From: Sphaerodactylus townsendi
Taxonomy: Eukaryota
NCBI RefSeq assembly: GCF_021028975.2
Contig: NC_059438.1
Coordinates: forward strand, 26,412,001 to 26,476,000
Length of the DNA: 64,000 bases
Reading direction: 5' to 3'
Positions 1 through 64,000 of this stretch are shown piece after piece (position 1 is the first letter of the stretch; every line of letters starts with the position of its first letter). Made by a program: the position numbers and the translations under genes. The notes beneath the pieces were generated by a model that was given only the letters and a program-made list of their open reading frames with translations, did no database searches and was not told the DNA's origin.

Positions 1-1327
1 AAGATTAAAATGAGGACCTCCTCCTTTGCTCTCGGGCAGCATCATAAAAGAGGGCGCGTCTTCATTGCATCCCGGTCCTCAAGGATCTCATTCAGTAGTA
101 CAAAATGCAAAAGTCACTAGAAATAATTCCGAGGATATTTCATAATCCTGCAAAAGGGAGGAAAACCTTTATAACACGTTCTTGTCTAGCCATCCTCTGA
201 TACAGAGGAAGGCCTCTTCAAGGTCCAGTGAGACCCTCAGCTGGGGGAGTTGCAATTTCCCTCCATCATAGTACTAACTGCAACACGGTTTCTTTTATTC
301 TACTAGGTAGTTAAATCCATTGCAACTCTTATTGTGGGGTTGGCTGTGGAATGCTTTAGAGATATTGCTGAACTTTTTGGCTGAAACAGTGTCCCGTGGT
401 AGGGAATTCCATAGGCTGCCTTTTTGGCAGGCTGCCTGTGAGTTGTGTTTCCATGGATAGCTGAGAGGTTTCTTATCCTTAAGTACGAGAACTTTGGCTC
501 AGGGATTTGGCAGCAAACCAGGAAGTTGCCCGTTCACGGTGCATCTCTGGCCCGGAGATACACAGTGGCCTACGGCAAGTCGCTTCCTTCAGCCTCAGTC
601 CCCATCTGCAGTATGCAGGTAATAACAGTGGGTCTAATTCATAGGGTTGCTGTGGGAAGAACTGAGATAATGCATCTTGTCTTGTATCATGCCCATGGCA
701 GCGAAGCATCTGACGCCGATAGGCTAGCCTCCTGGGGTCCCTTGAGCAGTGCTCGGTTTCGGAGAAGGGGGGCTGAACCATTTGCAAGTTCAGCTCCTGC
801 ATGAAAAAGAAAAATTTTGGAATGAAAGCTTCACAGAGGAGCCGGATGAAGCCTGAGAAAGAATCCTGGGATGTAAGAAAGCAAAAGGACAGGGAACACA
901 GACCCTAGCTAGAATAGAAGAGACACGGGGAGGTCCGTAAATTGATTTCCTGAGTATTTTTAATTGGGATTAAATTAATCCCAGTGATGTAGGAGAAGTT
1001 GAATCAGGGCTCCAGAGGAAAGAGTGTTTACCTCTTCCCTTTGTACCATGTCCCCCTAGAGTTGCTGATGTTCCTTCGGGTGAAAATGTGCAGGTACTGT
1101 AAAAGCGACATAGGTATTTGCCCCCAACAGGTAAATAGCTTTGATGGGGGTGTTTGTGGCTGGCAAAGCAATACACAGGGAAAGATCAACAGAAACCGCT
1201 CCTGTGCTTCCCGGCCTCGATCCAGATTCCCTCCTTCACCCCACCAGCCCTTTCACAGTAAAAAGCGTTGGGAAGATTTATTCCCCAGCTCCCCCAGCTA
1301 CCCATCAGCTTTTGTCCCAAAGAGCCA

Positions 1328-1616
1328 AGAAGAAGAGTTGGATTTATATCCCCCCTTTCTCTCCTGTAAGGAAATTCAAAGGGGCTTACAAACTCCTTTC
1401 CCTTCCCCCCTCACAACAAACATCCTGTGGGGTAGGTGAGAAAGCTCCAAAGACCTGTGACTAGCCCAAGGTCACCCAGTTGGTGTGTGTTGGAGTTCAC
1501 AGGCTAATCTGAATTCCCCAGATAAGCCTCCACAGCTCAAACGGCAGAAGGGGAATCAAACCCGGTTCCTCCAGATTAGAGTACACCTGCTCTTAAACAC
1601 TATGCCGCTGCTGCTC
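1328..1616 (-). mobile_element. tRNA-derived CORE-SINE (Squam3/MIR-like)
   Basis: Reverse complement of the 2648-2937 copy; MIR-type core (ctgggtgaccttgggctagtcac) and (TCT)n tail. Confidence 0.88.
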
Positions 1617-1982
1617 TACAGTAGGGTCCAGAGCAAGGAAGAGTCCCCAAGACGATGGAATTAAGTGTAAATCTACAAAAAGTTACGCTTTTCTAAGCCA
1701 CTATATTTAGAAGAGTGTAGCTGTGTTTAGGATTGCAGTGTTGGTGTGTTATTTGGCTCTTGAAGGCAAACTGAGAGTGAGTTGCTAAGATGTGGAAGGA
1801 GTTCTTCCTTTGTTTATCCTTCTTGATAGGGGGGAAAGAAAAGATACCCTGCTGTGCCAGATTCTCCTCCTCCCACAAGTCTGGTTTGCAAAAGAGTACA
1901 GGAGAACTCAAAAACGCACATCCTTCTGTTGTGTGTGCTTGTGCGTCACTCATTCTGTTGAAGCCGGTGAGTGAATGGCTTA

Positions 1983-2122
1983 GGCCCCTTCCACACATGC
2001 ACAATAATGCACTTCCAATCTACTTTGCAGCTGGATTTTACTGCACGGAATAGCAAAATCCACTTGCAAACAATTGTGAAAGTGGATTGAAAGTGCATCA
2101 TTCTGCATGTGCGGAAGAGGCC
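1983..2122. mobile_element. PIF/Harbinger-type MITE, 140 bp
   Basis: TIRs GGCCCCTTCCACACATGCA / TGCATGTGCGGAAGAGGCC with TTA on both sides (1980-1982, 2123-2125). Related copies at 59255-59392 and 33727-33801 (partial). Confidence 0.85.
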
Positions 2123-2125
2123 TTA

Positions 2126-2503
2126 GTAGCGGGACATCTGTTTTGCATGCAGAAAGCCCCAAATCCAATCTCCAATTGAAAGGCTTAGCTTGTAGGTCAT
2201 GGGGAAGATCTCGACCCAAGACCCTGTAGTGTTGCTGCCCAGTCAAAGTAAACAGCACTGGCCTTGACTGACAAAAACTCAGTAGAAGGCATCCTAAAGA
2301 AGAGGTTGTGGCTCATGGGTAGAGCCTCCGCTTTGTATGCAGAAGGCTGCAGGTTCTATCCCCAGCGTGCTCACTTAAACAGGCCAAGTAGTAGGTGATG
2401 TGGAAGACCTGAGGTGCTGGAGATCCACTGCCGGTCAGAGTAGGCAATATTGACCTTGATGCACCAGGAGTCTGAATCTGCACAGGGCAGCCTTGTGTGT
2501 TCA
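2126..2503 (+). mobile_element. Two tandem tRNA(Ala-like)-derived SINEs
   Basis: Head gtggctcatgggtagagcctccgctttgtatgcagaagg...ggttctatccc and a shared body (gtaggtgatgtggaagacc...gagtaggcaatattgaccttgatg). Other copies at about 24075-24250, 27846-28050 (+) and 30555-30670, 39895-40065 (-). Confidence 0.75.
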
Positions 2504-2647
2504 GTGAGGTTGCTAGATGGCATGCGGCACATGGCTCCTGTCTTTTTATAGCCGTGCAAAAGAGGGAAGCCCTCTCATTGTGACAGGACGAGTGCCGCTT
2601 GCAGTAATTCCCTCTTTGCAGATGACCTGCACTTTGTCACCTTCTTT

Positions 2648-2937
2648 GAGCAGCTGTGGCGTAGTGGTTAAGAGCAGGTGTGCTCTAATCTGAAGGGACC
2701 GGGTTTGATTCCCCGCTCTGCCGCCTGAGCTGTGGAGCTTATCTGGGTTTAGCCTGCACACTCCAACACACACCAGCTGGGTGACCTTGGGCTAGTCACA
2801 GTTCTTTGGAGCTCTCTCAGCCCCACCCACCTCACAGGGTGTTTGTTGTGAGGTGGGAAGGGAAAGGAGTTTGTAAGCCCCTTTGAATCTCCTGTAGGAG
2901 AGAAAGGAGGGATATAAATCCAACTCTTCTTCTTCTT
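2648..2937 (+). mobile_element. tRNA-derived CORE-SINE (Squam3/MIR-like), full length
   Basis: A box TGGCGTAGTGG, B-box-like GGTTTGATTCCC, MIR core, ends GGGATATAAATCCAACTCTTCTTCTTC. Confidence 0.9.
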
Positions 2938-3021
2938 TTCTGGCACCTGCCAGGGCGCGTGACTCTCGCGCCACTTCTTCCACAGCCCAGTTCTCTTTGT
3001 GTGGCGCCATTTTCTTTTTAT

Positions 3022-3228
3022 ACCTGGATAGGCTGGGCTAGCCCCATCTCATCAGATTTGGGAAGCCAAGTAGGATCAGCTCTGGTTAGTACTAGGATGC
3101 GAGATCGTCAAGGAAGCTGAGGATCATGACACCGAGGCAGGCAATGGCAATCAACCCCTGATTGTCTCTTGCCATGAAGCCCCCATAATGGGTTGCCGTA
3201 AATCAGCTATGACTTAATGGCAAAAAAA
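3022..3228 (+). mobile_element. 5S rRNA-derived SINE with BovB/Sauria-like tail
   Basis: gccccatctcatcagatttgggaagccaagtaggatcagctctggttagtactaggatgcgagatcg aligns to the 5S rRNA internal promoter region; tail gggttgccgtaaatcagctatgacttaatggca. Other copies at about 21722-21880, 28345-28535 (+) and 27680-27815, 60190-60362 (-). Confidence 0.8.
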
Positions 3229-3301
3229 GGAAGAGTAATAGAACAGACACAAAAGGTCCTGCAAAATTACCAACATGATACAGCTTGGCAAATTGAGGCT
3301 T

Positions 3302-3718
3302 CAGATTTCAGAAACCTTTAATAGGCATTAGGGAAAAAAGCCCCACCAAAATGGTTAAAACTAAATAAGGTTACAGTTAAAAGAACATTATTACAAGGCA
3401 TGCAAAACACTTATTAAAAATGTGGCTACAGCTTCGGATATTATTACTTCTACCTCAGGATTGTTATTCCATAGTAACTTAATCATTTTTATTTTGTCTG
3501 GAAGAGACGCAAATCCTGTAGGAAATAATGCAACCAGGTCTGATCTAAGATTATTATGTTTAGGGCAGTGAAGCAAGACATGAGCAAGCGAGTCTGGTAT
3601 ATGGAGGCAGAACAGGCATCGTCGCTCAAGATGAGTGGTATTAGAAAAACGACCTTGGAGTAAAGATGCGGGAAAGGAGTTACATCTTGCTCTGGTCATA
3701 AGCCATCTAAGTTAGATG
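3302..3718 (-). mobile_element. 5'-truncated LINE (RTE-X-like), C-terminal CCHC region
   Basis: ORF 3391-3699(-) has RARCNSFP..GRF..ERRCLFC...LAHVLLHCP. 3' end taatgcctattaaagg plus short-repeat tail. Degenerate 15-bp TSD ggcaaattgaggctt (3287-3301) / ggcaaatcgaggatt (3719-3733). Confidence 0.8.
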
Positions 3719-3873
3719 GGCAAATCGAGGATTTTAGCACAGTTGACTCTTTGGGGTTTGGGTACCTGTTGCCTCAGGCTGAATGTAGGTCAGCAGGAAC
3801 GACAGACATTTGACCGAGGCCCGTAAGCATTCCTAAGCCGTTTTTCTTTCTCCCGTTTTATTTTTTATGGAAG

Positions 3874-4179
3874 GACTTCAACCTTTTATATGAAGAAGCC
3901 AGGTACTACCAGCTGCAGCCGATGATCAAGGAGCTGGAACGGTGGAAACAAGAGAAGGAGCAAAGGAAGCATTTTCAGCCATGTGACTGCTTGGTTGTGA
4001 GAGTGACGCCGGATCTTGGGGAGAGGATCGCGTTGAGCGGGGAGAAGGCGCTCATCGAAGAGGTCTTCCCGGAGACCGGAGACGTGATGTGCAATTCCGT
4101 CAACGCTGGCTGGAACCAGGACCCCACCCACGTCATTAGATTCCCTTTGAATGGATACTGTCGGTTGAATTCTGTACAG
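3874..4179 (+). CDS. KCTD15: KCTD15 penultimate coding exon (end of BTB domain and most of the C-terminal domain)
   Basis: Pyrimidine tract then aag|GAC acceptor and CAG|gtaacg donor; 306 nt, phase 0-0. Translates [102 protein letters not shown]. Residues [21 protein letters not shown] and WNQDPTH match KCTD15 rather than its paralogue KCTD1. Upstream exons lie outside the window. Confidence 0.97.
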
Positions 4180-4678
4180 GTAACGGGGCGCTTTTTAAAT
4201 TATTATTCCCAAGCATTTATGACTCGCTTTTATGTCATGTTCAGTTGTATGCAAATGAGTCCCTTCTGCCCAATTACCTCTGTCTGGTGCTTAAACTGCA
4301 AGGAGACATTTTCTGCCTAGTGAAATGGCAGTATGGGGGGTGGGGAGATATTTTTCCCTTCACTCAGAGCAGAGGGGAAAAAATACATTCAGATTTTGTG
4401 TATGTTAGCGCCATGCTGATCTCATAATGTTGTTAGGCTGACAAATGCTAATTTTTTTCATCAACGCCATACCCCGCAGCTCTTCGTTCCCTCTAAATTG
4501 CCCCTAGGAAGAAAAAGAGCAGAAAAACTACAAAAAAAAAGCACCCGTCTCTATGCCACTTTATAGAAAATGCAACAATGTGTAAATGCATAATTTATGT
4601 CCCACTCATAATTAAATGATAGAGCCTGCGGGTTGGACTTTAAAAAAAATGATCTCTGCACTTTTTTTTTTCCAAGAG

Positions 4679-4690
4679 GATGTTCTATAA
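4679..4690 (+). CDS. KCTD15: Candidate alternative terminal exon of KCTD15 (codes DVL-stop; short isoform)
   Basis: Long T tract then ccaagag|GAT GTT CTA TAA, in frame with the phase-0 donor at 4179. I recall a human short KCTD15 isoform ending ...VQDVL (unverified). ATTAAA at 4804-4809. Confidence 0.65.
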   Translation, partial: DVL

Positions 4691-5330
4691 AAATTGCCCA
4701 GAGTATTTTAAACAAAAATGTGTTCCACTTTATACTCAAAGGGGTTTTGTGGGGGTTTGGCAGGGCTTGGTTTGGTCTCTCTCTCTTTTTTTTAAGCTTT
4801 AAAATTAAACATGTGAAACGAAGGAAGATAACCAGGCAGAGATGAGATGTGGGAAGGAGCAAGAGATGTCTGTTTGCCCTTTGGGGAAAACTCTGGCTCC
4901 AAACGAGTTTTCCCACAAGAGAGAGAGCCCTGGAGGGTGACCCCACAGAAGGCCTTGGTGCTGAGCTGTCTGGGCTGCCGTTCACTAATTAGTGGGGCCA
5001 AAGCAACCTGGTTTCTTGTCACGTGGGAAGGGTAGCTGTAAGTATGGTTGCGAGGGGCTGCCCACCTTGGGTCATGTGACGGAGGCAGCGGGGAAACTCA
5101 CCTCTCAGGAACCAGGAGGTGAAAATCTTTGCTAGAATGATTGACGGAGTCTCGAGTTAGCAAACCAGAGTTAGAGGGGAGTGAGCAGCCAAAGAAGCAA
5201 GTAAAGCTTTTTTTTTTGGGGGGGGGGGGGGGGGCCTACTTGGCAGTTCTCTGTAATTCAAGCTCACATCCAGCATATTTAGGTAGATGGTTGGGTCAGG
5301 TGACTGAATCATGAAGTCCATCCCTTTATA

Positions 5331-5755
5331 TCAAGGGGCCCTAATGTGGTGCCAATGGATGCAGTGGTTCCCGCTGACAGCTTTCCTGATGGCTTCCAGG
5401 TATTTTAGAAAGTGGGCCTCGCAGGCTTCTGATTGGCCACTGGAGATCTCACTGCGTGCGCAGATTCAAAAGAAACCATTGCTTTTGGCAGCTGCCATCG
5501 CAGCACAATTATCTGCACTGTGTGACTGAAGGGAGTATGCAAAAAAAAGCTTTGAACCATTCCTTCATTTTAAAAGGCATCCTGTTAAACAGAGCTTCTG
5601 CCCAGTGGAAGAGTTACCATTAGAGTGACGCATGACCTCACTTCCGGAGATCATACAGTTGACCGCCTCTTGTGGCAGCCATTTTGTGGTTGTGCTCACC
5701 TTGCAGTGTCAGAATTCCAAAGGTGCCCAGAGACACAAAATGTTGAGATACCTGA
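5331..5755 (+). mobile_element. Non-autonomous DNA-transposon-like repeat with GCCATTTTG core
   Basis: Shared block ggcagccattttgtgg...aattccaaaggtgccca also at about 15395-15485, 17180-17290 and 25830-25945. Termini eroded. Confidence 0.6.
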
Positions 5756-6417
5756 TTTTCATCAAGAATACTTTTCAGATGTTAACAATTATTCATTACC
5801 AAGAGGCTCGTAACTGTGCCTAATGGGAGCAGAGCACGCACTGCCTCCAAGCTTCCCGATAAATGCGATCGCCATTTTGTAGAACAGGAATAACTGGCAG
5901 ATTAACCATCCATGTGCGTGACCACTTGTTCCTCTCTTGAATCTACGACTGACCAGTGTGACACCTAATAAACCAACTTCCTGATCATAGGTCACGTCAT
6001 GACTGAAATCGGTCTGCCTCCCACTCTGCTGCCCTCAATGAAACCCCATATCTGTCCCCCGAGGCTGTGTGGTGGATCGAGCACCTACTAGCTGCCACTT
6101 CCTGTCCTGAAACTGTTGGCGGCTCTGACGGTTCTAGACGAACTGGAAGTCTTCTCTCACGCACCTGTGGAAGTTGAGAGGACGATCTCCAGGGAATAGA
6201 ACATAGGTCGTAAAACTTGAATGCTTTAGAGCCAACGTTTAAGTACTTCCTAGTCAAATCATTAGTCCCCATTGAAGTGAACTGAGTTTCTAAAATCCAT
6301 CCCAAAGTTTCTTGAGATGAGAAGGTGTGCTAGGTAAGGTTTTTGCCCATGGGGACTGGTTGAGATGTTTCGGGTTTCTGAATTACCAGTTGTTTCTGTC
6401 AGGGGTCTGTGTAGAAC

Positions 6418-6724
6418 TAGAAGAAGAGGAGTTTGGATTTATACCCTGATTTTCTCAACTGTAAGGAGTCTCTCAAAGCGACTTACAAACTCCTTTTCTT
6501 TCTCTCCCCGCAACAGACATCTGATGAGGTAGGTGGGGCTGAGAGAGTTCTGAGAGAACTGTGACTGGCCCAAAGTCACCCAGCAGGCTCATTGTGTTGG
6601 AGTGGGGAAACAAATCCAGCCTGCCAGATTAGAATCCGCCACACGTGTGCAGGCGTGGGGAATCAAACCCGGTTCTGCAGGTTAGAGTCCGCCTGTTTCT
6701 AACCACTACACTACGCTGGCTCTC
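6418..6724 (-). mobile_element. Squam3-like SINE
   Basis: Same family as 2648-2937, reverse orientation, different subfamily. Confidence 0.85.
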
Positions 6725-7695
6725 CCTATCCTAACAGGACAGGTGTTGAGGAAACCTCCCCCCACCCCAAACAAAATAATTTTGCTCTCTGTGGTTGGAC
6801 TTCACAGGTCCATTCCAACATTGGGTGCACTTTACTCCAATGGCGGACACCTTCCTCAGGGAATACTCTTTTCGCTAACCAAAGTACCTCAGCTAGTGGA
6901 ATCATCCTGCTGGATCCAAGCAGGGCATGACGGAGTGTGAAACAGGGCATGGCAAGTTGGACCAGGACACCTAGGCTCAAATTCCTGCTCCTCAACTGTG
7001 ATTCTCATTAGCTGTCTAATCCTCAGCAAGGTTACACCCTTCTAAGCCTATGGACTTCTCTGGGCTCTGCGTAGGGTGACAGAGTCAGTGACGCCACAAG
7101 ATAGTGAACAGTTATCTCTCAAGATAATCCACCCACGGGCTTCTTGACAGCATAAAATGGGACGATCCCATGGATGTTACTCACAGTCTCTTGAAAGGCA
7201 AGGTACAGATGTCGCCAAGAAGAAAAGCCTAATATTTCCTGCCCATTTCATGTATCTGTCTCCAGGATCTAAAGCAGTGAAGAAGCTGTAAGTTTTTACA
7301 CTGCTCAAATCATGTTATTAAGACCATGTTTGTTAATTGCACTGAAAAATGTAAAAGAAATTCATCCCAGATAAAAGGTTGTGTTCCTGGTTGGAGGACT
7401 TGCCCTATCAATTAATGAGCTAGTGCTTTTGTACAGAATGCAAGGGAAATTAGGAGGTACGCCAGAGTTGTACAGCTGAATATTGTCTGGGGAATCTTTT
7501 GCAAAAGGGAAATAATCACAGGAATTCTTTGTTCAGTGTTCACCCAATATTTTCAGTGTTAGAATCTCTCTCCTGTGGCCAGATTCCATCTGTGCAGCTT
7601 TGTACGGAAGCAGACCTAGGGACCAAATCTGAATGTGCCTTTTGTTCCTCTGTGTACGGCAGGGTGCGTTCAAACAAACCTGCATGAATCTTCCC

Positions 7696-8484
7696 TGTTA
7701 CACAAACCCGTATGCAATGTTTCTGAAGCCTACATTCTCTCCTCCCAACTGGAGTGAATGTTGTTCTTGTGGTTGCCATGGGAGTAGGGCAGAGTAATGG
7801 ACGGCCGAGAGGCAGGAGGTCGTCACTTTGTAGAAGAGCCAGATTCTGGCAGCCTAGAAGTAGAGACCACTCAAGGCATGACAACACTCTTCTGGATTGG
7901 GAGCATTGGGCTGTAGGCAGCCCCCGGCCTGGGAACCAAAGCATGGCAGAAGAGGCAGGGATCTGCAACCTGCGGCTCTCCAGATGTTCATGGACTACAA
8001 TTCCCATCAGCCAATTGGCCATGCTGGTAGGGGCTGATGGGATTTGTAGTTCAAGAACATCTGGAGAGCCGCAGGTTGCAGACAGAGGATTGTTCAGTAT
8101 TGAAAGGGCACTAAGAGAGAAGTAGAAGAGAGACAAAATCTGGAAACAGGTAAGCAGTTTAGCTTGGGGAGACCTGCAGTCAACGTCAGGAGTAGTCAAA
8201 TACAATAGCAAGTTCGTCCAGGTATAACAGGCCTGTTTCAGGTGGATCTAAGTCCGGAGACTCAGCAGAGGAGCAAGAAGTAGGAAGCCCAGAAATCCAG
8301 GTAATACAAACCTTTGAGCTCAAGACTGGGTGGATCCAAAGGATCCAGACCTGATACAGGAGTCTTTATAGGCAGGCTGAGAGGAACTAGTGAGTTTCTG
8401 GGAAGAGACTGTCGCTCAGTTGCTGCACAGCTTCATCATCACCAGCACCAAAATAGATGGCGGTTCCCTCGTCAAAGCCTGACA
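7696..8484. mobile_element. Candidate solo LTR (Gypsy-like)
   Basis: TGTTA...TGACA termini, flanks ttccc/ttcac (4 of 5 match), and a TATA-like tttatag on the opposite strand. Contains the MITE at 7956-8082. Confidence 0.45.
7956..8082. mobile_element. Palindromic hAT MITE (right end truncated)
   Basis: Near-perfect hairpin, same family as 35633-35775. Confidence 0.85.
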
Positions 8485-8625
8485 TTCACAGAACAATGAG
8501 GAAGATCCTGCAAATGGCCGCCGGCTACACTTTCCCATCCTCCTTGGGGGCGGTAATGTTAAAGTTACCCATCCCAGTTATACATAGGGATGCTGCAAAT
8601 GTTGCATCAAACACATTCAGCAAAT

Positions 8626-8805
8626 TAAGAACATAAGAACAAGCCTGCTGGATCAGACCAGAGTCCATCTAGTCCAGCACTCTGCTACTCACAGTGGCCC
8701 AGCAGGTGCCTTTGGGAGCTCACATGCAGGATGTGAAAGCAATGGCCTTCTGCCGCTGCTGCTCCTCCTCCAAAGCACCTGGTCTGCTAAGGCATTCCCA
8801 ATCTG
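8626..8805 (-). mobile_element. CR1 3' end or CR1-tailed SINE
   Basis: taagaacataagaac tail and gctggatcagaccagagtccatctagtccagc stem; inverted copy at 14962-15142. Confidence 0.8.
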
Positions 8806-9470
8806 TCTCCATTAATTCCATTAAAATTAATTCTGACTGTGTAATACAATAATAAGAGAGGGGCCGAAAGGGTTCATTGGATCTTTCAGGTGTGGGACGC
8901 AAAACTCCTGCCAGTCATCATTGCACTGGACTTTTGTGAAACCACACATGCGCAGTAAGGCTGCAGATCCAAACAAGTTGGCAGTTATTAGTGTTGCTCA
9001 GGTCCACTCAGGTGCATACCAACAGGTAAGATTTTCTTTAGAAATGCAGCATTTGTATATTTGATTTGCAACTGATTTGATGGTTTAAACAGTTGTCTGC
9101 TGAGCAGAGCGGCAAATATTGGAGGTGAGGTAAAATTGGGCTGTGTAAGAATGTGCGTGCGTGAACAGATGATTGCATGGTACTGTGATGTTAGACAGGA
9201 ATAAAGTGAAGCAACCTCCCCAGCAGCCACAGGTCAATGAACACTTGGCCAACAACTCTGTTTTTGCAACTGGCAAACAGGATGTGAGCCAAGCCATTGG
9301 ATATTCAACTATTTATCATTCCTGGAGGAAACTGTGTGCCCAGTGCATCCAGTGGGAAGTTAGCAGCTACCCAAATCTACTTACCTCTACCGAGTATCTT
9401 TGTGATGCCAAAACTTCTGTTGCAATAACACATCGAGGACACTGAGCAAAGCAGACAAACCAGGCAGAAT

Positions 9471-9541
9471 TGTGTGTTCCTGCATTGCAGGGGGTTAGAC
9501 TTGATGGCCCTTGGGGTCTCTTCCAACTCTGTGATTCTGTG
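9471..9541 (+). mobile_element. CR1 LINE extreme 3' end
   Basis: gcagggggttagacttgatggccc...ttccaactctgtgattctgtga, the canonical CR1 terminus with ATTCTGTG-type octamer. Confidence 0.85.
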
Positions 9542-9714
9542 AAAAAATGTCTTCCCATCCTTGGCCACCAGCAGGGAGATTAATTAAGGATGAGGAGGTT
9601 GGGGAAGGGGAAAGGGTGTCCCTTTTCAAAGACCTTTCCCTGAAGAGGAGAGACCGGAGCGAAACAATCACCTCTGATGAACATTCAGTTGCACCCCATC
9701 CTCTAGACCTAAAG

Positions 9715-9833
9715 CACAAGTGTCGAACTCGCGGCCCTCCAAATGTTATGGACCACAGTTCCCATCATCCCCTGCCAGCATGATGGGAGCTGTAGTCCAT
9801 AACATCTGGAGGGCCAAGACTTCAACACCTATG
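9715..9833. mobile_element. Palindromic hAT MITE
   Basis: Hairpin; 8-bp TSD acctaaag/acctagag. Confidence 0.85.
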
Positions 9834-10749
9834 ACCTAGAGTGATGTTCGCCCTTAAGGGGAGGAGCATGCTGCTGTGATTGACACAGCTGTCGCTGAGC
9901 AACCACACCCATCAACAGCCCCGGCTCCAGGTCTTGACTTCCTGTCCCTCCTCCAGTGTAAACACAAACAGCTTCCCACGCTAGGCTTGGCTGCCTTCTC
10001 CTCTGCTACCCAGTTCCAGTGCCAGCTGGGCAGGGTGCCACTGTAGGATTGATTCAGCGTTGGAAAAATTGATGAGTCCTGGTTTCCTTTTTGCCTTTTT
10101 TCTTCCCTTTTTTCTTTGCCTTTTTTCTTCCCTGGTGATCGCCTGCAGCCAAGTCCTTCAAGCACATTTGTAGCTCAATGAAATGCTTTGTTCTGCATGC
10201 CAGGCTTTAAAAAGATCCTGTCTGCCTGGCTTGTGTGTTTTTATATTGCTGGCTCAGTTGAAGAAAAAGGCCTACTGCGAACCCCAGCCTCCCTCTCTTT
10301 GCTTGGGGACTCCGTTCGGCGCTTGTTTTCTGCTTCCTCGAGAAAGCGATGCCTCGCTTGAAACGTTGGAATGGCACATTGTTCAGCAGTGTAGTTACAG
10401 ACGGGCTGAGAGATCATGGCAAACGTGAAAGAAGGCAGAGTCACCCCTGAGCAGTTCTGTTGATGTGATTGCGATTTTCAAATACCTGAAAGGCTGGAAG
10501 GGAACAAAGATGCAATTTCTGCTGGTCCAGAGGGCAAGACTAGGGGCTAAAGTACACATTCGTTTTTTAAAACAAGTTGGGCCCGGGTTCTCTTGACCCC
10601 GCGTGGTTACCTGCAGCCACACAGCAGCTGTGAGAAATGGCTTTTTTTAAAAAAACAGCATGCCCAAATGGGCTTGGAACAGGACAAGAAAGGATCCCAC
10701 GCCACCTGTGCCCCCGGAGCTGATTCTTTGCACCAACCTGTGCTGGGAA

Positions 10750-11052
10750 GGAGAAGAAGAGTTGGATTTATATCCCCCCCACTTTCTCTCCCTTAAGGAG
10801 ACTTAAAGGGGTTTACAATCTCCTTCCCCTTCCCCCCTCACAACAAACACTCTGTGAGGTAGGTTGGGCTGAGAGAGCTCCAAAGAACTGTGACTAGCCC
10901 AAGGTCACCCAGCTGGTGCATGTGGCAGTGCACAGGCTAATCTGAATTCCCCCAGATAAGCCTCCGCAGCTCAAGCGGCAGAGAGGGGAATCAAACCCGG
11001 TTCCTCCAGATTAGGGTACACCTGCTCTTAACCACTTCAGCACTGCTGCTCC
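10750..11052 (-). mobile_element. Squam3-like SINE
   Basis: Closely similar to 1328-1616 and to the reverse complement of 2648-2937. Confidence 0.9.
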
Positions 11053-12814
11053 CCATTTTTACTGATGTACAAACACAGGATACTCTGTGTGCAACACCAA
11101 AAACAGGGAAACAACTTACCTCTCGCTCTGTTTTGGCCCAGGAAAACAGTTGGGGGGGGGAGAGCCAATGTCTTGCCTCCCTCCCATTATGGTGGCGCAG
11201 CAAGTCCATTTGGGCTGTTCTTTATTTTTGAAAGCCACCCCCCCCCCCCCCCCCCTGCTGTGCGACTGCCGGGAACCTGAACGTGTCATTTGGCCCTAAG
11301 TCTAGTGAGTTTAAATCACAGGAGAGAGAATCCATAGCTAGTGAGCATCAGAGAAGACAATGCTAAGGGTAGCAGCTGTTGGAAAATGGAGCCCATTACT
11401 TGTCTGGGGAAATCTGGATACCTATTTGTTGGGACTGTGGATTTCCAGCACGGAGTTGGGAGTTGGGCTGGAGGACTTGAACGGCCCAATTCATGTCTCA
11501 GACTCCTAAAGGCTCCATTCCGTCTGCACTTTTGTGCAGCTGTACCGTGAATGTACACCCTGGAGGCAGGCGTGGCCGGCAGTGTGCTTCCCCGCACCGT
11601 GTTTTATATGACATTTGTGGGGAGAAAGGGGCTGTAGGCCTTCCCTCTAGGCCATTTCAGACAAAATCTGGAGCCGAACATCTGTGACAGCTGCTGTTTG
11701 GGGCAGCTACCTCCCAGTAGAAGCCTCGCATGCAAACCACACGCAGGCAAGGCCGGCCCCAGCATTAGGCAACGAATAGCAGCTCCTTGGGTGCATCAGT
11801 AGAAAGTGTCAGCAAATTGACTGTTTAATGTATTGCTGTCTCTTGGTTGCCCCGGTAAGGTTTCGATTTGGATTGTCCTCCTGAGATGCTGAAATATTGT
11901 CAGCCATCTCTGCCCACCGGGCAGTCAAAACTCGAGAGCTGGTTCGAAAGGAAGCCCTTCTTTTGCAAAGCACGTAAACGAACCATTCAGAATTTGCGTC
12001 CGCCAGAGACGTGGTGATGCTCACAGGCCAAACCAGGAATGCACAAGGAGTTTCATATTCAGAACTCTCAGCAATTTTGTGAGTTAATTCCCAGGCTCAC
12101 AGGCGTCCAATGCAAATAGAGCCCTCAGGGAAAAGGGTCTTAAGCTCCTGTCCCCCCCCCCCCCACACACACACACACACAAACACACATGGCGCCCCAT
12201 CCAAGTGCCACAACCACGCTGTCCTGCTGCTCCCAGAGAGGCTTCTCGCTGGTTCAGGGGGGCATGCAAATCAAAACAGCCTCCCCATCTCCGAGAATCC
12301 TCTGTGGGGCAGAATGGGGGTCCTGATTGGCCTCCAGTGGTGTAAACCAACAAATGGCCCGGCAGGCAACTGACTAATGTCAGTTCCTCCGCAGCTGCAC
12401 CCATGGACCTCCCCCACTGAAGCAGTGGCATGGGCACTGGGAGCCTCACACTGCGTCCCAGCACGAGGGAGGCCAGGGACAGGCACACAGCAGTGGTTTC
12501 ACCCCTCCTCCGGGGTAAGTGCCCCAAAGAGGGAATTTCCACCGGTGGAAGCCTGTGCCGCTTCCACCAGTGAATTCATCCCCCTGCCCCTTCCCCAACC
12601 CAGATGGGGCTCATACACACACAAAGTCCCATGTTGGGCACCATTTTCCAGCCTCCTGTGGAAAATTTCCATATGTTCATAGATGTAAATGTTGAGGGCA
12701 TGGTTCCCTGAGGCCATTTCTGGTCAGGAAAATAGTATGGTGAAAGTGCTGATCTGAATCAGGGCCTAGCTACCACAAACACAGAACTCCCGGCACACGT
12801 CTCGCCGTCTGGCC

Positions 12815-12990
12815 AGGGTGGTGTGGTGGTGAAGTGTCATAGAATCTGGGAGACCCAGGTCAGTATCCTCGTCTGTGCCATGGAAACTCGCCGGGTGACC
12901 TTGGGCCAGTTAAACACTCATAGCTTAACCGACCTCACAGGGTTGACACAAAGATAAAATGGAAGAGAGCAGAACAATGTGATCCACCTT
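12815..12990 (+). mobile_element. Older MIR/Squam3-like SINE
   Basis: tRNA head relic and gggtgaccttgggccagt...acctcacagggttg core. Confidence 0.7.
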
Positions 12991-13284
12991 GAAATACAAT
13001 TCTGCACAGGACCTTAGATAACTTAAAGGGGCAATTGCAAGATAATTCAGCCAGCAGCTGTTAGCCGTGATAACTAAATAGAGCAGCCTCAGAATATCTC
13101 CCAAGTGTTTGGAGGCTGAGCAATTGTGGGGAGGGCTTTGGACCTCATGCCCATTTCCGGGGCATCAGGATGGCTTTCCTCCAGAATAAAACTCCTTTTT
13201 ATCTTCTCTGTCTTGGCAGTAGTAGCCACAGCGAATCACTTCCCCCTGCACAGTGGAGAAGCTGCATTCCAGTCTAGGAACTTC

Positions 13285-13510
13285 CAGTGTGGTGTCGTGC
13301 CTAGAGTGTTGGACTGGCATCTGGGAGACCTGGGTTCAAATTCCCTCTTGTGCCACAGAAGCTCATGGGGTGGCCTGGGGCTAGTCAACCTTCCTCTCTG
13401 TCTGAGCTACCTCACAAGGTTGATGAGTAGATAAAATGGAAGAGAGGAGAACGACGTAAGCAATTTTTGGTCCCCACTGCTGAGAATGGTGGGGTATAGA
13501 TGAATAAATC
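13285..13510 (+). mobile_element. Older MIR/Squam3-like SINE
   Basis: ccagtgtggtgtcgtgcctagagtgttggact...gggttcaaattcc head plus core. Confidence 0.75.
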
Positions 13511-14961
13511 ATTAAGTGGGAAGCTTTTCCTGCAAACTTACACTCAGTTGAGCACCTGGTAGCCCCTTCTGCAAAGAACTGAAAAACCAGAATAGAGATG
13601 TCAGTGATGCTGGGTTGTAAGGATTCTTCGGAAGAAGACAGCAGCCTTCTCAGTGGATTCTCTGGCATTTCATGCTAATAGCAACATGGAACTTGTGTGG
13701 TGGTCCTTCAAGCTTCCTATTTACATACAACAAGATCCAGTGTATCTTCTGACACCGGTCTTTGCTCTGAAAAAGAGCTTAACGATTTAACCCAAAGTAG
13801 CTGGGAGATGATGGTTGGGATTGTTTTCCCCAGTCTGGCTATGTATCCTTCTTCCTCTTCTCTTTCCATATTTTGTTCTCTGTTCCTCCTCCTCCCTCTG
13901 GTTCTAACATTTGCGTGCAGAAACACTGCCAACCTGGGGCAGAAATGTAGGAAATTTCACAGCAAGAGACAGCAGCGCAGAGATAAACGTGGTCCAAACT
14001 GAATTGTGTGAATGACTTTCTATGAGACAAATCCAACGTACATTGAAAATAACACATACACACAAACCTCTGAAGATGTATCGAAGCCAGATATTACGGG
14101 GTACCGGCAGCTCGTTGTGGGTTTGTCTAATTAGCTCAGAGAAGCTTATACTGAGTTGATGACATGAGTTATTGTAGGGTTTGACAAATTTGTGGGTAGT
14201 GGGGGACTGTATCACAGCCCCGTTCGCAGACTTTGTTCAGGTTATTGATTAAGTAAAGTGTGAAGTTACCCGTGTCTCAAGGCCAATCAATGCTTGCAGG
14301 GCTAAAAGCAGATCAAAGCTCGGCTCTGCCTTGCCCGTCTTGGGAGCAAAAGGCGGCGAGGGGAAGCCGGAAATGCCTGCCAAAAATGTGAGCAGATAGT
14401 AGAACCGAAGGCAGACAAGGCTTGGGATTGAGTGGCGGGGGCGGGGGCGGGGGGGGGGAGAGAGAAGAGGGAGAGTTCATAGAAAGGTTTAAAATCTCCT
14501 CAGGCAAAACATATACTTTCTGCCATATGAGATGATGCTGTAGGTCCAGGGGGCCAGAACAGCAGCTTCTGGAGAAAGTCACGAGGATAGTTAAAAATGT
14601 GCCAAAGCCAACACTGTATTTTACTGCCTGGGGAAGGGAGGGTAGGTGAGCTTCTTTCTTTCCCACTCACAGGAGCATATGTCTTGAAAATTGGGCTTCT
14701 CTGAAAGGTCTGGCAAAATTATGTAAGGTGAGAAATAAGATAGGAGCACACACAGAAACTGGGAGTCTTAAACCATCAAGTGATTCTTTTGGCCACGCAG
14801 TTGAACTGCCCAAAGATGTCTTTTGAAGTCTTGCCTTCCAGTTTTTTAGCTCTGCAATTGTACCCAATTTTTGTGAACTGGTGCTTGGGAGAGCAGATTG
14901 GGGAAATAGTTTAGAACAGAGAAGAAGAAGTCGTCATCGTCGATCTATAGCTCCCAATCAT

Positions 14962-15142
14962 GATCCTCCTTGATCTGAGATTGCAAATGCTTTAGCAGAC
15001 CAGGTGCTCGGAAGCAGCAGCAGCAGCAGAAGACCTTTGCTTTCACATCCTGCATGTGAGCTCCCAAAGGCCACTGCGAGTAGCAGAGTGCTGAACTAGA
15101 TGGACTCTGGTCTGATCCAGCAGGCTCGCTCTTATGTTCTTA
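14962..15142 (+). mobile_element. CR1 3' end or CR1-tailed SINE
   Basis: Reverse complement of 8626-8805; ends cttatgttctta. Confidence 0.8.
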
Positions 15143-16780
15143 GTGGTCCCCTACAAGGTGCCTGAGGGCATTTGGTATCTGCCATGTGCTTCAGAACAAT
15201 TGGAAGGATCATTATAAAGGCAGAACCAGTGACTGGCTGCCTTCATGCCCCTCCCTGGTTATCTTTTCTGTGTTTTTTTGTCCTCCCTTTCCCCTTTATT
15301 TGTCTTCTTCTGTGTCCATATTAGCTCCCCTTGGGGTTCTTCTGTATTTTATATCCCTCTTGGCTTTTCCACTAGTGTGAGTGCGTATGTTTGGCTCCGC
15401 CTGTTATGGTAGCCATTTTGTAGTGGTGTCCACCAGCCTGCCTCAAAATTCCGAAAGGGTCCACAAGCCCAAAACAGTGGCGGGGAGGGGAATTAGGAAA
15501 ATCCACAGTTGGCCAAAAGGTTTCTTGACAACACTAAACTTCCGGTGATGCTCGCTCCTGAAAAGAATGTTTCCAGTGGGAATAGCTCACATCTTATCTG
15601 TGTGACACAAAAGAGCACGGAATTGCAGAGGTAACCCTGCTGTTCTTGGCCCTTATATTTGGTTAATAATTTAGTCTAGTACAGGAAAAGTTTTGTGTCT
15701 AGATTTCAAAGATTTAAGTAATCATAATAAAGAAAATGACCCAGCCCTCTTTGCTGACACTGGTGGTAACCAGAGCATGCCACACGCTGGCTATTCTGTG
15801 GTCAGATGAGCATTTGTGCAAACTTCAGGGTATTCAGTTAAAACACACGGGTTTGCAGGGTGTTGTCAGAGAGAGGGGTGGACTTGGAGGTGTACTAAAA
15901 GGGTGCCCCCCCCCATCATAACATGCCTTGGTGGGCAACCCCCCTAATCTTAAGCTTAGAAAACAGGTGTCTGTCTACTTTCCACACCTCTTCCAATGTC
16001 AGGGATGAACCCTCACCCCAAACTGTGGTAAAGGCAGGGGTTGGGACCGCCTCTGCTGTCGGGCTGGACCTCTGAGGCAAGCACAGATTCTGGCCAGATT
16101 CCAAAAGCCAGCCTCACTTTGGGGAACCTGACTAAAGGGTGGTAGATTCAAAGGAATAGTCGGGTGTCTAGCAAATTCAGGTCATTGCAGGGGACAAACC
16201 CAGTGTGGGAGAACCTTAGAAATGGCAGGAAATACCCACAGAGGCAAGGAGCTGGTGGACTCTTTCTGCTTTTCTTCCCTTCTGATGTGACGGATTAATA
16301 ATGAGTTATGGCCTCATTTTACTATGACTGAAGCCCCTGTGTTGCTTTTCCTTAAGAGGTAGCATCAATATCTCTACCAGCCAGTATTTTACTCAGTAAT
16401 GTACTGAACTGCCCTGCAGAGTGCTTGTTTGTTTGATTAATATTTGGTTTTTCTACCGAGGTTTGCTGTAAGCAAGACTTTAATCACACTGTAGTCATTT
16501 AGGAATAAGTTATAGAATTATCGCTGCATAATATTCTGGGAGATCCTGAAAGACCAGAATGCATCACGTAAGGCTGTAGCAAGCTCTTGTGGGTCTGTTT
16601 TAAACACCTTTGGACCTTGGGGCCCACAGTTTTGGAGAGTCACCCGCCAGGGGAAGAGCTTAGATAATCTGGTGGGAAATATGATGCAGGGAGCACGAAG
16701 AAAACCTGGTTGTAGGCCCTGGTTTACCTACACAGTAGAATGAGGTGGCAGGATTCTGAAACAGTAGAATGAGCTATGCC

Positions 16781-16920
16781 CAGAGGTGGGATTCAGCCGG
16801 TTCGCACCACTTTGGCAGAACCGGCTGTTAAAATGGTGCTTGTAAACAATCAGTTAGTTGTTAAATTATTTGAATTCTCACCACCAGAACCGGTTGTTAA
16901 ATTATTTGAATCCCACTCTG
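16781..16920 (+). mobile_element. hAT MITE (CAG.GGTGGGATTCA termini)
   Basis: TIR cagaggtgggattca / tgaatcccactctg; TSD gctatgcc/gctgtgcc; internal duplicated gttgttaaattatttgaat. Confidence 0.85.
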
Positions 16921-17377
16921 GCTGTGCCCCTTGGGTCTGCAGGGGGAGGGTCCCCTTTGTCAGGCTGTGCAGAAATAGGGGTCGATGATTAATCTGGAGG
17001 AACCACTTGGTGCCAATGCATTCTGCTGCCGGAATATATCAGGCCCCACAAGTTTGGGTCCAGTCTGCCTTCATCTGTGCACGGAAATGACAGAATCTGA
17101 GAAGTAGCCTTCTTTCAGCAGCTCCCAGCTACAAGTTTTGTCTCAGCTGGAAGCAGAATCGCTTTAGCAAATGCCTAGTCTTTCAGTGGTAGCCATCTTG
17201 TGATTGGCCTCAGTCCCCAAGGCAGCCATTTTGTGGTGGGGCTCATTCTCCGTTCACAAAATTCCAAAGGTGCCCATAGGCTTAAAGGGACACAAAGGAC
17301 CTTTTTCAAGGGGGTGGGTATGTCTTCCATGCAGTGGTTCCCACTGTTAACCATTGGTGTGTGTTTTTCACATGCAG

Positions 17378-17533
17378 GTACTTGAGCGATTATTCCAGAA
17401 GGGGTTTAACGTGGCAGCGTCCTGTGGCGGTGGTGTGGATTCCTCTCAGTTCAGCGAATATGTGCTATGTCGCGAGGACAGGAGATCACAGCCCAATACC
17501 ACAATCAGGATAAAGCAAGAACCCCTGGACTGA
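17378..17533 (+). CDS. KCTD15: KCTD15 terminal coding exon
   Basis: Acceptor gtttttcacatgcag|GTA, in frame with the previous exon. Translates [54 protein letters not shown], the KCTD1/KCTD15 C-terminus with the IKQE SUMO consensus. Missed by the ORF track. Confidence 0.97.
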
Positions 17534-17755
17534 GGACCCAATCCCTTCCCCTCCTTTGTAAAAGTAGAAGTGTCAAATAGTCCCTCGTGTGGAAAAAAAA
17601 AAACTCAAGGATTTTCAAAACAGTATTATGCAGGCGACTTGGGTGTTGCCAATTAGTGGTATTTTGGAAACTACCTGTCGCGTTGCCAGCCATGAACTGC
17701 ATTTGACAACAAAGACGCAGACCCACACACAAACAAAAATTCAGTTTCTTTTGTT

Positions 17756-17761
17756 AATAAA
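17756..17761 (+). promoter_or_regulatory. Candidate proximal polyadenylation signal of KCTD15
   Basis: First AATAAA I found after the stop codon (about 220 nt downstream); usage not demonstrable from sequence. Confidence 0.35.
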
Positions 17762-18469
17762 TCACTGAGTTTGCGCCTCGCTCAGAACGGTTTGTGGGCA
17801 AGAGCTCTTGGCAGAATGGCTGCAGCGTGGACAAGAGGCGATGCTTCAGTGAAGAACAGACATTGACTGGATTTGTGCAGAAAGACCAATCGGTATCATT
17901 TGAATATGTCTGTTGAAGGAACACATCTGCCAGCTCGCTGGAGGACAAGCCCCCTCCCCCCCTTGGTGGCATTAAAGACATGGTGGCCACCCCAAGGAAG
18001 ATGGTGCTGTGTTGAGTGTCTTCCCCTCTCCCCGTGGAATGCCACACCTTCATCTGATAAGATATGCTTTTACACCTCCATTGCTTTACCTCTTCTTCTG
18101 TGTTTTCATTTGCTCGTTGTTATCAAATGGCTTATTTTTCTGTACCACCCTCTCATTGTTCGTGTGCAGAAGCTACCCTGAACAGGGCCAGTTCTCAGAT
18201 CTTTCTGGTGCTGAATTATTTCCAAATGGGCGCCCCTGTTGAGGTCAGCAGATTTTGTGCTGTGGTAATTTCATGTGTTGCACTCACAATCCGGAGAAGT
18301 TCAGTACCGCTTTTGCAGTTTGGGGAGGCTCAGCAAAGGTTCTGTGTAACATTAAACGGGCCCTGTCGAGTTATGGCCATGGTGTTTTCAAACTGATCTC
18401 CAGATTTTTGGAAAAGTTAAGACATAGCAAAAGAAGATCAAGCCCTCTTGGAACACACCAGAGTTAATC

Positions 18470-19183
18470 GGACTTTTTAGCACACACGGTTTGTTCTTGA
18501 TTTAATATATGAGGTCGTCACGGTTTCTGCCTTTTTTTCACACACACTTGAGCCGTAATGTGGCCCGACCCCTAATCTGTCGCTCATTTCAGCCTTTGTC
18601 TCACATTTTTCCTGTCGCTCGATAATTGTGCAACTTTCTTGGATAAAACGGATTCCCCCCACAATCTGGTGCCTAGGTGCAAAACGCAACTGGAACAAGC
18701 TACTGCGAGGGATCACGCCCACTGTGTGATGTGATCTCCTCCAACCAATCAGGATGCGGTGGAGCTTGCCAGTTGTGCGCGCACATTTCACTGTTTCGTT
18801 TCCGTCTCACTCTCCTCCCGCCCCTCCTTGCGGTCACTCACGCAGTGCATTGTTTCCAATGCCGCCCCGATATCTCGAGATAGCGAGTTCTCAACGCAGT
18901 GGTACACTGAGATAGTGAAATCACGCTGACTCGTTAGCTCATGATGACGGGGGCCAAGCGTCACACGGAACACGCCCTTGGACGGCGCAACAGCCAATCG
19001 GAACTCTCGTTTGTACTGCATTCCAGGGCAATGCAAAACCAAGGGGTTTCTGAAGCAACAAGAACATCCACAACAACCTGGTGATGTGTGAATGATCTCG
19101 AGCGACGAAACAGCAACAAAAAGGTCAGGATGTCGATGCGGATTGCCTTAATTCAAGAACAAACCATGTGTGCGAAAAAGCCC
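18470..19183. mobile_element. 714-bp TIR element (Harbinger-like termini), CpG-rich
   Basis: 36-bp TIRs matching at 32 of 36 positions (GGACTTTTTAGCACACACGGTTTGTTCTTGATTTAA vs GGGCTTTTTCGCACACATGGTTTGTTCTTGAATTAA); aatc on both flanks. Confidence 0.8.
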
Positions 19184-19225
19184 AATCCAGTGCCGAATCT
19201 GATTCCTTACAGCGGCCAACAAGGT

Positions 19226-19495
19226 AGAAAAAGAAAAGTTTGAATTTGTATCCCGTCTTTCTCTCCTATAAGGAGATGCAAGGTGGCTTACAAACTCCTT
19301 TCCCTTCCTTTCCCCACAACAGACACTTTGTGAGATAGGCTGAGAGGGTTCTAAAGAATTGTGACTAGTTCAAGGTCACCCAGCAGTCTTTGTGCAGACA
19401 AGCGGGGAAACAAATCCAGTTCACCAGATGAGAGTCTGCTGCTTATGGGGAGGAGTAGGGAATAAAAACCATTCTTAATCACAACATCATGCTAC
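19226..19495 (-). mobile_element. Squam3-like SINE (diverged)
   Basis: Similar to 6418-6724. Confidence 0.8.
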
Positions 19496-22400
19496 CCCTG
19501 AAAGGCCTACCTGCAGGGCATGGAAGCCATATTTTCCCACTGTCCTTGCTCTGCAGAATTAGTATTCAAAATATTACTACAGGGAAAGGCTATGACATTA
19601 GGCATAATACTATCAATCAACCCTGTCCTTCATGAATTAGTTCAGTCCCTTTTTAAAGCCATCTGAGCTAATGACCATAACTACATGGCAGTGAATTCCA
19701 CAGGTTACTGGTGCATCATGTGACATCCTTTTCTCTCTCCTGAATCACCTGCCTTTCCATAGATTGGTCATGCTAGTTCCGTGATCACCGGCCATCTTTA
19801 TTTAGCCCAGCATGTTCACAGTGCTTTGAAGTAAGCCAGACACCTGATGGACCAAGCCTCTGTTTTGCAAGTTTGTGTTTCTGGGTAATATATTATAGAA
19901 TTAGAGCCTATTAGTGTCAGGTAGCCTATTTGGGGCTCTTGGCATTCCACGAGCTTCCCATGGCTCAGGAGAAATCCCATTTCATTTGGCAGGACTGCGA
20001 TATCAAAGGGCAGGTGGTAAAATAATCCCCATAGTTTTCCTGGTGGGTAAATTGGGGGAGCCCCATTATCATGTGCAGATGCTCTTGCAATGCGCAAACA
20101 GATCAGGTTTGTGAAGGAATTGTATGAGCTACATGGGAATATATTACTTGGAGATACTAATTCACGGAACTTTAACAGAAAGTGGATCTTTGAATTGGAA
20201 CTACCAGATACCTCCGTCTTTGTTCAGTGATCCTGCCTGGAAGGGTGTTCAGATGTTAGTAGTCTAACAGGATCGCAAAGAGCTGCAGACATACCATCAG
20301 AAACTCCCCTCAGAAAGTGGTATTTTATAAGCAGTGAACAAAATGTACGTCTGTTCTGCATTCATTTCTTTGTCGTGGTCCTTACTCTTCTCTTTCACTC
20401 CCTGTTCCAGACGGAGTCCTGGGAATTGTGGTTTGCTGAAGGCACTGAAAATTCTGTGTGAAAATGTCCCTACCTGCTGAGAGACCGTTCCCAGAATTGC
20501 CTGGGGTGCAGGAGCGACTATTACACCGGCTTAAATATAAGCTGCTGATTCAAACCATTCTGAAGAAAAGGCAAACCAAACCTGGCTAGCTCCGAATGTC
20601 AAATTGTTCTTTCTCAGTCATTTGCAAATAAGGCACAAAATTAGAAATGACAGTGGTAATCGTTCCCTCTTTCATATCAACAAACTGCCCTCCTTCCGTC
20701 CTTGCAGTTGAAAGTTGGCATTCAGTCAAGTAGGGTTGATGCTCAGAGTTGAACAGCCAATTTTTGGCTTTCTCTTTTTAAATCGTTCAGCAGAGCTGGT
20801 GAAATTTGTAGCGGGGAGATTTCTGGGCCTTTGTGAAATGTTGGTTGTAGGGTTGCCTGCTTGAGAAGCAGCCCCTGTAGCTGTGTCTCTCACAGATGAA
20901 AAGATGGCCTTGGTTATCTTCACGCTACAAAAAGGCTTCCCCGGTGATTTTATCAAGTCCCAGTGGTTGCTAAAGGAACAGGTTCGGGATAGGGAGTGGT
21001 TTGGTCAGTTGGCAACCCTGACTGGGCTTTCAAACCCAGGCCTTACTGATGAAGCTGAATTAAAGACTTCAGCTTCCCCTCGGTCCCTGTCACAACAACA
21101 AATCTTCCCCAGCATTACCAGCCCAACGTTACCAATGCAGAGCAATGGCTGCGCCAGCAGATAAATCTGCCACCTTCAAATACGATTATTTAATGTCCTT
21201 TCCACTTTTATGGCACTCTAAATAAAACAACTCAGTCCTGAGGACATCACTTTTGTATGTAAGATACCTGTTGAATTGTATTGTATTATATACATTTAAG
21301 ATTGTACCTTCCTCTGCCCCGACGTCACAAAACCCAAAACCATCCGTATGTGTTTATGGACATTTCATTCCCTCGTTTCATCCAGGCATTCTCACAAAGG
21401 CAAAAGCTGTTTGGGAATCATCTGTTATTTAGCGCATTCCTCAGGAATGTTTGGGGGTTCCACTTGGTTATTCTTCGGGACCCGGTTTGCCAAGAAATCC
21501 TCTTGAACAGACAGAGCAAAGAGGACTTCTTTGGAATTGTGTCTTTGAAAACATCTGCTTTGATTAGCCTGGCGCCCGGAAATTTAAATATATTCATTTT
21601 TATTACAATCATCAGCCAATTGAAGCAACTCTGGTTGATTCACTGTACAGTTTTAGTTCCGTAATTAATTGATCATTAAGTTTCACATGGGAAAAAGAAA
21701 CCCACTCATTAAAAAAAAAACAGGTCTCATCAGCTAAGCAGGGTCATTTTTGGTTAGTGACTGATGGGAGGTCCACCGTGGAAACCAAGGGTTGCTATGG
21801 GAAAAACCATCTTTGTTCATCTCTGTCCTTGAAAACTCTATGGGCTCGCCTGCAACTTGATGGCACTTTCCATCTTCACCACTTATGCTGTGCCACGTAT
21901 CATCTTAGAAGTATTCCCACCTCTCGAGAAAGAATACCTCTTCTAAAATTGCGGTCGCTATTTGCAGCTTTAATTTTTAAAAAGGCGTGTATCTGCTGCT
22001 CGACTCATTCAGGGGCAGCTTTTTAGTGGATCAAAAGATTTTTGAACCAATTAGGTTCAGTTAATTTACTAAAGGTTGTAGCCCTGATAATTAAATTCTT
22101 CAGTTTCAATTCTTTCAGCACAGTCTACCCAGCGCTTGTGTATCATGGTGTTTATGGGATGTGCAGGGTTGGTCCACCAGATGCGAATCCTTTACTCCAG
22201 CATAAAGAGGATTCATATCGACAGCTCTGCCAGCATGGCCAATTGGCCATGCTGGCAGGGGCTGATGGGAATTGTAGTCCATAACATCTGGAGTGCCAAA
22301 GGTTCGCCACCATGGGTCTAGACTCAAGGAGTTTCTGCTGTGGACTCTTGGGAGTATGGAGGAACGTTGGACACTTCTGGGTGGAGATCAGAAAAACTAA

Positions 22401-25400
22401 GAAGTTATATAAGCTGCACAGTCATACCCATTCCCACGTGAACTTTCTCGTGTTCCGCATTCAGGTTTATTTTTTTTAAATGTACTCAATTGTTGTTCTC
22501 TTTAAATGTTTTATAGCAATCTAAAGACTCTGGTTTCAAATTGTTCATAGGTTCCAGTTAGAGCCGCAATGGAATTTTTTTTTCAGTTTTTCATCAGACT
22601 ATCAAAATTAGACTGAGCATTTAGACTAGTTTTTTTTTTGTTGTTGAACAGGTTTGCAAAATGATATGAAGAATCAGCACTATTCATCATGACAGTCCTG
22701 AACACAGAAATCCCATTTTCAGGGGGCAGTAGAAAAAACAATGAAAAGAGAAAAGGGTTTTAGATTATATACGGTATAGATACTTTCAGTCAGGTCCAAA
22801 ACATGGGTCCATAGGGCAGAACTAAGATCTGACAACAACCTGTCCAAAACTCCACTATATTTGCAGTCCTGAAAACGAGGAACATCCTTCTAAAACCACT
22901 GCCTTAAGCCCGTTTACACGTTGCAGTGAATGCACATACAGTCTGTGTACAGTGTACACTTGATTGTTCTTTATGTGTGTGTTGAGTCGTTCTCATGTTA
23001 CATGCGACACATGTAATTGGAGCCCCACATTTGTCCAGGTCATACTTGTAAAGTGAACACACATTGGTTTTTTCTTACGAGCAGATGTATGCACGTCCGT
23101 GCCAGTTGTACATGTGAAGACGGGAGTGGACTTAGAAGGCTGTAACTTTGCTTAGATTACTCAGACCCAGACTGATGTTAAAATTGATTTTTAGGCAAGC
23201 ACAGTATTGGATGAAATTGTTCAGACTCATTACTCAAGTCCCTCTGGAACATGAGTATGTGTTTCCCCAAGATGCACAAATCCTAAGAACACTAAATCTA
23301 GAGGGACTTTGTTTTTGAACAAACATAGGATTGCACTGTTGGATACGTGGACATCTGGAACCAAACTCTACATGACCATTGTCAAAAGATCTGTTTTTCT
23401 GTTTACCTGCACTGGGATACTGTTGCTGATTATGGTACCCAGCATGATTAATAGGCACACTGATAATTGTTACAAGATTCATCCCATAGACATGCATACA
23501 CATGTGGATGAAAAACCCATATAAATTGGCTGAAAGCCTTCCTAGTTTTCTCAGAAGGCCATATTAAAAGGTTTGAGGCTTCTTCAACTTCTCCCCCACC
23601 CCCCTTCAGTTTGAGGTTCCCAATCGTTTCTAAGATTTCCATAAATGAGTTTCAGGACTTATTCCGCAGTCTGACAAGGTGGCACCATAAGAGGTTCCAG
23701 GCTGCGCCAAAGCGGATGGAAACTTTGAGCCATAACATCACAAAACAGCAGTGAAACAGGCAGGACATGTGGAAGCAATTACTTCCCAGGGAGAAATCGG
23801 CTTCCTTAAAGGAAAACGTATGTGAGGCCATGTTCTCCTCAGAACTTTCCAAGCTTCTAAATTGAGGCTTTGACGATTTAGTACTTTTAAAAAATATACG
23901 CGCTTATCTTAGGACAGCAATATGTCAGCCGTTTCAATTCTTTTACTTCCCTTCTCAAATTGTGTGAAGCAAAACACAAGGGAAAGGGTTCTTACCAAAC
24001 TGGTACTCAGTCACTGTATGTCTCTAGTTGGACAGCAAACCAGTAGGGTTTGACTAATTGAGCGGATTGATGAGAGGTTGTGGTTTAATGGAAGACTACC
24101 TGAGGTCACGGGTTCAACTCTCAGCAACTCCAGTTAAAAGAATATGGTAGTGGGTGATATCAAAAACCTCTGAGAGAGACCGTGCAGAGCCGCTGAGTAG
24201 ACAGGATTTTGATGGGCCAAGGGTTTGATTCAGTAAGGGGCAGTTTTATGTGATTTTATTTATTTTTTTGGCTGAGCAATCCAACCCAAGTAACCGAAAA
24301 TATTGTTCATTTCCTGGGCATTTCTGTGTGACTCAAATGGTTTCTGTTGCTAGCAGCATTTTCAGGAGTACCCATGACATCTTATGTGATGCAGGAGGTG
24401 TGGTGTTGGATCCTATGCAGCAATAGGCAAAGGATGCTGGGATGCATCTCTCTCCTCATTCAGAGCAATACTACCACTCTCGACCATCGTGTTCTTTTAA
24501 GGCAAGGAAAATAAGAAAGAGAAGGGGGATTATTTGGAGGGTGAGACTTCTTGGACAAATCGCTTCGGCCAAAAATGCCGAGAAGTTATTTGTTGTATAA
24601 ACAGCGTCCAAGTTTGTTGACAGCTTTAAAACACAAAAAAGCGAGTGCTGGCACAACAGACCATGAAAAGCTATTACTCTATCTTTGTGGGCTATTCTGT
24701 TAATATTTCAACACGACATGTTTTTTGATCATTGCTTAAGACTACACCACAATATGAAGCAAGAGTCATGTTTGATAAATTATTTGTCACTCAAATGTGT
24801 TATTCCCCGTGAACGTTTTATTTCTTTGCAAAACATGTACAAATAAGGAATTACGTTTTGCACAAACTGAGTTATTCCCAATTATGTAAAGAAATCATCC
24901 AAACGATTAATAAACAGAAGGTCTTTATAAATGCCTTGTCCAAATGAGCCGTACGTTTCAAACAGAATTTTGTATCGCCTGGTCTCATTAACGCACTTGG
25001 ATAGCAAGCTGAAGTTTCTTTTCCTTTAACTTTGTTGTTGTCGGTATCTCTTTGTTTCCAGTCATAACAAAAATCAAAGCAAAATTTCTACTTACCCCAC
25101 AGCTGTTAAAGCAATCATCGGCAACATGGTGCCCATAGCCACCCCGGTGCCTGTCGGTGTTTTTCTAGGTGCCCCATTTCTTCATTGACTCTCCTACACC
25201 TCATTAGAGCAGGGGATACTTCTTAAGAGCCCAGAAGGCCTCACCTTTGAGAAACAACAGCCTCCTATGCACCCATTCAGAAAAGGCTACCTCAGCTGGA
25301 GGAGGATGCTCGGCTTGGAACTTGCTTTTTCTGCACAGAACATTTAAAATGTTTTGCAGACGTTTTGAAAAGAACCATTTTTGTGGGGGAGGGGGTTGGA

Positions 25401-28400
25401 CACATTTGCTTAATTGGGAGCCAATAATAAGTTTATAAGTGCACGCAATGACAGAAATAGCATGCAGCCAGACGACAAAACATCCATAGGACACTTCAGC
25501 GAATGGTGGACAGAATAGAGAACCACTAAAGCGGCAGAAAATAGTGGGCCACAAACAGCAGAGGAACAGAAGTAAGAGTTTCAAAACTGGGTGGGAGAAA
25601 TAAAATGTGGCCTGATCCTCGCAAAGCAAGCAGAAAATTTGAAACTGTTTTTGGGAGGAAAGATTGCTAACTAAACAGATTCTAAATAAAATGTTTTCAA
25701 AATGTTGGGGGGGGGGAGCCATGCAGAAGTCTTCCTCAGAACACTTCTATTCCTGTCCTCAAGATGTTTTATTTATGTTGAATGGAAATGGCCACTGTCC
25801 AACATTTTTTGAATCTCCCAGTGTTTTTTGTGATTGGCTCCAACCCTTGGGGCAGCCATTTTGGGGTGAGTCCCCTGCACCAGCCATTTTGTGATGTGCA
25901 CAGTACCTGTTCTCACTATTCCAAATGTGCCCCTGAACAAGATTTGACATCAAATTATGTATTTATTTTAAACATTTTATCTCCCTTCCCATCCAATTAG
26001 AGACATAAACCAAGAAGGAGGATCAGTTAAGGAACAGGCATGTTTTAACACACATGTAACTAGAATGATTTTATTTCATGCTATTTATAGTTCACCTTTC
26101 TCACTGTGACTCAAGGTGGATTACCTGGTGTAAGTCAAATATAGCCAACAGGTTGGCGTAGCTAATAAACAGTGCAATAGGGTTTGGACTACAGGAATCT
26201 GAAGGCAAGATAAGAAACTGAAAACAAAGCATAACTGTTTAAACATTACATTCAATCATGCAAAAAATACATAATCCATCTGTATTATGGTCATAGACCA
26301 ACATAAGGTACATAAAATATAACTAAAAGGATGAAACGTTTTAAAAATTGAAAATATATATCTAATAAAATCTGAAAATAAGAAATAGGAAACACAAGAT
26401 AAGTATGGAAACATACAACAGTAGGATAACAGCATAGATATTAAAAGGAAACAAAATCCTTAAAAAAACTATTAGGGGGGGGGGATAGGCATGGGGGAAA
26501 ATTACACAGTAGGAAGCACACGGCCAACAACAGTATCCTTCTCTGTCAGGAACGCTGATATGTTCATCATGTTTTATTCATTCATTTATTTACTTTATTT
26601 GTTTATTCATGACCTTTCTGCTCAGTGGGGGCTCATAACAGCTTCCATTGGTCCCCTTTCTTCCATTTTATCATTACGACCACCCTGTGAGGGAGGCGAT
26701 GCCTCAAGGGTGCCATTGGCCTGCAGTTATCTGGCAAGCTTCCATGTTGTGGGGTTGACAGCTGCTTCTCCCTCCTCAATATGGCCTCATGGCACACCTC
26801 ACCCCTGCCACTTTGCAGTCTAATTTCAACACTTCCCTGAGTTTGAAGAGCACTTTCCTAAGCAGGGGGCTTCTTGAAGGCATGCGGCTAGGCTCAGCTG
26901 GAAACAGGATATGGTCCTGATTCAGTAGGCCTCTCACATTCTTAGGCTGATTATGCATTGCTGCTCTCCTGCGCAGCAAGGGAACGTTTCCTTTGTGGCA
27001 GAGATTTCTGAACAGAGGCACTTACCCTCACAGCACCAAAGATCCCAGAAGCCCTGTGGTTAGCAAGGGTGGGGGAAACCCTGATGTTCTCCCTTGCTTT
27101 GGGGTTTCTGCTCCTTCTAGCATTCCTTCCCCAACACCTTGCTCTCTGCTCTGTGAAGGAGGGACAGAGAGAAAACTCAGAGAATAGAGTAGAATAGAAT
27201 AGAATACTTTATTTACAATCAATGACCAAATATAGAGAAACAGAGGGAGAAGGGGAGGCGGCGGCGGCAGCAGCAGGCGGCAGCAGCAACTGGCAGCGAT
27301 TAGGGGAAAGCTGTAAGAGAATGAAGAGAAGCGTCCTACGGGCCATGCAAGCAGCCCGCCAGTGCTCCACCAAAGTTAGTCCACCACCTCTCTGAGACGA
27401 CAGCTGGATCTGCTGCTTTTGTTTAAAAAACCCAGCAATATTGATATAAAGAAACCAGGCATTGGTTGCCAACTCCAATTGGAAAGCTGCAGACAGTCAG
27501 AATGGTAAGGCTGACCTTGATAGACAAGGGTCTGACAAGTGTGTGTGCGTAAAGTGCCACCAAGTCACAAGTCACACATCCCTGCTTAGCTTCTGAGAAA
27601 AAAAACAACAACAATGGTGACTCACGAACAGCAGCTATATGACAGAAGGCCTCACTCTGGCTATGGCAGAGATTGAGGTGATTTGCCATTGCCTTCCTCT
27701 GAATAGCAGCCCTAGACTTCCTTGGTGGTCTCCCATCCAAGTAGCAACCAGGGCCAACCCTGCTTAGTTTCTGAGATCAGATGAGATCAAGTCAGCCTGG
27801 GCCATCCAAACCAGGGCAGGGTCTGACTTATGGCAGCTTAAATAAGAGGCTCCGGCTCAATAGCAGAGCATTTGTTTTTCATGCTGAAGGTCCCACAATC
27901 CTTAGTACTTCCAGCTAAAAAGAGCAGGTAGGTGGTGATGGCAAAGACCTTTATCCAAGACCTTGGACAGCAGCTATCAGTCTGAGTAGACAATGCTGAC
28001 CTTGATGGACCAGTTGTCTGATTCAGTATAAAGCAGCTTCATCTGCACAAGCATTCATATCAAAAGGACCATCTCCTCTCATAGGTCCACAGGTGCCTCA
28101 GGTACAGTCCTCAAGCTGCCACTGATTGGCTGTTCCCCATCCTCCACCACCTGTAATGTTCCACTGTGGATCCCAGCCTATGGAAATGGTTCCTTGAGGA
28201 AATGGGGTTGGGACATCATCTGGGAAAAGCGTTAGGAAGTTCTGAAAGTCCCAAGTGCAAGGGCTATAAATGGGGTTGTCAACCCCACAACCCCTTAAGC
28301 ACTTGGGGAGTGGGGGATTGTTAAGAGGTTGTATATTGTGCACTGACCTGGATGGCCCAGGCAAGCTTGGTCTCATCAGTTCTTAAAAAGTAAGCAGGGT

Positions 28401-28557
28401 CAGCCCTGGTTGGGAGACCACCAAGAAATACAGGGTCACTATGCAGAGGAAGGCAAACCACCTCTGTTGGTCTCCTGCCTTGAAAGCCCTGCTAGGTTGC
28501 CATAAGTTGGCTGCAATTCAACGCTTTCCACCACTACTAATGAGATTCCAGATTCCT

Positions 28558-28898
28558 GACAAAAAAATCTGGACAATGCAGAAATGGTTGGAATATATAT
28601 GGGAGCAAATACAACTAGAAATTTTTGACATAATGTCAAGAAACCAAATATGGCAAGAAAAACAAAAAGATATGAAGTGGATCTGGATGGAATTCAAAGA
28701 CTGGTTAAACAAAATTGGAATTACAGAAGAAAAATGGACAAGAAGATTGAAAAGAATGGACCTGCTGCTGCACATCTAAAGAAGAAAAGAAGAGGGGGGA
28801 GGGAGAAAAAAGGGGGGGGAGATATGGAGGATGAAATATAAGATGTACAATATAAATCTGTAATAATCCAAAATATCAATAAAAAAAAAATTTAAAAA
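28558..28898 (+). mobile_element. 5'-truncated L1/Tx1-clade LINE
   Basis: Trp-rich ORF2 C-terminus (WTMQKWLEYIWEQIQLE...WMEFKDWL), G-rich 3' UTR, AATAAA plus A tail; perfect 16-bp TSD gagattccagattcct (28542-28557, 28899-28914). Confidence 0.9.
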
Positions 28899-31800
28899 GA
28901 GATTCCAGATTCCTTCTTAGAAGAGGTATTCCCACCTCTCGGGAGATAATACCTCTTCTAAAATTGTGGTTGCTGTTTGCAACTTGACACATACAAACAT
29001 GAAATGGTAAGCTATTGAGCCATGGGGATAAGTGGGGCACAATTTTTTAAATTCACAAATACATTTAAATTCACAAATACATTAGTATTTTGCATCAAGC
29101 ACACATCATTGGCCACCTACAGCCCTAGATTTTAGGGGATTTTTCTCCTAGGCTAGTCCTGCTGACCCACTAAAAGGAAATCCAGTCCACCTATAAGGGT
29201 ACTCAGTTCTCTGCCTATTTAATCCTGATAGCCTCTTGCTTGTTATGGGAGGCACTTCTGAGTGTTTGTAGTTTTTATGATGATCTCAACCTTCCAGCTG
29301 GGAATACTCTGAAATCCTGATTTCATTCTGTCCCCTTTTCCTCCTTTTTAGGTCATATGGTGGCCAATAAATATCACCACAATTTATTACACATTGGGAG
29401 GGGGGATAATTAATGTGACAAACCAGCTGCTCCAACTTTGTAATGGCCTGAGCAGTTTTGTAGAACAACTGGATGCGAATCAAGGTAGGTCAGCTGAGAC
29501 CCAAACATACAGATTTCACATGCTCAGGGTTTCATCGGTCAAATGAGCACCAAGCTGTGCCATCAAAGCAAAAGTCCTTTGAGGACTGATGTCTGTTTGT
29601 GAGGTTTCTTCTTCTGTGCATGTGTGCCATCAGGTGACAGCTGAATTATGGGTATCTTATAGAATTTTCAAGGCAAGAGACATTCAGAGGTGCTTGGCCA
29701 TTGTCTGCCCCTGAGTGGGCCGAGAGAGTTCTGAGAGAACTGTGACTGGCCCGAGTTCACCCAGCAGGTTTCACGTGGAAAAGTAGGGGACGTAATTCAG
29801 TTTCCCAGATTAGAGTCCATCACTGTTAACCACTACACCAGACTGGCTCTCGTCTCATCTGGGGAGGAAAAAAAAACATAACAGTGGTGACGCGCGAACT
29901 GTAACAGCAGTTGAATGACAGAAGGCCCCACTCTGGCTATGGATGACTAGTATACACGGAAGGGAAGCAGAAAAGCAAAGCCTCAAATTCAACTGTTAAA
30001 CATGGGGCTTTTGTGCGCTTACCGCTTCCTGTGTCGCTGTGTGCTTTCCAGTGGGTTTTTCTTGCAGTTTGCAGGGGAAGCCTACAGCTGCAATGTGTCC
30101 TCCAGCCTCATGGATCCACCCTTTGGCCTGCCCCCCCCCCCCCTTCCTTGTTCTATCCCTGCTGGAAGAACTGCTGTCAGGTGGGCATGGAAAGCTGGAG
30201 GAATGAGAAAACTCAGGGAAAGCAGAAATGCATGCTGACTGTTTTTGCTTTCCCTGTGAAACGGGGGGAAAGTTGCACTTTACTAGGAAAGCCCAACAAG
30301 GGTCTGATCTAAGGCACGTGAGTTCTGAAGAGGCTAAAACCTGTGCGTTAGAGAGAATTAATCCCAAAGAGAGCAAACGCTTGCTATGATGCCAACTACG
30401 AGTGCATAAAGGACCATGCTCAACCAAGCACCACTGCAAACTATTTCTTGGTGTATGCTTTTCTTTTCCTCCAAAAGGTTCAAGTCAGAAAACATGAAGA
30501 CGCACTATCCCCCTAACTTTGTAAGGTTGGCTAGGTGGTGGAACAATTCGGCTGAGGCATAAGCATATTCACAGAACTGGCCTATCTATCAAGTCGTGTC
30601 TACTCTGACTGGCAGTGTTTCTCCAAGTTCTCAGGTACAGGTCTTCCATATCATCTGTTCCTTTTAATTTCTAGATATAACTTATATGAAACTCAGAAAG
30701 AAGGGGGAGGGGCTACACATGAAGTTAAAAAAAGAATAACTTTAAAATGATAAAGTAACTAAATAAAAACACATAAATACACAGCATCAAAATGAGGGAG
30801 GAGGCCAATAACTGTTACTGGGGGCATGCCAAATAAGACAAAGAAGTCTTCGCCCAGATAAAGAGAGACAGACAAATGTCCTTGGAGAGGGAGTTCCAAA
30901 GTTCTGGTGCCACAACTGAAAAAGCCTTTTCTCAGGTCACCAGTCTCAGATGGTGGGGCAACCGAAGCAGGACCTCTAAAAAAAGACCAGAGTGAACAGG
31001 TAGGCTTGCATGGGAGAAGGCAATCCTTCAGGTTGTAGAAAAGGTGAAAGAGGCCCACATGCCTACAACTAGAGTTGTCAACTCCGTGTTGGGGAATTCC
31101 AAGAGATTTGGAGGTGGGGAGAGCTAGAGAGGGGAGGGTTTGGAGAGGGGAGGACATCAGTGGAGTATAATGCACTGCAGTTTGCCCCTCCAAAGCAGCC
31201 ATTTTATCCATGGGAATAGATCTTTATAGTCTGGAGATGAGCTTTTATCCCAGGAGACTTCCAGGTCCCAACTGGAAATTGGCAGCTATAATAGATTACC
31301 CCTCTCCCACAAGGCACTTTGCATTCAGAAAGGTTGGTAGCTCTGTGTGGACACTCAGAGATCTATTCCTATCAATCAGAGAAACATTAAATTGGCACCA
31401 GAGGCATGCAGAATTCAACATTTAGATGCTTATTTTTTTTACAAGGTAATGGAAGTAAATCAGGGTTTTAAGCCAAGAATCACATTAAGCATTATTTACA
31501 AGAAGCTGGTTCATAGAAGATACTTGTTTACAAGATGTTTCAACATTGCTTTTACAAGGGTAGCACTCGGCACTAACTCCAGTGCCTTCAAGTTTGCAGT
31601 CACTTATTAAAAAATTATCCTAATCCTCAGGAGGTATTTCTTTTACTGTTTGGAAATCTCTATTTACAGTGCTGACAAGACTTAATCCCTCGCTTCATTT
31701 AAGTGTAACCGACACAGGTCCTAAACCACTAACTCCTAGACTATTTGAGACGTCTGTTTCACATGGTGCTTACCAGAGAAGGACTTGTGGTTTTCCTCCA

Positions 31801-32231
31801 GAAACCTAATCCTGTCTCTATTTACACTTCCACCACCCTCAGGAGCCTCACTGCCCCATTGCTGGGTGAGTTCTCAGAGAAACTGAACCAATTAATTAGG
31901 GTTTAATTAGGGTTTCTGTGTAATGGGGACCTACAGGACCTCGGTGCAGATTCCGTCACAGAAATCTGCCCTTACTGGCCCTTACTCTGAGTTGCTCAGC
32001 TCTCACAGAACTGGCCCTCAGCTTCCATAGAACAGATCTCTGTCAGAATAATCCACTCGCTCTCGGGTTCCCAACAGTTCTCTGCCCTCAGCACCAATTG
32101 CTTTCAAGAACGCCCAGCAGTTCTCTCTAGTCAATTAAGCTGTGGTCTTCATCAACCCATTAGGTTCACAACATTTTAATGTCAAAATGAGTTTAAGTTG
32201 CAGTATATATTACAGCAGCCCTACCTACAAC

Positions 32232-32248
32232 CAGGAGCCGACTCCAAG

Positions 32249-32319
<71 letters not shown>

Positions 32320-32654
32320 GCCTCATAGGTGCTTGAGCCAGCCAACCCATGCTGTGCCCCCCTGTGTTTGGCCCCTCACACACACCTCTGCACTCCCCAT
32401 GCCCCACTGACCTGGCTGGGCAAGAACGAGAGGCACAGCTATAAGGGGGTGGGGGGGAGAACTTACCGCCAGCCCTCGCCCCTTATAGCTACGCTGGGGC
32501 AGGGACTTGAGGCTGGCCCAGCAGCAGCCTCTGCCGGGATGGGTGGGGCAGGGCGGGGGAAGGGTCTGGGGGCAATTTTCTACCCTCCATGTGACCCACT
32601 AGCATGCGCCCCATGCACCAGTCCCCACCCCATCCCCTTATAGCTACGCCTCTG
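32232..32654. mobile_element. hAT-type non-autonomous element containing a (CA)n microsatellite
   Basis: Perfect 8-bp TSD cctacaac (32224-32231, 32655-32662); CAG...CTG ends. Confidence 0.8.
32253..32317. repeat. (AC)n microsatellite
   Basis: About 32 perfect dinucleotide units. Confidence 0.98.
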
Positions 32655-33931
32655 CCTACAACTACTCCAATTCAGGTCTGTCCTGCCAAGTGACCACACT
32701 GCATCTATTGCTTGCCTACAGAAGCAGTTGCCAACTCCTGTTGGTAAATTCCTGGAGATTTGTGGGTGGAGCCTGAAGCGCTCAGGGTTTGGGGAGGGAT
32801 CTCACCTGGGTATAATGCCACAGGATATCGCCTCGTAAGCAGCCATTTTCTCCAGAGGAGCTGATCTCTGTTGTGAGATCAGTTGCAATTCCAGGAGATT
32901 TCCAAGCCTCACTCGGAGTAGGCCTCGATTCTTTCCCTTTCTGTGAGCAAAGATAACTGTGGCCTGTGTGGAATGACATCCGATGCCTCCTCTGGCGTCC
33001 TGTTTCGCATTAAGCTCTGAAAGGACACCCTGATGGGTTTAGTTCAGCGATAGTGCTGTAAAGGATTACAGCACAATCTGAATTCTGATTTTGCAGTCTA
33101 GTGTGAGTTGCGGGGGGGGGGGAGAGAGAGAAGGCACTGAAAGGAACAGGGTGGGGGGGGGGGGTTGACTGCAGTTGTGGTAATAGCTTGGCTGGCTGGG
33201 TTTATGAGTCCAGAAAAAGGCTGGCTCTACCCTCCAGGCTGCAGAGACAAAAGCCAAATGCGGAGCCAGATTAAAGCAATCTAGCCGGAGGGCACCTCGC
33301 AATCCACAGCTGGTAGATGGACGGAATATAAAGAGAGAAAGAGATCTGGAATGGAAGGCATCACCCCCTGCTGAGCTGCTCCAAAACTGGCTAGAGCAAC
33401 GCAATGTTTCTGTGCAAAGCGGCCTGGTCTCCAAAGGCCAGTGGGGGCCTTTTGGCAACACAGAATTTTAGGGTGTAACCCAGTGCCGTTGAAGCTGAGT
33501 GAGCCCTGAGATTTAGGCTCTACTTTAAGAGAATTTAAAATGATATGGAAGAAGCACACAGGCTTGTTTTGCCTCTGGTCAAACCCAATATTTCAAGTTT
33601 TTGCAACAACACAAAACCCTGCCAAAGCTATATACCAGAGGCAGAAATGGGACAAGGGTACCCACTGTCAAAGTGCTTTCAGCTCTGAACAAATTACCTC
33701 CTCTGTCTTATTTGGGAAGATGAGAAGGCAAGTGGATTTTGCTATTCCGCACAGCTGCAAAGTGCACCGAAAGTGCATTATTCTGCATGTGCGGAAAGGG
33801 ATTAAGAGTGCACTGTTTAAGACCTTCATACAAGAGTGCAGGGCCATAGAAACAGGAAAAAGCATATCAGGCGGTCTACAGATGGTGGATCGGTCTATCA
33901 TGTTCAGAGACAATTTACTCCAGAACACTAA

Positions 33932-34707
33932 GTTCAATTCCCCACGGTCAATTAATCGCATGATGATACTCACGCAAAATATCAGAATTTCAGCAAGAAC
34001 TCCCCACTATTTAACTGCCAAACACAGATTCATCCCAGTTCTGGCGTGCACTCTCCCCCTCATCACACTTTTTTAGAAACCTGCATGTAAGTACACCTTT
34101 TTTAAAAACATGCGCCGAAGCCAGATCGATGGGGAGGTTCAGGGGACAGAATCTAGATTTATCTTCCCACTGTAGGAAATGACACGGAGCCTTCCAGCCA
34201 ATCAGAGTGCAGTGGGCTGTGCACGAAGCGCGTGCAGCCTTTTTTGTTGTTGTTTCACGCCAGTGGCGGCTACATTGTAAACAGAAATTAGATTTTCGTG
34301 CCAATGAAGCTGCGTGGGTAAAGAGTTTAGAAAATGTGGAAGCCGCGCATAAACGTAGCTGTGCGCGAAAAACAGCTATTGTTCCCACTCCAACACAATA
34401 GCCAATCAGAAGAAAGCTGCTCCCCACATAGGTGGGGAAATTCCATCTACGCATCTATGTAGTGATGTAGCTGTGCAAAAAAATAAATTCCCGCCCCAAC
34501 ACAACACAATAGCCAATCAGGACGGGGAAGAACAGTCGCTGAGCAGATCACATGTTCGTGCGGTGTGCTGCATTGCTTGAAACCATGATAGACATCGAGG
34601 TCACTAGAAACACGCTGCAGTGGGGAGGGAGAAACTGCGATGAAAAGGTGCTGTTTCTTTTGAAACCTGGTTGTATTCGGCTTTAATTTCTCAGTGGGGA
34701 AATGGCC
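33932..34707 (-). mobile_element. 776-bp Harbinger-like non-autonomous element, CpG/CCAAT-rich
   Basis: Imperfect termini gttcaattccccac / gtggggaaatggcc with taa/tag flanks; both ends homologous to the inverted element at 36465-36959. Confidence 0.65.
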
Positions 34708-35632
34708 TAGTGTAATCCTGATCCCCTTAAGCAAAGGGCCTCTGTTCCTATGAGTTCCTATCACCCCAGTGGGTACACAACCATCTGCAGGAAGTCACAG
34801 ACTCCAAAGTGTTACTGATAACTAATTTAAAAGTTTTATTAGAAGGCACTATTGCACCATACAGTAAAAAAGCAAATTACAAACTGGATCAGATGCATAA
34901 TACAGATATATATGAAAAAGGCATGGGTCTAAAACCATCAGAAAGATGTGGCTACAGCAAACAATTTCAGATACATAAACAGGGATTGCAGAAGTATGAA
35001 CAAATAAAGCATGAGTCTACAGGACAGTTCTGAACCAGGCCTCGCTGGGCCGCAGAGCAATCCTAAAATATAATTCAGTTAAAATACAACGTGCGGCGAC
35101 AACTCACTGCCAGCCAAGTGTTGTGCATTACATTCTTACTGAATTGCGCTCGCTCTCCCCTGCTGGGTATGGCAGGATTGCTTCCCTTCCCCTGCTTCCT
35201 GATTCCAGTCGGGGTTGAGAAGCAAGCAGGGGGAAGGGAGAGGACACAACCCTGGGTGGCTGTCCAAAAAAGAAAGGGTTCTAGCCTGAACACAACCTTC
35301 CTGTAAGGTAGGAAAGTAGCATGACAAAAAGATTTGTCAAGTTAGCAAGAGCGCTGGAGAGCTTACGTTCAAAGATTTACTTCAGGCAAGAGCAAAACAC
35401 AAAACAAACACTTAATCCAGACAACAAGAAAACAAAAGTTACCTCGTCCCATTTTAGGGCACTTGCTGAAGACGTTCTCTGGCCACAATACAATACAAAA
35501 GGGCAGACCCAACTGGCGATTCCACAGCATCAGTCTTTCAGTCTGGACTCCTTGACTATGATACACAGACTCCTCTGTCATCTCTGGCTACACAAACTCA
35601 CACCCCATAATAGCTGCTCCTTTGTTCTAAAC

Positions 35633-35775
35633 CAGGGGTAGGGAACCTGCGGCTCTCCAGATGTTCAGGAACTACAATTCCCATCAGCCCCTACCAGCAT
35701 GGTGGCCATGCTGGTAGGGGCTGATGGGAATTGTAGTTCCTGAACATCTGGAGAGCCGCAGGTTCCCTACCCCTG
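35633..35775. mobile_element. Palindromic hAT (Charlie-like) MITE, 143 bp, young
   Basis: Essentially perfect hairpin CAGGGGTAGGGAACCTG...CAGGTTCCCTACCCCTG; perfect 8-bp TSD ttctaaac. Confidence 0.95.
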
Positions 35776-36464
35776 TTCTAAACTTTAGCCAATTTCATTC
35801 TTCCTGCCAGGGGTTCCAACTTTACTGAACAAATTAAATTTCTTCTTGGAACTGGATTATTTTCAGCTGGCTCTTCACCCTTGTCTTCACACAGGTATTT
35901 TTTTTAACAAGTTTATTCTCATTGTACAGGATGTAAGCTCACCTCTTCACTTTCCCACTCATCTACCTCAAGTCTCATTTAGCAAAGCAGGCTATAAATG
36001 AAGGAAACATATGTGAGTTCATTTTGCTTGCTGGGAAACTACTCTGCATTGTTCCACACTGTAAACATGTGCAAGTGTCAAAACCAATGTGGTATCATGG
36101 TCAGTGTTCATCAAAATTAGGCATGGGGTGGGAAAAGATAACTTTCCCGCCTCTCCCAAACTACTAGACCGCAGGAGCACCCAATGAAATTGCTGTACAA
36201 TAGAGTCAGGAGAGACAAAAGGAAGTATTTCTTTATTCAACCCATGATTAAATTGTGTGCTTTGGTCCCAGCAGACACACATGATGGCCACGAATATTGA
36301 TGGCTGTAAAAGGTCCATTTATGGCTACTCGTCAAAGTGATTAAAGGAATTCTCCCTAGACAGAGGCAGTGAATCTCAGAATGTCAGTGCTAGGAGGCAA
36401 CATCTGGAGAAGGCTTTGACCTTTGTCTTTTGTTGGTTCTCCGAGGCAGCTGGTTGGTCACCAT

Positions 36465-36959
36465 GGCCGAATTCCCACTGAAAATTGAACCTAGATACAA
36501 CCAAGTTTCAAAAGAATCGGCACCTTTTCATCCAGGTTCCAACATCCTCACTGCAGCATGTTTCTAGTGAAGACGTCTAGCCCTGCCCCTTGGGGGGGGG
36601 GGGTGTGCCTGCTGTCAGGGGTGCAATTGTTAAGCTAGCAGCACCAACATTTCAGAGTATCTTTAGGAGACCCTCCTGATGATACCACCCAGGTTTGGTG
36701 AAGTTTGGTTCATGGGAGCCAAAGATATGGACCCTCAAATGTGTAGCCCCCATCTCCTATTAGCTCACACTGGAGTGTTTTCTCGAAAAGGTGCATATAC
36801 AAGCAGGTCCAGGAAAATCCCATGATAAGTGGGAGAGGGGGGAGGAGTGCCAGAAATGGGACTGATCTGTGTTCCACGGTTCAGCTGTGAGGAGATCTCG
36901 AGGGAACCTGGATATTTCGGGTGACTATCCCAGGATTAATCGCCAGTGAGGAAGTCACC
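36465..36959 (+). mobile_element. Harbinger-like element inserted in a CR1 3' fragment
   Basis: Ends homologous to 33932-34707. Flanks rejoin as ggttggtcac-tgtgtaagacaggatgccggactggat (CR1 3' region, about 36200-37026). Confidence 0.65.
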
Positions 36960-38390
36960 TGTGTAAGACAGGATGCCGGACTGGATAGATCACTTTTCTG
37001 ATCCAACAGGACTCTTCTGATGTTCTCAGCCTGAGGAGACCCAGGCTCAAATACTAAAATAAAGGAGTCGAGTAAATACTCCATTCACCGATATTTGGTG
37101 GGGATTTTTTTTTAAATAAAAGATCCTGAATAAAGAAAACAATTTTAAAATTCTCAAGGGTAGCAAGTTCAAGTAATAAAGATTAATGTAAACAAATAAC
37201 TAAATTGAGGGCTTTTATCAATACCAGCATGTTTTTCATTAATTTCAGTAACACCTTGTGTTTCCTGTAGCCATAGCAACTAATAATGAAATTTCAAAGA
37301 TTAAAGCTTTAGTCAAACAAACAAATGACTGGGAATTATTTATATCCTATATTGTGATGTCCCACCTCGCCCAGACTACTATGGAATCTGAAACGAGAGA
37401 AATAACTATCCAAACTATTTTTTCGAAAACTCTGTAGAACTTGGGGAGGCAGAGGCTTGGATTCTCACAGGGCACAATCCCGCTCGCCCCCATCTCTTGT
37501 ACGCCTTCTTTTCATTTCAATGGATTTTGCTCCGCAGAACTCCCCGGCAGATTGTGCCCCCAAGAAAAAAAAAAAAACAGCGCAACTTCTCCAAACCAGC
37601 AAGTAGAACATTCTCAAGAGAAGTAGCATGGCTCAAAGGTTGGCAGAAATTATCAAGACACAATCAAAAATTCATGGGTGTTCGCGCAGCACCCCCATCT
37701 CAGCCGGAGCAGACCAGGAGAAAGATTTGCTGCTTTCTCAGTGGCAAGAGCCACTCTTAACCCCAAACTTAACCTTTATAATGGATCCAAGGTATTGCGA
37801 CTTCAGGGAAGCCCAATTATCCCTCCCACCCACCCCCACCACCCACCCATTGCACAATCAAGGCATATTTTAAATCAACAGCATCCTTAGTCATTAAAAA
37901 GACACCTTTGTTTTCTTTTTCTGAATTGCAGGGGAGGGCGAAGAAAATCCATAGTTTTAAAACCACTGAATTAAAGGGCTTTGGAAGTGAGCGGCAAGAT
38001 TCTTTTTTGAGGCATACAAAGGCGAGGGCAAACACAAGGCTGCGGTTAATATTTTATCCATCCCTCCTTTATCAGAAAGAAAGTCAGACTTGACATCTCT
38101 CCTTTGAACATGGTTTTGAGCTGAGGTTATTGCTTCTCTGTGACCCAGAGAGGCAAGGCAATCAGGATAAAAGAGACCGGCTTGTTTTCTTCCCAGGCTA
38201 TGTGGACCATTCTCATGGCAGCCAACCATGGGTAGCGCGAGCCCAAAAGTAACAAACATGCAGGGGGGAAATTCAGAGATGCCTCTCTGGATCCTGGAGG
38301 GGGTTCCTGTTCCTTTTGAAGCAGGGTTGCCAGCTTTGAGTTGGGAAATACCAGGAGATTTGAGGGCAAGAGCCAGGAGAGGGCAGGGTT

Positions 38391-38815
38391 TATTTTTTTA
38401 ATTTTATCTATTTATTTTTCTATTAGTATCCCGCCCTCCCCTGTAGGGCTCAGGGCAGCGAACAACAGCAGCCTAAAAACATCAGTAATCAATCATAAAA
38501 CATAGGTAAACCACAGAAAGGCGACAGACCCCCCTTTTCGTTCCCACAGGAGGCCAACAATGACATTCTAACCGGCTGACTAGATGTAAAAGCCTGGCAG
38601 AATAGCTCCGTCTTACAGGCCCTGCGAAAACTATTTGGATCTCGCAGGGCCCTGATCTCACTGGGGAGCCCGTTCTACCAGGTGAGGGCTAAGGCCATAA
38701 AGGTCCTGGCCCTCATACTAGCCAGCCGGATATCTTTTGGGCCAGAGACCACCAGCAGGTTTTTCTCCGACAAGTGGAGAGTCCTCACGGGGCAAAACGG
38801 GGAGATGCGGTCCTG
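38391..38815 (-). mobile_element. L2 LINE 3' fragment nested in a TAGGGTTGCCA element (38322-38953)
   Basis: Minus strand encodes NLLVVSGPKDIRLASMRARTFMALALTW. Flanks rejoin into one element with agggttgcca / tggcgaccct ends. Confidence 0.8.
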
Positions 38816-39462
38816 CAGGTTGAGGAGGGGAGTGATCTCCGCAGGGTATAAGGCCATTGAGTCCACTCTCTTAAGCAGAGGAACTGATCTTGGCCATCTG
38901 GAGATCAATGCAAAGGGAGATCTCCAGGGGTTACCTGGTGGCTGGCGACCCTACATCAGAAAACGCAGGCCTGCATTTCAGGATAAGGGATGTGGTAGCG
39001 GCAGATGCATCAGGAATGAAGGCAGAGGGAACAGGGACAGGGCATAAAGCTGCAGCAAGAATTACCACCACTTTTTACATTTTCATGTGGAAAGGATTTT
39101 TTTTTTGTCCAGACCCATGAAAGAGGCAAAGGAACCGGCAGGCCGTTGAAAGTCTTTTTGCATGAGTTCGAGGGACTTCCAGCCTCCTTGGAAGATTGCA
39201 GCGCTATCAAAGAAAGATCAGAGGGATGAAATAATGATGATATGGACTGGATGAGAACTGGATGAGAACTGGATGAAGGAGACGGGAGTCAAAGAAGACA
39301 TATGGATGAGGAGACAACAACGAATGAACTTACTGCTGTTTGGTTAAAGAAAAATAAACATAAAATTGGGGGAGGGAGGGTGAAAAAAGGGAAAATGTAT
39401 TGTTTGGAAATTATATCGGAAATGTATAAATAGAATGATTTCAAACTATACAATAAAAAATT

Positions 39463-39607
39463 GTTGAAGGCTTTCACGGCCGGAATCACTGGGGTGCTGT
39501 GTGGTTTCCGGGCTGTATGGCCGTGTTCTAGCAGCATTCTCTCCTGACATTTCGCCTGTATCTGTGGCTGGCATCTTCAGAGGATCTGAAAGCCTTCAAC
39601 AATACAT
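39463..39607 (-). mobile_element. Penelope-like element fragment (pseudo-LTR with inverted terminal segment)
   Basis: gaaggctttcacggccggaatcactgg...ttctctcctgacatttcgcctg...atcttcagagg resembles squamate Penelope pLTRs as I recall them. 16-bp inverted repeat 39461-39476 / 39587-39602; 16-bp flanking direct repeat tatacaataaaaaatt. Confidence 0.85.
39542..39584 (-). ncRNA. Minimal type I hammerhead ribozyme motif (probably degenerate)
   Basis: Minus strand reads tcct-CTGAAGA-t-gcc...ggc-GAAA-T-GTC-agga: stem I tcct/agga, stem II gcc/ggc, conserved core boxes, GUC cleavage triplet. Confidence 0.7.
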
Positions 39608-41371
39608 TATACAATAAAAAATTATTTTAAAAAAAGAAAGATTAGAGGGAGGCAGCTGGAAACAGGCATGCTCCCTTCCTTCTGCAGCGGCTCATTTGTT
39701 TACAATAGTAGCTTGCAGCCCCTGGTTGGCCCTGAGTGTCAGAAGGGAGCACTTCTCCAGACCATCTTGATCAACCAGGAATCTCAGGCCCAGAAGAGAT
39801 GTGGACAAGACAACCAGTCCCTATTTATCTACCAAAAGCAAATGACATGCATTCAGTTCCAACTGGGACTGGGAAGGGGGTTAACCATGTGGTTAACATG
39901 AAACAGGAAGCTGCCTTAACCTGAGTGAGACCCTCAGTCTATCAAGGTCCATGTGGAGGCCTTTCACAGCACCTATTACCTGATCTTTTTAACTGGACAT
40001 GCTGGGGGCTGAACCTGTGATCATCTCTATGCAAAGTAGATGCTCTGCCAATGAGTTATGGCTTCTCCTCATTAACACCCACAGGATTTTCTAATCAAAA
40101 CTCTCCCCCTCCTCCTTTTATTAGCACTTTAAAGGAAACAAAATGTGTTTGTGAAGAAATGGCCTTGCAAGCACCTTTTCCTTGAGGCCTTCACTACCAT
40201 CCCAAATCTCTGCCTGATGAGGCATCTCTTCTGTTTACTCCAGAGGATTATCAACATTTCTCCAGATAGTGACCACTGCCACAATATCGGATTTGTACAT
40301 CTAGATATTTTCAGAGGGTAGCAGGGTTGGTCTGCTAGAGTCAAGTCCTTCGAGGCCAAGATTTTCTAGGTATGAGCTTTCAGGGGTCAAAAATCTAGTA
40401 CCTGACAAAGGAAGCATCAGTGGCATAGCAAGGGGGCGGGGCGGGGCGGGGGGGGCAGAGCCAACAGTGCAAAGCTCCGGTCAGGTGGCGCTTGAAGGGC
40501 GGAGCCAGCAGTTTAAAGCTGGAATTGTTTTCGCAAATGGCATCCAATTCCTCTACCACGTGCAGCTAAATGTGCATAGCTGAGTTGTGAAAAATGGGAC
40601 CAGGAACAATATCCCTTTAAGCCAAAATGGATTTTGTTCTGAATTGGTGCTAGAGGACCTTCAACTACCTAAGAATGGGGTTATATATCACAGCAGGTAG
40701 GATTAAGAGGCAGAAAGATTGTTGCAGACTTGCATATTTTCCAGGGGAGAACAACAGCTAGGAGCAACCTGAACTATGTTCTCACATGGTATAGCCTGCA
40801 GCATGCAAACTAGAAGTTCATAGGGTCTATGTATTCCCACTATGTGTGGCTTCTGGGCTCCCAGTGTCTGAGAATTCAACATCTGCAGAGCGATCTCCAT
40901 TTTAAAATTTAAAAGACTGCCTATTTCCTTCACACCTGAAATATTTTTTTCTCCCTTTCCTGTGGGGTTTTTTTGGGGGGAGGGGTGGTGTTGTATTTCG
41001 AACATCTAGCCTGAAGAAGAGTTCTGCAGAACTCAAAAACTTCTTTTCTATTTTGTGACCTTTTAGTTGGTTCTCTGACACCTTAGCTGCTTTTAAGTTT
41101 GTGTGAGTGGATGTAATGGTTTCAGATCTCTAGTTTTGTACTGGATTTCCTGATCTGAGGGTATCTTGGTTCTTCAATTCTTCCCTCTACCTTCCTGTCT
41201 GAGAGGAGGTTGTGTCAAAGAGACATCTATGTACCACGCTGAGAACTGTTTATGCTGTCTGGCTCCTTCAAAAAGCAGCTGTTCGCTGTGAAAGCAGAGT
41301 CTATATTTCTGAAAATGGTAATGTACATGTGTACATGTCACTTGCAAGACCTGGAACATGTCAGACTAATG

Positions 41372-41622
41372 CAGGGGCATGCTGCCCAGGGGGACATATA
41401 GGGTCAAATGTCCCTGAGCTGTGGCCATTTAGTCATGTGGGGGGCAGAAAATTGCCCCCACCCCTCCTTCTTCTCCCTTGGGTCCATACACTGACTTCAA
41501 GACCTGATGCATAAAAAGTGTTTGGTTGTGGTGGGGGAGGGTGGCTGCCCATACGAGGGCAGGGGAGGGGGTAGAAAACTCAGACTTTGCACCAGGCTAC
41601 ATTTCCCCTAGATACGCCTCTG
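41372..41622. mobile_element. hAT MITE
   Basis: caggggcatgct...agatacgcctctg; TSD gactaatg/ggctaatg. Confidence 0.8.
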
Positions 41623-43081
41623 GGCTAATGCATTGCTTTCTTTAGTTAAAAGGATGAGCATGCCAGTTTTGTAACATTTCCTGATGGGCACCATTCTTTG
41701 CTGGGCTGATTTGGCCCCATCGCACAAAAACAGTCGGTGACCTGTCCGTTCTTCTGACAGGCATGTGCCGTAATCGCAAAATGTTCTTCTTCTGGGAAAA
41801 AGAAAAACAGGCTAGAGTAGATTAATTAGCAGGCCCCCCAGGCAGCTGAGATGATTCCAGATATGTTTTATGAATTTTTTTTTGTTTGAAAGGGGAAAAA
41901 AATGTAAATCTAAATACGCGCTATTTATGTATAACTGGAGTAAGTCAGCAAGGCTGTGTGTGCAGTTCCGTCATCTTTCCTTGCCTGCTGCTTTCTCTAA
42001 TGACTCTGTTCTGGCACCCGCTTGCTTGCTGCACCCTCTTGGATGCAAATGCACCTCACTTCCTCTGGGCATTGAAACACACCCATTGCCCCGCAGTTAA
42101 ATATCAGGGGAAAAACTGATCTGCAAGAGTATTTACAAGTGCCTGAAATACCAACACAATTGCAACATTTTACAGACACCATGCAGTCATTTTTAATGTT
42201 ATGAAATTCAGAGCAGGCTAGGCATCCTGGAGCCACAAACACGGAGGGGGGGAAAATCCCTCATTAAATTTGTTCTCAGACACCTTTCCACTTATATCAC
42301 CTGATGCGATTCCAGCAGAGTTGCTACAGCAAGAGAGGGGGGCTTTTTCCCCCAGCAGCACTGTGTGCATGTTTGGATGAGAAAGACATCTGCAAAATAG
42401 GACCACACTGGAGACAGTGAGAGAGGTCGATTCTGTGTTCCCCAGTTTTTCTTTGCAAGGGATGGGCTATGGAGACAGAAATGTGGCATCCTCTATTTAT
42501 TCGAAACAGCACTGAAATCCCCAGCAAGCTCAGGAGAGGATCAAGCACTTAAAACAGGAAGAGCTGAGTCCGTCCTCTCTTAAGGAACCCCAAAGAGCAC
42601 CACAAGTGGGGATGCCAGCCTTCGGGGGGACCTGGGGATCCCCTGGAATTACAGCTCACCTCCAGACTACAGAAATCAATTCTGAAGAAAATGGATGCTT
42701 TGGAGGGTGTTTTCTATGGCATTGCATTGAATACAGTTTGTTTTGCCTGGCGATCCCGTGCCCATCTTTTTTGTTTTGAGGAGGATGTCTGTGAAGCTAC
42801 AACAACACAAATGCGCACATATTGCAGATTCTTGTGTTGTCAAAGCTTCGCAGGGATCCTTCTCAAAGCCGAACAAAAATAAAGGGAAAACTTCATATAT
42901 GCGGGATTGCCAGGCAAAACGAACTTTATTCATGTACTTTTTACAGTGAAATGGCCATCGGATGAGCAGCAAGCAGAGGAAACCTCCGTGGGGAACCCTC
43001 ACCAAATGGTGGAAGCACGGAGAATCTGTGCCACAGCATGCAAAATGGAGGCACAACTCCAGAAAAAATGATAGTAAGAGC

Positions 43082-43194
43082 CAGCAGTGGGATTCAAAAC
43101 AACCGGTTCCGGTGGTGGGATTCAAATAATTTAACAACCGGTTGTTTACAAGCCCCATTTTAACAACTGCCAAACTGGCTGAATCCCCCCACTG
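43082..43194 (-). mobile_element. hAT MITE, same family as 16781-16920
   Basis: Reverse-oriented homologue; TSD gtaagagc/gtaaaagc. Confidence 0.85.
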
Positions 43195-43449
43195 GTAAAA
43201 GCTGGGGAGAGGAAGAAATAAAGCATTTCCTGCCTGTTTTTGTTTGCAAAGGCAAGCAGGAGACATCTTCAACCCATCTTTCGGGGGGGGGGGGGGGAAG
43301 ATTGCTAGTTTAGTGATTTTGAAAAACCAGGGGTGGGAGAAATGAAATGTTCTGAAGACATTTGGGGGGAGAGAGAGCTGTGTGAACTTCTTCCCCAAAA
43401 TGTTTTTTTATAACATCCTCAAGACGTTATATTTCTGCTGTGTGGAAAA

Positions 43450-43568
43450 GACCATGGATTGACTCTACAATGGAAGCCATGGCCCTTAGTCTGCAGAATG
43501 TGAGCAAGGCTGTTAATGATTGGAAAGTTTGGAGGACACTCATTAGTAGGGTCGCCATAAATTGGAAA
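43450..43568 (+). mobile_element. RTE/BovB-like LINE 3' end
   Basis: Translates WIDSTMEAMALSLQNVSKAVNDWKVWRTLISRVAIN; gggtcgccataa tail. Confidence 0.75.
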
Positions 43569-46248
43569 TTATATTATTACATATTCGATTTAATAAACCG
43601 CTCTACCCCCGGAGGGCTCAGAACGGTGTACAAGTCAATAAATAACAAAGTACAAAAAACATCGAATAACATCATTAAAATACATAAAACCAATAAAACA
43701 GTAGCAGCGATACAACCCACCCACAATTTGGTGGATGGTGTCCGGTCCTAATGCCGGGAGGGGACCTAAGAAAGACAGATGGTACATAGGACATCAGGAA
43801 GGGAAGGTAATTCAGCAGCCAGCCCCCCCCCCCCCCCAAGCCCGGTGGAACAGCTCAGTTTTGCAGGAAATGACATTCCTGCACTTGACACACAGAGATA
43901 ATTTTTTTGAATATTGTGGACTAATTTACACAGCAAGATTTTCTCTACTGGGTACCACCTCCCTGTGCTTTGATGGGTTTATAAAAGCAGAGGTAGACAC
44001 ATCCTATGCAAAAAGACGCTTGCACTGAATACTGCATGTTCAACCCCACAATGGAGCAGATAGTTCCCATGGAGCCATTTTGGGTCATGAAAATGCTGCA
44101 GAAGGGAAGGCTGTGCTCTCATCCTTTTCCCTGGTCCATAGTCTCAATTCAAATTGGGCCCAATTCAAATCTTGTAAATTTGTTTTAAAAACACTTAACA
44201 GTTGGCTGGAACTTCTATACAAGTCAGGTCAGGACACCTCCACATGCTACTCGTGCCAAATGTTGTGTCTAGTTTCAGCCCTGTGCTGGTGCAGGAGTTC
44301 AATTCTGTTTCCACTCGTGTAATTCTCGTTGACTTTCTCTGTCTTGGATAACATCAGTGTTTAGGGGTCTCCTTGTCTGTGCCCTCTGGTGAAACAATTG
44401 CCTTTCTGCAATCAAATTACTCTTTAAGTAAAGAAGGCTGTCCTTTTGACCATCTTGCAACTATCACCGTGGCCCATTATGCCTGGAGCACTTTCCTCAA
44501 GGCTCTTCGCTCCACAGAGGGGTCACAGTGGGGTCACCTCACATTTCTCTGTTTACACATGAGGAAGTGCCCCACTGCCTGATGCGCTGTTTGCCTTCCC
44601 TCACTTCCAGGCCATTCCTGGTTGGTTGTAAAATTGCCACCTTTTTCTAAAAATCTCTTAATTTAAAAAAATTGTTATTTTTCATAACACCATTGCAATG
44701 GCTCGTTATTATTAATTTGGGGAAAGGGGGTTGAAAAAGCCAGCCAGCCGTCCCTCAGAAATGCCTGCAAGGAGTTGGGGGGGAAGAGCAGAAAGAAGAA
44801 AAACCCCAAAGCCAGGGAAAACATCAGGGTTTGTCTGCTCTCAGGAACCACGGGGCTTCTGGCATCTGCAACATCCTAAGTGTGAGCACGTCTACAATGA
44901 AAACTTTGCCCCGAAGGACATGTACCCTCGCTGCAGGGGAGCGCACTAATGCATGTTCAACCTGTGATAAAGCACACTGTGCAAGATAAATATGCAGGAG
45001 GGAATGCATGTTGTACAGACCAATCCCACACAAGATATATTGATGAAAGTCCCACTAAGTTCAATGGGGCTTACTTAGTGCCAAAGTGACTTGAGCAAGC
45101 AAAGTGTTCGTATCTTGCTGGTCTTCAAAGGCACTTCAAATCACCATCATCTGGAAAATGTCACCAGTTATCTGAATTCACCCTCCTGGTTAAAAGGGCT
45201 GTGCAGTTACGAGTGCCATAGCTCAGGTCGAGAGAAAGTGGTCTTTCCAACTGTGGTGCAGAATGAAAGCCGATCAAGGATCAAGTTTGGAGGCAGGAGA
45301 CACAGAGAAAGGCTGGTGAAATGAATTAACCAAGGCAGAGAGGCATGTCTGAGACTCCCAAATGGTTCTCCAGGCCTGTTGTTACCACTGGCAATAAAGT
45401 TATGAGGCAGAGCTGGGTCTAGGAGAATACACTTTCTTGTGATACTACACAAACAATATCCAATGTGAGACAACTCTAGAGCCTACAGGCTTTCCGCAAC
45501 CCTCTGAATCACAACTCCCAGCCTTCCTTTGTCTTCTTGGCTACAACTTCATATCTCTTCTCCACTAGCTTAACCCTTTGTTTGCAATACCCTCTTCCAT
45601 CAAATTCTTTACAAATGGGCAGAAAAACAAATGAGAAAAGGCGGTGACAAATATACTTGATCAACATGCCCTGTAAGTTGTGTGCGTGTGCAGCTGGGCT
45701 GCCACCGTATTGGTGCTGCACAAAGAACGGGTTGACCCATTTGAATGTTCTTCCTTCAGCAGTCTTGAATGGCAGATTTCATCAGATCCCTTATTTATTT
45801 GTTTGTTTGTTTGTTTGTTCAATTTATATCAACAAAGAACTTGTCCCTGTTCATGAAAAGACATCGAAACAATTGAGCACGTCCTTCTAGATTGTGACTT
45901 ATATGCTTCAGTCAGAAGACAGTATGTAGATCCTTATACTTAGAACTATGCCCTCTCACCGTATAAAGTTAAAACTTTTTACCTGCTCTGTGACCAATGT
46001 CCTCAGAGAGTCTTAGATGTTACCGAATTCTTGGCACTGGCGCAACAGATCCACCTCAGATCCTAGTGTTTATCGTTTTTTCCTTCTTTTAAAACACATT
46101 TTAATTAATTAATTACAATGAATGAACTTATCTTAACCTAATCCTTCTCAACCCTTTTATTGTATTATAAGCTCATGCCAATAAAAGGTTGATAATGATG
46201 AAATAAGAGGCTGCTCAGCAGTGGAAGCTCTCCCAGATGGCTCAGTTC

Positions 46249-46328
46249 CAGTGGCATACCGGGGGGGGGGGGGATGACACCCAGGGGCAACATGGATACC
46301 CCATGTTCCCATTAGCGGTACGCCACTG
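46249..46328. mobile_element. 80-bp hAT MITE
   Basis: cagtggcataccg / cggtacgccactg TIRs; perfect TSD ctcagttc. Confidence 0.88.
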
Positions 46329-47355
46329 CTCAGTTCCATGCAGTGTTTTTGGAGTCTAAAGCCTACACATTCACCATGACTCTCTCCAGGCCCCACCTAC
46401 ATGCTGGCAACCATATGGAGAGCCGAGGAACAAACATGTTCCAAACAGTCCTTCTAAGAGTGACATGACCAGCAGTCCTTCACTTTAGCAGGATGCTTGA
46501 GAGATTGTCCTCTTAAAGAGACTCCTGTGCCATTCTCCCAGCAAATAACCTACCCCTCAAGTGTCTGAAGAAACAAGACTTAAATTTCCCTGGTGTGAAG
46601 GAAATCAGCTCATGAGCTACAATTTTAGTTTTTTTTCACACATGAATTGTTCAAATATGTTATGCAGTGTTATCTTCAGGCACCAACCAAGGCATGTAAC
46701 TTCAAAAAGTCAAAAGCTGCAGCTTCGAAAACTTGCGATGCTGGTACACTTTTGTTTAAGCTACCAATGAAATATTGAAGCTCAGGACTGCTTAAATTAC
46801 CTGGACCCAGAACCGGTAGCCAAGTCCCTGGGAAATGGACTGGGGGGATGAATTTTGTGCATAATCTTGCAGGCACATACACAGTCCCAATATGACAGAA
46901 TATGCCTGCATATTTCCCTCGGCTGTAGACTTTGACCCCAAAAGATGTATCAGCTCCAACGGGGTTCCATAGTTAAAAGGAATTTTTATTTCTAATATTT
47001 TGCAAGCTCCTCCACCCTGCCCCGCCACACAACTGCTCAGAGTCGTGAATGTGGCCACTTGGAAATGAAACTTGATTCCCAAACAAAGCATCTGATCACT
47101 GCCACTTCATAATCCATCGCTCTCATGGCTGGTCAACCCATGGTCTTATCTGACCACCTTCACTGATTGAAAGGAAACCCCAGCACCAAGCATCAGACTC
47201 AAAGCCATCTGAGAGTTTTTGAGGCAAAGCTCACTATGGATTAATTGATTTAGAAAGTTGATGTGCTGCCTCTCCAGAGACCTGCTCAAAATGACTCAAC
47301 GACTTAAACAATCAAACAAGATCATTAAAACACAACCGCTAGAAACAAAACAAGG

Positions 47356-49045
47356 ATGCTGTGTAATGCCAAGTCCATCAACAATCAGACCAGGGCACTA
47401 CTGGATTATCTTGTAGCGTATAAGGTGGACCCGGCATGTGTAACCAAGACCTGGATGCAGGAAGCTGAAACTGTCACCTTAAAAGAGATTGCCCCCCATC
47501 CATATTTTTCAGTGCTTCATCGGTCCTGGACCAAGGACCTGGGTGGGGGGAGTAGCGATCCGCATCTGGGAGTATTTCTCCTTCAGGGCAATCCCCGTCC
47601 CAAAAATCATTGGCATTGATTGTGCTGGTCTGGTGTGGTGTGGGAAGCAGTGGAGTATTCGGCTATTCAGCTGGTGTACCAACCACCTAACGCACCAGCA
47701 GATGCCCTGCCAAGCCTGTTGAAAGTTGTTACAGATTGGGCCTTGAGGTTCCCCAAACTGATAATGTTGGGGGATTTAAACATCCATGTAGACTTGGCCT
47801 CTTCATGACAGGCTTTGGAACTGGGGTCATCTTTGGCAGCATTAGGCCTCTCCCTGGCTAGCAGGTCCCACATATCTAACAGGCCACACGAGGGATTCAA
47901 TTTGTGGATCTGGTGTTTGTAGAGTGCCATGGTCAGACCACTTTGCCCTGGAGACAGTGTCCCTGTGTAGGCAATGAGCGGATTTATGCTCTCCCACAGA
48001 GACTTATGGATCCAATTGGTTTCCAGAATACTCTGCAGGATCCAATGCCCCCTGTTGCCCCATTGGATGAGCTGGTGGAGAACTAGAATTGCCATCTCTC
48101 CAAAGCCATTGAGGAGGTTGCTTCCTGATAGCCCCTGCATCCCCACCCAGAGGCCTAGCTCCAAGGGGGCAGGGGGCACAACGCACTGGGCAAGCACCCC
48201 TGTGGGGGCATGGCAGGGGCGTTCCAGGGCGGGACGGGGGAGGAGGATGCACCAGTGCACCAAGCACCTTTCCCCCTTGCTATGCCTCTGCCCCCACCAA
48301 AACCCAGCACCCTAGTATACTAGAGAGCTGAGGAAGATGAAGCAGGAGTTGAGACATCTAGAGCAAATTTGGTGGTGAGCTCATGACGAGGCTACAAGAA
48401 CCATTTAAGGGACATTTATGAAATCCTATGAGAAAGAATTTTTACATCCTCCACTGAGTCTGCTAGCTCATGCCTGACCCAATTGTTTAGGGTAGTTCAG
48501 TCTTTTACGTCCCTCCCAGAGGGACCTAACACGATTAGTGATTTGAGATTTGGCTGTGAGGCTTTTATGAGCCTTTTTGCTCATTTTTGTTGCACAATGT
48601 TGTTGCTCCACTGGGACCTTCTCGTCAATACTGATACAGTAAGTGAGCTGGAGGCCCCTTGGCTGTCTTCAGGCCTTTATTGGACCATTTCAGTCTACTC
48701 TCCCAAATTGAGGTAGACAGGACCCTGGCAGCTGTGAAACCAACTACTTGCCCCTGAGATCTGTGCCCCTCATGGCTGGTCAAGGCCAGTAGTGATGGGG
48801 TGTGAAATTGTCAACCTGTCCTTAGAGACGGGGACTTTCCCAGAACGGCTGAAGGAGGGTGTGAAACAGCTCTTGAAGACACCATCTTCAGATCCATTAG
48901 ATCTGATTAACTACTGCCCAGTTCTGAATTTGTTATTTCTGGCAATGCACTTACAGCAGTTCCTTGATGAGACTTTGGGATTGGATCCATTTCAGTATGG
49001 CCATGGGGCGGAGACCGTGCTGATTGCTGTCACAGATGACCTCCA
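47356..49045 (+). mobile_element. Decayed L2-clade LINE ORF2 (APE endonuclease and start of RT)
   Basis: Frameshifted motifs LCNAKSINNQT..VDPACVTKTW, VYQPPN, LGDLNIH, VNLSLETGTFPERLKEG, NYCPVLNL, LDPFQ..GHGAETVLIAVTDDL. Confidence 0.9.
48148..48290. mobile_element. hAT MITE nested in L2
   Basis: cagaggcctagc / gctatgcctctg; TSD tccccacc/cccccacc. Confidence 0.8.
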
Positions 49046-49434
49046 GTCCTGTAACAAAGGCTTACTGTCTACATAACACAGTAGGATCTTACATGCAGCT
49101 GGCACTTCAGTTGGTTTCAGTACATGTGCGGGGTTCCAATAGCAATGGCAAAATCCATGGGGAGGAGAAAGGAGAGTGGAATAGGAATGCAGGTTACATC
49201 ATAGGTACTAATTTATGGTACAAATAAATAGGTTCTAACTTATGGTACGTTGGTACAAATCAGGTCTGAGGCAACCCCCAGACCTGAAAAACCCCTGCTG
49301 GGTTCCTCTGCTCTCCCATAGGAGCTGCAGCTGATTCCAAACTCAGACCGGAAGTCCACCTTCCAGATGTAAAATCCTGATGGATTTGAGTTACTCTAAC
49401 TGGAAGGAAAAAAGAAAAGAAAGGAGGAGAGGGG

Positions 49435-49695
49435 GAGGCCATGTTGATGGAGACTGTACTGCTTCAACCATACGCCTGGAGGAACAGCTCTGTTTTACAA
49501 GCCCTGCAGAACTGCATCGCATGCCACAGGGCCTGGGTCTCACTGGACAGAGCATTCCACCAGGTTGGGGTCAGGGCCAAGAAACCCCTGGTTGAGATCA
49601 GCTGGATAGCTTTCAGGCTGGAAATCATCAATAGGTTTTCATTCGCTGAATGCAGCGATCTTTGAGGGACGTACCAGGAAAGACGGCTCCATATT
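49435..49695 (-). mobile_element. L2 LINE fragment
   Basis: Reverse complement of the 52800-53020 segment. Confidence 0.75.
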
Positions 49696-50586
49696 TACAC
49701 TGTCTCCGGATGCATGGCCCATGCAGAAACAGAATCAGAATGGGTCCAAAGCTCCTAAATGTGGAATGCCCATCCCTTCTCACTTCACTTGGAGCTGTTG
49801 CTAACAATCTTTAGTGTCCAAGCAAATACCCTTTTCATTCCGAAAAGCTTTTGTTTGGAGGATTCGCCCTTCTGTTTCTGCACCTCTGTTCTGTTCTTTT
49901 TTTTAAATCGTCGTTCATCATTTTTACAGCTCTCGATTTTTGTAGCAGCCCATTTTAGTATTTTTGGTTGTGTTACGGATTTGCATTTGGTCATCTTGCG
50001 AGTCACCTTAAATGTTAACCCAAAAGTCCTGCACAAACTTCTTCAAAAGAAAGATGAAATAAGCACTAAGGGGAAGATTGCTAGAGGACTGTTCTGATCA
50101 AGCATCTTGTGTGTGTTGTTCTGAGCAAGAAAGATCCCAAATATTCTGTCGGGGTGGGGGGGGGGGGTACAGAGTATTTTGTCTGGAGCTTAGTGTGGCT
50201 CTTGGCAGCGCTGTGGAGAAGAGAAGAAAGAGGTCTCCATACGCTCTCTGCTTGTCAAACATCCATATGGCATAATCCATACTGCAAACTCTAACTGGGT
50301 GAGTTGACTGAAATCCCTTCCAAACATAACATATATTCACATCAGCAGCCTTCCAACAAAGTTCCGCTGGAGAAAATGGCTGCTTTGGAGGTTGGACCTT
50401 GTGGCACTACGCCCTGCTGAGATCCCACCCTCCCCAGGCCCCACCCCAACATCTCTAGGTATTTCCCAATCCAGAGCGGCAATCCCATTTGGTATGCATG
50501 ACGTGACTGCTGAATGTTATTGAGGGTTCTGATTTAGAAGCCGTCAAAGCCCGCAGAATTACACACATTCCCTTTGTTCAGATAAC

Positions 50587-51165
50587 ATGGTAATCATACA
50601 TAAGGCTTTGCGTGGCTTGGGACCTTCCTACCTTCAGGACCGTCTTACCCCACATGTCCCAGCTCAGTCTCTGCGCTCAGCAGAGGCCAATCTTCTGGTT
50701 GTCCCTGGCCCCTTTATGATGTGGCTGGCCTCCACTAGGGCCAGGGCTTTTATGGCCCTGGCCCCTGCCTCGTGGAACAGCCTCCCTCCATCTGTCCAGG
50801 CCCTGTGGGACCTTGGTGAGTTCCGCAGGGCCTGTAAGACTGAGCTGTTCCACTGGGCTTTTTTTTGGGGGGGGATCGGCTGCTGAGGGTGCCCCCTGCT
50901 TCCTACCCCCTTCCTCTTGTTTTCTGTTTTGTTTTAACTATGTGGCCCATTTTAGTGGGGGCCTGTTGGGTTCCCCACGAGGGTTTGGTTTTAGTTCTCG
51001 GATGTTGGTTGTATTGTTGTTTACTGGTTTTAGTAATGAGACAGAGCTTATATTATATTTGTATTGGTTTTAACTTTTGCCCTATCTGTATATGTTCATT
51101 TTGTACACCGCCCTGAGCCCTTCGGGGGAGGGTGCTATATAAATCCAATAATAAATAAATAAATA
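50587..51165 (+). mobile_element. L2 LINE 3' fragment
   Basis: HKALRGLGPSYLQDRL...RAFMALAPASWNSLP...FRRACKTELF; 3' end ccgccctgagcccttcggggg...(TAAA)n. Confidence 0.9.
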
Positions 51166-51339
51166 TCAGGAGCACTGTAGGCAGCAGTTACTCTTGATAC
51201 ATGTGGCTGTAGGGTTGCCACAAATACCAACAGATTTTGAGGGTGGAGACTGCAGAGGGTGAGATTTGGGGATGGGAAGGATGTCGATGGAGTATAATGC
51301 CATAGAGTCCACCTTCCAAAGCAGCCGTCTTCTCCAGGT

Positions 51340-51580
51340 GAAGAAGAAAAAGAAGAGTTTGGATTTATAGCCATTTTTCTCAACCTTGTGGCTTACAAAC
51401 TCCTTCCCTTCCTTTCCTCACAACAGAGACCTTGTGAGGCAGACGTGGCTGAGAGAGTTCTCAGAAAACTGTGACTAGCCCAAGGTCACCCGTCAGGCTT
51501 CATATGGAGGAGTAGGGAAAAAACCCCTGGTTCCCCAGGTTAGAGTCCACCACTCTTAACCACTACATCATGCTGGCTCT
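51340..51580 (-). mobile_element. Squam3-like SINE nested in a TAGGGTTGCCA element
   Basis: SINE interrupts an otherwise contiguous 51210-51646 element. Confidence 0.82.
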
Positions 51581-52774
51581 CTATTGCCTGGAGATCAGTT
51601 GCAGTAGCAGGACATCTTCAGCTACCACCTGGAGGTTGGCACCCCTATGTGGCTGCCAAGGTCATGGTACAAGCGAACACAACGGTCTGAACAGGTTTTG
51701 ACTTCTGTTCTCCTTGAAGAATGGGAACGGACGGCAAGGAGTTATCCTCACACAGCTGGCCTGGCCCGCACTTGTTTACCTCCGGTTATCTCTCTCCCGT
51801 TGCTCCTAATCTCACCTCCTGCTCTCCCTCCTGACTGCAAGAGAAGATTAGCTGCCATAAGAAAGATAACCGGCGAGAAGCAAGAGAAGGAGACAGGCCG
51901 CCAGCAGTTCTCCTTCCCCATGGCTTCAAGTCCCTCCGGCTTTCTTTGCCTGTCAGGAGGCAGCCTTCGTGGTACTGAAGAGGCAGGATTGGGCGTTTTC
52001 CCCCCCTCTCCACAGAGTAAGCGTAGCATGCAGCCGTCGTGCCCAGTGGCCCCTGAGGCGGCTAACACTTTCTATGCCATATATAAGGCTTTAAAGTTTT
52101 TCAAAAATACAAACACAACATGGTCAAAGCAGGCATCTGACTGGCTTCCAAAGGCCTTTTGAAATTACAAAGTTATCAAATTATTCTCCTAGAAGTACCT
52201 AATGACTGACTCTGATGGGTTTCTCTTGGGAGGGCATTTCAAAGTCATTCCAAGCAAGGCAGAAAGCCAGCATAATGTAGTGGTTGAGAGCAGCAGACTC
52301 GAATCTAAAGAACCGGGTTCAATTCCCCATTCCTCCATATAGAACCTGCTGGGTGACCTTCGGCTACTCACAGTTCCCTCAGACTCAGTCCACACGGAGG
52401 CAGGCAGTGGTAAACTCCCCCTGAACCTGTCTTGCCTTAAAACTCTTATAGGGGACCTGTAACTTGATAGCACACACATCAAGCAAGAAATGTACGCTTA
52501 CTTCTTCTGCAACCTCAAAACACTTTCAGGACACATATAGTTCTAACAGCACATAATTCAAACCGCCTCTCTGGACCCCTTAACTTACTCCTGCTTGGGT
52601 GGCTTCAGCCAATGGGTAGATCTTCACAGGTTTCTGAAACAAGCAAGGTCCAGCTAAGGGTGATGTGTTGGAGACAATTCCAGAGGGAAACAATGAAGGG
52701 TTTCCCATGTGGAAGGTTATTTCCTCTACTGAAGAGTGTTCAATAGAGTTAACCTTTGGTGTTAACCCTTAAAG

Positions 52775-53305
52775 CCCTAAACAGGCTGGGACCTGTGTCC
52801 CTTGAAGGTCGTTGCGGTCAACCAATAAAATTTTTTGATGATCCCTAGCCCAGGCAAGATCCATCTGGCCTCAACCAGGGCTGGTGCTTTCTGAGCTCTG
52901 CACCCTGCCTGGTGGAATGCTCTGTCCAGGGAAACCAGGGCCCTGTGAGATTTTATGCAATTCTGCAGGGCCTGCAAGACAGAGCTGTTCCATCGGACAT
53001 ACGGTTGAGGCAGCAACGGTGTGGCATCAAAATAGCCCCCCCCCCCCCAAGTTTTTCCTTTTAGGTTTTCCCCGTCAGGTTTTTTCCCGTATGATGGGAT
53101 TGTGTGTATATTGATTAAAAGGGGACTCAGATGTTAGTGAATGTGAGAATCTATGAGTGTCCTCTCTGATATATTTCAGATTGTAAATAGTATTTTTGTA
53201 CTGAGGTTTTAAACTATTTATTGTTGTTTTATGTATTGGGTTTGATTGTTCTGAACCACCCTAGGTCTTCCAGGGAAGGGTGGTGAATAAATAAATAAAT
53301 AAACA
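52775..53305 (+). mobile_element. L2 LINE 3' fragment
   Basis: Homologous to 50587-51165, with (TAAA)n tail. Confidence 0.8.
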
Positions 53306-53312
53306 ATCAAAC

Positions 53313-53378
53313 GAATGAATGAATGAATGAATGAATGAATGAATGAATGAATGAATGAATGAATGAATGAATGAATGA
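53313..53378. repeat. (GAAT)n microsatellite
   Basis: About 16 units following an L2 tail. Confidence 0.97.
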
Positions 53379-53596
53379 CATTGATTCATAAATATGGAAG
53401 GTGCAGTCTTTAACTGTAAGGGGTTTCAAACAGTTCAAAGGGTAAAGTCACAAAGCAGACTTTGAATGTTTATCAATGTACCTGGGCAAATGTCAGAATC
53501 TTTTGCAATTCCTCACTGGAAATCTTAAGAATTGTTGTTAAATGTTCACTTATACCATATTCAGACATTGCACCCAAATACCTGCATGGTTTAGGC

Positions 53597-53734
53597 CAGG
53601 GGTGTCCAACTCTGGTGCTTCAGATGTTCATAAACTACAATTCCCATCAGCTGCTGCTGGCATGGTCATGCCAGCCGGGGCTGATGGGAATTGTAGTTCA
53701 TGAACATCTGAAGCACCAGAGTTGGACACCCCTG
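53597..53734. mobile_element. Palindromic hAT MITE
   Basis: CAGGGGTGTCCAACTCTGG...CCAGAGTTGGACACCCCTG; perfect TSD gtttaggc. Confidence 0.93.
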
Positions 53735-54364
53735 GTTTAGGCCATCAAAATATACATGCCCATCAAAACTTATAGTAATCTCTTTGGTTGCTGCATGCAC
53801 CATCTAACTCTTATGTTGGACAAAGGGACTGTGCATTACCATGCTTCGCATTGAAAGGATGGCATCCGTTTTTGATTAAGATGCCAATAATTGTGAGAGC
53901 ATTTGAGAGTGCTCGGGATGGCCAGAAGAATTCCTTAAAACCAGATTTCTCTTTCCTGAGCCCCATTCCACAGTTATATTGTTTCTCTTATTGTGCAATC
54001 CTAAACAGAATTACACTCTTCTAAGTTCATTGACTTCAAAGGGCTTAAAAGGATATATAACTCCACTTAGGATTGCACTGAAGTACTAATTAACAACAGA
54101 AAAGTTTCAGGCTGAAAACTAAGGACAGGGCATTTGAAAAAGAGTTAACAGATGTCCTTCAAATTGCTCCTGGCCTAATAGCAAAGCTGCAGTAATTTAC
54201 TCGATGCGGTGTTTATTTAGCTGCTGAAGACATCGAGGGTATCATAATCATACGCATGCTGCAACAGATAATTGTGAAAATTGTGTTGTAGAAAGCAATG
54301 CATTCAAGAATGTGCACCCTAGCTTTCCTCTTCCTGTTCCCCACACCCCACTATAGCAAAACTT

Positions 54365-54990
54365 TACAGAACCTGAGAGATGATAAATAGATCTAAGCTT
54401 TCAGATCGTTTTTAACCTTTATCATACAAGGAAATGTGTTCAGGGAAGCATGTGGACTCTACCTTTCTTCTTCCTTCCCAAAAAGATGTTCCATGGAGAA
54501 TCTGACTGACTCGGGAAAGAGACAGATATTCCAAAGGATCCGAGTTTTGTGATAACTGTTAAAATAGTATCACCTCAGGAATGCATTTAGGAAATCATAG
54601 GTATCCTGTTCTCCTCCTCCTAAACCCAGGGGAGAGGGTATATCACAGAGAATTTCCCTGAGGTAGATATAGGTAATATTGAGTTTTGTGATAATTATTA
54701 AAATTGTGTCATATAAGGAATGCGTTCAGGAAAGAATATGGATCCTTCTATCTCCCTGTAGAGAATCTGAGCTAACAACTGAGAGGATAAGGGGGAATAT
54801 GTGAAAAGATCTAAGTTTTGTGAGAAACTGCAATCCCGGTCCTGGAAAAGCTGAGAATATAAACCCTGCTACCAAGTAGAGAATCTGGCGAAACAATGCC
54901 GAGAGAGAAATATTGGAAAAGATCTAAGTTCTGTGAGAAACTAGAATCCAAATCCTGGAAAAGCTCAGAAAAGCTCAGAAAAGCTCTGCT
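54365..54990 (+). repeat. Degenerate tandem array, about 5 units of roughly 113-147 bp
   Basis: Recurring anchors gatctaag/gatccgag-ttttgtga(t/g)aa at about 54390, 54537, 54677, 54808 and 54921, plus recurring gagaatctg and aggaatgc. Confidence 0.75.
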
Positions 54991-54993
54991 GGC

Positions 54994-55139
54994 NNNNNNN
55001 NNNNNNNNNNNNNNNNNNNNNNNNNNNNNNNNNNNNNNNNNNNNNNNNNNNNNNNNNNNNNNNNNNNNNNNNNNNNNNNNNNNNNNNNNNNNNNNNNNNN
55101 NNNNNNNNNNNNNNNNNNNNNNNNNNNNNNNNNNNNNNN
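54994..55139. other. Assembly gap (146 N)
   Basis: Run of N. Confidence 1.
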
Positions 55140-58100
55140 CTTAATACCCACATAAAATACACACACGCACACAAAGAAAGAAGGAAAGAAAGAAACAGCG
55201 GCATTGTTCCTGGGTAATGTATAGCAACCTTACAGAATTTCAGTGAAGGAGAAAGCAGGGGGGGGGAAAACACCTTATTACTTCTAACTCCTGCGAGCCA
55301 TTTTGGTCTCCAAAGGTTTGAGACCGCCCCCGGCCATGTGTCTGCAGTGTTTCGGGAAATGACTTGCCTTCGCACGAACACGGCTCTGCTCTGAAGCACC
55401 GCTGCCCCCCGGCATCCCCGCACCGTGCCTGCTTAACCCTTCCATCCCCACAGCTGCCTGCCTGCCTGCCTTGGGAAGCTTTTCTCCTTCTTTTTTTAAA
55501 AAAAAATAGATACCTTTTGGAGCAGAGAGGATTTGTATAAGCGGCACCCACGCACTCACACACACAGACACACACAGCTTCCCATCTCAGAGACACAAAC
55601 AGAGGAGGGCTTTTCTTTCACTCAGAAAGACATTTAAAGTGGGGGGGGGGGAGTGATTTTCTGGTGTTTTGATTTACTACTGAGATGAAAAGGTCCAAGT
55701 TTGAATGTACTTTTCAAAGGACCAGAGAGGGCCTTTTCATCTCAGTAAAAACGGGCAGGGTGAATGTCTAAATACTCGTGGGGCTGGAGGAAATGACATT
55801 ATAGGGTGGCCATACTCCTGCTGGGGTCTGGAATTATAGCTGATCTCCAGACGATAGAAATCAGTTTCCCCTGAGAAAATGGCTGCTCTGGAAAGTGGTC
55901 TCTATGGCATTATACCTGTCTGAGGTCTTGCCCCTCCCCAAACCTTGCCCTCCCCAGGTTGTACCCCCAAAATCTTCAGATATTTCCCAATCCAGAGTTA
56001 GCAACCTTACTTCCATGACAACAACAACCCCCTCCGGGACACAGAGACATATCTCTTGACCTTTTTTTCTTCTGTGTGTTTGTTACACTCTGAAAGGTGG
56101 ATTCTTTGGCATTACAGCCGGCTGAGGTTTTCCCCTCCCAGGGCTCCTCTCCCAAATCTCCTAAAATTTCCCGACCCGGAGTTGGCAACCCTAAGCTAGG
56201 GAGCAAACCTCAGCAGGCCTACTTGGAAGCAAGTCCCGTGTTCTTCCATGCGACTTGCTCCTAAGAGAATGTCATTAACATTGCAGCCTCCCCTATGTGA
56301 AGCCCTTGAGAGTAATTCTAAAGTCGTAGTCATGTCATGGTGTAAAAATAAACAGGACTCTCAGTAGCAGCTTGAAGACTGAGATTTCGTTCCAGAATAA
56401 ACTTTTGTGGACTAGGGCCCACTTCATCACAACATAGGATTTCCAGCTCCAGATTGGGAATTTTCTGGAGATTTGTGGGTAGATCATGGAAGAGGGGAAG
56501 AGAGGTCCTCCATAAGATATAATGCCATAGAGTCAACCCACTAAAACCACAGTTTTCTCCAGAGAGACTGATCTCTACAGTCTCGAGATTAGCTGTACTT
56601 GTGAAAGAGCTCCAGGTCCCACCTGGAGGCTGGCAACTGTACCAGTTAGGCAGCCATTTTATGCAGGAGGCTTGGGATGGGAAAACAAACAGTAGGATGA
56701 AGGAACCATGAACTGGGAGACATTCAGGGTGAAATATAATCATGTGCACAAGGTTACTAGTAAATGATTTCTGCACATTTATTTCCATGATAGTAAACTT
56801 GTTAGGACCTTGCTGCATGAGGGTTTTTTTTCCTGTAACTTTGTCATCCTCCTATCAAAAACATTCGCACAATTCACTTATTGCATTTAAGAAGGAAGTG
56901 GCCATTCTGGCAGGGGCTCATGGGAATCGTAGTCCATTAACATCTGGAGGGCCAGAGTTGGACACCCTGTGCTAGACAGGAATGAGCAATTCGTGGAGTG
57001 GAAAGTTTGGCGAGAAACCTCACTGGAGTTTTATGTCATATAGTGCCAACCTCATACTCATAGTAGCCATGTTCTCCAGGGAAACTGATCTTTGTCGTCT
57101 GAAGGGCAGTTCTTGTTTATTTAATAATTAAAACATTTCTACCTCTCCTTTCTTTGTGGGTCAAGGCAGCTTAAAATAACGGCTACCACAGTGGGAAACA
57201 TTCTGAAAAACACCAAAAATAAAATAGCAACCCCCAAATCTCTCCCTCCCTTCCTCACTTGAGAGATTTTGGGAGAGTTTCAGGCCCTACCAGGAAGTTG
57301 GAACCCCAGTGCTAGAATACCTCTACTGTAGCAAAATTACGTTAATCTACAAGGTGACTCCTCCTGTTTGTGGATGTATCAATTAGGAGCCTTAATCTTG
57401 CTTCTCACTAAATTTCCCACTAAAGGTAGCCTTAGACAATCTCAGCTGTAACAGTGCTGATTCCGGCCTACAGGGCTTTTGGAAATTGACAAGAAATAAG
57501 AATTGAGGGCCAAGCAGGTATAGCTAGAATGGGGTCAGGGTGGCCTGCAGTCAAATACCAACTCAGTCATGCAGTTCTCTGGGCATCCTTGGGTTATTTC
57601 TCTAAGCTTAACCTCCCTCACAGGGTTGTTGTGAGGCCACAATGAGAGAAGAGGACAATGTATGCCACCCTGAGTTCTGTGGTGGAAGGATGGGATTTTT
57701 AAAAAAGGAGGAGAGAGAGATGATTGAATTTTTTGCCTCAGCTTGGGTGACTGCAATCTAAGTAAAGGGTTTCAGTCACCACACTGTGCTGTTCAAAAAG
57801 TGGGATGAAGTATGTAATGGAGGAAAGGGAGGAAGGTGGCTTTCCCTTGTGTCCTTCTGAAAGGAGTTGTGGGCACTCAAAATGCACAAGGATTTCTGGG
57901 GTGAGGCAACTGAAAGCAGTGCACAATCTAAGAAGTGTATCCCAGAATCCCTTGCAATGTTGCCAAGGGTGCCAGGTCACATATAGCTGTAGGCAATCCC
58001 AGCGTTGAGTTCTCCCTCTCACCTTCCACAACACTGCAAGGGATGCTGTGCTGACACATCTCTGATTGTGCAGCAGCTTGTGGAAGTAAAAGGTCTAGAG

Positions 58101-59254
58101 GCAGACTTGGGTCTACCCTACGGACACGGACACACGCTTCCCCTGAAACCAAAAAAAGGAAGAGATGTAAAAATGCACAGGAGTAAAACACTAATTCTTT
58201 TTTTTCATAGCTCTGGGGTGGGGGAACCTCTGGACAATTCCAAGTCAAGGAAAATAAAAGAGCGAGAGAAAGTGACAGTGTGGGAGAGCCCACAAAAATA
58301 TTCTACACTTCCACGAACAGGAACAAACAGCTCTTGACACCAATAAAACCCAGCACTTCTGAACGAAAGAGAAAAGAAGAGATATGGCTGGAGCGGCTAA
58401 GTGGTTAATGCAATTCCTAAGTGTTTGGCCCTCATTGCAATTTAGTGCAAGTGCGATTATTACACAATAAACAGACTATGTTGTCTGGAAGCAAATTTTT
58501 ATGAGAATGGCTGAAGGGGCTGCAACTTATTTAGCTGCTGAAACTCCCGAGGAAGAAGCGGCGGATGCTAATGCTACAGATCAGAAACACCCAGGTACAG
58601 AAGAGAGGTTACTTTGGGGTCACTACTATGGTAACTAGTCCTACTAGACCTTTTTAAATTAAGTGAGTAGTTTAAAACGGTCTTTGCGTAAAGGCCGTTC
58701 TTAACAAAGGATGCTGTACGCTGCTATACAATAAAGCATGCTGTAAATCTGGCAAAGCAATGGGTTTTTTTATTTTTTAGAAAGAATATCATGTTCCAAA
58801 TACATCCAACCCGCAAAAACAGGCAGGCACTTTTCAAGTTCTGGTTGAATTACAACCAAATGTACCTTTTTTCCGAGAAGACTTGCAAGAAGCTAAGGAA
58901 TTCCTAAATGTCGGAGACAGATAAAAGAGAAACTGGAAGGATAAATAACAGCTCAAAATTGGACCATGATGTGGACTGGCAGTCGAGAGAAATGAGGGTA
59001 AGTAGCATTTGACAAAAATTAAAGGTAGCCATGATAGCTTGCTGAAAAATCCTAAAACAACTGTTCTTGCCATTTTTTTTACGACCATCCAAAATATTAC
59101 AGAAAAGATGCAAGTTTTCAGGTTCCTCAGAACTCTTCTTCAGGATTGGATGCCCAGCACAAAGCATGGAAAAAGGAGAGGGGAAAGAGAACGTAAACAA
59201 TTTCCCTTCTGAGGCTGTAAGAAGCTTGGGCTGAACCCGGCTTAAAAGCTTAGG

Positions 59255-59392
59255 GGCTCATTCCTTTACACGCAGAATAAATGCACTTTCAGAAGCTGCT
59301 TAGAGGGCTTCTTTGAAGCTGTCTTCTTGAATGGCAAAAACAGTTGTGAAAGCAGCTTGAAAGTGTATTATTTTGCGTGTGCAGAATGAGCC
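59255..59392. mobile_element. PIF/Harbinger-type MITE
   Basis: GGCTCATTC...GAATGAGCC termini with TTA nearby on both sides; internal similarity to 1983-2122. Confidence 0.75.
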
Positions 59393-60475
59393 TTAGTTTC
59401 GCTAGTTCCAATAGGGTTTGGGCGCAACTTGAAAGCTGTTTCACGCCCAGAACCACCCATTCCAACTAGTTCCGCTGCCCAGTCTTGATTCCTTTTTAAG
59501 ATCCAATTTGCACAATGCTCGTGTCCTGAGTTCTATGCCTCCCAAGTACCTAGGAACCATATTCCGATCACGACCACAGAGCAGATGGAGAAGGGGCTTC
59601 AGTTTCCCCTCCACCAACTATTCTCATAACCCAAAGTAGCCCCAGGGCTATGGGCTCTGGCTTGGAAACTTACATATAGTTTGGTCATCATTACTTGTAA
59701 TTTTCCCCAGTTGCACAAACAGCAGCTTACTGGGCTGTTTCAATTCATGAAAACAACACAAGGTGAGGGCTTGATGCCCTTTCTGCATATGAACCACAGT
59801 TTTGCTTCGAATACAACCTATGTGCATCTGGAAAGCGCAGGATTACTGACATAACCTGTGATACAAAGTCCTTGTGAAAGCACCGAGGACGAGATTGTGT
59901 GAATCAGCCTGAAGAACCTACGAATGCCACAATATAATTTGTTATCCCTCAGAATGGCATTTTGTGTCATTCTCTTCCCACCTTTTTTGAAACCGATCAT
60001 TCCATTCTGGCTTCCTCAAAGCTTTCCAGGGTGCTCTGTAGGAATCTTTTTGGTGGTCCTAAAGAAATCCCATGGCTATTGCTTTTGGCATTGCATTAGG
60101 ATGGCTAAGTATTTGTGAAGGTGAATTTTAAAAAGAATTGGGTTTGGGAGATTATAAAAGGAGTTTTTAGTGGTGGAAAGTGCTGGGACCTCGTGGATGT
60201 ATGGCAACCCCAGAGGGTTTCCAAGGCAAGAAATTGTTTACCGTTGCCTGCCTCTGCATAGCAACTCAAACTTCGTTAGAGTTCTGCAACCCTGTTGCTA
60301 ACCACAGCTGACCCAGTTTACCTTCCAAAGTCTGACAAGATCAAGCTAGCCTGAACATCCAGGTAAAAGGAGTTATGCCTACCAAAAAGACAGAAAAAAT
60401 TGCAGAAGCACTTTTCTATGATTATTTGCCCCTCTGAACTAAGTCTTCATCCTCCCAAGAAATAGATTCAAGAGA

Positions 60476-60673
60476 AGGGTTGCCAATTCCAGGTTGAGAT
60501 ATTTTTGAAGATGCGGGGCTGAGGGGGAGAGACCTCAACAGGGTAGAAGGCCATAAAGTCCACCCTCCAAACCAGCCATTTTCTTCAGAGGAATTAAATT
60601 TCAGTGATGACGTCTGGATATCAGTTGGAATTCTGGGAGATCTCCAGGCCCCATTTGGAGGTTGACAACTCTA
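60476..60673. mobile_element. Representative of an abundant ~200-bp (T)AGGGTTGCCA...TGGCAACCCT(A) element (hAT-Blackjack-like)
   Basis: Conserved core gccatagagtccaccctccaaagcagccattttctccag. Other copies at about 31068-31290, 32723-32920, 38322-38953, 42606-42740, 50345-50490, 51210-51646, 55800-56008, 56090-56193, 56440-56640, 62450-62808. Confidence 0.75.
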
Positions 60674-62524
60674 CTTAAGGCTGACCTTTAATTGATAAAT
60701 TTGGGGGCCAATTGAGAATCTTGTATTTCAAACTTTTCCAAACCTTGTTTTTCAAACTTTGCTCGAAATCTTCAAGGTGTATTCGGGACCTGCTTGCTAA
60801 GGTATCTGCAAGCAACTTTCCCCCTCCCCAGTGCAACAATCTCACATCAGTTCACATGGAATAAGTGTCTGTTTTATTTTTCATGCTTCTTGGGGCTACA
60901 AGACCTCCCTCTGTGGGCTCAAGCCAGAAGCAAAGCAGCAGCAGGAGAATATTTTTACAAAACCAGCAGCCTCGGCTGCATGACTAAAATAACAGTGGGT
61001 AGCTCTAGGAATTGCCATTTCCGGCAATTCCTAGAGCTACCCTATATCATTTTTGGGTTTTCTCCAGAAATGAGGTAGCACCATAGCCGATGTTCCACAC
61101 TCCTCCATCCCCTATTTACCCGCTTTCAACTATTCTGCCCTCTCCCAAGCTCATCCTGGAAACCTTATGTTAGCACTTATATGCACATCATCTTTGCTGA
61201 GCAACAGGCTGTATTTCAAGACCCTTTTGCATGATCCACAGAAGCAAATGCTAGTTTGTCATCCTAGAACCCCTTTACCACATCATCCTGTTCTACCTCC
61301 TCACACTTGGCCTCATCTACCTGCAAAGGATTCGTGACCCACTTTGGCTTCTAACCCACGGTTTAAGAAATCCTGGTTTAGAAGAACACCATAAGACAGA
61401 TGGAGGAAGATTCAAACAAGCGTCTGGCAATCCAGGTCACACTGGCTCACCAGTTCCAGCACAGCTCTGGTTATCAGATAGCAAACTGCCAGGGGTCATG
61501 AAAACAAATGAACCACTAGGGCTGATGTTAGTATTTTCATACTCTTACCTAATAACTGCAAATTATCATGCATATTCCACTCTATGTACAGTAAAAAGAT
61601 TAACATTTCTTAAATCAGGGTGACATTCTGGTTATTTTCTGATAGTCCACGGCGTCCCACCGCGAATCAAAATGAGAATCCCGGGTCCCTGTCTTCCCGG
61701 TGACGATCCTTTTTGAAAAATTGTGTGAACCAAGATTAGGGCTGTTCAGAAATCAAGTAACTAAATGCAGTAAATCTGTGTTTGTTTCTCACTCATTTTT
61801 AATGAAAGCAGATGTCTTTTTCTAAGCTGGACTTCCTGCTGAACAGGTATTCCATTTCTCCAGCACATGCAAGCCACAAAGTTTTACTGCTAGGAAAATA
61901 GCAAAGAGATTTAATCCAAGAGACGCATCTACCTTTGGAGTGCGGTGTAGAATGTGATCATATTAATATCCATGGCATCGATTGAACAATTCCTGGAGTC
62001 ACTTGAAAACTACCACTAGAAGATGGAAAGGCCTCTCAGTGGTCAGGGAATTGCTTGTCAGTATTTTAGCGCTGTCTCATATCTTCATGTCTCTTCCTGT
62101 CTTTGGCAGATATGGAGAGAGGTGCCAGACGAACTCACTATCGATATTAGAGAGAGCGAACAAAATGTGTCTATTGGTTTAAAGTGCACTTCATCCTGTT
62201 CTGTCGTTTAAGAAAAAAGCAGCAATATATAGTAATATCAAAACATAAAATCACAATATTAAAGGAGAAAATGAAACAAAGCAAATGTAGTCCACTTAAT
62301 CCTCAGGCTTACCCACCTGTCTATCATATTGTTTTGTTTGTTTATACCCCATGTTTCATCCTGTTAGGGATCACAAGTGGCTTAAACATCTATCCTCCAG
62401 TCCTCCATTTTATCTTTTGCAAAATTCCAGAGAGGACTTCCAAAGTCAACCAGGGTGGTCAACCTCCAAGTGTGGCTTCGAATCACAACAAATCTCCAGA
62501 CCACATAAGCCAGTTCCCCTAGAG

Positions 62525-62681
62525 CAGGGGTAGGGAACCTGCGGCTCTCCAGATGTTCAGGAACTACAATTCCCCATCCCTGCCCCTAGCTGTGAGGCTT
62601 AACCAATTGGCCCGTGCTGGCAGGGGCTGATGGGAATTGTAGTTCCTGAACATCTGGAGAGCCGCAGGTTCCCTACCCCTG
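62525..62681. mobile_element. Palindromic hAT MITE nested in an older element
   Basis: Same termini as 35633; perfect TSD ccctagag; interrupts cagttcccctagag|aaaatggctgctttgg of the TAGGGTTGCCA family. Confidence 0.93.
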
Positions 62682-63829
62682 CCCTAGAGAAAATGGCTGC
62701 TTTGGGGTATGGTCCTCCCCCTCCCCAAATCTCCCCCTCCTCAGGTGCCAGCGCGCACACACACCCTCCAATTTTCAGGACTTTCCAAAACTGGAGTTGA
62801 CAATCCTATGCAACAAAAGTTCATGACAGAGTATGGATTCCACCCAGGCGTGCTATTTACTTCCCCAAGTTGAGGAATTACCTGCCCCCATGTCCAATTT
62901 TCCATCCCCAAGGAATTGAGGAGCAGGAACAAAACTTGTTTCCTCATAGTGATCTTCTAGAAATTTACCCTAATCTCATTGGTAAGGATCATTAAGACTA
63001 GGGGAGGCAGCCTAGAAGTAATACCACACCCTCCCCAAACTCCCACCTCCAAAATATCCTGACATTTGCCAAGACAATGTTGGGAACCCTAATTCAAACA
63101 TGGGTCTCCTAGTTCCTAGTCCATCACTGACAATTCCACCACACCAGCCTAGACCTTAGTTCTACCTGTTAAGGAAGTGGATGGATTTTTTTAGGATCAC
63201 GAAAATTTCTAAAAGGACATCCTATAGCTGGAAAAGATGCAGGAAAGGCTATAATACAGTTGACCAACAAGCAGGAGTCAAAAAGGAAAGACGAGTTTGG
63301 AACTTTAGGTTTAGGCGGGAAAATGATTGAGGGTAAACTGATAGAAATTATACATGGTATGGAGAAGAGAAAGAGAAAGCAATTTTGCCCCTGATCATGT
63401 AGTACTAAAATTTGGTGAAACTGTCTGTAGGGGCATCAAAAGAAAGTCCTTCACACAGACCATAATTAACATAGGGAAACGTGTTACCATGCAATTTGAC
63501 GAAGACAACTGGCCTAGGGCCAAATCCACACTCATATTCACAGTAGACCAATGTGGTAATGAGGTGGTAAAGTCTGGAAGGAGTCTGAATTGACTTTACC
63601 ACTGGACAGAAGATGGAGGAGTCACATTTTTGAGGTCCCTTATACTAAAACAAAACAAACCTCCCCTCTCTAAGCACAAAACTAGCATATCCTCTAGCTG
63701 CCCAAGACTCCTATTTGATTTAACTTATTTTGAGCCCCTGGCAGACTCTCCAAATGCCCTCCATGCACTAGTCAGCTCCATTATATATGCCCTGTGGATG
63801 CCTCACATATCCTCCAAAAATACTGGGAG

Positions 63830-63995
63830 ACTCTTATCAGCTGCCCTGCTGGTCACCCAGCAGACTTCATGTGTAGGTGCGGAGAAACAAACCTAGTTTA
63901 CCAGACTAGAGTCCACTGCTCATGTAGAGGAGCAGGGAATCAAACCCAGTTCTCCAGATTAGAGTCCACCTGCTCTTAACCACCATCACGCTGCC
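63830..63995 (-). mobile_element. Squam3-like SINE (5' part)
   Basis: ggtcacccagcag...ctccagattagagtccacctgctcttaaccac, matches the other copies. Confidence 0.8.
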
Positions 63996-64000
63996 GAACA

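What the first reader, a model, noticed from the sequence alone, without database searches (positions are those of the whole stretch)
4550..4810. Hidden alternative terminal exon giving a truncated KCTD15 ending ...NSVQ-DVL*
Seen: 500 nt after the donor at 4179, a repeat-free AT-rich block contains a strong T tract followed by ccaagag|GATGTTCTATAA. In frame this adds D-V-L-stop, and an ATTAAA follows at 4804. Recalled, unverified: human KCTD15 has a ~234-aa isoform in which VLE... is replaced by DVL. Inference: the short isoform is conserved from lizard to human. It would keep the BTB domain but lose the last 51 residues, including the end of the CTD and the IKQE SUMO site, so it could modulate oligomer assembly or AP-2 repression. 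Choosing it also skips the remaining 12.7 kb of intron.
Basis: partly seen in the sequence, partly recalled or inferred. Interest (0 to 1): 0.75.

Follow-up and report, generated by a model that had tools for sequence, protein, structure and literature searches.

The report
Conserved truncating exit in KCTD15 intron
The last intron of this lizard's KCTD15 gene (a brake on AP-2 transcription factors in the neural crest) holds a stretch shared with mammals that matches the exon behind a database-listed short mammalian protein; it likely lets the lizard make a minor cut-short form too, likely with a different tail, but no RNA read seen here shows it.

Summary
The sequence features are as described. 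Marmoset and bat records end ...NSVQDVL at 234 aa, so the short isoform is already annotated in mammals. The lizard block is orthologous at DNA level: 18 of 32 mammal-type intron read-through tails hit 4549-4616, and one mammal tail aligns across the acceptor and exon to 4740 (score 52.9; 0 of 100 shuffles reach it). The lizard DVL acceptor is a GAG, the weakest class, with an AAG 2 nt upstream; that mammal has an A at this base. The likelier lizard product is therefore a frame-shifted 41-aa tail. The same mammal lacks the stop after DVL. Both products lose the last 51 residues. In four RNA data sets only the constitutive junction was listed; coverage was low and human-like reads are filtered. 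Terminal versus cassette use is untested. Verdict: a real amniote-conserved truncating exit, probably minor, whose DVL peptide is not shown to be conserved. An enhancer remains a rival. The scan had no earlier KCTD15 note.

The parts
3874..4179 (+). KCTD15 penultimate coding exon (end of BTB, linker helix, first half of CTD; ends ...YCRLNSVQ)
   Evidence: translation; 93-97% identity to top KCTD15 records; covered by spliced RNA contig 3871-4174 and by raw reads; start 3874 inferred from AG 3872-73
4180..4181 (+). 5' splice donor shared by both exits
   Evidence: sequence; joint of 13,198 nt to the last exon in run X2
4199..4418 (+). Intronic block conserved in sauropsid-type records; role unknown
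   Evidence: 13 of 16 sauropsid/amphibian-type read-through tails hit it; tblastn
4549..4616 (+). Non-coding block conserved between lizard and placental mammals, 62 nt upstream of the alternative acceptor
   Evidence: 18 of 32 mammal-type tails plus P0096 hit it, best E 7.5e-13; matches in two frames at E<0.01 and in the third only weakly (E 0.11), so the conservation is at DNA level
4649..4654 (+). Putative branch point (A 4652) inside the 50-nt AG-free zone
   Evidence: inference from sequence and spacing; consensus recalled; not tested
4662..4673 (+). Polypyrimidine tract T10-C2
   Evidence: sequence; ranks 2nd-3rd of 1,016 AGs in the intron
4675..4676 (+). Proximal acceptor AG (AAG); predicted to be the favoured one in this lizard
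   Evidence: hierarchy CAG>TAG>AAG>GAG in PMC2018619; use untested
4677..4678 (+). Distal acceptor AG (GAG); position orthologous to the mammalian DVL acceptor
4679..4690 (+). D-V-L-stop (product if the distal AG is used)
   Evidence: same ending as P0058 and P0059
4677..4802 (+). 41-aa frame beginning RMFYK, stop at 4800-4802 (product if the proximal AG is used)
   Evidence: no database protein matched it (weak evidence)
4640..4740 (+). Acceptor and exon-start region homologous to a mammal-type intron read-through (P0144)
   Evidence: score 52.9, ends at 4740; best elsewhere in the intron 21.1; shuffles max 29.0, 0 of 100; start read from the codon view, approximate
4804..4809 (+). ATTAAA, candidate polyadenylation signal with a T-rich tract upstream
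   Evidence: sequence; cleavage not shown; a low-depth unspliced contig runs through it
5038..5043 (+). GTAAGT, candidate donor that would make the exon a stop-carrying cassette instead (a weaker one at 4703)
   Evidence: sequence scan; use untested
17378..17533 (+). Constitutive last coding exon (51 aa, VLERL...IKQEPLD, stop)
   Evidence: spliced contig at depth 309 in run X2

Best explanation
The 4549-4740 stretch is an intronic element conserved between this lizard and placental mammals and matches the exon that gives the annotated 234-aa mammalian KCTD15; in the lizard it likely acts as a weak alternative 3' splice exit ending at the nearby poly(A) signal, likely used in a minor share of transcripts and likely more often in the frame 2 nt upstream (41-aa tail) than as DVL. 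Shown: position, DNA homology, the two AGs, and what is cut off. Inferred: splicing in the lizard, the preferred AG, cleavage near 4830, and that selection keeps the truncating exit rather than the three residues. Either product would keep the pre-BTB/BTB part that oligomerises and binds AP-2, and would lose the CTD helix that docks on the neighbouring BTB, the ion-channel strand and the SUMO lysine. The exit would lower full-length KCTD15 and yield a CTD-broken subunit that is either unstable or weakens KCTD1/KCTD15 pentamers (inferred).
For: Mammalian DVL-ending records: 2 of 202 proteins that carry the exon end. DNA homology of the upstream block (18 of 32 mammal-type tails) and of the acceptor and exon (P0144, 0 of 100 shuffles). 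Strong tract and 50-nt AG-free zone kept in the lizard. AAG ranks above GAG, and GAG is rarely used (PMC2018619 passages). The peptide is not invariant: Tyr replaces the stop in P0144. The proximal frame stops at 4800-02, directly before ATTAAA. Structure: query Q231 aligns with Q205 of full-length KCTD1; KCTD1 helix 203-213 forms the inter-chain BTB-CTD contact and 219-224 lines the channel (bioRxiv 2024.06.14.599007 passages); the long model has helix 229-238 and strands 242-247 and 257-264 after the cut.
Against: No joint into 4677 or 4679 was listed in any of 4 runs. Raw reads gave zero depth over 4281-5242 against about 4-5 on the exon; a share of 15% or more would give this with P about 0.04 if nothing was filtered. 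Run X2 has the constitutive form at depth 309 and no contig over 4318-4761. The tool shows only 15 of 393 joints and drops human-like records, so these blanks are weak. The one contig across the acceptor (X5, depth 5 against 192 on the exon) is unspliced and runs through ATTAAA to 4997. No sauropsid protein with either tail was found. The acceptor comparison rests on one mammal record known only as protein. Both folds are low-confidence (mean pLDDT 53 and 51).
Confidence: 0.45

Rival explanations
1. The conserved stretch is mainly a DNA element (developmental enhancer or autoregulatory site). The acceptor is a by-product that is used at a detectable level in mammals and not in the lizard.
For: The best-conserved part (4549-4616) lies upstream of the branch region and holds AACAATG and several TAAT/TAATTA words (SOX- and homeodomain-like; labels recalled, not tested). 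The lizard acceptor is degraded to AAGAG. Only unspliced signal was seen over it. [quoted passage not shown]
Against: Homology runs through the tract, the acceptor and about 60 nt of exon, which an enhancer alone would not need. The AG-free zone and T tract are intact. No paper on an enhancer here appeared in the listing.
Confidence: 0.22
2. One reading: the lizard splices to 4679, polyadenylates after 4804 and makes the same ...NSVQDVL protein as mammals, a conserved functional isoform.
For: DVL-stop is intact and in frame; chance expectation 0.008. D, V and L codons need no change against the mammal. A proximal AG can be recognised while a neighbouring distal AG is selected (PMC2018619 passage); the +1 G favours the distal site (recalled consensus).
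Against: GAG acceptor behind an AAG. 0 of 48 sauropsid/amphibian-type proteins seen end in DVL. Stop lost in P0144. No reads.
Confidence: 0.17
3. The exon is a stop-carrying cassette, not a last exon: it is closed by the donor at 5038 (message then degraded by nonsense-mediated decay) or at 4703 (24-nt exon, stop 12 nt before the junction, escaping decay) and spliced on to 17378.
For: Both donors exist. Long conserved intronic flanks are typical of regulated stop-carrying exons in developmental regulators (general knowledge). Decay would explain the absence from steady-state RNA. The X5 contig passes ATTAAA without ending there.
Against: No joint from 4702 or 5037 to 17378 was listed. The 4703 donor is weak, and no conservation was shown beyond 4740. 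Mammalian databases list the product as a protein.
Confidence: 0.16

Closest known systems
Mammalian KCTD15 234-aa isoform ending ...NSVQDVL (UniRef records for Callithrix jacchus, P0058, 3 members, and Molossus molossus, P0059, 10 members; a human counterpart is recalled, no human record seen)
   Same: Same intron and donor, homologous upstream block, tract, exon start and D-V-L codons.
   Different: The lizard has AAGAG where the one readable mammal has a Lys codon (A at that base), so the DVL acceptor is a GAG behind an AAG. The conserved block ends at intron nt 437 in the lizard against 117-189 in mammal-type records. Use in the lizard is not shown.
Alternative last exons / skipped-type intronic polyadenylation that truncate a regulator (general class, from knowledge)
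   Same: Own acceptor, in-frame stop and a poly(A) hexamer early in a long last intron.
   Different: Junction and 3' end not demonstrated here; two tandem AGs give two frames.
Conserved stop-carrying (poison) cassette exons; in this scan, the PPM1K note e1-9825628
   Same: DNA-level conservation of a short stop-carrying exon and its flanks, with truncation rather than peptide as the constant.
   Different: No used downstream donor and no decay sensitivity shown for KCTD15.
KCTD1/KCTD15 pentamer (PDB 9FOI, 9FQ1, 6S4L for KCTD1; 8PNM for the KCTD15 BTB)
   Same: The short form keeps pre-BTB, BTB, linker helix and the first CTD strands.
   Different: It lacks the last CTD helix, the channel strand, the last strand and the SUMO tail; no solved chain among the 40 matches is named as such a form.

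Membership tests
Orthologue of the mammalian KCTD15 DVL exon | Same intron and order relative to the donor | tested here: met
   Mammal-type read-through tails that begin at the same donor hit 4549-4616 and 4640-4740
Orthologue of the mammalian KCTD15 DVL exon | DNA homology across tract, acceptor and exon start | tested here: met
   P0144 score 52.9 against shuffle maximum 29.0, 0 of 100; one record only; nhmmer did not find this hit at E 0.01
Orthologue of the mammalian KCTD15 DVL exon | DVL acceptor is the first AG after the tract and not a GAG | tested here: not met
   AAG at 4675-76 precedes GAG at 4677-78; the mammal codon at that place is Lys, the lizard's Glu
Orthologue of the mammalian KCTD15 DVL exon | Makes the same protein ending in the lizard | tested here: inconclusive
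   No junction listed, low coverage and filter; 0 of 48 sauropsid/amphibian-type proteins end so
Alternative last exon / intronic polyadenylation | Own 3' splice site (tract, AG-free zone, AG) | tested here: met
   sequence features only
Alternative last exon / intronic polyadenylation | Spliced junction from the upstream donor in RNA | tested here: inconclusive
   none among the 15 of 393 joints shown
Alternative last exon / intronic polyadenylation | Cleavage and polyadenylation after the hexamer | tested here: inconclusive
   ATTAAA present; no read ends listed there; a low-depth contig reads through
Poison cassette exon (NMD-coupled) | In-frame premature stop | tested here: met
   Stops at 4688-90 or 4800-02, depending on the AG
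Poison cassette exon (NMD-coupled) | Used downstream donor more than 50 nt after the stop | tested here: inconclusive
   Candidate at 5038; no joint listed
Poison cassette exon (NMD-coupled) | Stabilised when decay is blocked | not testable with these tools
   Needs NMD inhibition
Conserved developmental enhancer | Open chromatin or reporter activity | not testable with these tools

The most novel reading that the evidence does not exclude
Amniotes share a regulated splicing exit in KCTD15 whose only constant is to cut the CTD in half. It yields a subunit that still joins KCTD1/KCTD15 pentamers and binds AP-2 through pre-BTB/BTB but has no ion channel strand and no SUMO off-switch, and so tunes AP-2 repression in neural crest, skin and kidney. 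If the human 'transcript variant 1' (NM_024076) is this short form (recalled, not checked), published co-IPs made with that clone have already tested the short protein without saying so.
Probability: 0.15. Interest if true: 0.6.

Novelty: new member of a known kind. Interest (0 to 1): 0.33.

Why it matters
KCTD15 and KCTD1 repress AP-2 as mixed pentamers, and their disease mutants are thought to act as dominant negatives (PMC10866662), so a natural CTD-truncated subunit could matter at a low dose. The mammalian short form sits in databases, but I found no study of it in the held library (searches). Showing that its DNA element is shared by a squamate and placental mammals argues that it is under selection. 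The lizard's shifted acceptor suggests that the cut, not the DVL peptide, is what is kept. It remains an ordinary kind of event, with no expression evidence in the lizard.

Tried and rejected
No whole genome is held for this window. Cluster membership of P0058/P0059 could not be looked up, so which species share the DVL ending, human included, is open. Run search: no RNA holder on record (no evidence either way). Exact-pattern scans for the conserved block found 0 matches in metagenome, viral and prokaryote contigs. Two metagenome loci with the exon (L001, L002; teleost-like by inference) show no similarity to window 4180-5200 beyond 11-19-nt chance words (best E 0.35) in 3.8 and 2.6 kb of downstream sequence; this fits an amniote-limited element but is only two partial loci. 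The 49-aa frame that holds the RMFYK tail found no homologue. The 77-aa third frame gave 2 hits: a repeat protein (P0203) and a two-copy repeat at E 4e-4 (P0204), both judged chance. No Rfam match in 4100-5300; folds of the block were weak, about -9 and -17 kcal/mol, with no shuffle control, so no RNA structure is claimed. No tandem repeat in 4100-5300. Extra depth in run X5 over 4281-4761 (13.6, of which the listed contig explains about 2.4) could not be traced and is not used as evidence. The chicken paper on KCTD15 variant transcripts (PMID 25447881) is not held. No complex prediction was sent: a pass would follow from likeness to solved KCTD1 pentamers. Loss of the SUMO site as a loss-of-function mechanism was rejected: unSUMOylatable Kctd15 still represses AP-2.

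Full report
Observation. The + strand holds the 3' end of a squamate KCTD15 gene. The exon ending at 4179 reads ...YCRLNSVQ and is 93-97% identical to the top KCTD15 records. The last coding exon is 17378-17533, 51 aa, 98% identical to a Phrynosoma record. An RNA contig from a related organism joins the two with a 13,198-nt skip at depth 309 (run X2). In the intron, T10 (4662-4671) is followed by CCAAGAG and GATGTTCTATAA (4679-4690, D-V-L-stop); ATTAAA is at 4804. AG+DVL-stop occurs once in the window; 0.008 would be expected in this intron from composition; the tract ranks 2nd-3rd among the intron's 1,016 AGs and has a 50-nt AG-free zone.

The mammalian isoform. Two searches listed 120 of 663 and 120 of 381 hits. 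Of 204 stored proteins, 202 carry the exon end. Two of them end exactly ...NSVQDVL, both 234 aa and mammalian: Callithrix (P0058, 3 members) and Molossus (P0059, 10 members). No human record was seen, so the human isoform stays recalled; cluster members could not be listed. Among 48 sauropsid/amphibian-type proteins, 0 end in DVL or begin an RM tail. These are representatives of 90% clusters, so short forms may be hidden; this is a weak negative.

DNA conservation. Gene callers often read from this exon into the intron, and those tails record intron DNA. I back-translated 93 tails of 25 aa or more into profiles and searched the whole window. 18 of 32 mammal-type tails hit 4549-4616 (best E 7.5e-13). 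One more, P0096, which my rule misfiled among the 45 'fish/other', did too; the other 44 had no hit. 13 of 16 sauropsid/amphibian-type tails hit 4199-4418. Tails that stop before the block cannot hit it. The mammal matches fall in two frames, and weakly in the third, so the constraint is on DNA or RNA, not on a peptide. One mammal-type record, P0144, reads through the acceptor...FFPSQKDVLYKWPEVFSTKC against the lizard's ...FFFQEDVL*KLPRVF*TKMC. nhmmer missed it at E 0.01. A gapped profile alignment scored 52.9, ending at 4740, against 21.1 elsewhere in the intron, 22.3 on the other strand and at most 29.0 in 100 shuffles. So the lizard stretch is the orthologue of the mammalian DVL exon, with its upstream block. 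Two teleost-like loci showed no such element in the part of the intron held.

The lizard has two AGs 2 nt apart. The first is an AAG (4675-76); the one that gives DVL is a GAG (4677-78). PMC2018619 (passages) gives the order CAG > TAG > AAG > GAG and says GAG rarely serves as a splice site; it also notes that a proximal AG can lead to choice of a nearby distal one. In P0144 the codon before D is Lys, so that mammal has A where the lizard has G at 4676. Three DNA runs hold all 138 sampled words of 3800-5200, which argues against a typing error at this base, though they may be the assembly's own source. The proximal AG gives a 41-aa tail starting RMFYK, with its stop at 4800-02, one base before ATTAAA; no database protein matched it. 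P0144 also has Tyr in place of the stop after DVL, and only 117 nt between donor and D codon, too short to hold the upstream block at its usual place. The tripeptide is therefore not invariant, while every exit removes the same 51 residues.

RNA. I laid 4 of the 14 listed runs on 3800-18200. Two raw-read runs (about 6% and 19% read) had depth of about 4-5 on the exon and on the 3' UTR, and zero over 4281-5242; not even the constitutive joint passed the three-read rule in them. If nothing was filtered, an alternative share of 15% would leave zero reads with P about 0.04, and 5% with P 0.35. X2 has the long form as one contig, intron pieces at depth 4-5 on either side and nothing over 4318-4761. 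X5 has an unspliced contig over 4532-4997 at depth 5 against 192 on the exon, running through acceptor and ATTAAA, as pre-mRNA or DNA would. Only 15 of 393 joints are shown and human-like records are dropped, so absence is weak evidence. The data fit a minor or tissue-limited event, and also no event.

Effect on the protein. Q231 of the mammalian form aligns with Q205 of full-length KCTD1. In KCTD1, helix 203-213 makes the inter-chain BTB-CTD contact and 219-GSCGGG-224 lines the ion channel (bioRxiv 10.1101/2024.06.14.599007, passages). TFAP2A binding needs the N-terminal BTB extension, and ions in the CTD slow its release (PMC7618933, passages). The BTB half is needed for homo-oligomers (PMC6828672, passages). 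My long model puts helix 229-238 and strands 242-247 and 257-264 at or after the cut; in the short model confidence over 161-234 falls to 28-59 per block from 39-85. Both models are low-confidence (mean 53 and 51). SUMO attaches only at the C-terminal motif; unSUMOylatable protein still represses AP-2 and a SUMO fusion barely does (PMC3782465, abstract and passages). Inferred: the short form keeps the assembly and AP-2-binding parts, has a broken CTD and no SUMO switch; it is either degraded or weakens mixed pentamers.

Mechanism and odds. Best (0.45): a weak alternative last-exon exit, minor, frame likely shifted in this lizard, kept for the truncation. Enhancer with an unused acceptor: 0.22. 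Literal conserved DVL protein: 0.17. Cassette closed at 5038 or 4703: 0.16.

Literature. Eight searches listed no paper on a short KCTD15 isoform; the library lacks most subscription journals. Passages were also read in PMC10866662 (plus section 7), PMC13361646, PMC8440651, PMC5720732, PMC4431850 and PMC12724149; none described it. A chicken paper on KCTD15 variant transcripts (PMID 25447881) was seen only as a title in a reference list and is not held; it may already report a sauropsid short form. No supplements were read; splicing tables in them could list this event.

Verdict. A real, amniote-conserved element, orthologous to an annotated mammalian truncating exon; use and product in the lizard unproven. 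New member of a known kind; interest 0.33.

Noticed in passing
window 4199-4418: A second intronic block directly after the donor is conserved in bird- and reptile-type records (13 of 16 tails) but was not hit by mammal-type tails, whose intron start looks GC-rich and much shorter.
   Followed up: partly
P0144 (mammal-type, unnamed): This record seems to lack the upstream conserved block and also lacks the stop after DVL, as if block and stop were lost together; a single record, possibly an assembly variant.
   Followed up: partly
PMC10866662 methods and PMC8440651 methods: Published KCTD15 pull-downs used 'transcript variant 1' (RC200838) and NM_024076.2 clones. From recall, not checked, NM_024076 is the 234-aa form, in which case those experiments tested the short protein.
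   Followed up: no
window 4281-4761, run X5: Mean contig depth is 13.6, of which the one listed contig explains about 2.4; the rest does not extend past 4761 and its source is not shown.
   Followed up: partly
window 4785-4802: A second T-rich tract ending in AAG (4795-96) scores highest of all AGs in the intron and would add Leu-stop; it may instead be a U-rich element upstream of the ATTAAA.
   Followed up: no
P0004, P0030, P0123: Other annotated non-mammalian KCTD15 forms end in different short tails after the same donor (scrub-jay AAE, python 15 aa, Bombina FKWK); none of these tails gave a tblastn hit in the window.
   Followed up: partly
window 17534-21240: The long form's 3' UTR is expressed to at least 18150; an AATAAA near 21222 after AU-rich sequence may mark its end, giving a UTR of about 3.7 kb (read).
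   Followed up: no
window 54994-55139: Assembly gap of 146 N.
   Followed up: no
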